NCBI GenBank assembly: GCA_002269645.1
Contig: NIVC01000206.1
Coordinates: forward strand, 62,001 to 126,000
DNA length: 64,000 bases
From: Macrostomum lignano
Taxonomy: Eukaryota
Direction of reading: 5' to 3'
Shown here: positions 1-64,000 of the stretch, in pieces
Numbering within the stretch: position 1 is the stretch's first letter
Layout: every line of letters begins with the position of its first letter
The notes under the pieces: model-generated
What the model was told of the DNA's origin: nothing
Database searches by the model: none
Seen by the model: the letters and a program-made list of their open reading frames with translations, nothing else
Position numbers and translations under genes: made by a program

Positions 1-389
<389 letters not shown>

Positions 390-1063
390 TTTTTAGGTTG
401 GTACTCGTAGATCGGTGATTTTTACGTGATTCAGCCATGTTGGCCGATGTATGCCTCCCACGTAGAGGTAGAAGAGCTTAAAAACGCATTAGTTTTTCTT
501 CGTCTTTTCCTGGGAAAAAACTGAGTGCATTGTTTAGTGCTCTTGGATGCGCCAGTATTAAAATTTAATGCCTGGTTGGTTCCCCTTCTGTTGGGGACGA
601 CACTCTACATTCAGAATTTGTCAAGCATCGGAAAGAAGGGAAGCCCTCCGCTGAGTCTTTCTTTTTCTTTGCCTTTCCAACGTATAACTTCTCTACTCCC
701 CTGTCCCTTTCAATTGCCTCCTCTCATTGCCTTGACAACAAGGCTAACAACAAACAGGCAGGCGTATTTGCACGAAGAAGAAAAAACTGTAATTTTAAGC
801 AACTCCTCTTCCATCGGGTAGGCAGACACCGGTACTCTGAGACTCCGGTATTCAGAGAGCGTCTTCTGCCCCAAGTCGCAAATTTTGCTAAGCAGGACCT
901 AGCCTGTGCAATACAGCAGTCTATCAACAATCAATAATCAATTGAATTCATTCACTGGTGAGTCAGCGTAACTGTGATTCAAGAATTTGATGCTTAGTTA
1001 TCGAACATCAGCGTCTTATTTCGCTATGCTTAATATGCACTAAACTAATTGCAGACCCACACG

Positions 1064-2101
1064 ATGGAGAAGCGACAGCACCTCCTTGTTCTGCTGCTGC
1101 TGCCACTGCTGCCTGTCGTGCTGCTTGCTGTCGCCACTGACCCAGTTGTGGCTAAGAATTACAAGTTCCGCCAAGACCCTGTCTGCCCTCCAGCTGTTGG
1201 GGTTCCAGCCTCAATGACTGTTGAGGGTGTCCAGTCACCCAGGACCTGCTCGATTGAGTGTTCGGTGAGGACCGATTGCGCCGTGTACAGCTTTGTCAGC
1301 GCGTCCAACCAGTGCCAGATGGGCAGCACCGCCGACCTGCTTAACACCTGGTCAACCAGCCCTGGGACGCCCTGCGTGAGCCAGCTGAATCCTCGCCTGC
1401 CGGGCATTCTGACATTCCGATCCAAACTGCTGGCTTTCTTGGACTTTCGCGTTGGTCAGGACAATCTTGTTGGTAGCGCCCAGTTCAAAGTGCAGTCTAC
1501 TTCGTCGGGAGTCACTTTCGTTCCCGGGCAGGGAGCCATGTTCGCCCCCCTGAGCTCGGGAGTGTCCAACTACATCGAGCTGCAGAACAGCGGCGGCCTT
1601 CACACTATCGCTAGTTTGCTTGGACGCGGCAACAACTTCTCCGTGTACGCTCGGATTAACAGGCTGGTTGATGTCGAAGAGCAATGGATCTATCTGCTGT
1701 CTGACTGCGAATCTTACAACCAGCCTAGAGGCGCAATGCTGAACTTCCAAAATAGGACTGGCATTTTTCACAGCATGACCTCCCCTGATGAAATTAAATT
1801 TAGAATAAGCGCCGATATGATGCCGCAACCCCCTGTTGGAGTCACTAATGTTGAAACTTCGATGGGTGTCGTGTTCAGCGACAATGACTTCACCGGAACC
1901 TTCTATAATGGAACTCTGTATAATGTGCAACCATTTAGTCAGAGCGGCTTACCGAACTTCACAGGCCTCCCGGAGTGCATCCGCCTTGGCTACTCTCCGG
2001 AACCCAATAAAGGACTAGTCGGCCGGTTCACCTGCTTCGTCATTGCTAATGCCACCCTGACAGCCTCGGAATTCGCCGAACTGGATGCACTGTGCTGGTA
2101 A
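1064..2101 (+). CDS. Secreted protein: signal peptide + PAN/Apple domain + LamG/concanavalin A-like domain (345 aa)
   Basis: First ATG is at 1064 (MEKRQHLLVLLLLPLLPVVLLAVA, signal-like). The PAN-type Cys pattern is C..SPRTCSIECSVRTDCAVYSFVSASNQCQMG. The C-terminal beta-rich region (GVTFVPGQGAMF..SNYIEL..NFSVYARIN) resembles LamG_3. A candidate 5'UTR intron lies at 958-1054 (GTGAGT...CTAATTGCAG). Confidence 0.75.
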   Translation: MEKRQHLLVLLLLPLLPVVLLAVATDPVVAKNYKFRQDPVCPPAVGVPASMTVEGVQSPRTCSIECSVRTDCAVYSFVSASNQCQMGSTADLLNTWSTSPGTPCVSQLNPRLPGILTFRSKLLAFLDFRVGQDNLVGSAQFKVQSTSSGVTFVPGQGAMFAPLSSGVSNYIELQNSGGLHTIASLLGRGNNFSVYARINRLVDVEEQWIYLLSDCESYNQPRGAMLNFQNRTGIFHSMTSPDEIKFRISADMMPQPPVGVTNVETSMGVVFSDNDFTGTFYNGTLYNVQPFSQSGLPNFTGLPECIRLGYSPEPNKGLVGRFTCFVIANATLTASEFAELDALCW

Positions 2102-3684
2102 AGTGCCACCTTATCGAGAAGGCCTCTACAAACTCAATCAACTTTGAAACAAGTTATGGAGAGTTGAGGAGTGTTATCAATAAATATGAAGACGTTTTTA
2201 AAATGATACCTTGAAAAGTTCAAAGATGTTTTCAATTTTGATAATTAGCTCGTAGCTGCTGCATCCATGTTTATTATATTTTAATAGAAAAAAATGCTCC
2301 CGCTTTTGTACGATTTGTTACGAAACTCAAACTCTTGGAAATCATTTTCTTACATTTCTGTATGCGCTATCAAAGGAGCAAAAGTACACATGACTCTGGG
2401 TGCACTTTTGATAGTGTGGTGCAATTCTCGCAGTTTTATTTATTCACTAAAGCTTAACTTTCAGATTTTCTTTATATTTCACGAGTAGCTACCTATTACA
2501 CTATATATTGATCAAGACTTTTCTAGTTTTCTTTTTCACGTAACCCAATTTAATCTTGTGTTCCGGCTTTGATTATAGGCATAACTGATGTAACTGACGA
2601 TTGGAAGAGATCTTACTATTTTTTGTTTTCGACCCAAAATTTTAAAGCGTTAATTTTGCATTACATGTATATTTACTCTGTTTTGAATTAAATATATGAA
2701 TTGAAAACTTACTATTACGCTTCGTTGTTCTTTTTCGGATACATGCTCTTCTGTTATTATAAACTCATTCTAATAGGCTAGTGAAAAAAGAACGTACACT
2801 TACATATACACTGTACACGTAAACGTACACTTACATTTACGAACATAAAAATTTAAATGCATATCTCAACGCTACACGCCATGCTTGTAAAAGTTTATTA
2901 ATATTACAAAATACCAAGAAATTGTAAAAAATGTGTTTTATAATTATATCTAAATTCGATTGGAGTAGATTTACTTGGCTTTATTGCTTTGTCTTAGTAA
3001 TTTTGTTCTGCCTCAGTCGACATTACTTGTAACCAATAGCAATAGTAGCAAAAGAGTTCGAATGGCTAGAAAGTCTGGGAATTATATTTGATGAGAAAGT
3101 TTGGAAGCTTGCAAGTCAGTTTCATGGGAACCCGACTCGATCGGACCCGGCCGTCGTGCCTCCGGCAGCTCCACCAGTGTCGCAGCTGTATCGCTGTCGC
3201 AGATCTTGGGCGCTGATCTCAAGAGTTTTTGTGGGAACCCGGATGTTCTTAGTACAAGCCAATTTCAGCCGACAGAATTTTTCTAACGTTTACTCGAGCA
3301 AACAATTAAGCGTGGGAAGCACAATGAACTCCCTGCTGAATTCTGGTCTGCTGTCTTGGGCTGATCGGCTGATTGCTGATGTGCGCACTAGCTGCTGAGA
3401 TCGCTGATGCTGCTGCTGTTGATGGTGCGAGCCGAGCTACGTCTTAGACAAAGACTATTATAGCGTCCGCAACGTTGGGGGCCTATTTCTTAACTTTGGT
3501 CCCCTCCAAGGCTCACATTGGGTCCTCTAGTGCCGTCAGCCTCGGCCAGGTGACTCGTCAAGGTGCCCTAGCTAGCCTATCCCCGTTCCTATAAACTTAC
3601 GTGTTAATATGAGCATTTTCTTAGGGCTCATAAACACGTACATGTACATGTGTAATATACATTTACAGTTTTGAAAGTTTTGGA

Positions 3685-5054
3685 GGGAGTACGACGTTTG
3701 CTTGCGGGAAGTTTGCTTGCCGAACTTTGCTTGCGGGAACTTTGCTTGCCGAACTTTGCTTGCTGAGCTTTGCTGGCGGAATTCTGCTTGCTGAGCTTTG
3801 CTTGCCGAATTTTGCTTGCAGGAACTTTGCTTGCCGAATTTTGCTTGCAGGAACTTTGCTTGCCGAATTTTGCTTACCGAACTTTGCTTGCCGAACTTTG
3901 CTTGCAGGAACTTTGCTTGCCGAATTTTGCTTGCCGAATTTTGCTTGCAGGAACTTTGCTTGCCGAATTTTGCTTGCAGGAACTTTGCTTGCCGAATTTT
4001 GCTTACCGAACTTTGCTTGTCGAACTTTGATTGCCGAACTTTGCTTGCGGAATTTTGATGTCTGCTTCCTAGAAATTCGCAATCACAGTTGCAAGGTTTT
4101 AACTTGCCGAATTATTTTCTTGTTTGCTTGCTTGTTTGATTGCTTGTGAAGTTAGTCAGTCAATTATTACTTACTACAGATGCTTTGCAAGTGGATTCTT
4201 ATCAGCGTCGACGTAAACTGACTTGACACTAAGCTTTCAAACTGGGCTTATAGAGTTTCATTCTAAGAATTTAGTGATTAGAGATTTAGTATAGGTAGAT
4301 TGGGATCGGTAACAGTATAAATCTTTGTAGTTCCTGATTTCAGCACGATTGAGCAGGTATGATAATTGTAGCGATGCTAATGTATAATAATGCATATACT
4401 AATGATAATTAGTATATAAAAATGTAAACGCACTTGGACTGGCGGATTTGCACGAGTACTAGTGTCGTGTACTTGTCACCGAGGAACAAAAGTTAAAACA
4501 CTCGTAGAACCGAAAGTTCCGTGGAGTTTCGAAAGTTTCTGCGTTAGGGCTGAAATCATAACGAATCTTCCACGAATCTTAGAAAATGAAAATTAGAAAT
4601 ACAAGAGCTCAAAAATAGGTTCTTTAAGGTTTCGCAAGAAAACTTTGCCGGCAAACCTCGGCAAGCAAAGTTCGGCAAGCAAAGTTCCCGCAAGCAAAGT
4701 TCGGCAAGCAAAATTCGGCAAGCAAAATTCGGCAAGCAAAATTCGGCAAGCAAAATTCGGCAAGCAAAGTTCGGCAAGCAAAGTTCGGCAAGCAAAGTTC
4801 CGGCAAGCAAAGTTCGGCAAGCAAAGTTCGGCAAGCAAAGTTCCTGCAAGCAAAGTTCGGCAAGCAAAGTTCGGCAAGCTAAGTTCGGCAAGCAAAGTTT
4901 CTGCAAGCAAAGTTCCTGCAAGCAAAGTTCCTGCAAGCAAACTTCGGCAAGCTTATGTGCAGCAAGCAAATTTCCTGCAAGCAAATGTCGGCAAGCAAAA
5001 TTCGGCAAGCAAAGTTCGGCAAGCAAAAGTCTCGCAAGCAAATTTCATAGACCC
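3685..5054. mobile_element. Foldback/Mutator-like non-autonomous element with modular inverted arms
   Basis: An array of ~14-15 bp units (aactttgcttgccg) at 3700-4050 is the reverse complement of the array at 4640-5040. The outer ends align (GGGAGTACGACGTTTGCTTGCG vs rc GGGTCTATGAAATTTGCTTGCG). No TSD was found. Confidence 0.5.
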
Positions 5055-7939
5055 GCCTGTTCAACGCCCGGCAGCGGCAATTCAACTGGCTGGCCAGACG
5101 TGATCCGGCCCGGCCAAGAGCTACTATTGCTCCCGCCGTTGCAGGACATCCAGCAAAACGTGTGCAGTAGGTCCGTACATGAACGTCCAGCAGAAGAGTT
5201 CCCTGCACCTGCGCTGGCCGGGTGTCTTTAACGTTAAACACCAAACTGCAGTACCCTTTAGATGTCGGCCGGCACAGTGCAAACCTAGATCGGCCGGTTT
5301 GCTTAATGTAAATGTACGAGCGTAGGCTCAACCTACATATGTACTACTTATTTTTTACCACAAACCAAGGCTATATAAGAAGCCACCTACCAAACCAGCC
5401 TGTCAATCTATCGGGCCAGTTGCTAGCAAAGGTGATGAAAAGATGGCGATTGGTCATCAGCGTAGCCAAATATATACTCTTGAGGTGTTTACGAAAGGGC
5501 CACAGAATCTCGACTTAGTCGCAGAATCTCGACTGCGGGACCTCGTCCAGTCAAACCCCTAAGCCGCCTGGTGTTGCCCTTCATTATTAATCTCACCTAG
5601 GTTACTGAGTTAAGATATAGTTCTCTTTAAAGTTAATTTGATTTTGTCTCAAGTTTTTGTTTGCTGCTGACTTGTTAAAATGAAGTAAATGGCGTAGAAT
5701 TAAAAAGCGGTAAAAAAATATTTTTTAACTTTTAGTAGCAGCAATTTGATTATTGAATTATCATAAATAAGCATCATTAAATTAAAATGAAATACATAGT
5801 AGCTAGCAGAAAATAGATCTTCATCTGGATGATGCAAAGTTTGCTGTCGGAGGATAAAGCGAGCTCTGTCATGGTCATGTTAATGCCATGAAGTGGCACA
5901 AGCCACTAGCCTTGCTTGCAGTCTGCAGAGAAGTGGGGTCGGGTCGGGTCGGCAGCCCAGCACTTCATTGTGTAGGGCCTACTCCTGTACATTACGGGTC
6001 AGTTGTGCCCCTTGAGCGATGATGCCTTAGCCTTATACTTACTATAGCCTCTGCCTCTGCTCTGGAGAATCGATTTTTTACTTTTCCTCATTCAATGCTG
6101 ATTTCTGAATTGTTTTTTTAATCATGCACCACAAGATACACACGTATAGTGGCTTACACCATAAATAGGGCCTACATTTCATGTCATCTTATGCCACTCA
6201 TCAAAAAGACAATCAGATGGCTAGGCCTAAATTTGGAGAATTTTGCTAATTTCATATTTTCACATAGGCCTTAAATTAGCCTACAATTACAAGTAGGCCT
6301 GGGTAGCCTATGTATAGTGCCATTGATGAGCCCTATGACTCAGTTAAATATGTCTAGTTTTTAAATTATGAGGCCTAATAGGCCTACATAAGCCCTAGCT
6401 ACTAGCTATAGTGCTAATGCAGATAGTGAGTCAGTAACCTAGCCTAGGCTAGGCCTAGTCTAAAAAGAGCTCTAAGTTTATAAGTCTTGTCTTAGTAGAT
6501 ATTTAATTAGTTAGACTATTTGGGCTATTGCTAGTATTGGATTAATTACCTAGCTATATTTTAAAGTTTTATATTGAACATTAGGCCTATTGATTTTCTA
6601 AAGTCAAGGTTCCATTAAAAATAATATATAGGCCTAAAATATAAAATATGCCTATTAGGCCTATCAAAGATTTTTTATTATTTTTTAGCATTGACACTTG
6701 CCAAATAAAAATCAAATAATTATTTGAACTCTCTAACTCAAACAAACCTCGTTAAAATCAAGGGGTCTTTATTGTCTTAACCTTGCATAGATCAAAAACC
6801 CCTTATATAAAATAAAAGACCTCAGAGTCATTCTTTATCTTAGCACTAGGCCTATCACAATATTAAAATAGGCCAACCTTTTAGATTCCCAGCATAAAGA
6901 TAGTGGAAAAGCTACTTTAAGTAATCTTTATCTTAAAAAACTAGTTATACTTGGGATTAGAATAATGAGACCTTGCTTTTAGACTATCCGTAACCTAAGA
7001 TACCAATTCTTTGTATAGGTCTATGGCCGCCTATATATATTAAGTGCCCTAGAACTAGAAGGGTGACTAGTAAAGTTTGATCTATTTCTACCTTTTTTCT
7101 CCATAGCTTTAAAAGTCAATAGAGTCAAAAATTTTGCCTTGTAGGGATAGCAAAAGCATGGCCCTACTAATTACTCAAAGTGGATTGGTCATCTTTGAAC
7201 TGTTGAATTTATCTATAAATAGTTGCTTTTTTAATGCTGTTGTCCTCACAAATTAAGAAAAGATAATTGGCAATTTTGGTTCCAAATTCCTAGAATCCCA
7301 ATAAATTAAAAAGCATTCAACTTAAAAAAGTTTCCAATTTTAGATTAAAAAAAGGAGTCCAAATTTGATATGTTAAATTAAAAGTTAGTATATTATAACC
7401 AAGGGAATAGGCAAAGGGTAGGGACACTAGGGACATGCCCCCTAGAAGGGACAACCTTTTTTACTGCCTTTGTATTTTGCTTCTATCGCCTTCATTTGAG
7501 ATGGATTTATATCTCTGTCCCTCCCTAACATGAATCCTAGCATGCGTCTAGTTATAACATATACCACAGAACAATATACCTAGTTTTGGAATTACCTAAT
7601 TATTTATACTCATACTTACAAAGGGTATACAATAATGGTTAAACCTTGTATTTCTAGTATACTAAAAATTTGTTTATCACTATATATGCATGCTTAGGCG
7701 CAACCTAGGGATTCACCAGGCCATTTCTATTGGTTACACACACATGTAAGTCGTTATTGGGTGGAATAGTAGCCACATGACTGCTCTCAGCCAATAGCAA
7801 CTTATGTGTGTGTTGCCAATATTAATGGCCAAGTGATTCTCAAGGTTGCACATGTATGATTAATTACACCTACCCTAATTGGCAAATGTGCAACCAATAG
7901 CTCAGCTGCAGCTATTGTGTAGCACATCTGAAAGCTGCA

Positions 7940-8132
7940 TATGCCTGTTTAGTCCAAGGCCTGGGGGGTCGCCATATGCTGTCAATTATTCTTGTACCAT
8001 AACTAATGCTAGCGCCCATTTTATAGCTGGGTGAACTAAAGCAATGCAGAGTTAAGTGTCTTTCTTGAGGACACATTGTTCCAGTGGGATTGGGAATCAA
8101 ATCCCCAACCTTTCATTAATGAGTCCAATGCT
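7940..8132 (+). mobile_element. SINE / L2-type LINE 3' tail fragment
   Basis: cccattttatagctgggtgaact...gttaagtgtctttcttgaggacac...gggaatcaaatccccaacc...tgctccaaccac resembles the widespread L2-tail SINE 3' sequence of invertebrates. Recognised by eye. Confidence 0.5.
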
Positions 8133-8436
8133 CCAACCACAGATATAATCTGAGTAATGTAATTGCAAATCTACAATTGAAATGATGCTTTAAAACTCAA
8201 TTATTGTTCTTATGAATATTTTCTACTAATTAATAAAACAGCTAATGTAGAGATTTAGTCACTTTCTTCATAGTAATAATTTTTATTGTGGTAATACTTA
8301 CCTACATTTGTGAGCTTTTAACTAAAAAATTATCAAATTATGAAAATATTATTTCTAAATTTGCTATTTAATGCCTAATATTATTACAAAAAATCTATCA
8401 ATCGAGTGAGAAATTAATCAAATCAAACAATTTCTC

Positions 8437-8829
8437 ATGGCAACATCGGTTGCAACCATGGCAACAGGGCAGCATGCACAGCAGTCAGCTGACAGCGGAT
8501 CTGCATCAGCTGCAGCAGCCGAGTCCTCCGTCACAGAGGATGTTCCAGCTCTAGAGAACATTGTCCAGCAGGCTCGCAGCGTCATGTCCACCCTGTCCGC
8601 GTTTCGCTCGAGCCAAGCTGAAACGCTTCAACGAATGCGCGACCGGGCTGGCTCTGCTGACGCAGACTCGGCTGGCGACGAGGAGCGAGAGCTGTGCGAC
8701 GAGAAGGCGCCGAGGCTGGGCGAACTGGTTGAGAAGCTGGAGCTGGGCATTGATGAAGGCGAACTGCTGGTGGCCGTGTCCAGGCATATCCAGCAGCTGG
8801 ACTCCGATAAGATGAAGATGCGAACTCAG
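8437..8829 (+). CDS. KLC: Kinesin light chain, exon 1 (heptad-repeat region)
   Basis: ATG at 8437. LENIVQQARSVMSTL...LELGIDEGELLV...HIQQLDSDKMKMRTQ matches the KLC coiled coil. Donor CAG|GTGTGT at 8830, phase 0. Confidence 0.9.
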
Positions 8830-8880
8830 GTGTGTCATATTTTTATTTGGTTCTTATTAAGTTCTTATTTAAGTTGCTAG

Positions 8881-9660
8881 GCCAGCCTCCCAGATCCTCA
8901 GTTACTGGGCCAGCCTCACAGATCCTGAGTTGCTGTGCCAGCCTCTAAGATCCTCAGTTGCTGGGCCAGCCTCCCAGATCCTCAGTTTCCAGCCTCTCAG
9001 CTCCTCAGTTGCTGTGCCAGCCTCCCAGATCCTCAGTTGCTAGGCCAGCCTTCCAGATCCTCAGTTGCTGTGCCAGCCTCCAAGATCCTCAGTTGCTGGG
9101 CCAGCCTCCAAGATCCTCAGTTGCTGGGCCAGCCCCCCAGATCCTTAGTTGCTGTGCCAGCCTCCCAGATCCTCAGTTGCTGGGCCAGCCTCCCAGATTC
9201 TCAGTTGCTGTGCCAGCCTCCCAGATCCTCAGTTGCTGGCCCGCATCCCAGATCCTCATTTGCTGGGCCAGCCTCCCAGATCCTCAGTTGCTAGGCCAGC
9301 CTTCCAGATTCTCAGTTGCTGTGCCAGCCTCCCAGATCCTCAGTTGCTGTGCCAGCCTCCCAGATCCTGAGTTGCTGGGCCAGCCTCCCAGATCCTCAGT
9401 TGCTAGGCCAGCCTCTCAGATCCTCAGTTGCTAGGCCAGCCTCACAGAGTGTCAGCCGCTGGGCCAGCCTCCCAGATCCTCAGTTGCTGTGCCAACCTCC
9501 CAGATCCTCAGTTGCTAGGCCAGCCTCACAGAGTGTCAGCCGCTGGGCCAGCCTCCCAGATCCTCAGTTGCTGTGCCAACCTCCCAGATCCTCAGTTGCT
9601 AGGCCAGCCTCACAGAGTGTCAGCCGCTGGGCCAGCCTCCCAGATCCTCAGTTGCTGGGC
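8881..9660. repeat. 28-bp minisatellite in KLC intron 1
   Basis: Unit gccagcctcccagatcctcagttgctgg with a 28-nt period (8881, 8909...), plus some longer composite units. Confidence 0.95.
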
Positions 9661-9839
9661 TACCCTCAAAAATAGGAAGCCAAATAATTTTTTGGCTCTG
9701 AATTAGCCTGATGCTCTTTTAAAAATATTTATAGCATTCTGCTCACGGGCCTACTTACAGTACTGTGATATGAACATGTACATGATCTACTTTATATCAG
9801 TCTCAAAAAGCCACCCTCCTAGACCCTCAATCAATCTAA

Positions 9840-10373
<534 letters not shown>

Positions 10374-10477
10374 TGAGCTAAACTCGTTACTGTTTAACAA
10401 TCTCAAGGTAGAATAGATACTTAAAATTGAATCACTTTGAGCACATTGAATTGGTTAATCGACAAGATCTGTTTGAT

Positions 10478-12792
<2,315 letters not shown>

Positions 12793-13867
12793 GACTGAAA
12801 AAAATTCTGCTCTTAGATTGGGCCTGTCTATCTGTTTGAGTCTTCTAACCCTGAGCGGGACATTCTCGGGATTATCAGTTTGATTTAATTAGTTATCAAC
12901 TTTAGAAATTGAAAGAACTTGGCGACACGGCGTGTGCGAGCGGGCTTGGAATCTGAATAACCTAAAGTACAGTAAGTACTTTTAATGTGCACATCGCCTG
13001 GTGTGAATGGCGTGCGGTGCGACATGTACTTTTAATTATGTACATTATGAAATGTGTGCAAAAAATAAATTATGCTATAAAATAATCTTAATTAGTCAAT
13101 GAACAAATAGGTATATCGGTCTATCAATTCCTATTTATGGTATAACAATAGCAGAGTCACTGAGACCAATTAATTAAATTTTATTCCCTAATCTTCCTGC
13201 TGTCTGATAAACTGTATTCCCACAGGGTGTATAGATAATTCCAAGTCAAATTTACTATTGGTAGTTACGGCTATACTTTCCTTACTGTAATTAACTATGC
13301 TGCCTTGTGCCTTCGGTTAGTTTTGCTTTGCTTTGCTTCTATCTATATAGGGAATTATTTTACCTGCCAGTGCTACTTTAATTAACAATTAAACATTTAT
13401 GAGCACCCGGGTTTTATAAAGCTGAACAATTATAGATGGTTATATCATACGTGCTAGGCGATATTTTAACTTGCGCACCTATTCTATTGTTATCTCGTAT
13501 CGTATTTGTCTTATCTTTTGTTCTTAATTAGTTTACACATGGCTGTGGCACCTGCCTAGGTCGATAATTTTAAATTAATTATCTCCTACGGCCCCCACTG
13601 GTTCTCTATAAATATCAAGTATACATTTGCGTTATTTCGTTTTTGCTCTAATATATTTAGTGGTTTGCTCTGCTCTGTTGCTAACTGTTTAGTCTTGTGC
13701 GTTTTTTTGCCCAATAAATTTATACAATTAAAAAATACCCCCTTCTCGCTGAGTTGTCCAGTGCTTCATCCAGTTAATAGTTGGTTGGTTTATAGCCCGC
13801 AATGATCTTTTCACACCTTGATGCATACGAGTCTCAGCATCCACACAAATATACATAAGATTCCAAA

Positions 13868-14530
13868 CCCCCCTGTCCCCACAATGTACCAGTACACTTT
13901 ATAAAGACCGAAGAACCCCTCTCTCCTCACAATGTACACTCTACAGAGTGCGAACCCCTCTCTCCCCACAATGTACACTCTACAGAGTCCGAAACCCTCT
14001 CTCCTCACAATGTACACTCTCTAAGAGTCCGAATCACTCTCTCCCCACAATGTACACTCTACAGAGTGCGAACCCCTCTCTCCCCACAATGTACACTCTA
14101 CAGAGTCCGAAACCCTCTCTACCCACAATGTACACTCTCCAGAGTCCGAAACCCTCTCTACCCACAATGTACACTCTCCAGAGTGCGAAACCCTCTCTCC
14201 TCACAATGTACACTCTCCAGAGTGCGAACCCTCTCTCCCCACAATGTACACTCTCTAAGAGTCCGAATCACTCTCTCCCCACAATGTACACTCTACAGAG
14301 TGCGAACCCTCTCTCCCCACAATGTACACTCTCTAAGAGTCCGAATCACTCTCTCCCCACAATGTACACTCTACAGAGTCCGAACCCCTCTCTCCCCACA
14401 ATGTACACTTTCCAGAGTCCGAAACCCTCTCTCCCCACAATGTACACTCCCCAGAGTCCGAAACCCTCTCTACCCACAATGTACACTCCCCAGAGTCCGA
14501 AACCCTCTCTACCCACAATGTACACTCTAC
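13868..14530. repeat. ~39-bp minisatellite
   Basis: Unit ccctctctccccacaatgtacactctacagagtccgaaa; aatgtacact recurs at 13931, 13970 and 14009. Confidence 0.95.
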
Positions 14531-16189
14531 ACTCATCCTATAATATCCGTTTAGATATCTTTCCAATTGCCTTGCCCCATTGGACCCAACCACTTGTTGT
14601 TTTCATTAACGGCTAGATAGAAACTTTTTACTTTTCTACTTAGTTTTCAAAGTAGTATAATTCGTGTTTTTATATTGTTTACATTTCTAATTTTTTTCCG
14701 GTAAAATTTGAAAATAATTTGTTCAAGATATTTTAAATTTCTTTTAACATTAATTTGTCTGTTTGATAAGATTTTAATTACGGTAATTCAACTATATATT
14801 ATATTGCTTTTTGGAATCTGTTTTATTTTTGCTAATTTGCTAACACTTACATAGACATATTCTCGGTTACTTTTAATGGTTCTTTTACTCTATGATATTT
14901 GGGCTGTATTATGTATTATTTTGCACAATCTAATTTGCTTATGTTGAGCTCTTTCTCTTAGAAAACTTTATAAATAATAGCTACCTGTAATAATCGTAAG
15001 ATCGTATCCTAACTGCGTCATCGGTTCAGTCTACAGATTCAAACCGCATTCCAATTTTGTCTGTTATTGTTGTTTTATTAAAAAAACTCCATTCATTGCT
15101 GTCTCACTTCAGTTTGAACCACATACACTAAATTAACTAGATGAGCCGCTCAGGCATATACTTAGCAAAACAGCTTTCTACTTTCAATTCAGTAGCAAAA
15201 AAGAATACGTAAGCTATTTTATAAAAATAAAGGCAGCTGAAATGACTTCGATAAGTTTAGAAGCCCAAGCTTGCAGGCGCGTAAACAACTTGCTAATTGG
15301 TTTAGCAATAATGTACATTGGCCAGTCCACTGAATGTACATGGCAGCTTTAGGCTGGAAATCATAGAAGGGCAATAAAAATTGGGGCGGGCGGGGGGTAG
15401 TGTGGAAGAAAGGCGCGGTTGGAGGGTTTAAGCTGGGCTGGGGTAATAGCCAATAATTGAGCCTTGGCTTTAAAACTCATTAAAATGATTGTTTAACTTA
15501 CTACTGAACTGAAAGTAGCTGACACGCAAATGTGCTGAGTGGACCATCTAGTCGTTCTAGTATCTGTGGCCTGGACTAAATCCTAACTCAAATTATTCAT
15601 TGTTGGTTTCTAATGTACGTCATGGAGGATTGAAGTCTCATAATTCCATAAATTCAATTCTTCAGTTAACAGCCATTCTCACATATTCATCAGATAAGTT
15701 TAATTCTAAAATTAAATCATTTATCGTCTATGAAACAATTTGTTGCTTGTAAAATTATATAATAAACGGTTTATTAGGTGTTCCTCCTTGGTTTGTTGAC
15801 ATTTATAAGTCTTTATTATTGTTATTATTATTATTATACACTTCTCACTGCTGACGCGTACTAGTTAAGTGATTTGCACTTTTCCAGCCAGACAGGTTTG
15901 TCCTTCTTATCATCAAAATTTTACACATTGGCTGTACCGTGCTTGCACATGTTATTTCATTTATGAAAATAATCAATAATGCTTTGTATTATTTGTTGAC
16001 CTGACAGAGATATGACGGACAGCAACAGAGTGCATCAAGTTTCTGTTTCAATTTCATAGAATTTTGAGAAATTTTGGCTTTTTCATTCATTTTGCCCGCT
16101 CGTCTCCTTGTGGGCTGTCGTAAAAATTGTGAATTGCCTATCTAGTTGGCCTTGCTTGTTCATCTTACATCGTGGACCTCTTTTCATCT

Positions 16190-18650
16190 ACATATCCCCA
16201 ATATGCTTCCCTAATTTATCCCCAATATGCTACCCTGATTTATCCCCAATATGCTTCCCTAATTTATCCCCAATATTCTACCATGATTTATCCCCAATAT
16301 GCTTCCCTAATTTATCCCCAATATGCTACCCTGATTTATCCCCAATATGCTACCCTGATTTATCCCCAATATGCTTCCCTAATTTATCCCCAATATGCTA
16401 CCCTGATTTATCCCCAATATTCTACTCTGATTTATCCCCAATATGCTTCCCTAATTTATCCCCAATATGCTACCCTGATTTATCCCCAATATGCTACCCT
16501 GAATTATCCCCAATATGCTTCCCTAATTTATCCCCAATATGCTACCCTGATTTATCCCCAATATGCTTCCCTGATTTATCCCCAATATGCTTCCCTAATT
16601 TATCCCCAATATGCTACCCTGATTTATCCCCAATATTCTACTCTGATTTATCCCCAATATGCTTCCCTAATTTATCCCCAATATGCTACCCTGATTTATC
16701 CCCAATATGCTACCCTGATTTATCCCCAATATGCTTCCCTAATTTATCCCCAATATGCTACCCTGATTTATCCCCAATATGCTACCCTGATTTATCCCCA
16801 ATATGCTTCCCTAATTTATCCCCAATATGCTACCCTGATTTATCCCCAATATGCTACCCTGATTTATCCCCAATATGCTTCCCTGATTTATCCCCAATAT
16901 GCTTCCCTAATTTATCCCCAATATGCTACCCTAATTTATCCCCTATATGCTTTTTTTTAATTTATCCCCAATATGCTTCCCTAATTTATCCCCAATATGC
17001 TACCCTGATTTATCCCCAATATGCTACCCTGATTTATCCCCAATATGCTACCCTGATTTATCCCCAATATGCTTCCCTAATTTATCCCCAATATGCTACC
17101 CTGATTTATCCCCAATATGCTACCCTGATTTATCCCCAATATGCTTCCCTAATTTATCCCCAATATGCTACCCTGATTTATCCCCAATATGCTACCCTGA
17201 TTTATCCCCAATATGCTTCCCTGATTTATCCCCAATATGCTTCCCTAATTTATCCCCAATATGCTACCCTAATTTATCCCCTATATGCTTTTTTTAATTT
17301 ATCCCCAATATGCTTCCCTAATTTATCCCTAATATGCTTCCCTAATCTATCCCCAATATGCTACCCTAATTTATCCCCAAAATGCTTTCCTAATTTATCC
17401 CCAATATGCTTCACTAATTTATCCCCAATATGCTTCCCTAATTTATCCCCAATATGCTTCCCTAATTTATCCCTAATATGCTTCCCTAATCTATCCCCAA
17501 TATGCTACCCTAATTTATCCCCAAAATGCTTTCCTAATTTATCCCCAATATGCTTCACTAATTTATCACTTAGATGCTTCCCTAATTTATTCTTTATATG
17601 CTTCACTATCACTAATTTATCCCCAATATGCTTCACTAACTTTTATCCCCAATATGCATAACTAATTTATCCCCAAAATGCTTTCCTAATTTATCCCCAA
17701 TATGCTTCACTAATTTATCACTTAGATGCTTCCCTAATTTATTCTTTATATGCTTCACTATCACTAATTTATCCCCAATATGCTTCACTAACTTTTATCC
17801 CCAATATGCATAACTAATTTATCCCCAATATGCTTCCCTAATTTATTCCTTATATGCTTCACTAATAATTATCCCCCATATGCTTCCCTAATTTATCCCC
17901 AATGTGCTCACTTTCCTAATTTATCCCCAATATGTTACCCTAATTTATCCCTGATATGCTTCCCTAATTTATCCCCAATATGCTTACTTTCCTAATTTAT
18001 CCCCAATATGCTTCCCTAATTCATTTCTTATATCATGCTTCACTAATAATTATCCCCCATATGCTTCCCTAATTCATTTCTTATATCATGCTTCACTAAT
18101 AATTATCCCCCATATGCTTCCCTAATTTATCCCCCATATGCTTCCCTAATTTATCCCCAATATGCTTACTTTCCTAATTTATCCCCAATATGCTTCCCTA
18201 ATTTATCCCCAATATTCTTACTTTCTTAATTTATCCCCAAATATGCTTCCCTAATTTATCCCCAATATGCTTCCCTAATTTATCCCTAATATGCTTCACT
18301 AACTTTTATCCCCAATATGCATAACTAATTTATCCCCAATATGCTTCACTAATTTATCCCCAAATATGCTTCCCTAATTTATCCCTAATATGCTTCACTA
18401 ATTTATCCCGAATATGCTTCCCTAATTTATCCCCAATATGCTTCCCTAGTTTATCCCCAATATGCTTCACTAACTTTTATCCCCAATATGCATAACTAAT
18501 TTATCCCCAATATGCATAACTAATTTATCCCCAATATGCATAACTAATTTATCCCCAATATGCTTCCCTAATTTATTCTTTATATGCTTCACTAATTTAT
18601 CCCCAACATGCTTTACTAGTTTATCCCCAAATACGCTTCACTAATTTATG
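16190..18650. repeat. 24-bp minisatellite (~100 units)
   Basis: Unit atttatccccaatatgct(t/a)ccct(a/g). It is homogeneous at the 5' end and increasingly degenerate after ~17300. Confidence 0.97.
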
Positions 18651-19604
18651 ATCCGTCTGTGTGCAGCGCTGCTTGAAAAGAAACTGGGTTTATCCAGATT
18701 TTAAAAAATTTAAATCAGAGAATAGGAAACGGATCGAGTGGAGAATAATCTGGTCTGAAGTCTCTCTCAAGAAATAGTTTTTATTCGGATTGACCCCCCC
18801 CCCTTGTGACAGTTCAAGGGGCCTGCTCGAAGGTGATACTCGTAATTACTGGCCAAGAGCTGCTAAGGTGTGAGAAAGCTAATTACAAGAATTGACTAGG
18901 GCGGGGGGTTATAGGAGACGTTGCACAGCTTTGAACAGGAAATTAGCTTTTCTTTCACCTTTAGGCGTTGAACATTTTCGCTCGGATAGGCATAAGGGCA
19001 AGAGCAGACCGCATAGGTGTCCCCAGAGCTCATGGGAGCCTCTCTCGCCTCACTTCGTCAACAGGGATTATCTGATGCTGGCCAGAGCAGCTCCTGTACG
19101 TTTGGGTGTACCCCCCTCCCATGTGCTCTGCCTTTGGGAAATTCATCGGTACCTTGGTCATCGTATTCGTTTTAGTCTTCTTGTGTGTATTTTTGACTCG
19201 TCTACAAGCTAGCATGCATGGCTAGGCAGTCAGAGTGAGTGCGTTCTCAGCTTACAAAAAATAAGGCAGTTAAAATTGAGAGCACCAGTAGCTAAATACC
19301 TGTTTTTTTACCGCAGGCAAGGTTAAACAAAGCATAGAAAGAAATTTATCTAACTAGAATGCTTTTGTTTATAAAGTAGCTCGAATGACAGTAAAATTGG
19401 CGAGATAGGCAGGAGGCGGCTGCACGAACGAGCCTGAAGAGTCGCAGCTAGACTCACGCGAATTTTGACGACACAAAGACAGTAACTTCTAGACCTAGTC
19501 TAGGCTGCGGGTGGGAGGGGGACTTTCACAGGCTCAAATTTTCATAACGCATAAAAAATCGCTTTAAAAAGTATTGTGTTTATCAGTTTAGTTGAACTGC
19601 ACTC

Positions 19605-20102
19605 AGCCATCGATAATAAAGTCGCTTCTACAGAACTGCACTCGGCCATAGACAATATAGCCACTTCTACAGAACTGCACTGACCATAGACAATATAGCC
19701 ACTTCTACAGAATTGCACTGGCCATAGACAATATAGCCACTTCTACAGAACTGCACTCGGCCATAGACAATATAGCCACTTCTACAGAACTGCACTGGCC
19801 ATAGACAATATAGCCACTTCTACAGAACTGCACTGGCCATAGACAATATAGCCACTTCTACAGAACTGCACTGGCCATAGACAATATAGCCACTTCTACA
19901 GAACTGAACTCGGCCATAGACAATATAGCCACTTCTACAGAACTGCACTCGGCCATAGACAATATAGCCACTTCCACAGAACTGCACTCGGCCATAGACT
20001 ATACGAGAGCCAATCAAAGCCACACTGCCACACAACTGCACTCGGCCATAGACAATAAAGCCGATCAAAGCCACTACCACAGAACTGCACTCGGCCATTG
20101 AC
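19605..20102. repeat. 38/39-bp minisatellite carrying CCATAGAC
   Basis: Unit agaactgcactcggccatagacaatatagccacttctac, with 11 exact CCATAGAC copies. Confidence 0.95.
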
Positions 20103-21599
20103 AATGGAGTCAAGACAGCTCGCAATTCCAAGCCGCACTCTCCCACACACTGCAAGCCAAGCCAGCTGTTGAGTCCCTTCTCTGTGGATAAAAAGTCAAT
20201 CAAGCTAAGAGAAATTTTAGTTCAATGACACGAATGAAACACATAGAAGCTGCTTCGCTAATTTACAATCGAACAACTTAAGAAAATACTGAAATGGCTT
20301 CGCCATTTAACCTGGGCTGACGTAACCTGGGCTGCATGAAAACACTTGTGCAACACCTGGGCTCTGACGCTGAAAGGTACAGCCACCAGGCCTTGTCCCT
20401 TAGACTTTGTCCACCTCTGGATGGTGCGGTAGCTGACGTTCCAGCTAAGATCCCATTATCTAGACAGCGGGTCCGGGTTGTTTGAAGGTATACGCTAAAG
20501 GCTTGGCCGCTAACCAGTTATCTTTGCAGTAGTACACCCGATAAGAACTCCCACTAACGAAACGGGAACTCCCAGTCTATAGCAGACTAAGGTTCTTGAC
20601 CCCAAGTGTGCTACAGTAGCTCGTAGAAATGGCTGGTTTAAGGGACTCTATATGCGAGGCATACAAGGACAGTCTAGTCAGTGCTGAAAATGAGGACTTT
20701 TGCATAGTCTTTTAGCTGGTGAGCGGTTTTAGATTAGACTAAGATTCCCTCCTAAGCCCCAGGATCCCAAGGGTAAGTAATAGGTAACGCCATTCTAATG
20801 TCTTTCCTCCTAGATAGATTCGATGCAGCAGGGGATTTGGAAGTGCCAGAGCTCTCTCATGGTGCAATCTTACAGGGACTTACTTTGAAACACTGTTACT
20901 GCTATGATTATTTGGATGTATTCGGCTCATACTCGGTGATTTTGCACTCTGATCCTCAGCTTCTATCCCATGCCCCGCAACAGGCGCACTCCCTACTCGC
21001 ACTTCATGCCACGATTTATGGCAGATGAGAAAATAGACCGAAGCAAACAGTTTTGAATGGCTATTGCCCTAAATTTCTGGCCCTGAACTTGGCACAAAAA
21101 ATCGGTTAATTATCAAAGTGTGATAGATTGAGAATTAATATTAAAAGATGGTGAGCAGTAGGAGTGGAGACCTGGCTGACCATACACAAGGACAGCGCAA
21201 AAGAGGAAAATACCTTAACAGACACGGCAGGACTGCTTGGCGCGGTGGTCGTCAGGTGATCATGGTGACGGCTGCAGTCAGCGTCTCAACGTGATGACCA
21301 GAAGTATTGGATTGGGTTGGACGTTAGGAGGGTCGCAAATGATGGAGGGGAGAACAGTTAGCAGATGTCTATGGGGAAGATCCTGAGGATCTGGGAGCAA
21401 TCAAAGTGTTTAGGGGAAATTAGCTTGGTCCTAGGGGGGGGGGAGAGATTAGCTTGTAGAACTTCAGAGGGGATGATTGGAGTACGCGGGAACGAGTCGT
21501 GGGATGCGGGCGGAACTCGCGGATCGCGCTGGCAGGAAGGCTCTGGTTCGAGTACTGAGTCCCCCGGGGCCGACGGTTGCCACTGAGCTCAAAGAGGGC

Positions 21600-21716
21600 T
21601 CCTATTTATAGCCCTGAAATCACGCGTCACGCAATCACGTGAGCGTGACCTGTCCTTGACTTCCGCTACCAAGCAACCCTGATGACGTCATCCGCCAGCC
21701 GCGCTGTGATTGGACA
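21600..21716 (-). promoter_or_regulatory. Dense Pol II promoter motif cluster (possible LTR U3)
   Basis: The minus strand reads CCAAT, TGACGTCA (CRE), CGGAAGT (ETS), CACGTG (E-box), then TATAAATA, in promoter order. LTR boundaries were not resolved. Confidence 0.45.
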
Positions 21717-22349
21717 AGAAATTTAGGTGGGTTGCAGCCGAGAAAAAAGATTTAAGATGGGGGGATTGCGTAACGGGCGGGAAAAAGCTTGGTGAGATAG
21801 GGGTCATAAAACTGTCACACGCATGAGCTATTTCGAACAATAGAAAGGTGGGGTGGGTGCGCGGGGGATTGGGGTGGGTGATAAGCACGAGTCGTCACGG
21901 GGGCGCAAGGGAGGAAGGGAGGGTGCGCAAGAGTTAGTGGGGAGGCCCAGGACGTGTCTACATCAATTATTGTCGAGATAAGAACTGAGACTTTCCAGCT
22001 CGTATATTTGCATGTACCCACCGCATACTTCCCTGGTGCACAGCCGCACAGGCTTTGAAATATGTTTTTTCCTGATAATGCACAAAATCAAGGATCAAGA
22101 TAATCAGTTTAACTTTTTGTGACCAGCTGGTGAATGCCGATGTCTCGATCTAATGACGTTCATTTCAGTTAATTTCATTCCAATTGGTACTTAACTGCTC
22201 AATTCCTCTTGGCTCTGCGGGGATTTCTGGCCTCTCCAAGCCAATCCCCTTGGGGCAGTGGGTTCCCAGCTCTTCCCCCGCACTGTCCGCGCCTGCCTAA
22301 TTTAAGGAGAGTTCGAATTTGCCTCCTCGCAATTCATTGCGCCACCCCG

Positions 22350-22976
22350 ATGAGCAGTCTAATGAGCACTATCATAAGCAGCCTGCAGCAGCTGCCTCAT
22401 TCAGGCAGATCGGCTGTTGCTCCGGCTTCCACGCCAGTTGCTATCAGCTCTCAGCATCAGCAGCAGCAACAACAGCAGCAGCAGGAGAAGCAACAGTCCG
22501 CCGCCAAGGCAGCCAAGCCGCCGGACCTGTTGAAGGCACTCGCGTCGGGTTTCCTGCTGACTGCGCAAGGCTGCCTAGCGGCCGGGACCGAGCTGGTGAA
22601 CATTATCGACGGCTGCACTCGGTTCAAGCACGGCTTGGGCTTGATTAATGCCTGTTTAAGCCTCTACCTGGCCTTCCACTGTCTGATGATGCACCGAGCT
22701 CCTGAGCACCTGCTCAGCACAGCCGCGATCCGGTCCGTGCTGGCGTCAGCAGCCGGTCTAATCCTGCTCAACACGTGCACCTTCAGCGTGTTCTACATCA
22801 CGGCCAGATGGAATCTGGCAGCCTGCGACCCGGGCACCCTGGCACTGCTGGGAGTGTCCACCATCGCCAGCTTCTGCGTCGGGGCTCCGTCCGCCTTCAT
22901 GGCTGGCGTGCTCATTCGCAGCAACTGGCGACTCAACGTCGGTTGCTGCTGCGGTCATCAGAGAGGCCTGGCCTGA
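22350..22976 (+). CDS. Unknown ~208-aa membrane protein, ~4 TM, with N-terminal polyQ
   Basis: In-frame ATG at 22350, GC-rich codon usage like the neighbouring genes, and four hydrophobic segments after a Ser/Ala/Gln-rich N-terminus. No family was recognised. Confidence 0.6.
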   Translation: MSSLMSTIISSLQQLPHSGRSAVAPASTPVAISSQHQQQQQQQQQEKQQSAAKAAKPPDLLKALASGFLLTAQGCLAAGTELVNIIDGCTRFKHGLGLINACLSLYLAFHCLMMHRAPEHLLSTAAIRSVLASAAGLILLNTCTFSVFYITARWNLAACDPGTLALLGVSTIASFCVGAPSAFMAGVLIRSNWRLNVGCCCGHQRGLA

Positions 22977-23723
22977 CCTTCAAGTGTTTTTTAAGCGTTG
23001 CACTCAGTGAGTCCAAGGATGATTTTAGCGGGGCGGGAAACTTTGTTTCTTAGAAAATAGTTGAAGACTGGCTTAATGCAGAAAATACAATTACGCTATT
23101 TTGTGCTGACAAAAACCCGGAAAACTTCTATCTCGGTAGTGTATTTTTGCATAAGCCAGCTATTAAATGTTTTCTAAGAAACAAAGTTTCCTGTCCTACT
23201 AAAGTCGTACTTGAGGTACTTTAGTTTAATCGCAGATTGTTGTGTAATAACGCTGAGATATAGTTAATACTCAATGAAGAGATTGTACACTGCCATAAGT
23301 GTAATTCCCCTTGACAACGTAGCATTCCAGGATACCAGGGGGTTGGTTTCTAATCAAACTGAAAATTTCTTATCTGGGTGGTTTTGTACTTTCTTTCGTC
23401 GAAAGTTGACCTTGAAGTAGACGAAGGCTACTCTCGATTTTCTTAGAAATGAACGTCATGTGATCCACTTTGCCTGTGCGCCGCGTCTATTCCCCCAGTG
23501 TTAAATGAGCGGAGATAATCAGTAGCGTAACTCCGCTACCATAGACAAAGCAACGCCATAGACATGGCTAGCGGAGATAAGGCATTATATTCGGGTCGCA
23601 CATGCCGTGGATTACATACAAATTGAATCGCCTGATACTAGGAGATGAGCCATACAGAATCTCTTCGTATCAGGCGATTCTTGTTTATATTTCTCGTATC
23701 ACCTGCAGTGCATTTAGTATGCT

Positions 23724-24332
23724 CCAAGGACAACTTGATAACTCAGGACCGGAAACGAGCCAATCATTTGGCAAGCCTCCGGCGTCTTCATTTGGCTGGA
23801 GATGCAGGTCCTCGTCTTCTTCATCTTCACCCTCATCCGCTGTTAGCCAGCCTTCCTCCTCCTCTAGTTCGGAGTCGGTATCCGGATCAAAATGCACTTG
23901 AGCAGCCATGACAAACACTGTCCGATACTTAGAAATTATTGCACTAAATAAAGCTGCTGATCGATGATTCCGTTAAATAATTGGCACTTGACTTTTATCA
24001 TGTAGCTTCAAGCTTTCTTGATTTGATGAATCCCACAATTTTACTGTGTCATTTATACCCACCCACCCGTCCATCTGCACCCCACTCCAGCTTGTTTTTT
24101 GCTTTCATGTTTATCCTTTATTGCTACGAGTATAAGCTAATCCGCCTGCTATCGCAGGCTACGGCTGTGTCAAAAATATGCTGAAATAGTCTATGGCCTG
24201 CTCTGCAGGCCATTCCACAAGCTACGCTGGTGAATAGAATCCCAACCAGCAGTGTAGGGGTTGAACGAGCCTCATACTTTTTTCGCCATGAATTGGCTCG
24301 TTTCCGGTCCTGAGTTATCAAGTTGTCCTTGG
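23724..24332. repeat. 41-bp perfect inverted repeat pair
   Basis: ccaaggacaacttgataactcaggaccggaaacgagccaat at 23724-23764 and its reverse complement at 24292-24332. Confidence 0.85.
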
Positions 24333-24840
24333 TATGCTCTAGACAACGCTGTAGGGGATTTGCCCATAGACAAATTCGATAAGGTAAAATCCGCTCTAAA
24401 CAAATCCGATCTTCTAAGCAAATCGAGTGTAAGGATTCTTTTACTTTAGTTGTTCATGAGCAAGAAGTTCTTGAACTACTTCACCAATGATTAACGAGAG
24501 CGTGTATGACCAGTTTTTATAAAGACTAGCTTCAATAGTGCAGCCCGAAAGTCAGTCGGTATACACGAGTCTGCTCAGCCGGCAAGCACACGCACGCACG
24601 CACTCAACTGCGTGTAGCGGTGGCCTCGTCAGTTTTCCTGTCTGCGAGCTCGAGCAAACTTCCTGCTTTCTCGAGCCAGTGTATAAACTCTACACAGATG
24701 CGCCAATACTTGAAAAATTATGTTTCTCAACTCTGCTCGCCGGGGAACAGAAGTTAACTTCAAAGAGATGCTGGTTGATTCCATGCTGGTGGTTAGCTTT
24801 ATACGGAGTTTCTCGACAAACTGTAGCATTTTGCAAGCTA

Positions 24841-25576
24841 CACCATTTTACCCTTGATTTTGAACAAGGAGAACTTCGAAACTGACAAACTCCTCTTCAA
24901 TATTGACACTCTATGGTCGGGCACTCAAAATCTACAATCAATATTGACAGATCGAGCTTCATTTTTGACAACTCCGAATCAATATTGAACAGTTTACAAT
25001 CGATTTTGACTAAGACATTTTTTGAAATGGATTTTGAAAATTTTTACTAAGTTTTCTCACTTGAGGGGGGTACTTGCTATTTGGGAGAGGGGGTACTGGC
25101 TGCATGTATCTACGAGTACATGTGGGAATCTTTCTATCCAGGGAAAAATGAAAAATGAAGCAGACTTTTTGGGTACACAAACCATAGAGTGTCAGTTTTG
25201 AAGCAACTCTGTCAAAATAGAATCAGACTTTGCAGCCCAACCAGTCAGGCTATTTTAGTCTGTGTGTGTAAAGGATGGAGAAAAATAAATTTTATCAATA
25301 CTTGTAGATCCAAAAAGCAAAGTCAGAATAAGCTGATTTTGCACAGCTCACTTCAGCCCCGTTCAGGCTTTCATTGGATTACTTTGTTACCGAATTCTCC
25401 CAGGAGAAGTTGACTAAACGTGCATTGTCAAAATTGAACCAGAGTTTGTCAAAATTGAAGCTTGATCTGTCAATATTGATTGTAGATTTTGAGTGCCCGA
25501 CCATGGAGTGTCAATATTGAAGAGGAGTTTGTCAGTTTCGAAGTTCTCCTTGTTCAAAATCGAGAGTAAAATGGTG
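24841..25576. mobile_element. MITE with ~140-bp TIRs and flanking TA (Tc1/mariner-type signature)
   Basis: TA|CACCATTTTAC...GTAAAATGGTG|TA. The arms at ~24841-24982 and ~25443-25576 are reverse complements, with a non-coding interior. Confidence 0.75.
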
Positions 25577-26187
25577 TAGTAGAGACTACGAGCAAGCAAT
25601 TTAATTCAAGTTAGCAAAAACACATGCATTTTGAGCCTCACTGATATATTCCTGCCCGGTCACGAGTGCGGGAATGACATCTGCACGAGTGCGCGCTAGC
25701 GCACGAGTGCACGATGTCCTTCACGCACGAGTGAACGTGAAGGAATTCCATTGTCGGATGATTCATCGTGCAGGAATGCACAAAACCGTGCAGGAATGCA
25801 TTTCTGCGCCTAATGCTTTTTCAGTGAGATTTTACCATAGACATCCATTCCTGCACGCAAAAGAGTGCAAGAATGCCATTCTTGCATGGAAAATCAGCCG
25901 ACAATGCTAGTTGTCTCACGATTTCGCGGGCAAGACGGCCTAAGGAATCGTCAGTGTGTTGCCCGCAGATTTTGTCTATGGCATAAGCGTAAAAGTTTGT
26001 AACGCAAGAATTTTTTGTATTTTTTTGCGATTAAACTTGAAAAGTACAAAGTGAAACTTATGAACATGGCATTAAAAGTACAACCGATATGTCACGTATA
26101 CATAGCGTGTACAATGGCTGCATGTGACCAGAGGAGTTCCTTTAATACTCCACGTTAGTCTATAGTCCACTAAATGAAGAAACTAAG

Positions 26188-26991
26188 TCAGACGCCATCC
26201 TTTTCCAGTACAGCGGTAGGCTTGAGGTCGTTTGGGTCGCATGATTGCCTCACGGCTGGGATAGCGTTCGGTCTTTGATTGATGTTGCTAGCCTCTGAAG
26301 TCTCAGTGACGACCATACGCTTTGATGAGGTGGCCTCAGTCTCCGACACAGTCTTTGTCCCCACGGCAGGATTTCCTTTCAAACTTACATACCAGAGGCG
26401 CAAATAGCTGTCGACATAACGCAGTGGCATGCGCTCAATGTCCTCAGGCAGTTTCTTCTCGCGGAGGAACTTCTTAAGTCGTTCAATGTGGTTCCGAGTA
26501 GTAGCCAATGTCGAAGGCGACTTTGAGGATGCCTCGGTGTCCTTAATGTTTTGAAGTTCTTTCGCATCCAAGTCTCGTAGCGAACACTCCGGATCAATAG
26601 CGGAATTCAGGAATTCTTCGACCTCCTCGTGGTCCAGGACCGGCAGCCCAGTGAATTGATCTACCGTTGATTCTACATGCATGAACAGTCGAGATATAAA
26701 CTGCAGCTCAGAATTAGCCAGGCCACTAATATCGCCTGTTGCTATCTTACTGAAATTGATCATGTTGCCGTCAGAATAAGCTATCAGTGCAGCTAATCTC
26801 AGCTCTAGTCCGATGCCTCCACGTCTCTCTTCACTGCAGCTGTATGAACAGGCTTTAGGGGCTTTGGACATAGACGAATTCTCAGGGCAACGGGCACACA
26901 ACGACATTCCGTGCCCGCTGTTTTGGTCTATGGCCAATCGTGAAACAACATAGCAGCCCTCGGATTCGCTCATTCCTGCCCTCAAATCCAT
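26188..26991 (-). pseudogene. Crypton-like tyrosine recombinase N-terminal fragment (QRICH1/KCTD1/ZMYM-related); no catalytic domain seen
   Basis: LRDLDAKELQNIKDTEASSKSPSTLATTRNHIERLKKFLREKKLPEDIERMPLRYVDSYLRLWYVSLK resembles the region preceding the YR domain in animal Cryptons (S.ST...T......F..FL.EK....DIE.MP...LD..L..FY..L). Recognised by eye. The ORF stops before any catalytic residues. Confidence 0.55.
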
Positions 26992-27004
26992 AGTCAGAAC
27001 AATC

Positions 27005-27586
27005 AGTTGTCTATGGTAAAAAGTGTGTCAAACCGGCAGGCAATTTAATCCTAGGAGCACTTATTTAAGCACGATCTTGCTCGGCCTTTCCATTTATTTC
27101 ATGCATGCCTCCAACCAAACCAACCAGGAAGCTCCATATGAAAAAGTTACGACGTATAGAACAAAATTCAGCAAAAAAGTTCACTTAACGAAACCTGTGT
27201 ATAAAGAAACACACGGCAGAAAAGTTTTTACATGTACGTTTAGACTTCAGTAGGTTACATAATCACCTCCCCAGCGATGCAGCCTGTGCGAATTCTTGTC
27301 TGCGTGCTAAGTTGGCAATGCTTCTGTTGTTAGCGTCGATTATCAATCTATGCTTTTTGTCGTTAATCTTAGCATATTGCACAGATGGCGCTCCGGCATC
27401 TTCAGCAGCGATTCCGTGGATGTCTTAAAAATGGTGCTGGCTTTGGTCACTTTCGTCTGACATGTTAAAAAAACTGAGATTGGAACGGCATAGACAGCGC
27501 TGTTTATGGATTTCATTCAGTGCTTAAATGATTGCTCCAAGGATTAAATTGCCTGCCGGTTTGACACACTTTTACCATAGACAACT
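27005..27586. mobile_element. 582-bp element with ~68-bp imperfect terminal inverted repeats containing GTCTATGG/CCATAGAC
   Basis: agttgtctatggtaaaaagtgtgtcaaaccggcaggcaatttaatcct... at 27005 and its reverse complement ending at 27586. No TSD was seen. Confidence 0.8.
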
Positions 27587-28841
27587 AGCAGTGAGGCTCA
27601 AAAGGCGTGTTTTTTGGCTATCTTGGATTAAATTGCTTGCTCGTAGTCTCTACAAGCTTTTATCAAATTGAAATACAATTTTAACTTTCGATGATTGGGA
27701 GTCTATCCAGCTAGTCAAAAAGTCCAAGTGTGTTTTACACTCGAATTGAAGTAAAATAAAAGTACAACTGCTACGGAAATCTCGCGCCGAATCCATTTTT
27801 CCGTCTTTTTTTTCAGTTGCACTGCAAAAATAGCAATTCATAATTCATGATCCATCCATCCATTTGTCTCCTTTCTTAAAGGCACATCTGAGAGAATGTT
27901 TTAAGAAACGTGTTCTTATTTTCTTTTTTCTTTTTCTATTTTCTTACATAGGTCATATTGGCATAGTCAGACTACATACAAATAGGGCCCAACGCCAAAG
28001 CAGAAGAAAAAAATATAACAGGTGTAAAATAGGTGTACAAAGCATAAATATGAACTCATTTTCACTTTTGTATCGCCCCCCTACGGTTTTACCGTCAGTC
28101 GCGCTGTCTTCTTTAATCTATTTGAGCACCGCGCGGATTGCGTTCGATCGCGTTCCCCTTTGTAGAAGAAACCGTAAATATTGATATATACAGCTGCAGA
28201 CTGTATGTGTAAGAAGCTACATGTGTAACATGTATTAGAGTTCTAGTAATATGTTTCAACACGATACTCGTGTAATAATAATAATAGTAATAATAAATGC
28301 AAGCAAAATTGTCACCTTTAAAGATTGTTTGTCTTTAGTATTTTTTTGAACAGGCGTGTGCCCGTTCGATCTGCATCTACACTGCATATCCATGCCATGT
28401 CAGGTAAGCCATGTGATACCTCATTGCCTCATTTTATACAAACTTGAGCACGTAGGCTCATCTACCCGTGCCAAGCAGTAATTTTAGGATATATATAATA
28501 TGTGTACTTTACTTGCAACGTTCGACGTGCTTCATTAGCCCCCTTTGAACCTTGAATGTAGGATTGTTACCGGGAAGAAGGCACTCAACATGAAAAGTAG
28601 TCGTGTGCTTGAAAAAACCCAGCCTGCGCCTACTAATACGAAGTATTTCAGTGAGTTCCATCTTCTCTCCTCACGACTTTTTCTTCATTTCGCTCTTGAG
28701 TGTGTTTCTTGGAGAGTGTTTTCTTTTGAATTTTCTCTTGACTCAGAGGAACTCCTTAATGACTGCTGGATTCCTAAGGTATTTGAAGGCAACATTCGAA
28801 TGTAGCTGAGGGTGTGTAGCAATTAGAAATTTTAGGCTTGG

Positions 28842-29240
28842 GCGCCAAAGCTACTCACAAAAGTGGCGCCAAAGCTATACTCACAAAAGTGGCGCCAAAG
28901 CTACTCACAAAAGTGGCCCCAAAGCTACTCACAAAAGTGGCGCCAAAGCTACTCACAAAAGTGGCGCCAAAGCTATACTCACAAAAGTGGCGCCAAAGCT
29001 ATACTCACAAAAGTGGCGCCAAAGCTATTCACAAAAGTGGCGCCAAAGCTACTCACAAAAGTGGCGCCAAAGCTACACACAAAAGTGGCGCCAAAGCTAC
29101 TCACAAAAGTGGCGCCAAAGCTACTCACAAAAGTGGCGCCAAAGCTACTCACAAAAGTGGCGCCAAAGCTATACTCATAAATGTGGCGCCAAAGCTACTC
29201 ACAAGAGGCGCCAAAGCTACACATAAAAGTAGCGCCAAAT
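28842..29240. repeat. 24/26-bp minisatellite
   Basis: Unit ggcgccaaagct(at)actcacaaaagt. The mixed unit lengths break any reading frame. Confidence 0.95.
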
Positions 29241-29794
29241 CTACTGTTTTAAAAAATGGTGCTTCAGTAATCTACTCATAGTAGACGCTACGGCATATAG
29301 TAGTGTGTAATTTTACAAGAAACACCAATATTGTAGTGATCGATTTGTTTAAGTCGACGCCCTTAATCGTCAATCCCTTATTGACCTCATGGACAGCTAT
29401 CAACGTAGCTCGTACTGTACTTTTCTCCACCGAATTTGTCTATGGTAATTCCTGAAATGAATTTCTAAGAATATCAGTCGTACCAATCAGTTGTCTTAAT
29501 AATTGTTTATTTAATCTACGGAAATCTCTGGGTTTATGAAATGCCGCTTCGAGCGCACATACAGTACGTATTGAAACACTATCCAAATGCTATAGTTATG
29601 ATGCCAGCTCTACATGGTGACACGGGGATCAATCTTGCTATCTGGGAGCAAATTCAATTAGTTAATTATTTTGCTTCGGGATTATCTAGCCACCCCACCC
29701 ATGAGACTATATGAATGATCAGGAAAACGTTATATCGCATGTATTTCGATACTAAATAGAAGTGTGCTGACTATGATGGACTGTTTAGCAACTA

Positions 29795-30791
29795 ATTCTG
29801 GCGCCTCTCCCAATGGCACAGATTCTGGCGCCTCTCCCAATGGCACTGTTTCTGGTGCCTCTCACAATGGCACTGTTTCTGGTGCCTCTCACAATGGCAC
29901 TGATTCTGGCGCCTCTCCCAATGGCACTGTTTCTGGTGCCTCTCCCAATGGCACTGTTTCTGGTGCCTCTCACAATGGCACTGATTCTGGCGCCTCTCCC
30001 AATGGCACTACTGATTCAGGCGCCTCTCCCAATGGCACTACTGATTCAGGCGCCTCTCCCAATGGCACTACTGATTCAGGCGCCTCTCCCAATGGCACTA
30101 CTGATTCTGGCGCCTCTCGCAATGGCACTGTTTCTGGCGCCTCTCTCAATGGCACTGTTTCTGTCCTCTCACAATGGCACTGATTCTGGCGCCTCTCGCA
30201 ATGGCACTACTGATTCAGGCGCCTCTCCCAATGGCACTACTGATTCAGGCGCCTCTCCCAATGGCACTACTGATTCAGGCGCCTCTCCCAATGGCACTAC
30301 TGATTCAGGCGCCTCTCCCAATGGCACTACTGATTCAGGCGCCTCTCCCAATGGCACTACTGATTCTGGCGCCTCTCGCAATGGCACCGATTCTGGCGCC
30401 TCTCTCAATGGCACTGTTTCTGGTGCCTCTCACAATGGCACTGATTCTGGCGCCTCTCCCAATGACACTGATTCTGGCGCCTCTCCCAATGACACTGATT
30501 CTGGCGCCTCTCCCAATGGCACTGATTCTGGCGCCTCTTCAAATGGCTCTGATTCTGGTCCTCTCCAAATGGCACTGATTCTGGCACCTCTCGCAATGGC
30601 ACTGATTCTGGCGCCTCTTCAAATGGCTCTGATTCTGGTCCTCTCCAAATGGCACTGATTCTGGCACCTCTCGCAATGACACTGATTCTGGCGCCTCTCC
30701 CAATGGCACTGATTCTGGCGCCTCTTCAAATGGCTCTGATTCTGGTCCTCTCCAAATGGCACTGATTCTGGCACCTCTCGCAATGGCACTG
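29795..30791. repeat. 27/30-bp minisatellite (possibly coding SGASPNGT(T)D)
   Basis: Unit tctggcgcctctcccaatggcact(act)gat. Confidence 0.93.
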
Positions 30792-32716
30792 GCAAGCTGT
30801 AGAGAGAACTTCTGTCAACTAATATTTCATCTTATTAGACCTACTGACACCTTGAGTGTAACAGATTTACTTGTTCATCAAGTGGCCTACAGGTTAAATC
30901 TCAAATTACGCGTTGTATACAGCTGTTAAAGTACAAATTTGCTGTCTGATTAGTTTATGTAAATCTATAAAACAAGATTTGTCACTAGACGATTAATTTA
31001 ACTTCCTCTTGGCCGTCTTTATAAATTTTAGTAGTTTAGCTCTTATTCTATCACTTCCTGTAGACCTCATTCAGGCACCTCACTTGTCACTATGGAAGTA
31101 CGCTTGCATTGTACGAGCGTGTAAAAAGTAAGAACTAAAAGAATTAAAGAGGATGCAGAAATTCCGGGAATGATGCAGAAATTCCGGGAATTTCAAAATT
31201 GACACCCAAAATTGAAGCTCATTATCGAGTTGAAATCCCAGGGAGAAGTGGAAGGACTTAACTGAGTCACTGTCAGTCATGCCATTCTGTCAAAATCCAA
31301 TACTCTGTCGAGATGATGATGGTGGAAAAGACTCTGTGAGAAAATGAGAACAGGATATTGCCAATATTTCAGTTGATGGGTGCAATAAAATTGTGAGCTA
31401 TTTGAGGCCTCTCAAAAATCAGCCTACAGGACACAAGAGCAGGACACCAGTGAACGCCAAATTTGGCAGTTGATATTTTTGCACTCGAGTGGCATAAGCA
31501 ATAATTTTTTTAGCGAAAAGCGACGCTAAACGACATGAGATTGGCAGCAGAGTGAAAATTTGAAAAAAAAACTAATTGAAAACGGAATCGTTCGCATCGA
31601 GTGGGAACCAGTTCGAGTGGTGCATTTAAACCAAACTGACTCGCGGTCCACCAAAACCAACTGTAGAAATCGTTGCGATGGACCATAGACGTAAGTTGTG
31701 ATGAAAACACTTACGGTTTGCCTAAACAGGTCGTAATATTGCGACAGATGCGGTTTCTCGAAACGTTCTAGGTCTATGGTCTTTTGTAAGGTTGATCTTA
31801 AACTCTACGACTTTGACCATAGACAGCATATTTTGCTTCATGATGAATTGCAAACCGCGTAAGTTGCGAGAACTCTAAAAATTTTCTTCGAGAAACAGCT
31901 TTACCACCCGTCTTACGCTAAGCGCAAAGTTCTGACTTACGACGGCACATACCATAGAACTTACACTAGGCTCGTTGTTTCGAAAAAGACCCCCTGATTG
32001 CTACCGTAAAAACCTAATAGCGTATAGCTAATAGTACATAATCCATAAAAACACAGCTATTTACATCATGCAGATCGCGGTCAGCAGGCTATTCAAATAG
32101 TCAATGTGTCAATCACGATTCTGGCAGCTGTTTACTCAAGGAACGGTCCATTTGCAACAAGTTAGGATGTATCAGTGTGGACATTTGTGGACACTTTCAT
32201 GGCTTTATTGCTAATTAGTACAACTGAAAGTTGGCCCCGAGAGTTTTTACTGGGCAATCAGGTAAACGATGCCCACATAATGCATAGTGTTCGGGGCTAC
32301 ACATCCAGCTAACTGATTGCCATTTAGGACGTCAAGACTCACTAGACACGGCCCTCAACAACCCTCGTCCACTGCAAACCAATCGCAGACCGCCTCGGCC
32401 ACACTGGTAGAGCCCTGTCTGCCAGAACGGATGAGAGAGAGGGAGATGGAGGAGGAAATAACAGTCACCAACAGCTATTTAATAATCTGCGGCATGGATG
32501 GAAACCGGAGCAGAGCTCAGAAGAAAAATTTGGTTTTCCTACGAGCGTACATCAACGAACTATCGTGTCCTGTTTTAGTCGTTTTCTCGATTTTAATCCG
32601 TCACTCTCTGCCCCTATCTCTGGTATTAGTCGCATTACCAATTAGTTCGTTCGACAGCTTGCGCGTGAAAAAAACGTTCAGCATCAGAGGCGTCGCGTCC
32701 TGAGCTCCTCGCCCAG

Positions 32717-32917
32717 TATAAAACTGCTTCGACGGCTCTATCCAAAAAAGCCAAAAACACTCGCTCCGAGTGATCGACGCATTGCTGTTGCTGTCTGGTT
32801 CAGAGGAGACAACTCGCACACTGCCAGGAGCAGGCGCATTTTCTGTAGGCTTGCACACTGTTTGCAGTTTTCTGCCCTGCACTCGAATCCAGAGTCAAGT
32901 CGGCACTTCAAGGTCGG
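32717..32917 (+). promoter_or_regulatory. Candidate TATA box and 5'UTR exon of the GPCR gene
   Basis: TATAAAA at 32717, donor GG|GTGAGT at 32918, and acceptor ctgcttcag at 33681, two nt before the GPCR ATG. Confidence 0.45.
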
Positions 32918-33023
32918 GTGAGTGGGGACAGTTTGTTACTTGAATTTTCCAGTTCTCGTCGTATTTATTCGTGACCTCGCATGCTGCAATGACGAGGTCA
33001 AAATCTACAACAGAAACAGCAAC

Positions 33024-33319
33024 CAGGGGCGTCGCCACCGGGGGACAGGACATGCCTCCCTAGTAAAAGCTATGGAGGGACATGCCAATGCTTTGTCTCC
33101 CCCTCATGTCACCTTGTGACCCGTTGTGGTAATCAAAGTTTTGCTTCAGGAAGCCAAAATAGAGTGCCTGCGGCGCCAAAATAAGTGCCTGCGTTGTCAA
33201 AATGAGTCCTACAACACTGATTCTCAGATAAAATGCATACTTGGAGGATTGTAATCATGTAACATATAGAATTATTGATTTTGTCCGCCCCCACCATAAA
33301 ATCCATGGCGACGCCCCTG
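33024..33319. mobile_element. hAT-type MITE
   Basis: 14-bp TIR CAGGGGCGTCGCCA...TGGCGACGCCCCTG; flanking 8-mers acagcaac and aaagcaat match at 6/8. Confidence 0.75.
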
Positions 33320-33683
33320 AAAGCAATTACGTCGTAGACAAAAGGCACGAGCTTAGCTTTATAAAACTTGATTTGTGACATCTATATTGAACAGAAGCAG
33401 CCTAAAAACTTTACTATAACTGCGCTCTCTCGGAGTCTGTTAACTTTTACCGCATTTGAAAATAGGAAACATAAAGATCAGACAATATGACTTCTATTAA
33501 ATTTAAATTAGCGAAGCCTACTTTATGGATAAACTCATAAAGATAATGCAAACTCATCGTTAGGTTACTCGTTAGGTTAGGTGACTCGTTAGGTTCGGTC
33601 GTTAAAACTAAGAAGTCAACTCGAATCATCGCTTCAACAATCTTGCGCAGGAGGTAGAGAGTTACACGCGACCTGCTTCAGTC

Positions 33684-34826
33684 ATGTACGACAGCAGCAA
33701 TAGTACAGCCGAAGAAGAAGAACTGCCTTGGTTTGAAATTCCCAGCTGGCGCTGGGCCTTCACTAACATCGTCATTTGGCTGATGCCAACTTTAATGGTT
33801 TTCGGAATAGTCGTCAACGTTCTCTGCTTCATCACCATCCTACTCAACTCGAAGACTTTCCCTAAAATATCGAGGCGCACGATGTTGATCATTACCAGCT
33901 TCGACGCGCTTTCGCTGGCAATCGGCGGCTTCAACTGCTACCAGATCTACTTGATGCGCACAATGAACTACAAACTGTCCCCGTTTCTGAAGCTCATGAA
34001 CGAAAACGCGGCCGCGTGTTACATTGTCAACTATGTCCACAAGTACATACTGAATGGAACGCCGTACTTTCACGTTGGACTTACAGTTGAACGCGTCCTA
34101 GCCGTGGTGATGCCGCTGAAAGTGAAGACAATCATGACTGGACGCAACCACTGCATCATGCTAATCATTCTGTTTCTGTTAGGCAGCATTGACCCGGCCC
34201 TGTGGTCTGCCGAGCAAGAGTACTTTGACAACCGCTGCGATAGCAGGACTGACGAAGCATTGTTGGCCGTCTTGGACCCACTGCAGTACAATATCGAGTT
34301 CTACGTGTCAAAGGTGGCACTGTTCTTTGTTCTTCTATCCGGATGCATCATCGTGGCCGTTGCGCTTCGGCTTCAGGCCAGCAAGTTGAGCCGCCTGACC
34401 AGCGGCTCGGCCAACCTGAAGCGCAACAAAATGGTCGGCGCCTGCACCGCGATGATCGGCATGAACCTCGTGTTCTTCCTGACGCACGCGCCCAGGGCGG
34501 CCTTCTCTGTGTACGAAGGCTACAGCGCCAGGTACTTGTCGCCGAGCAAACAACTAACCGAGAGCCAGTTAGACTTGGGCTATCAAGTTATGGAGGGCTT
34601 CATGTTCTTGAACAGCATTTTCGATCCGTTTGCTTACTTCATTGGACGAAGCTTTCGTACGGCCTTCTGCCAGACGATTGGGGGCGCCATCTGCCTGGCA
34701 ACCGCTGGCCTGTGCGGCAGGCGCCGAAAGGCGTCAGCGAAGGAGTCGTCGGGCATCAACCTGGCCACCTCGGTGACGACGGCGTACAATATTAGGACCA
34801 CCGCTCTGGATGAGGCTCGAAGGTAA
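33684..34826 (+). CDS. Rhodopsin-family (class A) GPCR, peptide-receptor-like, 380 aa, uninterrupted CDS
   Basis: Seven hydrophobic segments with class A motifs: TM1 GIVVN, TM2 D, TM3 TVERVLAVVMP, TM6 FFLTHAP, TM7 NSIFDPFAY. N-terminal sequons are present. Confidence 0.92.
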   Translation: MYDSSNSTAEEEELPWFEIPSWRWAFTNIVIWLMPTLMVFGIVVNVLCFITILLNSKTFPKISRRTMLIITSFDALSLAIGGFNCYQIYLMRTMNYKLSPFLKLMNENAAACYIVNYVHKYILNGTPYFHVGLTVERVLAVVMPLKVKTIMTGRNHCIMLIILFLLGSIDPALWSAEQEYFDNRCDSRTDEALLAVLDPLQYNIEFYVSKVALFFVLLSGCIIVAVALRLQASKLSRLTSGSANLKRNKMVGACTAMIGMNLVFFLTHAPRAAFSVYEGYSARYLSPSKQLTESQLDLGYQVMEGFMFLNSIFDPFAYFIGRSFRTAFCQTIGGAICLATAGLCGRRRKASAKESSGINLATSVTTAYNIRTTALDEARR

Positions 34827-35751
34827 AAGGACAAACGGAGCTTCTCGGTAACTTTTACCATGCAAGACAAAAAAATTAAAACTAGAAAAATCTGACGTTT
34901 TTGGCCCTTTGAGGCTTTGGGGATCTACAAACTGGACTTTAATTCTCTGGGAAGTTGAATTTATGATTGAATGTGCAACACAATGGTTTCAAATACATGT
35001 AGGTTCATAAAACCATTGAAACGAGTCGTGCCATTTTCATGATTTTAGTCACAGGATATGTACGCACGAGCTAGGATATAAAATTAGTATTAGCTTTGTC
35101 AATAAAATTAATTCATTGCTTTATGAATATCTATAAAGCTAAGAGAGGCAAGACATATCAGAAAATGAACATTTAAGCCCTGCCTCCTATCAGAAGTAAT
35201 TACAGTTTTTGTGCTGAAAAATGAAAGCCTCTTATCTCCGCAATGTATTTTTTGGTCAAACGTGCGGCAGCCTCCTCAAATTTTCTAAAAAACGTATAGT
35301 TTCCCTCCTACTTGAGTAGCTAGTCCTTTTCTTGACTTAAAATTCTCCCATCTTTTAAGAGTATCCCAGATGCAAGTAGATGCAGATATACTTAAGCTCT
35401 GAAGGTGCACTCTGAGGTAGATGATTTTTAATTGGGTACAACAGAAAATATCAAGCATACGATAGAGTGCCAACTTCGCAACTGCAGCTGAAGCCGGAAA
35501 AAAGAAAAATAAGCTATGTATAGAATATTTATCATAACTGCGTATATACTCACACATTCTAAAGTATTTTAAAGTAAACTGCCGGGAAGCTGCACTTTTG
35601 GCTCCATCTGCAGCTGCAGATGCGAAGTTGGCATTCTGTCTTATGCTTAGTATTCTTGCGGTACAGTGCAAGCTGTCTATAGTTAAAGTCTGCAGCGCAC
35701 ACGTCCACTCAGGATCATATATTTTATCAGCAACAACACCCCGAAACCAGT

Positions 35752-35759
35752 GGTGTTGT

Positions 35760-35802
<43 letters not shown>
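35752..35802. repeat. (GTT)n microsatellite
   Basis: A run of gtt triplets with one interruption. Confidence 0.9.
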
Positions 35803-37876
35803 TTTCATGTCGTTAAAGCCCTGTGACACCAATTGCAGCATCATCCACAATGCTATAGCACGAAAATCAAATATCGATTCCTCTACCAGTCTTTTAACCG
35901 CTAATTGAGTCACATTGCGAGACTCCTTGTCCTTGATGGCTAATGTATGCAGTCGTTACTATTCTTTTTACATTCACTAGCTGCTATATTTCCTTTCACT
36001 AATAACCAAACAGTGTTGAAATTGATGCATTAATTGTTCTTGTTTTGCTTGCAATATCCTTTGAAAGCATGCAGCGTATAAATTCTGTTTCAGTTTTATA
36101 CAAGTTTACTCTGCTTGTCAGCGCGTGACTCTAGCTCGTATTGAAATTCAGATTCTCGTTGTCAGTTTAGTTGACATTCTATGATTTGCTGATGTACGTC
36201 ATAATGTAATTTGCAGCTTTGAAGTATAGTTTTTCCCAACTTAATTCGAAAAATCGTTGAGTAGCTAGAACTATATTGTGAATTATTCTTATACGGTGAA
36301 ATCAATCGAATCGAGGTCAAATTTTGATTGCCACAATGTTACCCTTTTCGACCTACGTCGGTTTGTTTTGAAATCTTAGAATTTTGTTATTGCACATTCA
36401 GGTTTAATTGATTATTGCACCTTCTCAATCAGTGTCTTGATGTCGTATTTTGGATGCTATATCATAACTTTTTTAAACTAAGCAAGCCTCACACTCAAAT
36501 GTTAGTTAAAACTTTATGTTGTTGACTTTAACAGTAATCTATTAATCAGACTTATTGCACTTGTGTACTTCTTGTTACTTCTACTTAAGTCCGCACAATT
36601 ATTATTATTTTATATGCACCAGATTTAAGCACTCCACACAGACAAGCAAGTCACTCTGAAAGGTCATTCACATCTCTATTAATCTTTTTTAGAATTTTTG
36701 TGAACGCTGTACGGATTTTTAATGTTAAAACTTTTTTAAAAGAACTCGTGAAATATAAAATGCACTATAGCTCGTTCTGTCTTCACAGACGACCCCACCT
36801 TATATCTGAAAATCTGAATTCTGCCGTTTCTCAGATCACACAATTGGCAAACTTCAGAATTTATTTTTTAATTATTTGATCAAACATCCGTAGCCTTGAG
36901 CTCCTGCACTAAAGTTACGAGCGTACCGAATGCAGCAATTGCAGGTGAAAGTCCATGCATCCTCTAGTTGGCCGTCACCTCTTAGCCACATAAACTAGCT
37001 GCAGCTCTCAATTTGTGTATCTCCAGCTCTGCATTGTTGGAAGTGTTGGCGCCAGCTGCTGATGTCAATAATCTTGTCTGCCGTCAAAGGCTTCAAATTC
37101 TGGGTTTGTTCTCCTTCTACCGCACTTGCACTCGATCTGCGTTGTCTGTCTCCTCTGTGCTATGTGATTTTTTTTCTTCAGCCGCATTGCCCTGTCCCTT
37201 CTGCCTTGCAGATCTGAATAGCAGTCAAGCAACCTTCCTAATACACTTTTCTTTGGAGGCATTTCAATTTTAAAGTGTCTTTTATGCAATAGTAAAAGTA
37301 TTGAAATTTTCAATATGGGACTAATTCATTAGGATTATATTGTATCACTTTTTCATAAAGTTTAGTTTTTACACAACCGTCTTATTGTCTTATTGTTTGC
37401 CGTCTTCCTCAACCACTGTTTAATTGTTAAAGTGAAAAAATCGCTTCTTAAAATAAGTTTCTTGCACTTTCAAGTAGTGTTGTGCCCGGGTGCACTTGCA
37501 CCGATGAGCAATCTCTGGCTCTCGGTCAAGTGTGCCCGGCACTGCACTCCCACCATGGATGAATGAATAGAATGGATTGCTATTCTGGCTCTGGCTATTA
37601 TCGTTTTTGACTCTTTTGCATCCGGTTCCCCCCCGTGCCTTTTCATTGGTTGATGATTGCCATAGACAATTTTCGGCCTTCGTCCCTTTCTTTCGATGCA
37701 CAAGCGCTTTCGCTCGTGTTTTGAAATAAAGGGGGAAGACCTACGAGCGCTCGATATTCTCTGCAAGTAACTGACATTCTCAGTTCTTTCCTGGCCGCGT
37801 GCCTGCGCCAACCCCCTCTTTCTGTTTGCGTCAGCCCCCCCCCCATTTCTGACTGCGCTAAACCCCCCCCCCCAGT

Positions 37877-38436
37877 TGTGTATCAGCCCTTATTCTCTGC
37901 CCCCTTCTCTTATTATGCGTACCCAGCCGGATTGGCTGGCCTGGCCCCTCTCTCCCCCCTTTTTGTTAGCACTTGTCAATTCCCTTGTCCCTTGTCAATT
38001 GGTGATTGGCCAACAAGTTGGTTGTTGATAATGCTGTCTGGCGTGAGACCCTAGGGCTTACGCTAGGCAGCCTAAATAAATAGAGAATTCTGGCGGTGGG
38101 CAGGGTGAGCGTGTGCCCGTTGACACCTGACACTAGACTCTACAGAATCAACAAACTGCAATATCGAAATCTCAATACTACTAATTGACGAACTCGCTGC
38201 CTTGCTCACCGCCGTGCCGATTGGAAGTCAAAGTAAGACTCACGTCTGTGTTCATTAATCATTTGGGTCTCGAGCAAAGTGGGTACCGTATGCTCTAGGG
38301 ACGGACTGACTGCCTTACCTCGACGCGATCCCACGCTCAGTAGCGGAGTCAGTCCGGTCAGTGGGCTGACGCCATCTCCAGGCTCGTTCGCTGCAGAACA
38401 ATCTTAGGGAGCTGTTCAATCACGTGTAGTGACACA
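37877..38436 (+). mobile_element. Possible solo LTR (560 bp)
   Basis: TGTGT...ACACA ends, flanks ccagt/acagt (4/5 match), and internal ATTGG boxes plus a TAAATAAATA TATA-like motif. Confidence 0.4.
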
Positions 38437-40189
38437 ACAGTAGGAAGTCTTGAATTTAGGAAATTTTAATAAGGTAGCCTAAACCTTGTCCGTATAGTGA
38501 GTTTAGGGTGGGTGCAAAAATTGGTGCCATTTGGTTGAGCAGTTCCAGTTTCCACAGCGATCTAATTTGTACACAGACAGACAGGGTTCTGGTTTCTATA
38601 GGTACACAGTGGACAAAGAAAAGCGCTACGGAGCTATCACGGAAACTTTATGCTTGGTCGAGGTTTTAGTAATCAAAATTTTATCGGAGATCTTAGAGAA
38701 ATGAGCTGTTAGGAAAGCTATAGTTTACAAAGTTTATTGTTAGCATGTACGAATCTGATAGTTTGGTCCAGACTAATTAATGGACAAATTTGAATATTTT
38801 TGAGGGGCTGACCCATCAATAAACTAATTGATAACTATTAATAGGAGTGCGTGATGGGGGAGGTCGTTGACAGAAAACGACAATTTCTGCCATATCATAT
38901 TGTGAAAGGTTATGGCTTGAGAAGAGAGTATAGAGGTTTAATCAATTAGCTAGACCATGGGTCTGATGGAACGTTGGCGTCTGCACCTGACAAGATAATG
39001 GCTAATATTTTATCCTCACCAGGAAACTAATTAGTAAAAGCGGATTCTGTAACCAGCTCTCCAAGGTATGGGTTATTTCGTACGTTATAGTCCAATTTGA
39101 ACCCAGCTAATTAGTCTATTGGTGTATTTAGGGCACTCCATAACTTTAAGTACCAGCCAATACCCGTAGCTGTAGAAGATACACAACTTGAGGTTATGGC
39201 AGGCTAATCAAGATAATTGCTTTAATAAAAAGATGTAAAAAAGCTTTGCCATTCATTTAATCCCCACTGCCAAAGCAGTTCTCAGTTCAAAAAGCTTTCC
39301 TTCGCTTTCTGAATATTGAAATACTGAGAAAGACAATTGAAACGGCGGCAAAGGTTCACATTTAAACAGTTCTGTGTTTCATCGTCGGTAATTGAAATTT
39401 TCCGATTTGTTTGAACTAAGCTTTTTTATTACAATAATGGTAGTGGTGTGCAGAACACAGCGTCCAATATATCATGGTAGTTGATACGTTAGAATGGTAT
39501 TACAAGGTCTTACGTTTCATGGACGACTTTTTGATGCGTAACGATAGCCGCAATTTGAGTCTGCAGACGCGTTTACCGCTGAGCTAACGCTGACCCGAAC
39601 CCTGCCTTGTGACAACTGCATGACGTGCTCCAGACTTGCTGTTTTATGGTATATGTCCGCTCCTGTGATAAGGGGGGTCTATCGTCACTTTTAATTTTAT
39701 CCCATGTCCGAGATATAGTAGTCCCTTCTATACTTGCTTCTCACAGGGTAAATACACTGAGAAATGTGTCTTCGTCGCTTTGTGTGCTCCATTTTTTCTG
39801 CCACAAGGAAGAAACCTAGTTGCAGAAACAGCAGTCTTCAATGTCAGCAGGCCTTACTCATTTTAATTCAAACATATAAAGATCAGTAAAACTGTGGGAT
39901 ACGATGTAAGTTCAACTCTGGCTGCGACTAAAAATTGACGCTATCGACAAATCCGATATAAACTGGCGTCAATCAATCTACAACTTTACCCTGTGGACCT
40001 TTTCTTTTCCAGAGTGAAACTGAGGCTCTTAACTAAATAAGTTTGATTGCTCATCAGCTGCCAAAGTAACTGTTTATTCTATGGATGCAGCTGAGCATAA
40101 ATTTCATAAAAGTGCTAGATTCATTGGTTTAGTTGGTTGCCAGCCGCTGGCTTTTCCTTGAGCAGAAGACAGTATTGTTTAACTATCCT

Positions 40190-40470
40190 TTAAACCACTT
40201 TAAAGCTCACTTTCAGGGAGGTTATTGAGATAGATTTTATTTTGCGGGATTTAATCGATCACTTTCCCTGACACATTGCAAGGATTATTGTATGTATATA
40301 AATAAGCGAGCTTCTCTCTTCTCTTCCTTCGTGACTCGAGAAATTTCTTAATGAAATTTTGTCTATGGTAAGAATGTGGGGGCTTCGCCCCCACACCCCC
40401 ATCCCCAACTTCAACCATAGACATATAGATATACAAGTATGGCTCCGGGATTTATTCAGAGGGAATCTCT
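40190..40470. repeat. Dispersed repeat; inverted homolog at ~57840-58026 + 59058-59170, split by a hAT insertion
   Basis: The reverse complement matches tcccggagccatacttgta..gtctatggttgaagttgggg..ccatagacaaaatttc.. and continues after the hAT element as atacaataatccttgcaa..gtggtttaaa. Confidence 0.85.
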
Positions 40471-42557
40471 GACAACAATCAAAGCATGAAATGAAGATTT
40501 CAAGAAATTGGGCTACTTTTCCACAGACGAAATTCACTCACTTTCTTACTTAAATTTACCATAAACATCTTCTTTTCTAACCATGGACAAAGCAAACACT
40601 TTTTCTGATCAGGCTGTATTTGCACTGACGAATTTCACTTACTTAGACGAATTCGGAGTCACTTTCTCTAAAAATTTACCATAGACACTCATTCTCTTCC
40701 CCTTGAGCGCTATGTAGTTTTGCATACGCTGACGACGGATTTAAACTCACTTTTGACGAATCCGAAGTTGAAAAGGAATATTACTACCGTACAATGTAAC
40801 TTTTCAGCATGTCTTTTCCATAGATAATGACCGAACAATCACTCGTGGCTTCTGCACGCTGATTGATCTACTATACCAAGTGTTTCTATTTAAAGTGCTT
40901 TATCGTCTATGGCAAAAACCATGATTAACTGCATTTACTTGTTGGCTATAACAATGGCTATGGCTATGCCTGTATGTGCCATATCTCAATTTTTCTTGTA
41001 CGAGCGTTTCTTGAGCAGACCAAATCACAGAATACCAAATTGGACGCATCTATTTCCAAATTGCTTTCTGCATTCTGCTGTCTATGGCCAAACCCTAATT
41101 ATGCTCAAGGAACGAAATACAAGTGTCTGAGTTGAAATTCAAAGCAAGTAGACGCGCAGATTTGTCGGCGGTATAATCAATGAAGCGCTTTATTGAAAAT
41201 CGAGTGTGCGGATCGAATCTAAATTTGACCGAGCGAATGACTAGCATGGCTTCGAAGGGATTAACCATGGCTTGGCGAATGCTGAAATGGAACTGAATCC
41301 CAAGGGATCGATATCTATGTCGGGAAGAGCAGAGAAATGTTGCACACCGCCTGTCACGTCCCTATAGGTTGAATCAAAAATCAAATTTAAATAAAAAACG
41401 TTTTTGATACCGAACGAATGGATAAATATAGTATTCTGTGTACTGTGTATATGCTCGAATTTCATTGTCCATTTGCCATATATGGTTTCTAAAATAATTA
41501 AGTAAACGGATTTCAAAGTCAGATCTCACTAATAAAGGTTCAAGGAGGAGTTCAATTAATTGAGTTAGTTGACTTCGGATCATCCTTAAAATTGAGCCAA
41601 AGGTTTATGATTCTAGAAGAACTAGGGCCTAGTTAGTTTGTTGGAAAGTATTACTAATAAAAAATTCACTGTTGTTTTTAATCAATAGCCATAAAAATCA
41701 AATAGTTAGGCTCAATCCAACTATCTGACTTTCGAAGGACTCGCTACAAGGACGCTACACTTGTATTTCTTAGAAATGAGCTGAAAGCCGGTAATGAATT
41801 ATCATATTTATCGTAGTGTCTTTAATATGCTTTAAAGAAATCGGATTTGGGATTCGGAAATGGGTTCGGAGTTGGGGACAGATGATAAAAATTTGCAGAC
41901 ATTTTTTCTTTCTGGAACACTGGTACTGGATGCCCGCACACGTACTTTAGGCTCGACTTCAAGGTAATGTATATGCACTATTTTTAAATGGGGCTTTCTC
42001 GATTTGCCAAGCGTGGAAGTTTTAAATTTCAAACTTTGGCACGGCGAACGGTTTTCCAGATGGTTTTCTTCTTTTACTTCAGTAAAGTACTTCTATCTGA
42101 TAACTTCATGCAGCGACCAGCAACTTGCAGCTAAAAAGTGTGGCTGTCGCGAAAGTGATCCACATCAAGTATCAGCACACGAGCCAAAACTTTTGCAGCC
42201 TCGTGACCCCTACAGTCGAGTGGGCAGTCTGCGTGAATGCAGATCTGATTTCAGGGTCGAGATCGAGTCATGGAAGGAAACTGCAGAATAGCTAATAAAG
42301 ATCTTAGGCCGGTACTTCTGGCACAGCTTAGCTGCATGTTATATTTGCAAAATTGTAGATATTCTAGCTCAGATATTCGATCTCCGCTCTGTTTATACAG
42401 AAGAGGCTGATACAAGTAGTATGTGCTGAAAATAACTGTGAATTAAGAGCGTTAAGGGAGATAATTATTCTATCATCCATCACAATCCCGTATGGTCTGT
42501 AGCCAGCCATGTAGAAGACTCCAAATGTCACCACAGACAGGGGCAATATTGCACACT

Positions 42558-42890
42558 CAGAGGCGCCGCCATGGATTTTAGGGTTGGGGGGACAAAGCCA
42601 AGAATTCTGCATATTTTACATGTACATGAGTAAATTCCTACATGTACATTAGTTTCAGAATGGTGCTGTCAGCGATCATTTTAGCGCCACAGGCACTCGT
42701 TTTAGCGCCACAGGCACTCATTTTAGCGCCACAGGCATGCACTCATTTTAGCGCCACAGGCACTCATTTTAGCGCCCCAAGCACTCATTTTAGAGCCACA
42801 GGCACTTATTTTAGCGCCACAGGCATGCACTCATTTTAGCGCCACAGGCATGCACTTATTTTAGCGCCACAGGCACTCATTTTAGCGTAG
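42558..42890. mobile_element. Partial hAT MITE related to 33024-33319, with an internal 21-bp unit amplified into a minisatellite
   Basis: Begins cagaggcgccgccatggatttt, matching the reverse complement of the right end of the 33 kb MITE, and ends in ~9 copies of ttttagcgccacaggcactca. Confidence 0.65.
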
Positions 42891-42926
42891 CGAAGTAAAT
42901 ATAGTATTTAGCATATGCTAAATTGA

Positions 42927-44505
42927 TGTAACCGCCCTTAATGACCGTCCGCTCCACGGGGAGGCGAACGTATGACCATAGGAGGCAATGACCGTAGGCT
43001 GCCTATGACCGGGCAATGACCTGACGGACCTCCAGCATCAGACTGTCCCGCCCACATGATTGATAGTTTTGGTAGCGCTTTCGTGACCAGAGGGCCAAGG
43101 ACCCACATGGACCCCATCTGTAGCCAAGGCGCAATAGTCGGTCACTCGGTCATAGTATGACCGAGTGGCTGCCACCACTCTATGTGACCTGGCGCACCTG
43201 GATCTCACTACCAGACCTCTCGAGGCTAGAGCCCCGCCTGGATTGGTTACCAGGGGATTTAGGCTAACAGGGGAGACGAGTACAGGGACTCTGCTTGGAG
43301 CATATTCGGGAACTCTGGGCTCAATCTGGAGGATTTCTCAGCAGGGGATCCTTTGTTGGCTGTGAATGAGGCGGACTTGCGGCGTCAATTACTAAGAGTA
43401 GTGTGAGGCGAACATGTACTAGCTATAGTTTAGATTGCTCAGGGCGAAGGGACGCGTCAGCATGGGGTTGCAACCTTCCTACTGCCATTCTGAGCCAAGA
43501 CTCGCTAATCCCTCTACTGCACGCACACTCGGACCCGCAGCACGCATACACATGCGGGCTTTGCACGGGGAGAGGCCATTAGCTTACCCAAACTTCCTTA
43601 TGCTTTGCCACCCCGAGAGAAAGGCTTAGCAAGATGGTGAAGGTGTGAGAAATCAGGAGTTTAGTAATTGTTAATGATTAGGCCCTTAGGCGAAATAAAC
43701 AGGCAATTAGGCTTCACTATTAGTAAGTACAGCAAAGATACGGTAACACAATTGGCTCAGCTCTCTAATCAAACAATGGGAAATAAGCAAACCCCGGATA
43801 AGCGAAGGCAATTAGAGCACAAATCAGTACAGGAGCTCACCGGCGGCTGCACAGAGAGAGAGAGCGATGGAGTGACCGAGGGCGACTGTTGGCTGCGGAC
43901 AGGCAGGTAGTGAAGCGGCGATGCGCTGGAGCGACGAGGCGCTGATGTAGCTCAGGTGATGCGGTATCAGACCGCGGGCCGGCAGATGAGCTCGCTTGGG
44001 GAGCTGAGGGAACTTGACGGTATCGGACCGCGGACCGGCAGAGATTCGTCCTATAGACGAATTTGGGGTCAGATCAACGTCTGATGGCAAGTCCTAAGAG
44101 AGGACGAGAAGGACCGAAGTCGAAGCGTCAAAATGCAAACGTCTGAGGGTTCTCACGCCGAAAACCGCTTCCTTAAATAGCCCTCACGGCCGCCGCTCCA
44201 AGGTCGTTTCCATGACTCCCTCTCTCTGATTCGCTGCCGGAGAAATGACGTCAGAATGAGTCATGATGAGAAGCATGAGAACGGCATAGCAAACATGAGA
44301 AATGAGAGAATTGCGCAATCCGGAGGAGGGGTGGGGGAAATGAGCACAGCGGGGGTCGAAGAAGTGTTGCGCAAGAGGGGGTCATGAGTCATCGGGGTGA
44401 AGGAGGGGTCAGAGGCCTTGCGTCACCGTTTGGGATTCTAAAAGGGGATGGGGCGACGGTGAGCACAAGCAATACTGTAAGTAAGCACGGGATGAGGAGG
44501 GGACA
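42927..44505 (-). mobile_element. LTR-like long repeat, copy 1
   Basis: Reverse complement of 53528-55147. Homology is bounded by TGT...ACA, with CCAAT, TGACGTCA and TATTTAA motifs inside. No TSD, PBS or PPT was found. Confidence 0.7.
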
Positions 44506-44699
44506 GCGCAAGAAAAGCGGGCTAACATGGTGAGTAAGACGAGGAATGCGAGAAGTACATGATAAAGGGGTGGGGCGCTTGAAAAATGGGGAGGTAGGCG
44601 AGGTGCATAATGAAAAAAGGGGCTCCGGAAGGGCACGTGTGGCTGAGTGGGAGACAGAACCGAGACAGCAGGGGGTCGCAGCAGAGCGGGAGTCAGCTG

Positions 44700-47040
44700 G
44701 CCTGGTCAGGGGAGCCACCCTAGCGGCGGGCATTATCACTGAAGACTTGATCGCTCGTGCGGTCAGAACCTTCAAGCCCTTCAAATCTCCTGGACCTGAT
44801 GGTATCTACCCTGTTCTTCTTCGTGAAGCAGCCAATATACCCTCGTTCTTGAGACTCGCAATCTCATGCGGGCCTCTATCCAGCTGGGATACGTTCCCAA
44901 GTGCTGGACCAAAGCTCGGGTAGTCTTCATTCCCAAACCCGGGAAGGGTGAACTACCAGAGCGTCAAGGCCTTTAGGCCAATTAGCTTAACGTCAGCAAG
45001 CTCTGGTCGCTGCTTTCATGCGAGCTGACAGCAATGCCCCTCAAGCAATAATCAGCACGCCTTCCGTACCAGGTCGACTGACAGCGCCCTGCATGCGATT
45101 GTCGAGAAGATTGAACGGGTAGTACTTGGTGACGGTAACGCCCTGGCTCTTTTTCTCGACATTATTGGCGCCTTCGACAACGTTATCTTTGAAGCGTTTC
45201 AGAGGGCCCTTCAAAACCGCAAAGCTCACGCTACCCTCATACGGTGGATCATGTACATGATCTCCAACCGTACGGTCACTGCCCAACTTCTTGGGCAAAC
45301 TGCCTCCACCAGAGTCTGTAAGGGTGGACCCCAAGGCGGAGTCCTCACCCCGACGCTCTGGAACCTGGTCATGGACGCTCTCCTGGGCGACTCACGACCT
45401 GATCCCGTCTTCAAAGTCGGGCATGCTGACGACGTCACTGCCATTGTGGCAGGACCGTCTCCCAGCACGCTCAGGGATCTGATGCAGAGCTTTATCCGCA
45501 AAGCCGAATCCTGGGCCAATGACAACGGTCTGGAACTCTCTGAGCCCAAAACTGTTGCCATTATGTTCACCAGCAGAATACGCTGGAACATACGACCTCT
45601 GCAGTTATACGGCAGAGATATTGCCTTCGCGCACCAGACCAGATGTCTTAGGGTCATACTTGACCACCGGCTCAACTGGTCCTTCCACGTGAAAGCAAAA
45701 GCCAAGCGTGCCTCAGCCATCCTGGCCCAGCTCCGACGAGCACTTGGCACTTCTTGGGGTCTATCCCCAAAGCGGCTTTGGTGGATCTACACTTCCGTAG
45801 TTAGACCCGCCATTACGTACGCCTCGGTTGTCTGGGTTAGCGCTACCCAGGTCAAAAGCCACGCAGATTTGCTCAACACGATCCAGGGCAGAGCGTGTAG
45901 GCTTATCTGCAACGCCACCAGGTCCACGCCCTTTGCCGGCATGGGGGCCTTCCTTAATCTACCGCCTCTCGACCTCTTCGTCAGGGGTGAGGCGGCTAGA
46001 ACGATGCGGCGCTTACTTGATGCCGGTGTCAAATTCATTTACATGAGGGCAACTGCTAAGCGGAACCTTGTCCCGCATAGCGACCTGTGCCTCAACATTC
46101 TCAACGAGTGTCAGGCCAATTGCGTCTTCACCGATGACATTGCCTCAACAACGCTCAACCTGAAACAACGCTACTCCGTAGCTATAGACTCGCGCGATAC
46201 CATCAATGACCACTGGAAACCTGGTGAGTTTCATTGCTACACCGACGGTTCTAAGCAGTCAGCCAACACCGGTTTTGGTGTTGGAATCTTCCTGAACGAG
46301 AGGGTCATCGCAACCCACGCTCAGTACACTGGGGTCAACTTCAGTGTCTTCCAAAATGGAGTTCTCGCCATCAGCTCCTGCACGGCAGAGCTTCTCGCCA
46401 CTGGCGTAACCGGTAAGAACATCATTTTCCATTTGGACAGCCAAGCTGCCTTGCACGCCATCAGTGGCTGTAGTACCAATTCTGCTACAGTCCTCAACTG
46501 TATCAAACTCCTCAACATGTTGGGTTCCACCAACAAAATCACCCTTAAGTGGGTTCCGGGGCATGTGGGGATCCGAGGAAATGAGTTGGCTGACGCCCTT
46601 GCAAAAGTTGGTGCCTCCGGCTCCTCTCTCGGTCCAGAACCTCTTGTCCCGATTCCTGGCTGTGTCATTGACTCGCGCATCAAAGCGTGGATCAGGACCC
46701 AGCACCGCTCGACCTGGGCGAACTGCACTACATGCAGGCAATCCAAAGGTGCTGTCCCTCAGCCCTCTCACCTGCTCCGGAAGCTCCTCTTGCGCCTCTC
46801 GCGCAGAGACATCCGGGCTGCCACCATGACCCTCCTAGGTCACAGCTGCTTCTCTAGGCACCAGTACCTGCAGGGCAACACCACCAACGCCATCTGCAGT
46901 TTTTGTAACTCAGGTGACGAAACCGCTGAGCATTTCCGCCAGACTCACTTACCTCGGGCCACACACATCTATTACTGAAGTGTGCAAACCCGAAAACTTT
47001 CATCAGCTCATGCGCTACCTCCGGGCCACCCGCAGGGCCG
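44700..47040 (+). mobile_element. 5'-truncated, frameshifted non-LTR retrotransposon with RT + RNase H (R1/LOA/I-group-like)
   Basis: Motifs FKPFKSPGPDGIYP, RPISLTS, FLDIIGAFDNV, GPQGGVLTPTLWNL, GHADD, then RNase H YTDGS, LDSQAAL, WVPGHVGIRGNELADALAK and a CxxC..H knuckle. Several frameshifts. Confidence 0.92.
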
Positions 47041-47515
47041 AACTCTCCTTTCCAGAGAGCACTATAGCTGATGTTGAAATATGGCTTAATGCATCAGCTA
47101 TTGTCAGTGACAATCCATGTGGTACTCAATACTTGAAAGCATTGGCTATATGGGACATGGAGGCAGCAGTAACCAAAGCCCAGATTGAGAAATTAAGCCA
47201 AAAAAACTTTTAGATATCATTCTGATGCTACTACGACATTTCGTTCGTAAAAGCAATTATCATCATCAACGCCCTAAAAATGTCTAAAAAACGCTCTAAA
47301 ATTCATGAATGATTCAGAAAATATTGTATCCTGTCTATAATTATATGGGCTCCGTAGAAAAATACACAAAATACTACTCACACAAGAACACTCCAGCTAT
47401 ATTGTTCCAGTCAATAAAAAGAAAAAACTAACACAGAGACTCTCATTTCATTTTTCATTGTGAGAGAAACCAGAGTTCATAGAGCATAGCACCGATTGGT
47501 TGAGTAGCAAACGGT

Positions 47516-48514
47516 TCAATAACTTCCGCCCTTGTTCCAACGCTGTCCGCTCCTGTTCCAGCGCTGTCCACCCTTGTTCCAGCGCTGTCCGCCCTTGTTC
47601 CAGCGCTGTCCGCCCTTGTTCCACTGTCCGCCCTTGTTCCAGCGCTGTCCGCCCTTGTTCCAACGTTGTCCGCCCTTGTTCCAGCGCTGTCCGCCCTTGT
47701 TCCAACGTTGTCCGCCCTTGATCCAACGTTGTCCGCCCTTGTTCCAGCGCTGTCCGCCCTTGTTCCACTGTCCGCCCTTGTTCCAGCGCTGTCCGCCCTT
47801 GTTCCAACGTTGTCCGCCCTTGTTCCAACGCTGTCCGCCTTTATTCCAACGTTGTCCGCCTTTGTTCCAGCGCTGTCCGCCTTTGTTCCAGCGCTGTCCG
47901 CCCTTGTTCCAGCGCTGTCCACCTTTGTTCCAGCGCTGTCCGCCCTTGTTCCAACGCTGTCCGCCCTTGTTCCAGCGCTGTCCACCTTTGTTCCAGCGCT
48001 GTCCGCCCTTGTTCCAGCGCTGTCCACCTTTGTTCCAGCGCTGTCCGCCCTTGTTCCAACGCTGTCCGCCCTTGTTCCAGCGCTGTCCACCTTTGTTCCA
48101 GCGCTGTCCGCCCTTGTTCCAGCGCTGTCCACCTTTGTTCCAGCGCTGTCCGCCCTTGTTCCAACGCTGTCCGCCCTTGTTCCAACGCTGTCCGCCCTTG
48201 TTCCAGCGCTGTCCACCTTTGTTCCAGCGCTGTCCGCCCTTGTTTCAACGCTGTCCGCCCTTGTTCCAACGCTGTCCGCCCTTGTTCCAGCGCTGTCCGC
48301 CTTTATTCCAGCGTTGTCCGCCTTTGTTCCAGCGCTGTCCGCCTTTATTCCAACGTTGTCCGCCTTTGTTCCAGCGCTGTCCGCCCTTGTGCTTTCTGCT
48401 CCAGTCGATGGCTCTGACGCCGGAGCTATCAGGCAGATTGGCGGCCGCGATGGCGCACAAAAGCGCCGCAGTGGCCGCCAGAAGAAGAAGATGCCTCGAA
48501 GACTTTGTCGGCAT
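47516..48514 (-). CDS. Secreted cationic repeat protein: signal peptide + 41 x KGGQRWN (332 codons; internal TGG>TGA at 48245-48247)
   Basis: MPTKSSRHLLLLAATAALLCAIAAA signal, short pro-region, then an in-frame array ending WNKGGSY*. Recurrent unit variation falls at third codon positions and the indels are 3 nt. Confidence 0.8.
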
Positions 48515-48932
48515 TCTGTTTGCTTGAAGCAGATACCTTGGTCAGTTAGCAAAAATGTTTACCTGTCTGAGTGCAATATACATCGGTTATTTATGCTGAA
48601 TTTGAAGAAGCACACGATAGGTTGATTACACAAACGCACCTGCAACAGAGCGCTGATGACAGGTGAGTATTCAGATGTGTTGAGACAGTCTCAAATTGAC
48701 AGGAATTCAACAATTTGGCCAAATTAATAGTAAGTCTGGCTTGACTTTGCCAGGTGCAAACCGCTAATTAGCCAAATTTATTAATTTATTCCAGTCAAGA
48801 AGCAGCTCGTATTAATTAGCAGTGCGCGTCAAAAATATTTGATCTGCTACGGAAGGAAAGCGGGTTTGCGAGGAAATTCTTAGAAACCTCACAATTTTTC
48901 CGGCGATAAAAACTAAAAAACTCATTTTTTAA

Positions 48933-49672
48933 TGTGAGGGAGGTCAGTGTGAGGGAGGTCAGTGTGAGGGAGGTCAGTGTGAGGGAGGTCAGTGTGAGGG
49001 AGGTCAGTGTGAGGGAGGTCAGTGTAAGGGAGGTCAGTGTGAGGGGGTCAGTGTAAGGGAGGTCAGTGTGAGGGAGGTCAATGTGAGGGGGTCAGTGTGA
49101 GGGAGGTCAATGTGAGGGGGTCAGTGTGAGGGAGGTCAGTATAAGGGAGGTCAGTGTAAGGGAGGTCAGTCTGAGGGAGGTCAGTGTGAGGGAGGTCAGT
49201 GTGAGGGAGGTCAGTGTGAGGGAGGTCAGTGTGAGGGAGGTCAGTGTGAGGGAGGTCAGTGCAAGGGAGGTCAGTGTAAGGGAGGTCAGTCTGAGGGAGG
49301 TCAGTGTGAGGGAGGTCAGTGTGAGGGAGGTCAGTGTGAGGGAGGTCAGTGTGAGGGAGGTCAATGTGAGGGGTCAGTGTGAGGGAGGTCAGTGTAAGGG
49401 AGGTCAGCGTGATGGAGGTCAGTGTGAGGGAGGTCAATGTGAGGGGGTCAGTGTAAGGGAGGTCAGCGTGATGGAGGTCAGTGTGAGGGAGGTCAATGTG
49501 AGGGGGTCAGTGTGAGGGAGGTCAGTGTAAGGGAGGTCATTATGAGGGAGGTCAGTGTGAGGTAGGTCAATGTGAGGGAGGTCAGCGTGATGGAGGTCAG
49601 TGTGAGGGTCAGAGTGAGGGAGGTCAGAGTGAGGAAGGTCAGAGTGAGGGAGGTGAGGGAGGTCAGTGAGGG
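48933..49672. repeat. G-rich ~15-bp minisatellite (gtgtgagggaggtca)
   Basis: ~49 units of 14-15 bp, most containing AGGTCA or GGGTCA. Confidence 0.95.
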
Positions 49673-50282
49673 AGTTTGGTATTGTTGAGCCACAGCATTT
49701 CAGCAATCCCCCCATATGAGTCTTGATGTCTCAGCAATTCTTCATGAACCTCGAGCAGAGTTTCGGAAAACACCCCAGCCCCTTGACTTCTTAGCAGTTG
49801 CCCCACGAGTCTTATATGGTTGACATGACGCTTCTTTTATTGTCGAAATAACGGTTCTTTTATCTGTCTTCTTGACCTTCGCAAAACAGCATGTTCTTCG
49901 AATATTGAATCCCTTTAGTATTGAGCGATTTCCTAGCCACGACACGTACCGTCACTGGAAAATTTCTGATCGAACGGTGCAAGTTTGATGAAAATCGGTT
50001 GAGCCGGTTTTTTATTTCAAAAAATCAACTACACAAGACAGACAACTCATTTCTATAGTTAGTATAGGTGTAAGGAATGGGATTTGCCCGAATTATAACG
50101 GGCGATTTTATTTATGAACTTCAATCAAACATTTTAATGCCGCATAGAGCGTTTAGGAATAGACATTGCTATATATAGTTTACGATGTACTTTAAAATGA
50201 AGTCAGTCTGGCTTAGAAGATGATGACTGCCCCATCTTAATGCCAATAAATGCAGACATGAAAAAATGACACCGTTAGAGCA

Positions 50283-50612
50283 TCACCGCTTTTTACCAGC
50301 CCGTCTATTATCAAGCCTTCTTTTATTTCCCGCAAATTTATTGTTGAACTTTGACGCCGCTTTCGAGTTAACGTGGCGAATCTTCTCAACCTTGCCGCTA
50401 TTGTTGGCAGCCGATGATTGGGCCTTCTTATTTCTGGCAGCCTTCCTGCCCGCACCGCCGGAGCCTGTTATGCGCAGCCTGGCTCGCTCGGCGATTTTGT
50501 CGGCTCGTTCGCGAACTTTCGCTTCGGCCCGATCCGCTTGCAGCCGGGCGTAGCCGACTGGCCGCTTCTTGGCGACGCGGGCGCCCATAGCAACCAGGAG
50601 GCGAGCGCGAAC
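50283..50612 (-). CDS. C1orf131/DUF4602 (FSAF1-like) small-subunit processome factor, last exon
   Basis: Acceptor taatctcag| gives VRARLLVAMGARVAKKRPVGYARLQ, which resembles the C1orf131 motif ERA..LGAKPPK..YVNYK.LQ, followed by a basic tail. Confidence 0.55.
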   Translation of the reverse strand, partial: VRARLLVAMGARVAKKRPVGYARLQADRAEAKVRERADKIAERARLRITGSGGAGRKAARNKKAQSSAANNSGKVEKIRHVNSKAASKFNNKFAGNKRRLDNRRAGKKR

Positions 50613-50707
50613 CTGAGATTATAAAAATATTGTGAGAAATTAGTTACATGGCTGGGTGTTCCATTATTATTACACTAGCTAATCTCTTTCTAATAAAATA
50701 TTAATAA

Positions 50708-51075
50708 AAGGCTGAAAATCTCACTAATAAATGGCTAATAGAAAACTCCAACCTCACTAATGAATGGCTATAGAAGGCCGGAAACCTCACTAATGAATGG
50801 CTATAGAAGGCCGGAAATCTCACTAATGAATGGCTAATAGAAGGCCGGAAATCTCACTAATGAATGGCTAATAGAAAACTCAAATCTCACTAATGAATGG
50901 CTAATAGAAAACTCAAATCTCACTAATGAATGGCCAATAGAAAACTCAAATATCACTAATGAATGGCTAATAGAAAACTCAAATATCACTAATGAATGGC
51001 TAATAGAAAACTCAAATCTCACTAATGAATGGCTATAGAAGGCCGGAAATCTCACTAATGAATGGCTAATGAAAG
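50708..51075. repeat. 32-33-bp intronic minisatellite
   Basis: Unit aatctcactaatgaatggctaatagaaaactca with an aggccgga variant. Confidence 0.9.
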
Positions 51076-51155
51076 ACTGAAAATCTTGGCTATGGCTGAC
51101 TAAAGATATTGCAGAACAGCAGATTCAGACCACAGCTAGATCAGGAATGCTTCAC

Positions 51156-51416
51156 CTTCCGTTTCTCTTTGCCCTCCAGCATTAGGCATTGAGATTTGAG
51201 CACATCAACTCGAACAGATGCAAGTGGCGCCTGCAGCAGTTGATTCAGCTCAGCATCCAATGGCGCATCATCGCCATCAGTAGTCGCTTTTTTGGCAGTA
51301 GATTTTTTGCCAGACTGTTTTCTTCGAGATGACAAATCGAAGTGAGCAAAATCTGGGGCAAGGCGAGGCTGCTTTACACCCGCCGATGGGGGCTGCTTTT
51401 TTGCTGCTTTTTTTGC
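51156..51416 (-). CDS. C1orf131/DUF4602-like gene, penultimate exon (upstream exons not identified)
   Basis: Acceptor gtctttag| and donor AAG|GTGAAG are both phase 0. Lys-rich AKKAAKKQ...LEGKEKRK joins the last exon in frame. Confidence 0.55.
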
Positions 51417-52612
51417 CTAAAGACAGTTAAAGTAAAAACTGTATATTACTGCTAAATCAATACAGGTACTTATTGACAAGATATTGAATAATATTTTATA
51501 CATATGATACACTGATTAGACCAGGCCTCCCACTATTCCCACTTCACTCAAATTGCTTATACTATATATGTATTGATGTCATTTCCCTGCATGGAAATCC
51601 CTATTTTGCCCCTTAGTGTATTTCAGGTGTCTGTCCCCTGTATTTTGTTTCACTGTTAATTTGAATAGGGTTACACCCAGTGTTTAGTCACTACCACCAA
51701 CCAGAGTATCCAATTTTTCCATTGCATGAAATTCTCTTTCCAACTGGGGTAACCCCTCTCCTCCCAGTGGCTCATGAGAGCAAGAGTCTGAGTCCCCTTT
51801 GCCTTTTTTTATCAGCCAGACTTAAGTGGAATACCCCTATCCATGACTCCAATATTTGAGGACCCTAATTGTTAGCCCTAACTGCCCTAACCCAACCAGC
51901 TCCTTTCCCAATAATACCCCTAATTGCAACTAACTAATTACTTAAGTGTTATTAAATAATAAACTAGGCCTAATCTCAATTGTGATAACATTTTTAGATG
52001 TGCAACTAGTAATTAGGCCTAAGATACAATAAATTTATCTTAAGCTGTTATTTGAGCCTTTGTGACCTTAGAAAGCATTTATCAATTCTTGATAATCTAA
52101 TTAAGAGGAGTTCTTAGACAAATTTGAGCTAATTGTATCTCCAAGAATCTTCTTTGTGAATTAGGCCTACCAGTGATAGAATCAAACTAACCACTTTTAG
52201 TATAGGCCCCCTAATACTTAGTGAATTTAGCTTATTCTGGTTTTCTGTGGTAGACCTAGCTAATATACATTTTTGGCATTTTGAAAGATATCATCAATTA
52301 GGCCTAGGCTACTTAGCCACAATAATAGCTAAAACAACAATAGTTTTATATTACTTAGCAACAGTAAAAAGTATAAAAATTAAAGTAAGCTAAAAAACTT
52401 TTTTCCTTTTATATTAGACCTAGGCAAAATATAAATAGGCCTGCCTTATTTATTAACTTAGTCTTAATAAATAAACAATAGGGTTTGTATTTTATATGGC
52501 ATGCAATAGGATCCTACCAAAAACAAACTACAATTAAGTTGATAAAAACATAAGCAGATTAGGCCTAATCAATTGTCATTGTCAATTGTCTGGTTTCCTA
52601 TGCATGAAAACA

Positions 52613-53360
52613 GAGTACTAGGCCTAGTCATTTTGGCAAGAATTCATTTAGGCAAAAAGTCATTTTGGCAAAAAGTCATTTTGGCAAAAAGTCAATGTAT
52701 TTTTTTAAAGTCATTTTTGCAAAAAGCTTACTAATATATGTAAAATGGGCAATAGTGCAGTTTCATTCGCAAATTATTTTTTGTGTAAGTTTAACTTTAA
52801 ATTTGTAAAATGGTGCAAGTTAACTATAAGTTTGTTATGAAACAAACATTTTCCTAGTGACAGATAAAATGAAAAGATTGTTAGCCTAATTTGGGAAATT
52901 TTCAATAATATTATGTACAACAAGTGTGTGCAACAAGTGTGCAAACTTTAAAGTAACATGAGTGACAATTGATTGCTTTGGTACACATCAGTTGGTATGT
53001 ACGCACGCACAGACGCACTGCACCCTTAAAACTTGCTCAATCATTCAATCACTTGAACCGTACTTGAAATGTATGTCTAACTTTCAAGGTTCTCAATTTT
53101 TACCTACATTAAACCATTCATTTAATGTTACACTAAACATTTTTATAAATCAAAGTTAAGTTCCCTTTGCCCGTATATACACATTTTTACATATTCAAAA
53201 ACTGCAACAAGCAACTGATAAACAAAGAGGTAATACACTATAACTATATAGCACCTTCTAAACATGGTGAAAACTTTTTGTTGAAATGAATTTTGCTAAA
53301 ATGACTTTCACCTAAATAACTTTCACCAAAATGACTTTTTTGCCAAAATGATCATAACCC
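52613..53360. mobile_element. Mutator-like (MULE) MITE
   Basis: Exact 9-bp TSD atgaaaaca at 52604-52612 and 53361-53369, G-initiated degenerate TIRs, and inverted subterminal gtcattttggcaaaaa repeats. Confidence 0.7.
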
Positions 53361-53527
53361 ATGAAAACATGCTAGTGGCTAGCCATCAATGACTATTTTA
53401 GGGATGCATTCAATTCAGGTATACACAAAGCTGCCTCTTGCCTAGAGCTCAACGACATCATCACCAAGAGCATGCAGCAGGCTATGCTAGGGCCTAGAGT
53501 TTGTGCACACAGTAATTGTGTAGCTGA

Positions 53528-54465
53528 TGTCCTCTCCTCATCCCGTGCTTACTTACTCGTACAGTATTGCTTGTGCTCACCGTCGCCCCATCTCCTTTTA
53601 GAATCCCAAATGGTGACGCAAGGCCTCTGACCCCTCCTTCACCCCGATGACTCATCACCCCCTCTTGCGCAACCTTTTCTCATGCTATTGTTCTCTTCTC
53701 AAGATTTCTCATGTGACACCCACCCCACCTTCGCTTCTATTGTTCTCGTTTTTTATTCTTTTGTTCTCTTTTCGCATCTAATTATCACATTTTCCCAGAT
53801 TTTCTCGTTCTATTGTTCTCCTTTTCGCACACAATTAGCACCTTTTTTCCTATGTTTACTTTTCTATTGTTCTCGGTTCTCCCCAATTATCCCCGATTTC
53901 CATTTCCTTTGTTCTCGGTCTGAATCCCATTGTTCTCAATGTTTGCTTGCGCAACACTTCTTCGCCCCCGCTGTGCTCATTTCCCCCACCCCTCCTCCGG
54001 ATTGCGCAATTCTCCCATTTCTCATGTTGCTATGCCGTTCTCATGCTTCTCATCATGACTCATTCTGACGTCATTTCTCTGGCAGCCAATCAGAGAGAGG
54101 GAGTCATGGAAACGCGGACCTTGGAGCGGCGGCCGTGAGGACTATTTAAGGAAGCGATTTTCGGCGTGAGAACCCTCAGACGTTTGCATCTTGACGCTTC
54201 GACTTCGGTCCTTCTCGTCCTCTCTTAGGACTTGCCGTCAGACGTTGATCTGACCCCCCATTCGTCTATAGGACGAATCTCTGCCGGTCCGCGGTCCGAT
54301 ACCGTCAAGTTCCCTAGCTCCCCGCGAACTCATCTGCCGGCCCGCGGTCTGATACCGCCCAGCATCCTCAGCATCACCTGAGCTACACCAGCGCCTCGTC
54401 GCTTCAGCGCATCGCCGCTTCACTACCTGCCTGTCCGCAGCCAACAGTCGCCCTCGGTCACTCCA

Positions 54466-54546
<81 letters not shown>

Positions 54547-55147
54547 GTGCAGCCACCGGTGAGTTCCTGTACTGATTTATGCTTTAATTGCCTTTGCTTA
54601 TCCGGGGTTTGCTTATTTCCCATTGCTTGATTAGAGAGCTGAGCCAATTGTGTTACCGTATCTTTGCTCTATTTTACTCAATAGTGAAGCCGCCTAATTT
54701 CCTGTTTATTTTGCCTAGGGGCCTAATTATTATCCATTACTAAACTCCTCATTTTTCACACCTTCACCATCATTTCACTCATGGCTTGCTAAGCCTTTCC
54801 GCCGGGGTGGCAAAGCATAAGGAAGTCTGGGTAAGCTAATGGCCTCTCCCCGTGCAAAGCCCGCCTGTATATGCGCCAGATGCGCCAGGTCACGAGTGGT
54901 GGCAGCCACTCGATCATACTATGACCGAGTGACCAACTATTGCACCTTGGCTACAGGTGGGGTCCATGTGGGTCCTTGGCCCTCTGGTCACGAAAGCGCT
55001 ACCAAAGCTATTAATCCTGTGGGCGGGACAGTCTGGTGCTGGAGGTCCGTCAGGTCATTGCCCGGTCATAGGCAGCCTACGGTCATTGCCTTCTATGCTC
55101 ATACGTTCGCCTCCCCGTGGAGCAGACGGTCATCAAGGGCGGTTACA
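53528..55147 (+). mobile_element. LTR-like long repeat, copy 2
   Basis: TGTCCTCTCC...GGGCGGTTACA. Relative to copy 1 it lacks ~350 bp, has ~280 extra bp between cttgcgcaac repeats, and has an expanded (CT)n at 54470-54545. Confidence 0.7.
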
Positions 55148-55844
55148 TTATATAAAAGTTAAAAATCGTTGATACTTGATAGTGAGGTGGGGATGGACTG
55201 CGGAGAAACAAACAAATTGGCGAGTTGGGGTGGGTTGGGCAAATTTGAATTGCCGCTGGCGTCGAGTTCGCCCCGATCGAGTTTAGCCGGAAAATCGCGC
55301 AGTCGAATCTCAACAAACTTCTCCTGCGGGTTACTCCATCTGCCGGGGTCCTCTGCAATTCCGGGGGGGGGGGGTATAGTCGTAATCGCAGTCGAGCGGT
55401 CGTTAGCAGGCATGGTCGTTTAAGTTGGGTCCTCAGACATCGTGACTGGCCTCGGGATGTGATCCGTCAGATTTAACGTTCGGCGCCTGTCAGTAGTAGA
55501 ATTAGTCGGTGCGGCTTCGGCTGTGTGGCGGCATACACACACTGTATGGCTCGGGGTCTGGAGATCCCTCCTCATGATCGCTACTTGAACCGGTCGCCGT
55601 AATGCTGATGTGCACGAAAGCAGCTTCGGCGTCAATGTCGCTCGTTTTCGATTCGTCAGCCGATGATGATGATGTACCGCGGAGCTGTCAGCGTCGCTGC
55701 TGAACCTCACTTTCTGGAACACAGGACGCGGGGCGAGCGGGTTTGCAGCGGTCATCTCTGGCTGCACTGTGGTCGCTGTCCTCGTCGTCTTCAGCTGTAG
55801 TCGGCGGCTCCTAGTAGGGAATTGCATTTCGTGCTACTTATATA

Positions 55845-56912
55845 CAAGGACTTCTAGACTAACAGGACGTAAAACTCAAAGATCGTGCAATTTTTTGGAG
55901 GCCACGATTTCCTGGAAAAAATACACTGCGAAGATAGGAAAAAATCTGTTTTTCGTCACAAAATCTGTGATTGTATTTGATCTGGGGCAGTGAAGACTAC
56001 CATTCTTTTAATTTAACATGCACAATATGTTACTCTATTATATTTTCATATAGCTGTGTAGTGAAGTTTTCATTTTCATATTGTTTTCACTATATTTCAT
56101 AAGCCCAAAGTTGCAAACTCACAAGTGGCATTAGCCAAATATCAAATTCAAGAAAAGAAAAGCTATTCAAATTTGTAATATAATAATATTTTTAGCCTTT
56201 AAAATAAAAGTTATAAAAGGACTAATCAATGTTTTTTCTTATAGATACCTAGTAAAAATGGTTAGGGCCTATTTTTGTGATTAAGTCTATTCTTCTTAAA
56301 TCTTAGTCTTAAATATAGGCTTGGCTTAAAAACTGATAATACAGCTTTCTCAAGCCTAGGTAACCAACCATATGAAACTATTTATTGGTAATCTATATTT
56401 AATAAAAAAATCTAAATATACTAATCTCTAAGTCATTGTCTAAATTTAATTACTTATTAGGCTAGATAGTGTAGTGATAGGTCTAGTTCTAGTAGGCCTA
56501 GGAATTAGTATAGTTACTAAACCTACAATAATAGCTTAAGACTAAGAGTACCTACTTGCAATGTTTTTATACTTTATTTTAAAAAGAACAACACAAAAAG
56601 TTTGGCTAATGCCACTTGTGAGTTTGCAACTTTAGGCTTATGAAATAAAGTGAAAACAATATGAAAATGAAAACTTCACTACACAGCTATATGAAAATAT
56701 AATAGAGTAACATATTGTGCATGTTAAATTGTAACAATTTAAATTGTAAAAGAATGGTAGTCTTCACTGCCCCAGATCAAATACAATCACAGATTTTGTG
56801 ACGAAAAACTGATTTTTTCCTATCTTCGCAGTGTATTTTTTCCAGGAAATCGTGGCCTCCAAAAAATTGCACGATCTTTGAGTTTTACGTCCTGTTAGTC
56901 TAGAAGTCCTTG
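55845..56912. mobile_element. Non-autonomous hAT element with ~295-bp TIRs, copy 1
   Basis: CAAGGACTTCTAGAC...GTCTAGAAGTCCTTG with a perfect 8-bp TSD cttatata on both sides. Confidence 0.92.
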
Positions 56913-57299
56913 CTTATATATAGCTGCTATAGGCGACCTCTGCGAGTCCTGGTAACGGCTGGCTGATGGCCTCGGCTTCGCTGCCAGCGGGTGCAGCTTG
57001 GTCAGCGGGTTGCTGTCGGCTGTCGGTGTTGCTGGCGGCGTAGCTTCACCGTTGGACTCATTCGACTTATTCGAAAGGTCTTCGTCGCTTTCGGCGGGTC
57101 GACGGTTTCTTGCTTGGTGGAGGATGCGCAGGATGTCACTGCTGGCTGCTCCTCGTCGGCTGCCTCTCGCTGAGCCTCCTCCAGGCATTTGGCGTCGTCC
57201 TCTGGCCTTCTCGAGAGACCGTCGGCGTTTTGATGCTGACTAGATTTGCGGTGCTGGATCTCGAACTCAAATTCACTGAGCCTCTGTAGCCATCTTCCG

Positions 57300-57664
57300 A
57301 AGATGCCTAGCTACTTGTTGAGTTCGCTTCAGGATCCAGGTCAACGCTGCAATGGTTGGTTCGGCAGATGAACTTCTTGGCCAGCAGCAGGTAGAAGCGG
57401 AAGAGTCGCATTCCGTCTATGACTGCCAATAGTTCTTGTTTCGTAATCGGATATCGGGCTTCGGCTGGTTTCAGTCTTTTGGAGAAATAGCCGATCCCGT
57501 CAGCTTGGCGTTGGCTCAAGCAGGCTCCGATTCTGGTCGCGAACGGCGCCCTCTGATTTTCCCATTAACGCCCTTAAAGCATGGGTATTAATGTACTATT
57601 CAGCGAGGACCCTAATATGACGTTCATCCTGGACACGGATGCTTCCGCGACCAGAATCGGAGCC
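57300..57664 (-). pseudogene. Ty3/gypsy RNase H fragment, partly inverted
   Basis: Minus strand: ATRIGACLSQRQADGIGYFSKRLKPAEARYPITKQELLAVIDGMRLFRFYLL..KFICRTNH. The preceding DPNMTFILDTDAS is on the plus strand at 57608-57664. Confidence 0.85.
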
Positions 57665-58026
57665 AAATTAACTGCCCGCTAGTTTGCATTAAAGTAAGTT
57701 TGACATAGACAATAGGGCGTTAAGTATAAGATATTCTATGGGTTTGAGGTCGGTATGTGATTAAATCGGATTTAAGTGAAATACCGACCGAAAAACCCAT
57801 AGAATATCTTATTTAAACTACTTTAATTTTGCGGGATGTATTCAGATAAATCCCGGAGCCATACTTGTAATGTCTATGGTTGAAGTTGGGGATGGGGGTG
57901 TGGGGGCGAAGCCCCTGCTGGGGGTGTGGGGACGAAGCCCCCACATTCTTACCATAGACAAAATTTCATTAAAAAATTTCTCGAGTCACGATGGAAGAGA
58001 AGAAAGAAGCTCACTTATTTAGATCC

Positions 58027-59057
58027 CAAGGACTTCTAGACTAACAGGACGTAAAACTCAAAGATCGTGCAATTTTTTGGAGGCCACGATTTCCTGGAAA
58101 AAATACACTGCGAAGATAGGAAAAAATCTGTTTTTCGTCACAAAATCTGTGATTGTATTTGATATGGGGCAGTGAAGACTACCATTCTTTTAATTTAACA
58201 TGCACAACATGTTACTCTATTATATTTTCATATAGCTGTGTAGTGAAGTTTTCATTTTCATATTGTTTTCACTTTATTTCATAAGCCCAAAGTGTTGCAA
58301 ACTCACAAGTGGCATTAGCCAAACTTTTTGTGTTGTTCTTTTTAAAATAAAGTATAAAAACATTGCAAGTAGGTACTCTTAGTCTTAAGCTATTATTGTA
58401 GGTTTAGTAACTATACTAATTCCTAGGCCTACTAGAACTAGACCTATCACTACACTATCTAGCCTAATAAGTAATTAAATTTAGACAATGATTTTTTTAT
58501 TATATATAGATTACCAATACATAGTTTCATATGGTTGGTTACCTAGGCTTGAGAAAGCTGTATTATCAGTTTTTAAGCCAAGCCTATATTTAAGACTAAG
58601 ATTTAAGAAGAATAGACTTAATCACAAAAATAGGCCCTAACCATTTTTACTAGGTATCTATAAGAAAAAACATTGATTAGTCCTTTTATAATTTTTATTT
58701 TAAAGGCTAAAAATATTGTTATATTACAAATTTGAATAGCTTTTCTTTTCTTGAATTTGATATTTGGCTAATGCCACTTGTGAGTTTGCAACTTTGGGCT
58801 TATGAAATAAAGTGAAAACAATATGAAAATTAAAACTTCATTACATAGCTATATGAAAATATAATAGAGTAACATGTTGTGCATGGTAAATTAAAAGAAT
58901 GGTAGTCTTCACTGCCCCAGATCAAATACAATCACAGATTTTGTGACGAAAAACAGATTTTTTCCTATCTTCGCAGTGTATTTTTTCCAGGAAATCGTGG
59001 CCTCCAAAAAATTGCACGATCTTTGAGTTTTACGTCCTGTTAGTCTAGAAGTCCTTG
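58027..59057. mobile_element. Non-autonomous hAT element, copy 2 (interior inverted relative to copy 1)
   Basis: Same TIRs as copy 1, with a perfect 8-bp TSD ttagatcc at 58019-58026 and 59058-59065. Confidence 0.92.
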
Positions 59058-59289
59058 TTAGATCCATACAATAATCCTTGCAATATATCCGGGAAAGTGA
59101 TCGATTAAATCCCGCAAAAACAAATCTATGTCAATAACCTCCCTGAAAGTGAGCTTTAAAGTGGTTTAAATGTCATTAACTGCCCGCTAATTTGCATTAA
59201 AGTAAGTTTGACTCCTGCAAGCGGGCTTAAATGTAGTCTATGGCATTAAAAGGCAAGAATAAGTGCCCAGCGGGCACAAAGGTCATGGT

Positions 59290-59800
59290 ACAATTGCGGA
59301 TACGCGAGTACTGAGGTCGAAGTCATAGCTGCCTAGAGCTGGTCGAACGCGTCTTGCTGGGCTTTACCCCATAGACAGTTGAAGTTGCGAATCGTTTCTG
59401 CTTAATTAAATCATGGAGTGGAGCTGCCAATTCTGCGTAGCCAGATACGAATTTTTCATAAGACAAAACTTTTTAAGTTGGCGGGCTGTTCTTGGCCTTG
59501 GCCAGGTTTGAATAGCTTCGATCTTGGCTGGGTCGGTCTTGATGCCGTCTTTAGTTACTAAATGTCCCAGATAGTTTAAGCTTGCCCGAAATAGATGACA
59601 CTTCTTTCCTTTGAACTTTAAATTAGCGACTAGAACGCGTTTAAAGACTTCTTCCATATGTTTCAGATGGTCGGCGAATTTCTTAGAATAGACTATTACG
59701 TCATCCAAATAAGCTATTGCACTTTTGTCTATGATCCGGCGTCATTAGTCGCATAAAACTGGCCGGTGCTGAACTTAGTCCCATACATTACATTGTAGGC
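59290..59800 (-). pseudogene. Ty3/gypsy reverse transcriptase/connection fragment
   Basis: GLSSAPASFMRLM, AYLDDVIVYS, KCHLFRASLNYLGHLV, FVSGYAELAAPL, WGKAQQDAFDQL*AAMTSTSVLAYP; frameshifts and a stop. Confidence 0.9.
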
Positions 59801-61486
59801 GAATTGTCCGCGGTGCAGCGCAGTCAGATCTTGATCTTCTTGACGAGTTGGGGTGGGTTGGGCAAATTTGAATTGCCGCTGGCGTTGAGTTCGCACGAAT
59901 TAAGCCGGAAAATCGCGCCGTCGAATCTCAACAAATTTCTCTTGGTTACGATCCGTCTGCCGGGGTCCTCAATTCCGGGGGAGAGTAGTCGTAATCGCAA
60001 TCGAGCGGTCGTTAGCAGGCACCATCGTTCAAATTGGGTCCTCAGACACCATAATTTAATGTACGTCGATTTGCGTTGAAGTTTACTAGGAGTAGCGTAT
60101 GCTGCCACCACCGTAATTTACGTTTTACGGAACGGTAACTTCACGGGCAAATTACTCGTATATACATGTAAGATAGAGCTATGGACTTAATCGATCAAGG
60201 AATAACTGTTGCTTAAATAATGGTCACGTTTATTGGTATTAAATTTGGGAGCGAGTTCAGTGAGGACGTACGACGGTGAGATTTGTCAGCCGCGGTGCGC
60301 GAGGCTAAAGGTATCGTAAAAATGGCTAGTTGTTTTGCACTAAGTGTGGGCTGAGCAAAATAATAAATTTGTGGTCAGAAGTCAAGTACAAAGTCGAGCA
60401 AAAGTTGAGTAAAAGTTAAGTAAAACAAAAACGGCGATTGGCATATAAATAAAGCATGCAAAACAGCACATGGACCGAGGGGTCCAAGAGATGGGAAGTG
60501 GGCAACCAGGATACGGAGCGTTGGGCTCCAAGCGCTGGGCAACCAAGGCTCGCAAATGGAAAGCAGCGAAAAATCCGCAGGTTTACGCAAAAAACAAAAA
60601 AGAAAAAAGAAAACTGGAGCAGAGGGGCAGGGAAAGTAGCTGCGCCCAAACCACACAAGGGACAGAAAGGGGCCAAAGCCGGGAATGGGAATGACGACAT
60701 TTCGTCATAGGGGTGGGTTCTCACGGTGGACAACTGGGACCAAACCTGGGAAGCAAAAAAGTCGAAACTTTAAAAGTCGAAAGTCACGAAAGTTCCAAAA
60801 AAGCTCGTAATAAAGATAAAAATAAAGTGGTTGCTCCTCTACGATTACTACAATAGATTGCTTCGATTTCGGGAGTAAGTTGACAGCACGTACGAGCTAC
60901 TGCTAGAAAAAGTTGTTTGGTTAGGAACGGTCTATATTTCGTAGAAAAAAAGGTCAAATTGGATTACGAATTCATTCTATAATTACAGGTAGCTTTCATT
61001 CTTTTCTACACAATCGATAGCCAAGCTAGACAGCCATTGTTTCCGCTGGCAAACAATGGCAACCAAATGGTGTTTGGTTTTCCTCAGCAGTCATTCTTAC
61101 TGGAAGCTGCGGCGCTAGAAGCAGCGCGAAATCGAATACAAAACTTTACAGGAAGCTTGAGTTTCGGTCCGACTCTGGATGCAGGCGAAACTCTACCAAC
61201 AAGTTGATGTGCAGCAGTTAGGAAGCTGACTTAAGTAAGGCATCAGGCCCTGTCTCGGTCCGGAAATCTTCGCAACTTGCAATTCCCTTGAGTTGATTAA
61301 AACTTCTCTGCTGCAGTAGCTGTTACTGTTTTTTGTCTGTAAATTTACTGTAGTGGCTTTGTTGTTGTTGAACGGGGGTGGGTAGCCTAGGGGCTCCCGC
61401 GGATCAGCCCTGGTGGGGCTCTGCCGCTGAGGGGCACTTCCAGGGGCATATAGCCCGAGATACCCCGAGATTGGGAAATTGTACAC

Positions 61487-61915
61487 TATACCTTTTTGCA
61501 ATCAATTTCGTCGTTTTTGCGTTCAATTTCGGTGCGAGCGCTAGTGTGCAGTCTAAACAACTGAGCCATAGACACTGGGCAACTTTTGCGTTCAAATTCG
61601 GCCTTTTTGCGTCCTATTTCGGCAGCTTACGGCATCAAACATACTTGCGGAGACGACTATAGGCCTGCTTTAGGAGAAAAATTTTTCGTCTCACCCTCAC
61701 TGAATGCGATCGAGTGAGAAAGTGTCTATGGCAAAAACATTCGAACTGCGCCCACAGTGCGGCCCATGTGAGTGCGCTGCCGAAATAGGACGCAAAAAGG
61801 CCGAATTTGAACGCAAAAGTTGCCCAGTGTCTATGGCTCAGTTGTTTGGACTGCACACTAGCGCTCGCGCCGAAATTGAACGCAAAAACGACGAAATTGA
61901 TTGCAAAAAGGTATA
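61487..61915. mobile_element. MITE with 140-bp TIRs and TA-type ends
   Basis: Arms at 61487-61626 and 61776-61915 are near-perfect reverse complements (TATACCTTTTTGC...GCAAAAAGGTATA). Each arm carries CCATAGAC/GTCTATGG. Confidence 0.85.
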
Positions 61916-63231
61916 CTAACCCAAGCCTTATGGACTAAGACACCGCCAACCCAATATTTGTGGAATCAGGGACGGTGCAAGGACCGAATCCACCCAAGCC
62001 ACCACCCAGCAGACAATTCTCGGGAGTGCGCGAAAAAAAGAAATTGGATTGATCTAAATTGGATCTAACTTAGGATACTACACTGAGAAGCTGTCCGAGA
62101 GTGGGGAGACCCAGAAGTCTCGGAAATGGCTTAATTTTAGAGCGAGTCTGGAAGGCTTGTTTCGGCTTGTTGAGGGCGAGTCTCCTGTCAGGCAGGACCA
62201 CCTATGACTACCTACAGGGCTGCGAGCCCAAGGGTATCACCTATCCAGCTCTATATTGGAGGCCAGGCCAAGGAGGCGGCGAGGGGCACAAGGGGCAAGA
62301 GGACCCGGACTCAGCCGGTTTTCCCCGATTCGGGACGAACTTCAACCCCAGGACTCCAATCCACTGTCAGAGATGAGAGCCGAGACAGGGAGACAACCAG
62401 AGGAGCCAGCAGATGAACCAAGGCAGGCAAAATGGACCGGGCAGGTAGGGCAGAGCTCAAAACTCCAAAGATTGGAATGGAAATCTAATGGCCGGGTAAA
62501 ACACAAAGGATTAAAAACTGGGATGTCAGCCCAGATAAAAACACAAAGAATAAAAGCAGAAAATGGGAGGAGCACCTGAACCCCAACCCGGGGCCAGCCT
62601 CAGGGCTAGCATCAACTGGGCTCTACCGTAAACCTTTGTGAATGGTCATCTTTCCTGCAGGGCGGGTGCGACCGGGGGGCTCAAGTCCCGTTCTAGCCAC
62701 ACTGCAGTCCAGATCTCCAACTCACTGCCAGGTACACCCCTATCCAAAGGCCGATGGCCAAACAATTGGAATGAAATGATTGGGTCTATTTTTAGCTGTA
62801 TACATCACCTCCGGTGAGGACACTTTTGGATTGGGCTAGCGAGAGCCAGGCCAATTGGATTGCGCACAACCCTAGAAATGCCGCCAGAGAGGCAGCCAGG
62901 GTAAAAACAGTCAGAGACCGTCTTAATGGCTTTACGAGCAAGCTCTAGTTACCCAGTTTATGCCATCAGAAACATAGAACGGAAGCAAAAAATACCAAAA
63001 TTTTGATGCTAATTAAGTCGTAAGACAGCAAATATTTCCTTGAACTCTTCGCTCGTACGTAATAATTGAAAAAAAGAAAATTCAAAACAAGCTTTGGTAT
63101 TGGGAAACTGTTAAGTTACCAAATATTGAAAACTTTCATAGTTTTTGTTCGTTTCAATTTTACTTCAGACATGTCGTTATAGTTTGATTTCGTGGAATTA
63201 ACAGTCCAAATTCTTTGGACTGTTATGAGGT

Positions 63232-63990
63232 TCACACGTGAATCCGTTTGTACTTCATCCACTGCAGCATCTCTTCGTTGTTGGCAGAAAAGCCAGAGTC
63301 ACTCAGCGGCAGGCTGGCGTCAAAGTAGGGCAGCAGGACGCACTGCCTCCTCACCGGGTGCCAGTAGTATCCGATGCAGTCCTCAAACTCGAAAACAAGA
63401 CAGGCCTGGGAGCAGTGGAAGTGAGTTTTAGCCCTTGGTTCCTTGATCCAGCAGCCCGGGTCGGGCTGGTTGTACGCGACGATTTCCGTGCGAACAAATT
63501 TACCAGTGGTCGCTTTGTTGGAGATTCGGTTGGCCACAGCGGCATCCTCGTAACAGAAAACGTTGTTTAGATCATTGCAAGTCTCGTCCCTCAGCTTTCT
63601 TTCTGAGTCACTTTTTATTGTCACACAGTCTTGGTTGTTGTCCAGATTATTTGGTTCCGTACTTAGGAAATATGATCCACTAGCATCCGTGACCTGGCCA
63701 TCCTTGATCCAAACCCAGCCGTCTTTCTGAGTGCCTCTCTCGTTCAGCGCATCGACCAGTCCGACCCACCATCTGTCACCGGAAAAGCTCACAGCCGCCA
63801 TGGCGTCGTGCACAGACTTGCTGATCATTTCGTGGCCGTGCTCGTGACAAATCCTAATAGCATCGCAGAATGTCACCTGTTTATCGTAATTCTTGACACA
63901 CCAAGACTTTCCAGAATTGTTGACCGCAATCAACCCGCCAGAACAAGTCGCGGCAACAGAGGCAGGCATTAACAGAAGGGCAGCTACCAT
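63232..63990 (-). CDS. Secreted C-type lectin domain + PAN/Apple domain protein (may extend 5' beyond the window)
   Basis: Hydrophobic N-terminus; CTLD motifs WWVGL, WVW, EPN, QDCV, RDETC; C-terminal CSQAC...CIGYYW....RQCVL PAN pattern. There is no upstream in-frame stop before the window edge. Confidence 0.82.
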   Translation of the reverse strand: MVAALLLMPASVAATCSGGLIAVNNSGKSWCVKNYDKQVTFCDAIRICHEHGHEMISKSVHDAMAAVSFSGDRWWVGLVDALNERGTQKDGWVWIKDGQVTDASGSYFLSTEPNNLDNNQDCVTIKSDSERKLRDETCNDLNNVFCYEDAAVANRISNKATTGKFVRTEIVAYNQPDPGCWIKEPRAKTHFHCSQACLVFEFEDCIGYYWHPVRRQCVLLPYFDASLPLSDSGFSANNEEMLQWMKYKRIHV

Positions 63991-64000
63991 TGGAAGGAGT

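Follow-up and report, generated by a model that had tools for sequence, protein, structure and literature searches.

The glands of invertebrates, Macrostomum included, commonly secrete orphan proteins built of tandem repeats (PMC5977470, PMC8621496), and many gland-specific secreted proteins of Macrostomum are without homologs (PMC5977470). In Macrostomum lignano, two-thirds of the adhesive protein Mlig-ap1 consists of secreted Gly/Arg/Lys-rich repeats. This protein is very large, and its core of vWD, TIL, EGF, C-type lectin, TSP-1, and LDL domains is flanked by the GRK-rich repeats, a type of region that is still termed enigmatic in Macrostomum adhesive proteins (PMC8621496).

Here we analyzed a minisatellite in a window of M. 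lignano DNA (the whole stretch under analysis, 64,000 nucleotides), and this minisatellite very probably forms the main part of a small, species-restricted gene. The gene would encode a secreted and highly cationic protein with 41 KGGQRWN repeats. The product would resemble Mlig-ap1 in its genus-level lineage, its signal peptide, and its long, positively charged, low-complexity Gly/Arg/Lys tandem repeats, for which disorder is predicted or assumed. Unlike Mlig-ap1, however, it is small, contains no Pfam domain, and carries invariant Trp, Asn, and Gln in its unit; no sequence homology between the two proteins was detected, and of the Mlig-ap1 plan of core domains with flanking repeats the product has just the Gly/Arg/Lys-rich composition.

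Similar arrangements occur in other secreted products. FMRFamide-type and cnidarian RFamide precursors are head-to-tail arrays of one peptide and its cleavage site, and insects have multipeptide antimicrobial precursors such as apidaecin and Baramicin. The KGGQRWN product is like these multicopy precursors in having a signal peptide, many short head-to-tail units, basic residues at fixed spacing, and units that are identical as protein while differing silently as DNA. Mussel foot protein-1 is made of decapeptide repeats and sandcastle-worm Pc-1/Pc-2 of Gly/Lys/Tyr repeats, and the aromatic residue of each unit drives cation-pi cohesion and coacervation in these proteins. A signal peptide, dozens of units of 7 to 10 residues, a high pI, richness in Gly and Lys, and an aromatic residue per unit are features that the KGGQRWN product has in common with them, although the aromatic residue is Trp rather than Tyr/DOPA and no homology or known cross-linking chemistry is present. 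Since the product contains one Tyr and no Cys, the classical DOPA/disulfide cross-linking chemistry of adhesives is absent. Trp/Arg-rich cationic antimicrobial peptides (indolicidin, tritrpticin, and lactoferricin-type RW motifs; compare the Gly/aromatic NLP/CNC peptides of nematodes) are short single peptides or are released in few copies at defined sites. Like them, the KGGQRWN product is predicted to be cationic, Gly-rich, secreted, and unstructured in solution, with R-W in each unit, but it differs in its 41 heptads with Asn and Gln and in its low hydrophobicity.

The repeat had been described in a first-pass annotation as belonging to no recognized family, and our searches agree with this. 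A word-indexed search of the conceptual protein against 5.8 billion proteins returned 1067 candidates, none with an E value of ≤10, and an exhaustive HMMER search against 1.84 billion representatives gave 776 matches. The HMMER matches inspected were unrelated period-7 repeats (DISGQRV, RGGRRWV, NKGPQPG, KGGYKKN, GRSWHxx, and others) that we rejected as homologs, and the N-terminus of the product was common to none of them. The matches in the PDB were engineered consensus TPR proteins and were set aside as spurious periodic matches. Pfam identified no family or domain in the product, and the open reading frame (ORF) consists of leader, spacer, and repeats only. Degenerate DNA patterns corresponding to two units and to 1.1 units gave zero or single chance matches and no arrays in the JGI metagenomes and prokaryote genomes. 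Besides, look-ups of the exact products of five ORFs of the window found nothing on record, and the KGGQRWN motif was absent from the literature by full-text search and from the supplements of an M. lignano seminal-fluid screen. The putative gene is of an ordinary kind, with a previously unseen repeat.

Architecture of the locus and variation among its units

The minus-strand translation of positions 47516-48514 of the window reads MPTKSSRHLLLLAATAALLCAIAAANLPDSSGVRAIDWSRKH, followed by 41 units, KGGSY, and a stop codon that is reached five codons past the last array unit (Table 1). TRF called the array at 47525-48390, with a period of 21, 41.5 copies, and 90% matches. An in-frame TGA lies 10 codons 5' of the ATG at 48514, which is the first ATG after that stop. 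The leader has a basic N-terminal part (MPTKSSRH, with K, R, and H), followed by 17 uncharged hydrophobic residues (LLLLAATAALLCAIAAA), and its predicted cleavage site, AAA/NL, has Ala at -3 and -1. It passes a home-made signal-peptide heuristic that is passed by 2.5 to 4% of the window's ATG-started ORFs. The spacer ends in DWS and RKH, which resembles a degenerate in-frame partial repeat unit. The 333-codon frame is not uninterrupted, being split by a TGA in unit 7. Thus, translation and TRF bore out the layout proposed in the first-pass annotation (ATG, signal-peptide-like N-terminus, spacer, 41 units, and stop), including the splitting of the ORF at the internal stop.

The TATA-like and initiator-like motifs upstream of the frame are spaced by about 25 nt and would imply a 5' untranslated region of about 54 nt; no further ATG occurs between TCAGAC and the ATG at 48514. 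Neither AATAAA nor ATTAAA was found within 800 nt downstream, where AATGAA (twice) and AATATA are the sole candidate poly(A) hexamers.

Table 1. Features of the KGGQRWN locus, in positions of the window
Feature	Positions	Strand	Basis
Start codon ATG	48512-48514	minus	read from translation
Signal-peptide-like leader MPTKSSRHLLLLAATAALLCAIAAA, including start codon	48440-48514	minus	translation and heuristic signal-peptide test
17-residue spacer NLPDSSGVRAIDWSRKH	48389-48439	minus	translation
Repeat array, 41 units (39 x 21 bp, 2 x 18 bp)	47534-48388	minus	TRF and unit-by-unit reading
Premature stop TGG>TGA, unit 7	48245-48247	minus	ORF 48245-48514 terminates there
Unit 30, 18 bp, without Arg codon CGC (KGGQWN)	47762-47779	minus	unit alignment
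Unit 37, 18 bp, copy of unit 30 via 144-bp duplication	47618-47635	minus	unit alignment
Singleton AAC>ATC (N>I), unit 32	47720-47722	minus	unit alignment
Unit 41, AGG AGC GGA CAG CGT TGG AAC (RSGQRWN)	47534-47554	minus	unit alignment
Terminal partial unit KGGSY and stop TGA (47516-47518)	47516-47533	minus	translation
Possible core promoter: TATA-like ATAAATAA (48587-48594), initiator-like TCAGAC (48565-48570)	48565-48594	minus	inferred, sequence reading
Candidate polyadenylation hexamers: AATGAA (47454-47459, 47447-47452), AATATA (47398-47403)	47398-47459	minus	sequence reading

Thirty-six of the 41 units encode KGGQRWN, by way of nine synonymous DNA types. Recurrent variants are confined to unit positions 3, 6, 12, 15, and 21 (AAG/AAA, 13 times; GGC/GGT, 7 times; CAG/CAA, 7 times; CGC/CGT, 14 times; AAC/AAT, 3 times), and every one of the five is a silent third-position GC>AT transition in the KGGQRWN frame. 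By codon phase, the minor-allele counts are 45, 2, and 1. The probability that five random transitions would all be silent is 0.0003 in the KGGQRWN frame and 0.008 in any of the six frames. Of the 14 G/C positions, five allow a silent GC>AT transition, and the recurrent set coincides with these five, which by direct count is 1 in 2002; of the nine GC>AT transitions that would be nonsynonymous in this frame, none is recurrent. The sole unused silent transition, GGA>GGG, would yield the most avoided Gly codon (relative synonymous codon usage [RSCU], 0.24).

The four nonsynonymous changes occur once each: W>stop in unit 7, a single G>A transition within a CGT-type unit; N>I in unit 32; and the two singletons of unit 41 (KG>RS). 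The sole variant in unit length is a loss of 3 bp, exactly the CGC codon, which keeps the frame in units 30 and 37. These two units trace to one deletion event that was copied by a 144-bp, seven-unit duplication, and a 5-unit ABABC block forms another higher-order repeat. Because many units are recent copies, as the higher-order repeats reveal, the array records few independent mutations: roughly five silent changes, roughly four nonsynonymous ones, and a single deletion. The earlier claims that all recurrent variants are third-position changes (45 of the 48 minor-allele counts, in five columns, fall in one phase), that each of two deletions removes one codon, and that the other departures are limited to N>I, KG>RS, and one nonsense change therefore hold in the unit alignment, with the qualification that the two deletions are one event, duplicated.

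The window is rich in minisatellites (52 TRF rows), and the seven others with a period divisible by three were used as controls. All seven have frame-breaking unit lengths (e.g., 12 to 14, 22 to 28, and 25 to 30 bp), and their variation is roughly even over the three codon phases. The KGGQRWN array stands out because these controls break frame and are without codon phase. The silent variants, the frame-kept lengths, and the contrast with the controls support the earlier inference that the array bears the signature of protein-level selection, unlike an ordinary noncoding minisatellite.

Predicted product and its possible cleavage

It is likely that the locus is, or until very recently was, coding in the KGGQRWN frame. 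To the full reading that we prefer, in which a lineage-restricted single-exon gene encodes a secreted disordered polycation that is used intact, we assign a probability of roughly 0.45. Read through the internal stop, the mature product has 307 residues, with a computed mass of about 36 kDa, a pI of about 12, and a net charge of about +82. Gly accounts for 27% of the residues and Lys, Arg, Trp, Asn, and Gln for about 14% each (Gly, Arg, and Lys together, about 55%). The product is predicted to be disordered, as the AlphaFold2 model has no secondary structure (pLDDT, 48; pTM, 0.14).

The gene would extend on the minus strand from 48514 to 47516, and its 25-residue signal peptide would direct the protein into the secretory pathway, with a predicted cut at AAA/NL. 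The mature protein, an intrinsically disordered polycation of about 41 KGGQRWN heptads, would be secreted in intact form by a gland or epidermal cell. It may bind polyanionic partners, for which mucus or glycans, the substrate, egg or partner surfaces, and microbial envelopes are candidates, by multivalent electrostatic and Trp-mediated (cation-pi and stacking) contacts, and it might thus serve as a secretion of the adhesive, cohesive, coating, or antimicrobial type. Transcription of the locus, cleavage of the leader, intact use, and this binding mechanism are inferred.

It is conceivable, but rather unlikely, that the same gene and frame encode a multicopy precursor, in which a subtilisin-like proprotein convertase would cut after the Lys of R-W-N-K and a carboxypeptidase would trim this Lys. 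The product would then be about 40 unamidated GGQRWN hexapeptides, acting as a signal (neuropeptide, pheromone, or seminal allohormone) or as an antimicrobial. The signal peptide followed by a short spacer that ends in RKH directly before unit 1 would suit such a precursor, and, under the established convertase motif rule, the basic residues of every unit have a fixed spacing that fits both (R/K)-X2-(R/K) and (R/K)-X6-(R/K). The amino acid identity of the 36 units in spite of their silent divergence also points in this direction, although it may also stem from unequal crossing-over, which is visible as the higher-order repeats. On the other hand, K and R occur once each per unit and, unlike in the multicopy precursors, no dibasic KR, RR, or KK is found inside the units, nor an RXRR site; the Gly residues follow Lys, so that none precedes a basic residue as an amidation donor; and acidic spacers are absent. 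Cutting at both K and R would leave just the fragments GGQ and WN, and the product has no similarity to any known neuropeptide family in Pfam and protein homology searches. A more specific reading is unlikely. In it, the locus would found a new family of flatworm bioactive peptides through a precursor of about 40 GGQRWN copies, and its gene, either a de novo product of Macrostomum or one altered past recognition in this genus, would evolve by unequal crossing-over with selection on each unit.

The internal stop, the coding strand, and the noncoding reading

As assembled, the TGA in unit 7 limits the product of the preferred KGGQRWN frame to 89 residues (64 after leader removal). Splicing around this TGA was rejected, as the sole GT-containing units (AAAGGTGGA) are downstream of the stop, and so was a reading of TGA as Trp, as TGA also terminates the ORF in this nuclear region. 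A gene that is dead or dying, with the stop marking a pseudogene or a nonfunctional extra copy in a duplicated genome and with no present function, is quite unlikely. Besides the stop itself, such decay would be in line with the position of the nonsynonymous singletons and the deletion, all downstream of it (units 30, 32, 37, and 41), with the absence of a canonical poly(A) signal, with the location of the locus between a truncated retroelement and another minisatellite, and with the lack of the exact products in public gene calls. However, 34 of the 40 stop-free units are downstream of the stop, and the occurrence there of the few nonsynonymous events is what chance alone would give. Furthermore, the recurrent variants of units 8 to 41 are silent only and the deletion is codon sized, which means that any decay must be very young; because these units keep the coding signature, the single G>A change is better read as recent, as a polymorphism, or as an assembly error. 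Even the 89-residue product, with its 6.7 repeats, could still function.

The first-pass annotation also held that silent variation singles out the KGGQRWN frame and that the same changes are mostly nonsynonymous in the other open frames. All six reading frames are open across the array, and the latter statement is correct for four of the five others. It fails for the antisense FQRCPPL frame on the plus strand, which has its third positions in common with the KGGQRWN frame and in which all five recurrent variants, and likewise the TGG>TGA change, are silent. The silent variation is thus consistent with the KGGQRWN frame but cannot alone choose it, because FQRCPPL fits at least as well, and the strand must be settled by the architecture of ATG, leader, and stop, by codon usage, and by the exact set of five transitions. 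These three lines favor the KGGQRWN frame over FQRCPPL.

It is very improbable that the plus strand is the coding one, with the array as an internal Cys/Pro-rich FQRCPPL exon and with an ATG and leader that occur by coincidence on the minus strand. Of the nine variant types, seven leave the FQRCPPL residues unchanged; among these seven are the five recurrent types and the change that reads as a stop on the opposite strand. No stop interrupts this open frame between 47532 and 48527, and the plus-strand end of the unit, read from the sequence, is a pyrimidine tract followed by CAG and is similar to a splice acceptor. Nevertheless, this frame has no ATG and a TAA directly precedes the array, so that the exon would require a splice acceptor within the array and a further, unseen exon upstream; the sole upstream plus-strand ORF is the reverse transcriptase (RT)/RNase H of a retroelement. 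The consensus codons of the KGGQRWN frame are the best of the six frames, with a summed ln RSCU of 2.06 versus 0.77 for the antisense frame, whose codons include the poorer TGT (0.5), TTG (0.79), and CCC (0.81). In the FQRCPPL frame only five of the eight available silent transitions recur, and TGT>TGC, toward the preferred codon, is absent; the deletion is out of codon register (QR>H). A plus-strand gene would also leave the signal-peptide-like leader to chance (base rate, about 3%). The GC3 of the 42 leader and spacer codons, 0.69, matches that of the window's reference ORFs, 0.68, and the codon usage of these unique N-terminal codons has the right direction but is too weak to count.

That the array is an ordinary noncoding minisatellite, or the 3' tail of the neighboring retroelement, with its ORF, leader, and variant pattern due to chance, is scarcely credible, even though minisatellites are abundant in the window (52 rows, as above), all six frames are open, the units are mostly recent copies, and a truncated non-LTR element on the plus strand ends about 540 to 550 bp from the array. 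The seven controls match the array neither in its concentration of variants in one phase, nor in its frame-preserving lengths, nor in its solely silent recurrent variants, for which the joint P value is 0.0003 to 0.008, and the leader contributes a further factor of about 0.03 against chance. The flanks of the array are unique within the window, where no paralog or second copy of array or flanks was found. The retroelement-tail variant was rejected, as a plus-strand AATAAA and an A-rich stretch are located between the element's RT/RNase H ORF and the array and as the ORF of a related metagenome element, L001, is not followed by an array of this kind. The best matches of the neighboring retroelement, which place the window in Macrostomum, are all M. 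lignano proteins, and the single match of a G-protein-coupled receptor ORF of the window is likewise an M. lignano protein. Rfam gave no match in the region, and the window yielded no tRNA gene.

Implications for Macrostomum

Repeat masking and ORF tracks conceal genes of the KGGQRWN kind, and arguments from silent sites on tandem repeats should always include a check of the antisense frame with common third codon positions. Should the gene prove real and expressed, a polycation without homologs would join the secreted proteins of Macrostomum glands or epidermis, in a genus that serves as a model for temporary bioadhesion, sexual conflict, and regeneration. With Arg, Lys, and Trp at regular intervals, the product would then lend itself naturally to tests of cation-pi-driven cohesion or membrane activity.

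Silent variation in the KGGQRWN array

The KGGQRWN frame, read on the minus strand, consists of a leader, a spacer, 41 repeat units numbered from the N-terminal side, and KGGSY followed by a stop codon, and it covers an array with a period of 21 bp and 41.5 copies according to TRF. Unit length was 21 bp in 39 units and 18 bp in 2 units, and all six reading frames stay open over the array. The heptapeptide was encoded by 36 of the 41 units via nine different DNA types. By column-by-column comparison of the 41 units, recurrent variants were found at unit positions 3, 6, 12, 15, and 21 only; all of these are third codon positions, and all of the variants are GC>AT transitions that are silent in the KGGQRWN frame. 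Departures other than these variants and a CGC codon cleanly missing from units 30 and 37 were singletons. The unit-type string (AFDHDCIABCCABABCABABCABADFJEAGAKEAEAGAALM) together with a 144-bp repeat family reveals a seven-unit duplication, and thus the two CGC losses represent one event.

The chance of five random transitions all being silent was 0.0003 in the KGGQRWN frame and 0.008 in some frame. Under a model allowing GC>AT transitions only, 14 G/C positions of the unit could change, five of them silently, and the observed variants coincide with precisely those five; by counting, this is a 1 in 2002 outcome. The per-codon-position count proposed as a check in the first-pass annotation gave minor-allele counts of 45, 2, and 1 by codon phase, one phase being dominant. 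As a control, seven other arrays in the window with a period that is a multiple of three were parsed into units; all seven had frame-breaking unit lengths, and their variation was distributed across all three phases. The variant counts and this control confirm the earlier description of a repeat array with silent recurrent variation, and the codon-phased pattern is real and not a general trait of minisatellites in this genome.

Choice of the coding strand

The silent variation had also been taken to single out KGGQRWN among the open frames, and this did not hold. The third codon positions of FQRCPPL, the antisense (plus-strand) reading of the same array, fall on the same columns, and in that frame seven of nine variant types are silent, including all five recurrent ones, TGG>TGA (read as TTC>TTT), and A>G at unit position 2. 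Thus, the silent variation shows present or past coding of the array but does not distinguish the strands. The coding inference itself is supported by the phased variation, with the equally silent antisense frame and the internal stop in unit 7 as caveats.

Architecture, codon usage, the choice of varying silent sites, and the deletion all favor KGGQRWN. The ATG at 48514 is the first one to follow an in-frame stop located 10 codons before it, the leader passes a signal-peptide heuristic met by just 2.5 to 4% of ATG-started ORFs in the window, and the terminal stop lies five codons past the last unit. Besides, putative TATA-like and initiator-like motifs, approximately 25 nt apart, are located immediately upstream of the ORF. 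In contrast, the FQRCPPL ORF has no ATG, opens right behind a TAA that marks the edge of the array, and would require a further upstream exon, the sole nearby plus-strand ORF being a retroelement. A codon-usage table was compiled from 1285 codons (GC3, 0.68) of four ORFs in the window, among them the TPR/polyQ and C-type lectin ORFs. With this table, the summed ln RSCU of the consensus codons was 2.06 for KGGQRWN, the top of the six frames, versus 0.77 for FQRCPPL. Five of the six silent transitions possible in KGGQRWN recur, and the sixth (GGA>GGG) would lead to the Gly codon that is avoided most strongly (RSCU, 0.24). Only five of the eight possible in FQRCPPL do so, and TGT>TGC, which in that frame is directed towards the preferred codon, has zero occurrences in the array. 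The CGC deletion removes exactly one codon in KGGQRWN but is not codon-aligned in FQRCPPL, where it spans two codons (QR>H).

What counts against KGGQRWN is a single nonsense codon between ATG and stop, TGA in unit 7; a priori, an allele of this kind is not uncommon, because a stop can arise from the 41 TGG codons by any of 82 single-step changes. We consider that KGGQRWN is the coding frame now, or was until very recently, with a probability of about 0.75, and that a plus-strand FQRCPPL product is very improbable.

An origin of the array as a retroelement tail was rejected, since the RT/RNase H stop and the start of the array are approximately 550 bp apart, the interval containing an AATAAA and an A-rich stretch, and in a metagenome-derived related element no array of this type follows the ORF. 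A non-coding RNA was also considered, with no Rfam matches at the locus; no paralogues of the array were present within the 64-kb window.

Other features of the window

The window is minisatellite-rich animal DNA (52 TRF rows). The two 14-mer arrays, in opposite orientation and approximately 600 bp apart, make up a large inverted minisatellite pair, which could form a long hairpin or mark a transposon terminal structure. The 24-mer array shows extreme strand asymmetry (GC skew of -0.63 over 16 to 18 kb), frame-breaking unit lengths, and variation without codon phase. The 15-mer array lies upstream of the KGGQRWN ORF, with just ~420 bp between it and the ATG. It is not coding, because its unit lengths break frame, and it could influence the promoter region of the ORF.

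Among the ORFs, that at 1064-2098 probably represents a genuine exon or gene for a secreted protein. The best matches of the retroelement ORF were all M. lignano proteins (73 to 83% identity over parts of the query). The sole match of the GPCR ORF at an E value of ≤1e-10 among 5.8 billion proteins was an M. lignano GPCR with 40% identity, implying a fast-evolving or lineage-specific receptor family. Exact-product look-ups for five ORFs of the window gave no entry. Together, these results place the window most likely in Macrostomum, in M. lignano or a congener with a gene set absent from the protein collections.

Features of the window and of the KGGQRWN locus
Feature	Position	Strand	Remarks
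(AGAT)n microsatellite	1-386		near-perfect, 96 copies, very start of window
Secreted ORF	1064-2098	plus	345 residues; strong signal-peptide-like start MEKRQHLLVLLLLPLLPVVLLAVA...; weak PAN-domain match
14-mer array	3697-4057		TTTGCTTGCCGAAC, ~25 copies
14-mer array	4658-5046		reverse complement TCGGCAAGCAAAGT, ~27 copies
TPR/polyQ ORF	11866-12792	plus	TPR repeats, then CAG/polyQ tracts
24-mer array	16193-18649		TATCCCCAATATGCTTCCCTAATT, ~100 copies, very long
Rhodopsin-family GPCR ORF	33684-34826	plus	380 residues; apparently intronless (single-exon)
Non-LTR retroelement ORF	45251-46978	plus	5'-truncated; partial RT + RNase H
KGGQRWN ORF	48514-47516	minus	from translation
Leader		minus	MPTKSSRHLLLLAATAALLCAIAAA; signal-peptide-like
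Spacer, leader to array		minus	NLPDSSGVRAIDWSRKH
21-bp array	47525-48390
TGG>TGA (W>*)	48245-48247	minus	unit 7; singleton
N>I	unit 32	minus	singleton
K>R and G>S	unit 41	minus	singletons
15-mer array	48933-49654		TGTGAGGGAGGTCAG, ~49 copies; plus strand G-rich
C-type lectin ORF	63232-63990	minus	252 residues

Relatives and proposed mode of action

A word-indexed search with the KGGQRWN product found nothing at an E value of ≤10 among 5.8 billion proteins. An exhaustive HMMER search gave 776 matches; those inspected were rejected as homologues, being unrelated heptad repeats alike in period and a few residues only, and none of them matched the N-terminus. Pfam and PDB searches gave no meaningful match, scans of metagenomes and prokaryote genomes with degenerate DNA patterns of the units turned up no arrays, and the motif had no occurrence in a full-text literature search. 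The putative gene is thus an orphan at the resolution of the protein, metagenome, and prokaryote-genome searches.

After removal of the 25-residue predicted leader and with the unit-7 stop read as Trp, the mature product would have 307 residues, a mass of ~36 kDa, a pI of ~12, and a net charge of ~+82, with 27% Gly and ~14% each of Lys, Arg, Trp, Asn, and Gln. AlphaFold2 predicted no structure (pLDDT, 48; pTM, 0.14). The as-assembled product ends after 6.7 units (64 mature residues; charge, ~+15).

We infer, as the preferred mechanism, that the protein would be secreted intact as a disordered polycation and may bind polyanionic partners multivalently through its charge and regularly spaced Trp residues (cation-pi interaction and stacking). 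This has a same-genus precedent in the Macrostomum adhesive protein Mlig-ap1, two-thirds of which consists of secreted Gly/Arg/Lys-rich repeats with a role still called enigmatic (PMC8621496). The main rival, also raised in the first-pass annotation, is a precursor cleaved after R-W-N-K to release GGQRWN. This spacing agrees with the (R/K)-X2-(R/K) rule, although the units have no dibasic pair, amidation Gly, or acidic spacer, and their identity can also be put down to unequal crossing-over, which is visible in the array.

The locus resembles the GRK regions of Mlig-ap1, mussel fp-1, and sandcastle-worm Pc proteins in its short-unit secreted tandem repeats, or alternatively multi-copy peptide precursors. 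The predicted product belongs to none of these families, lacking folded domains, Tyr/DOPA or Cys chemistry, recognized processing sites, and homology to them. Gland-specific secreted orphans are common in Macrostomum: of 76 prostate-limited transcripts, 31 had no BLAST match, and signal peptides were present in 38 of 65 (PMC5977470). We rate the putative KGGQRWN product as a lineage-restricted secreted repeat protein, of which the kind is known and the repeat is new.
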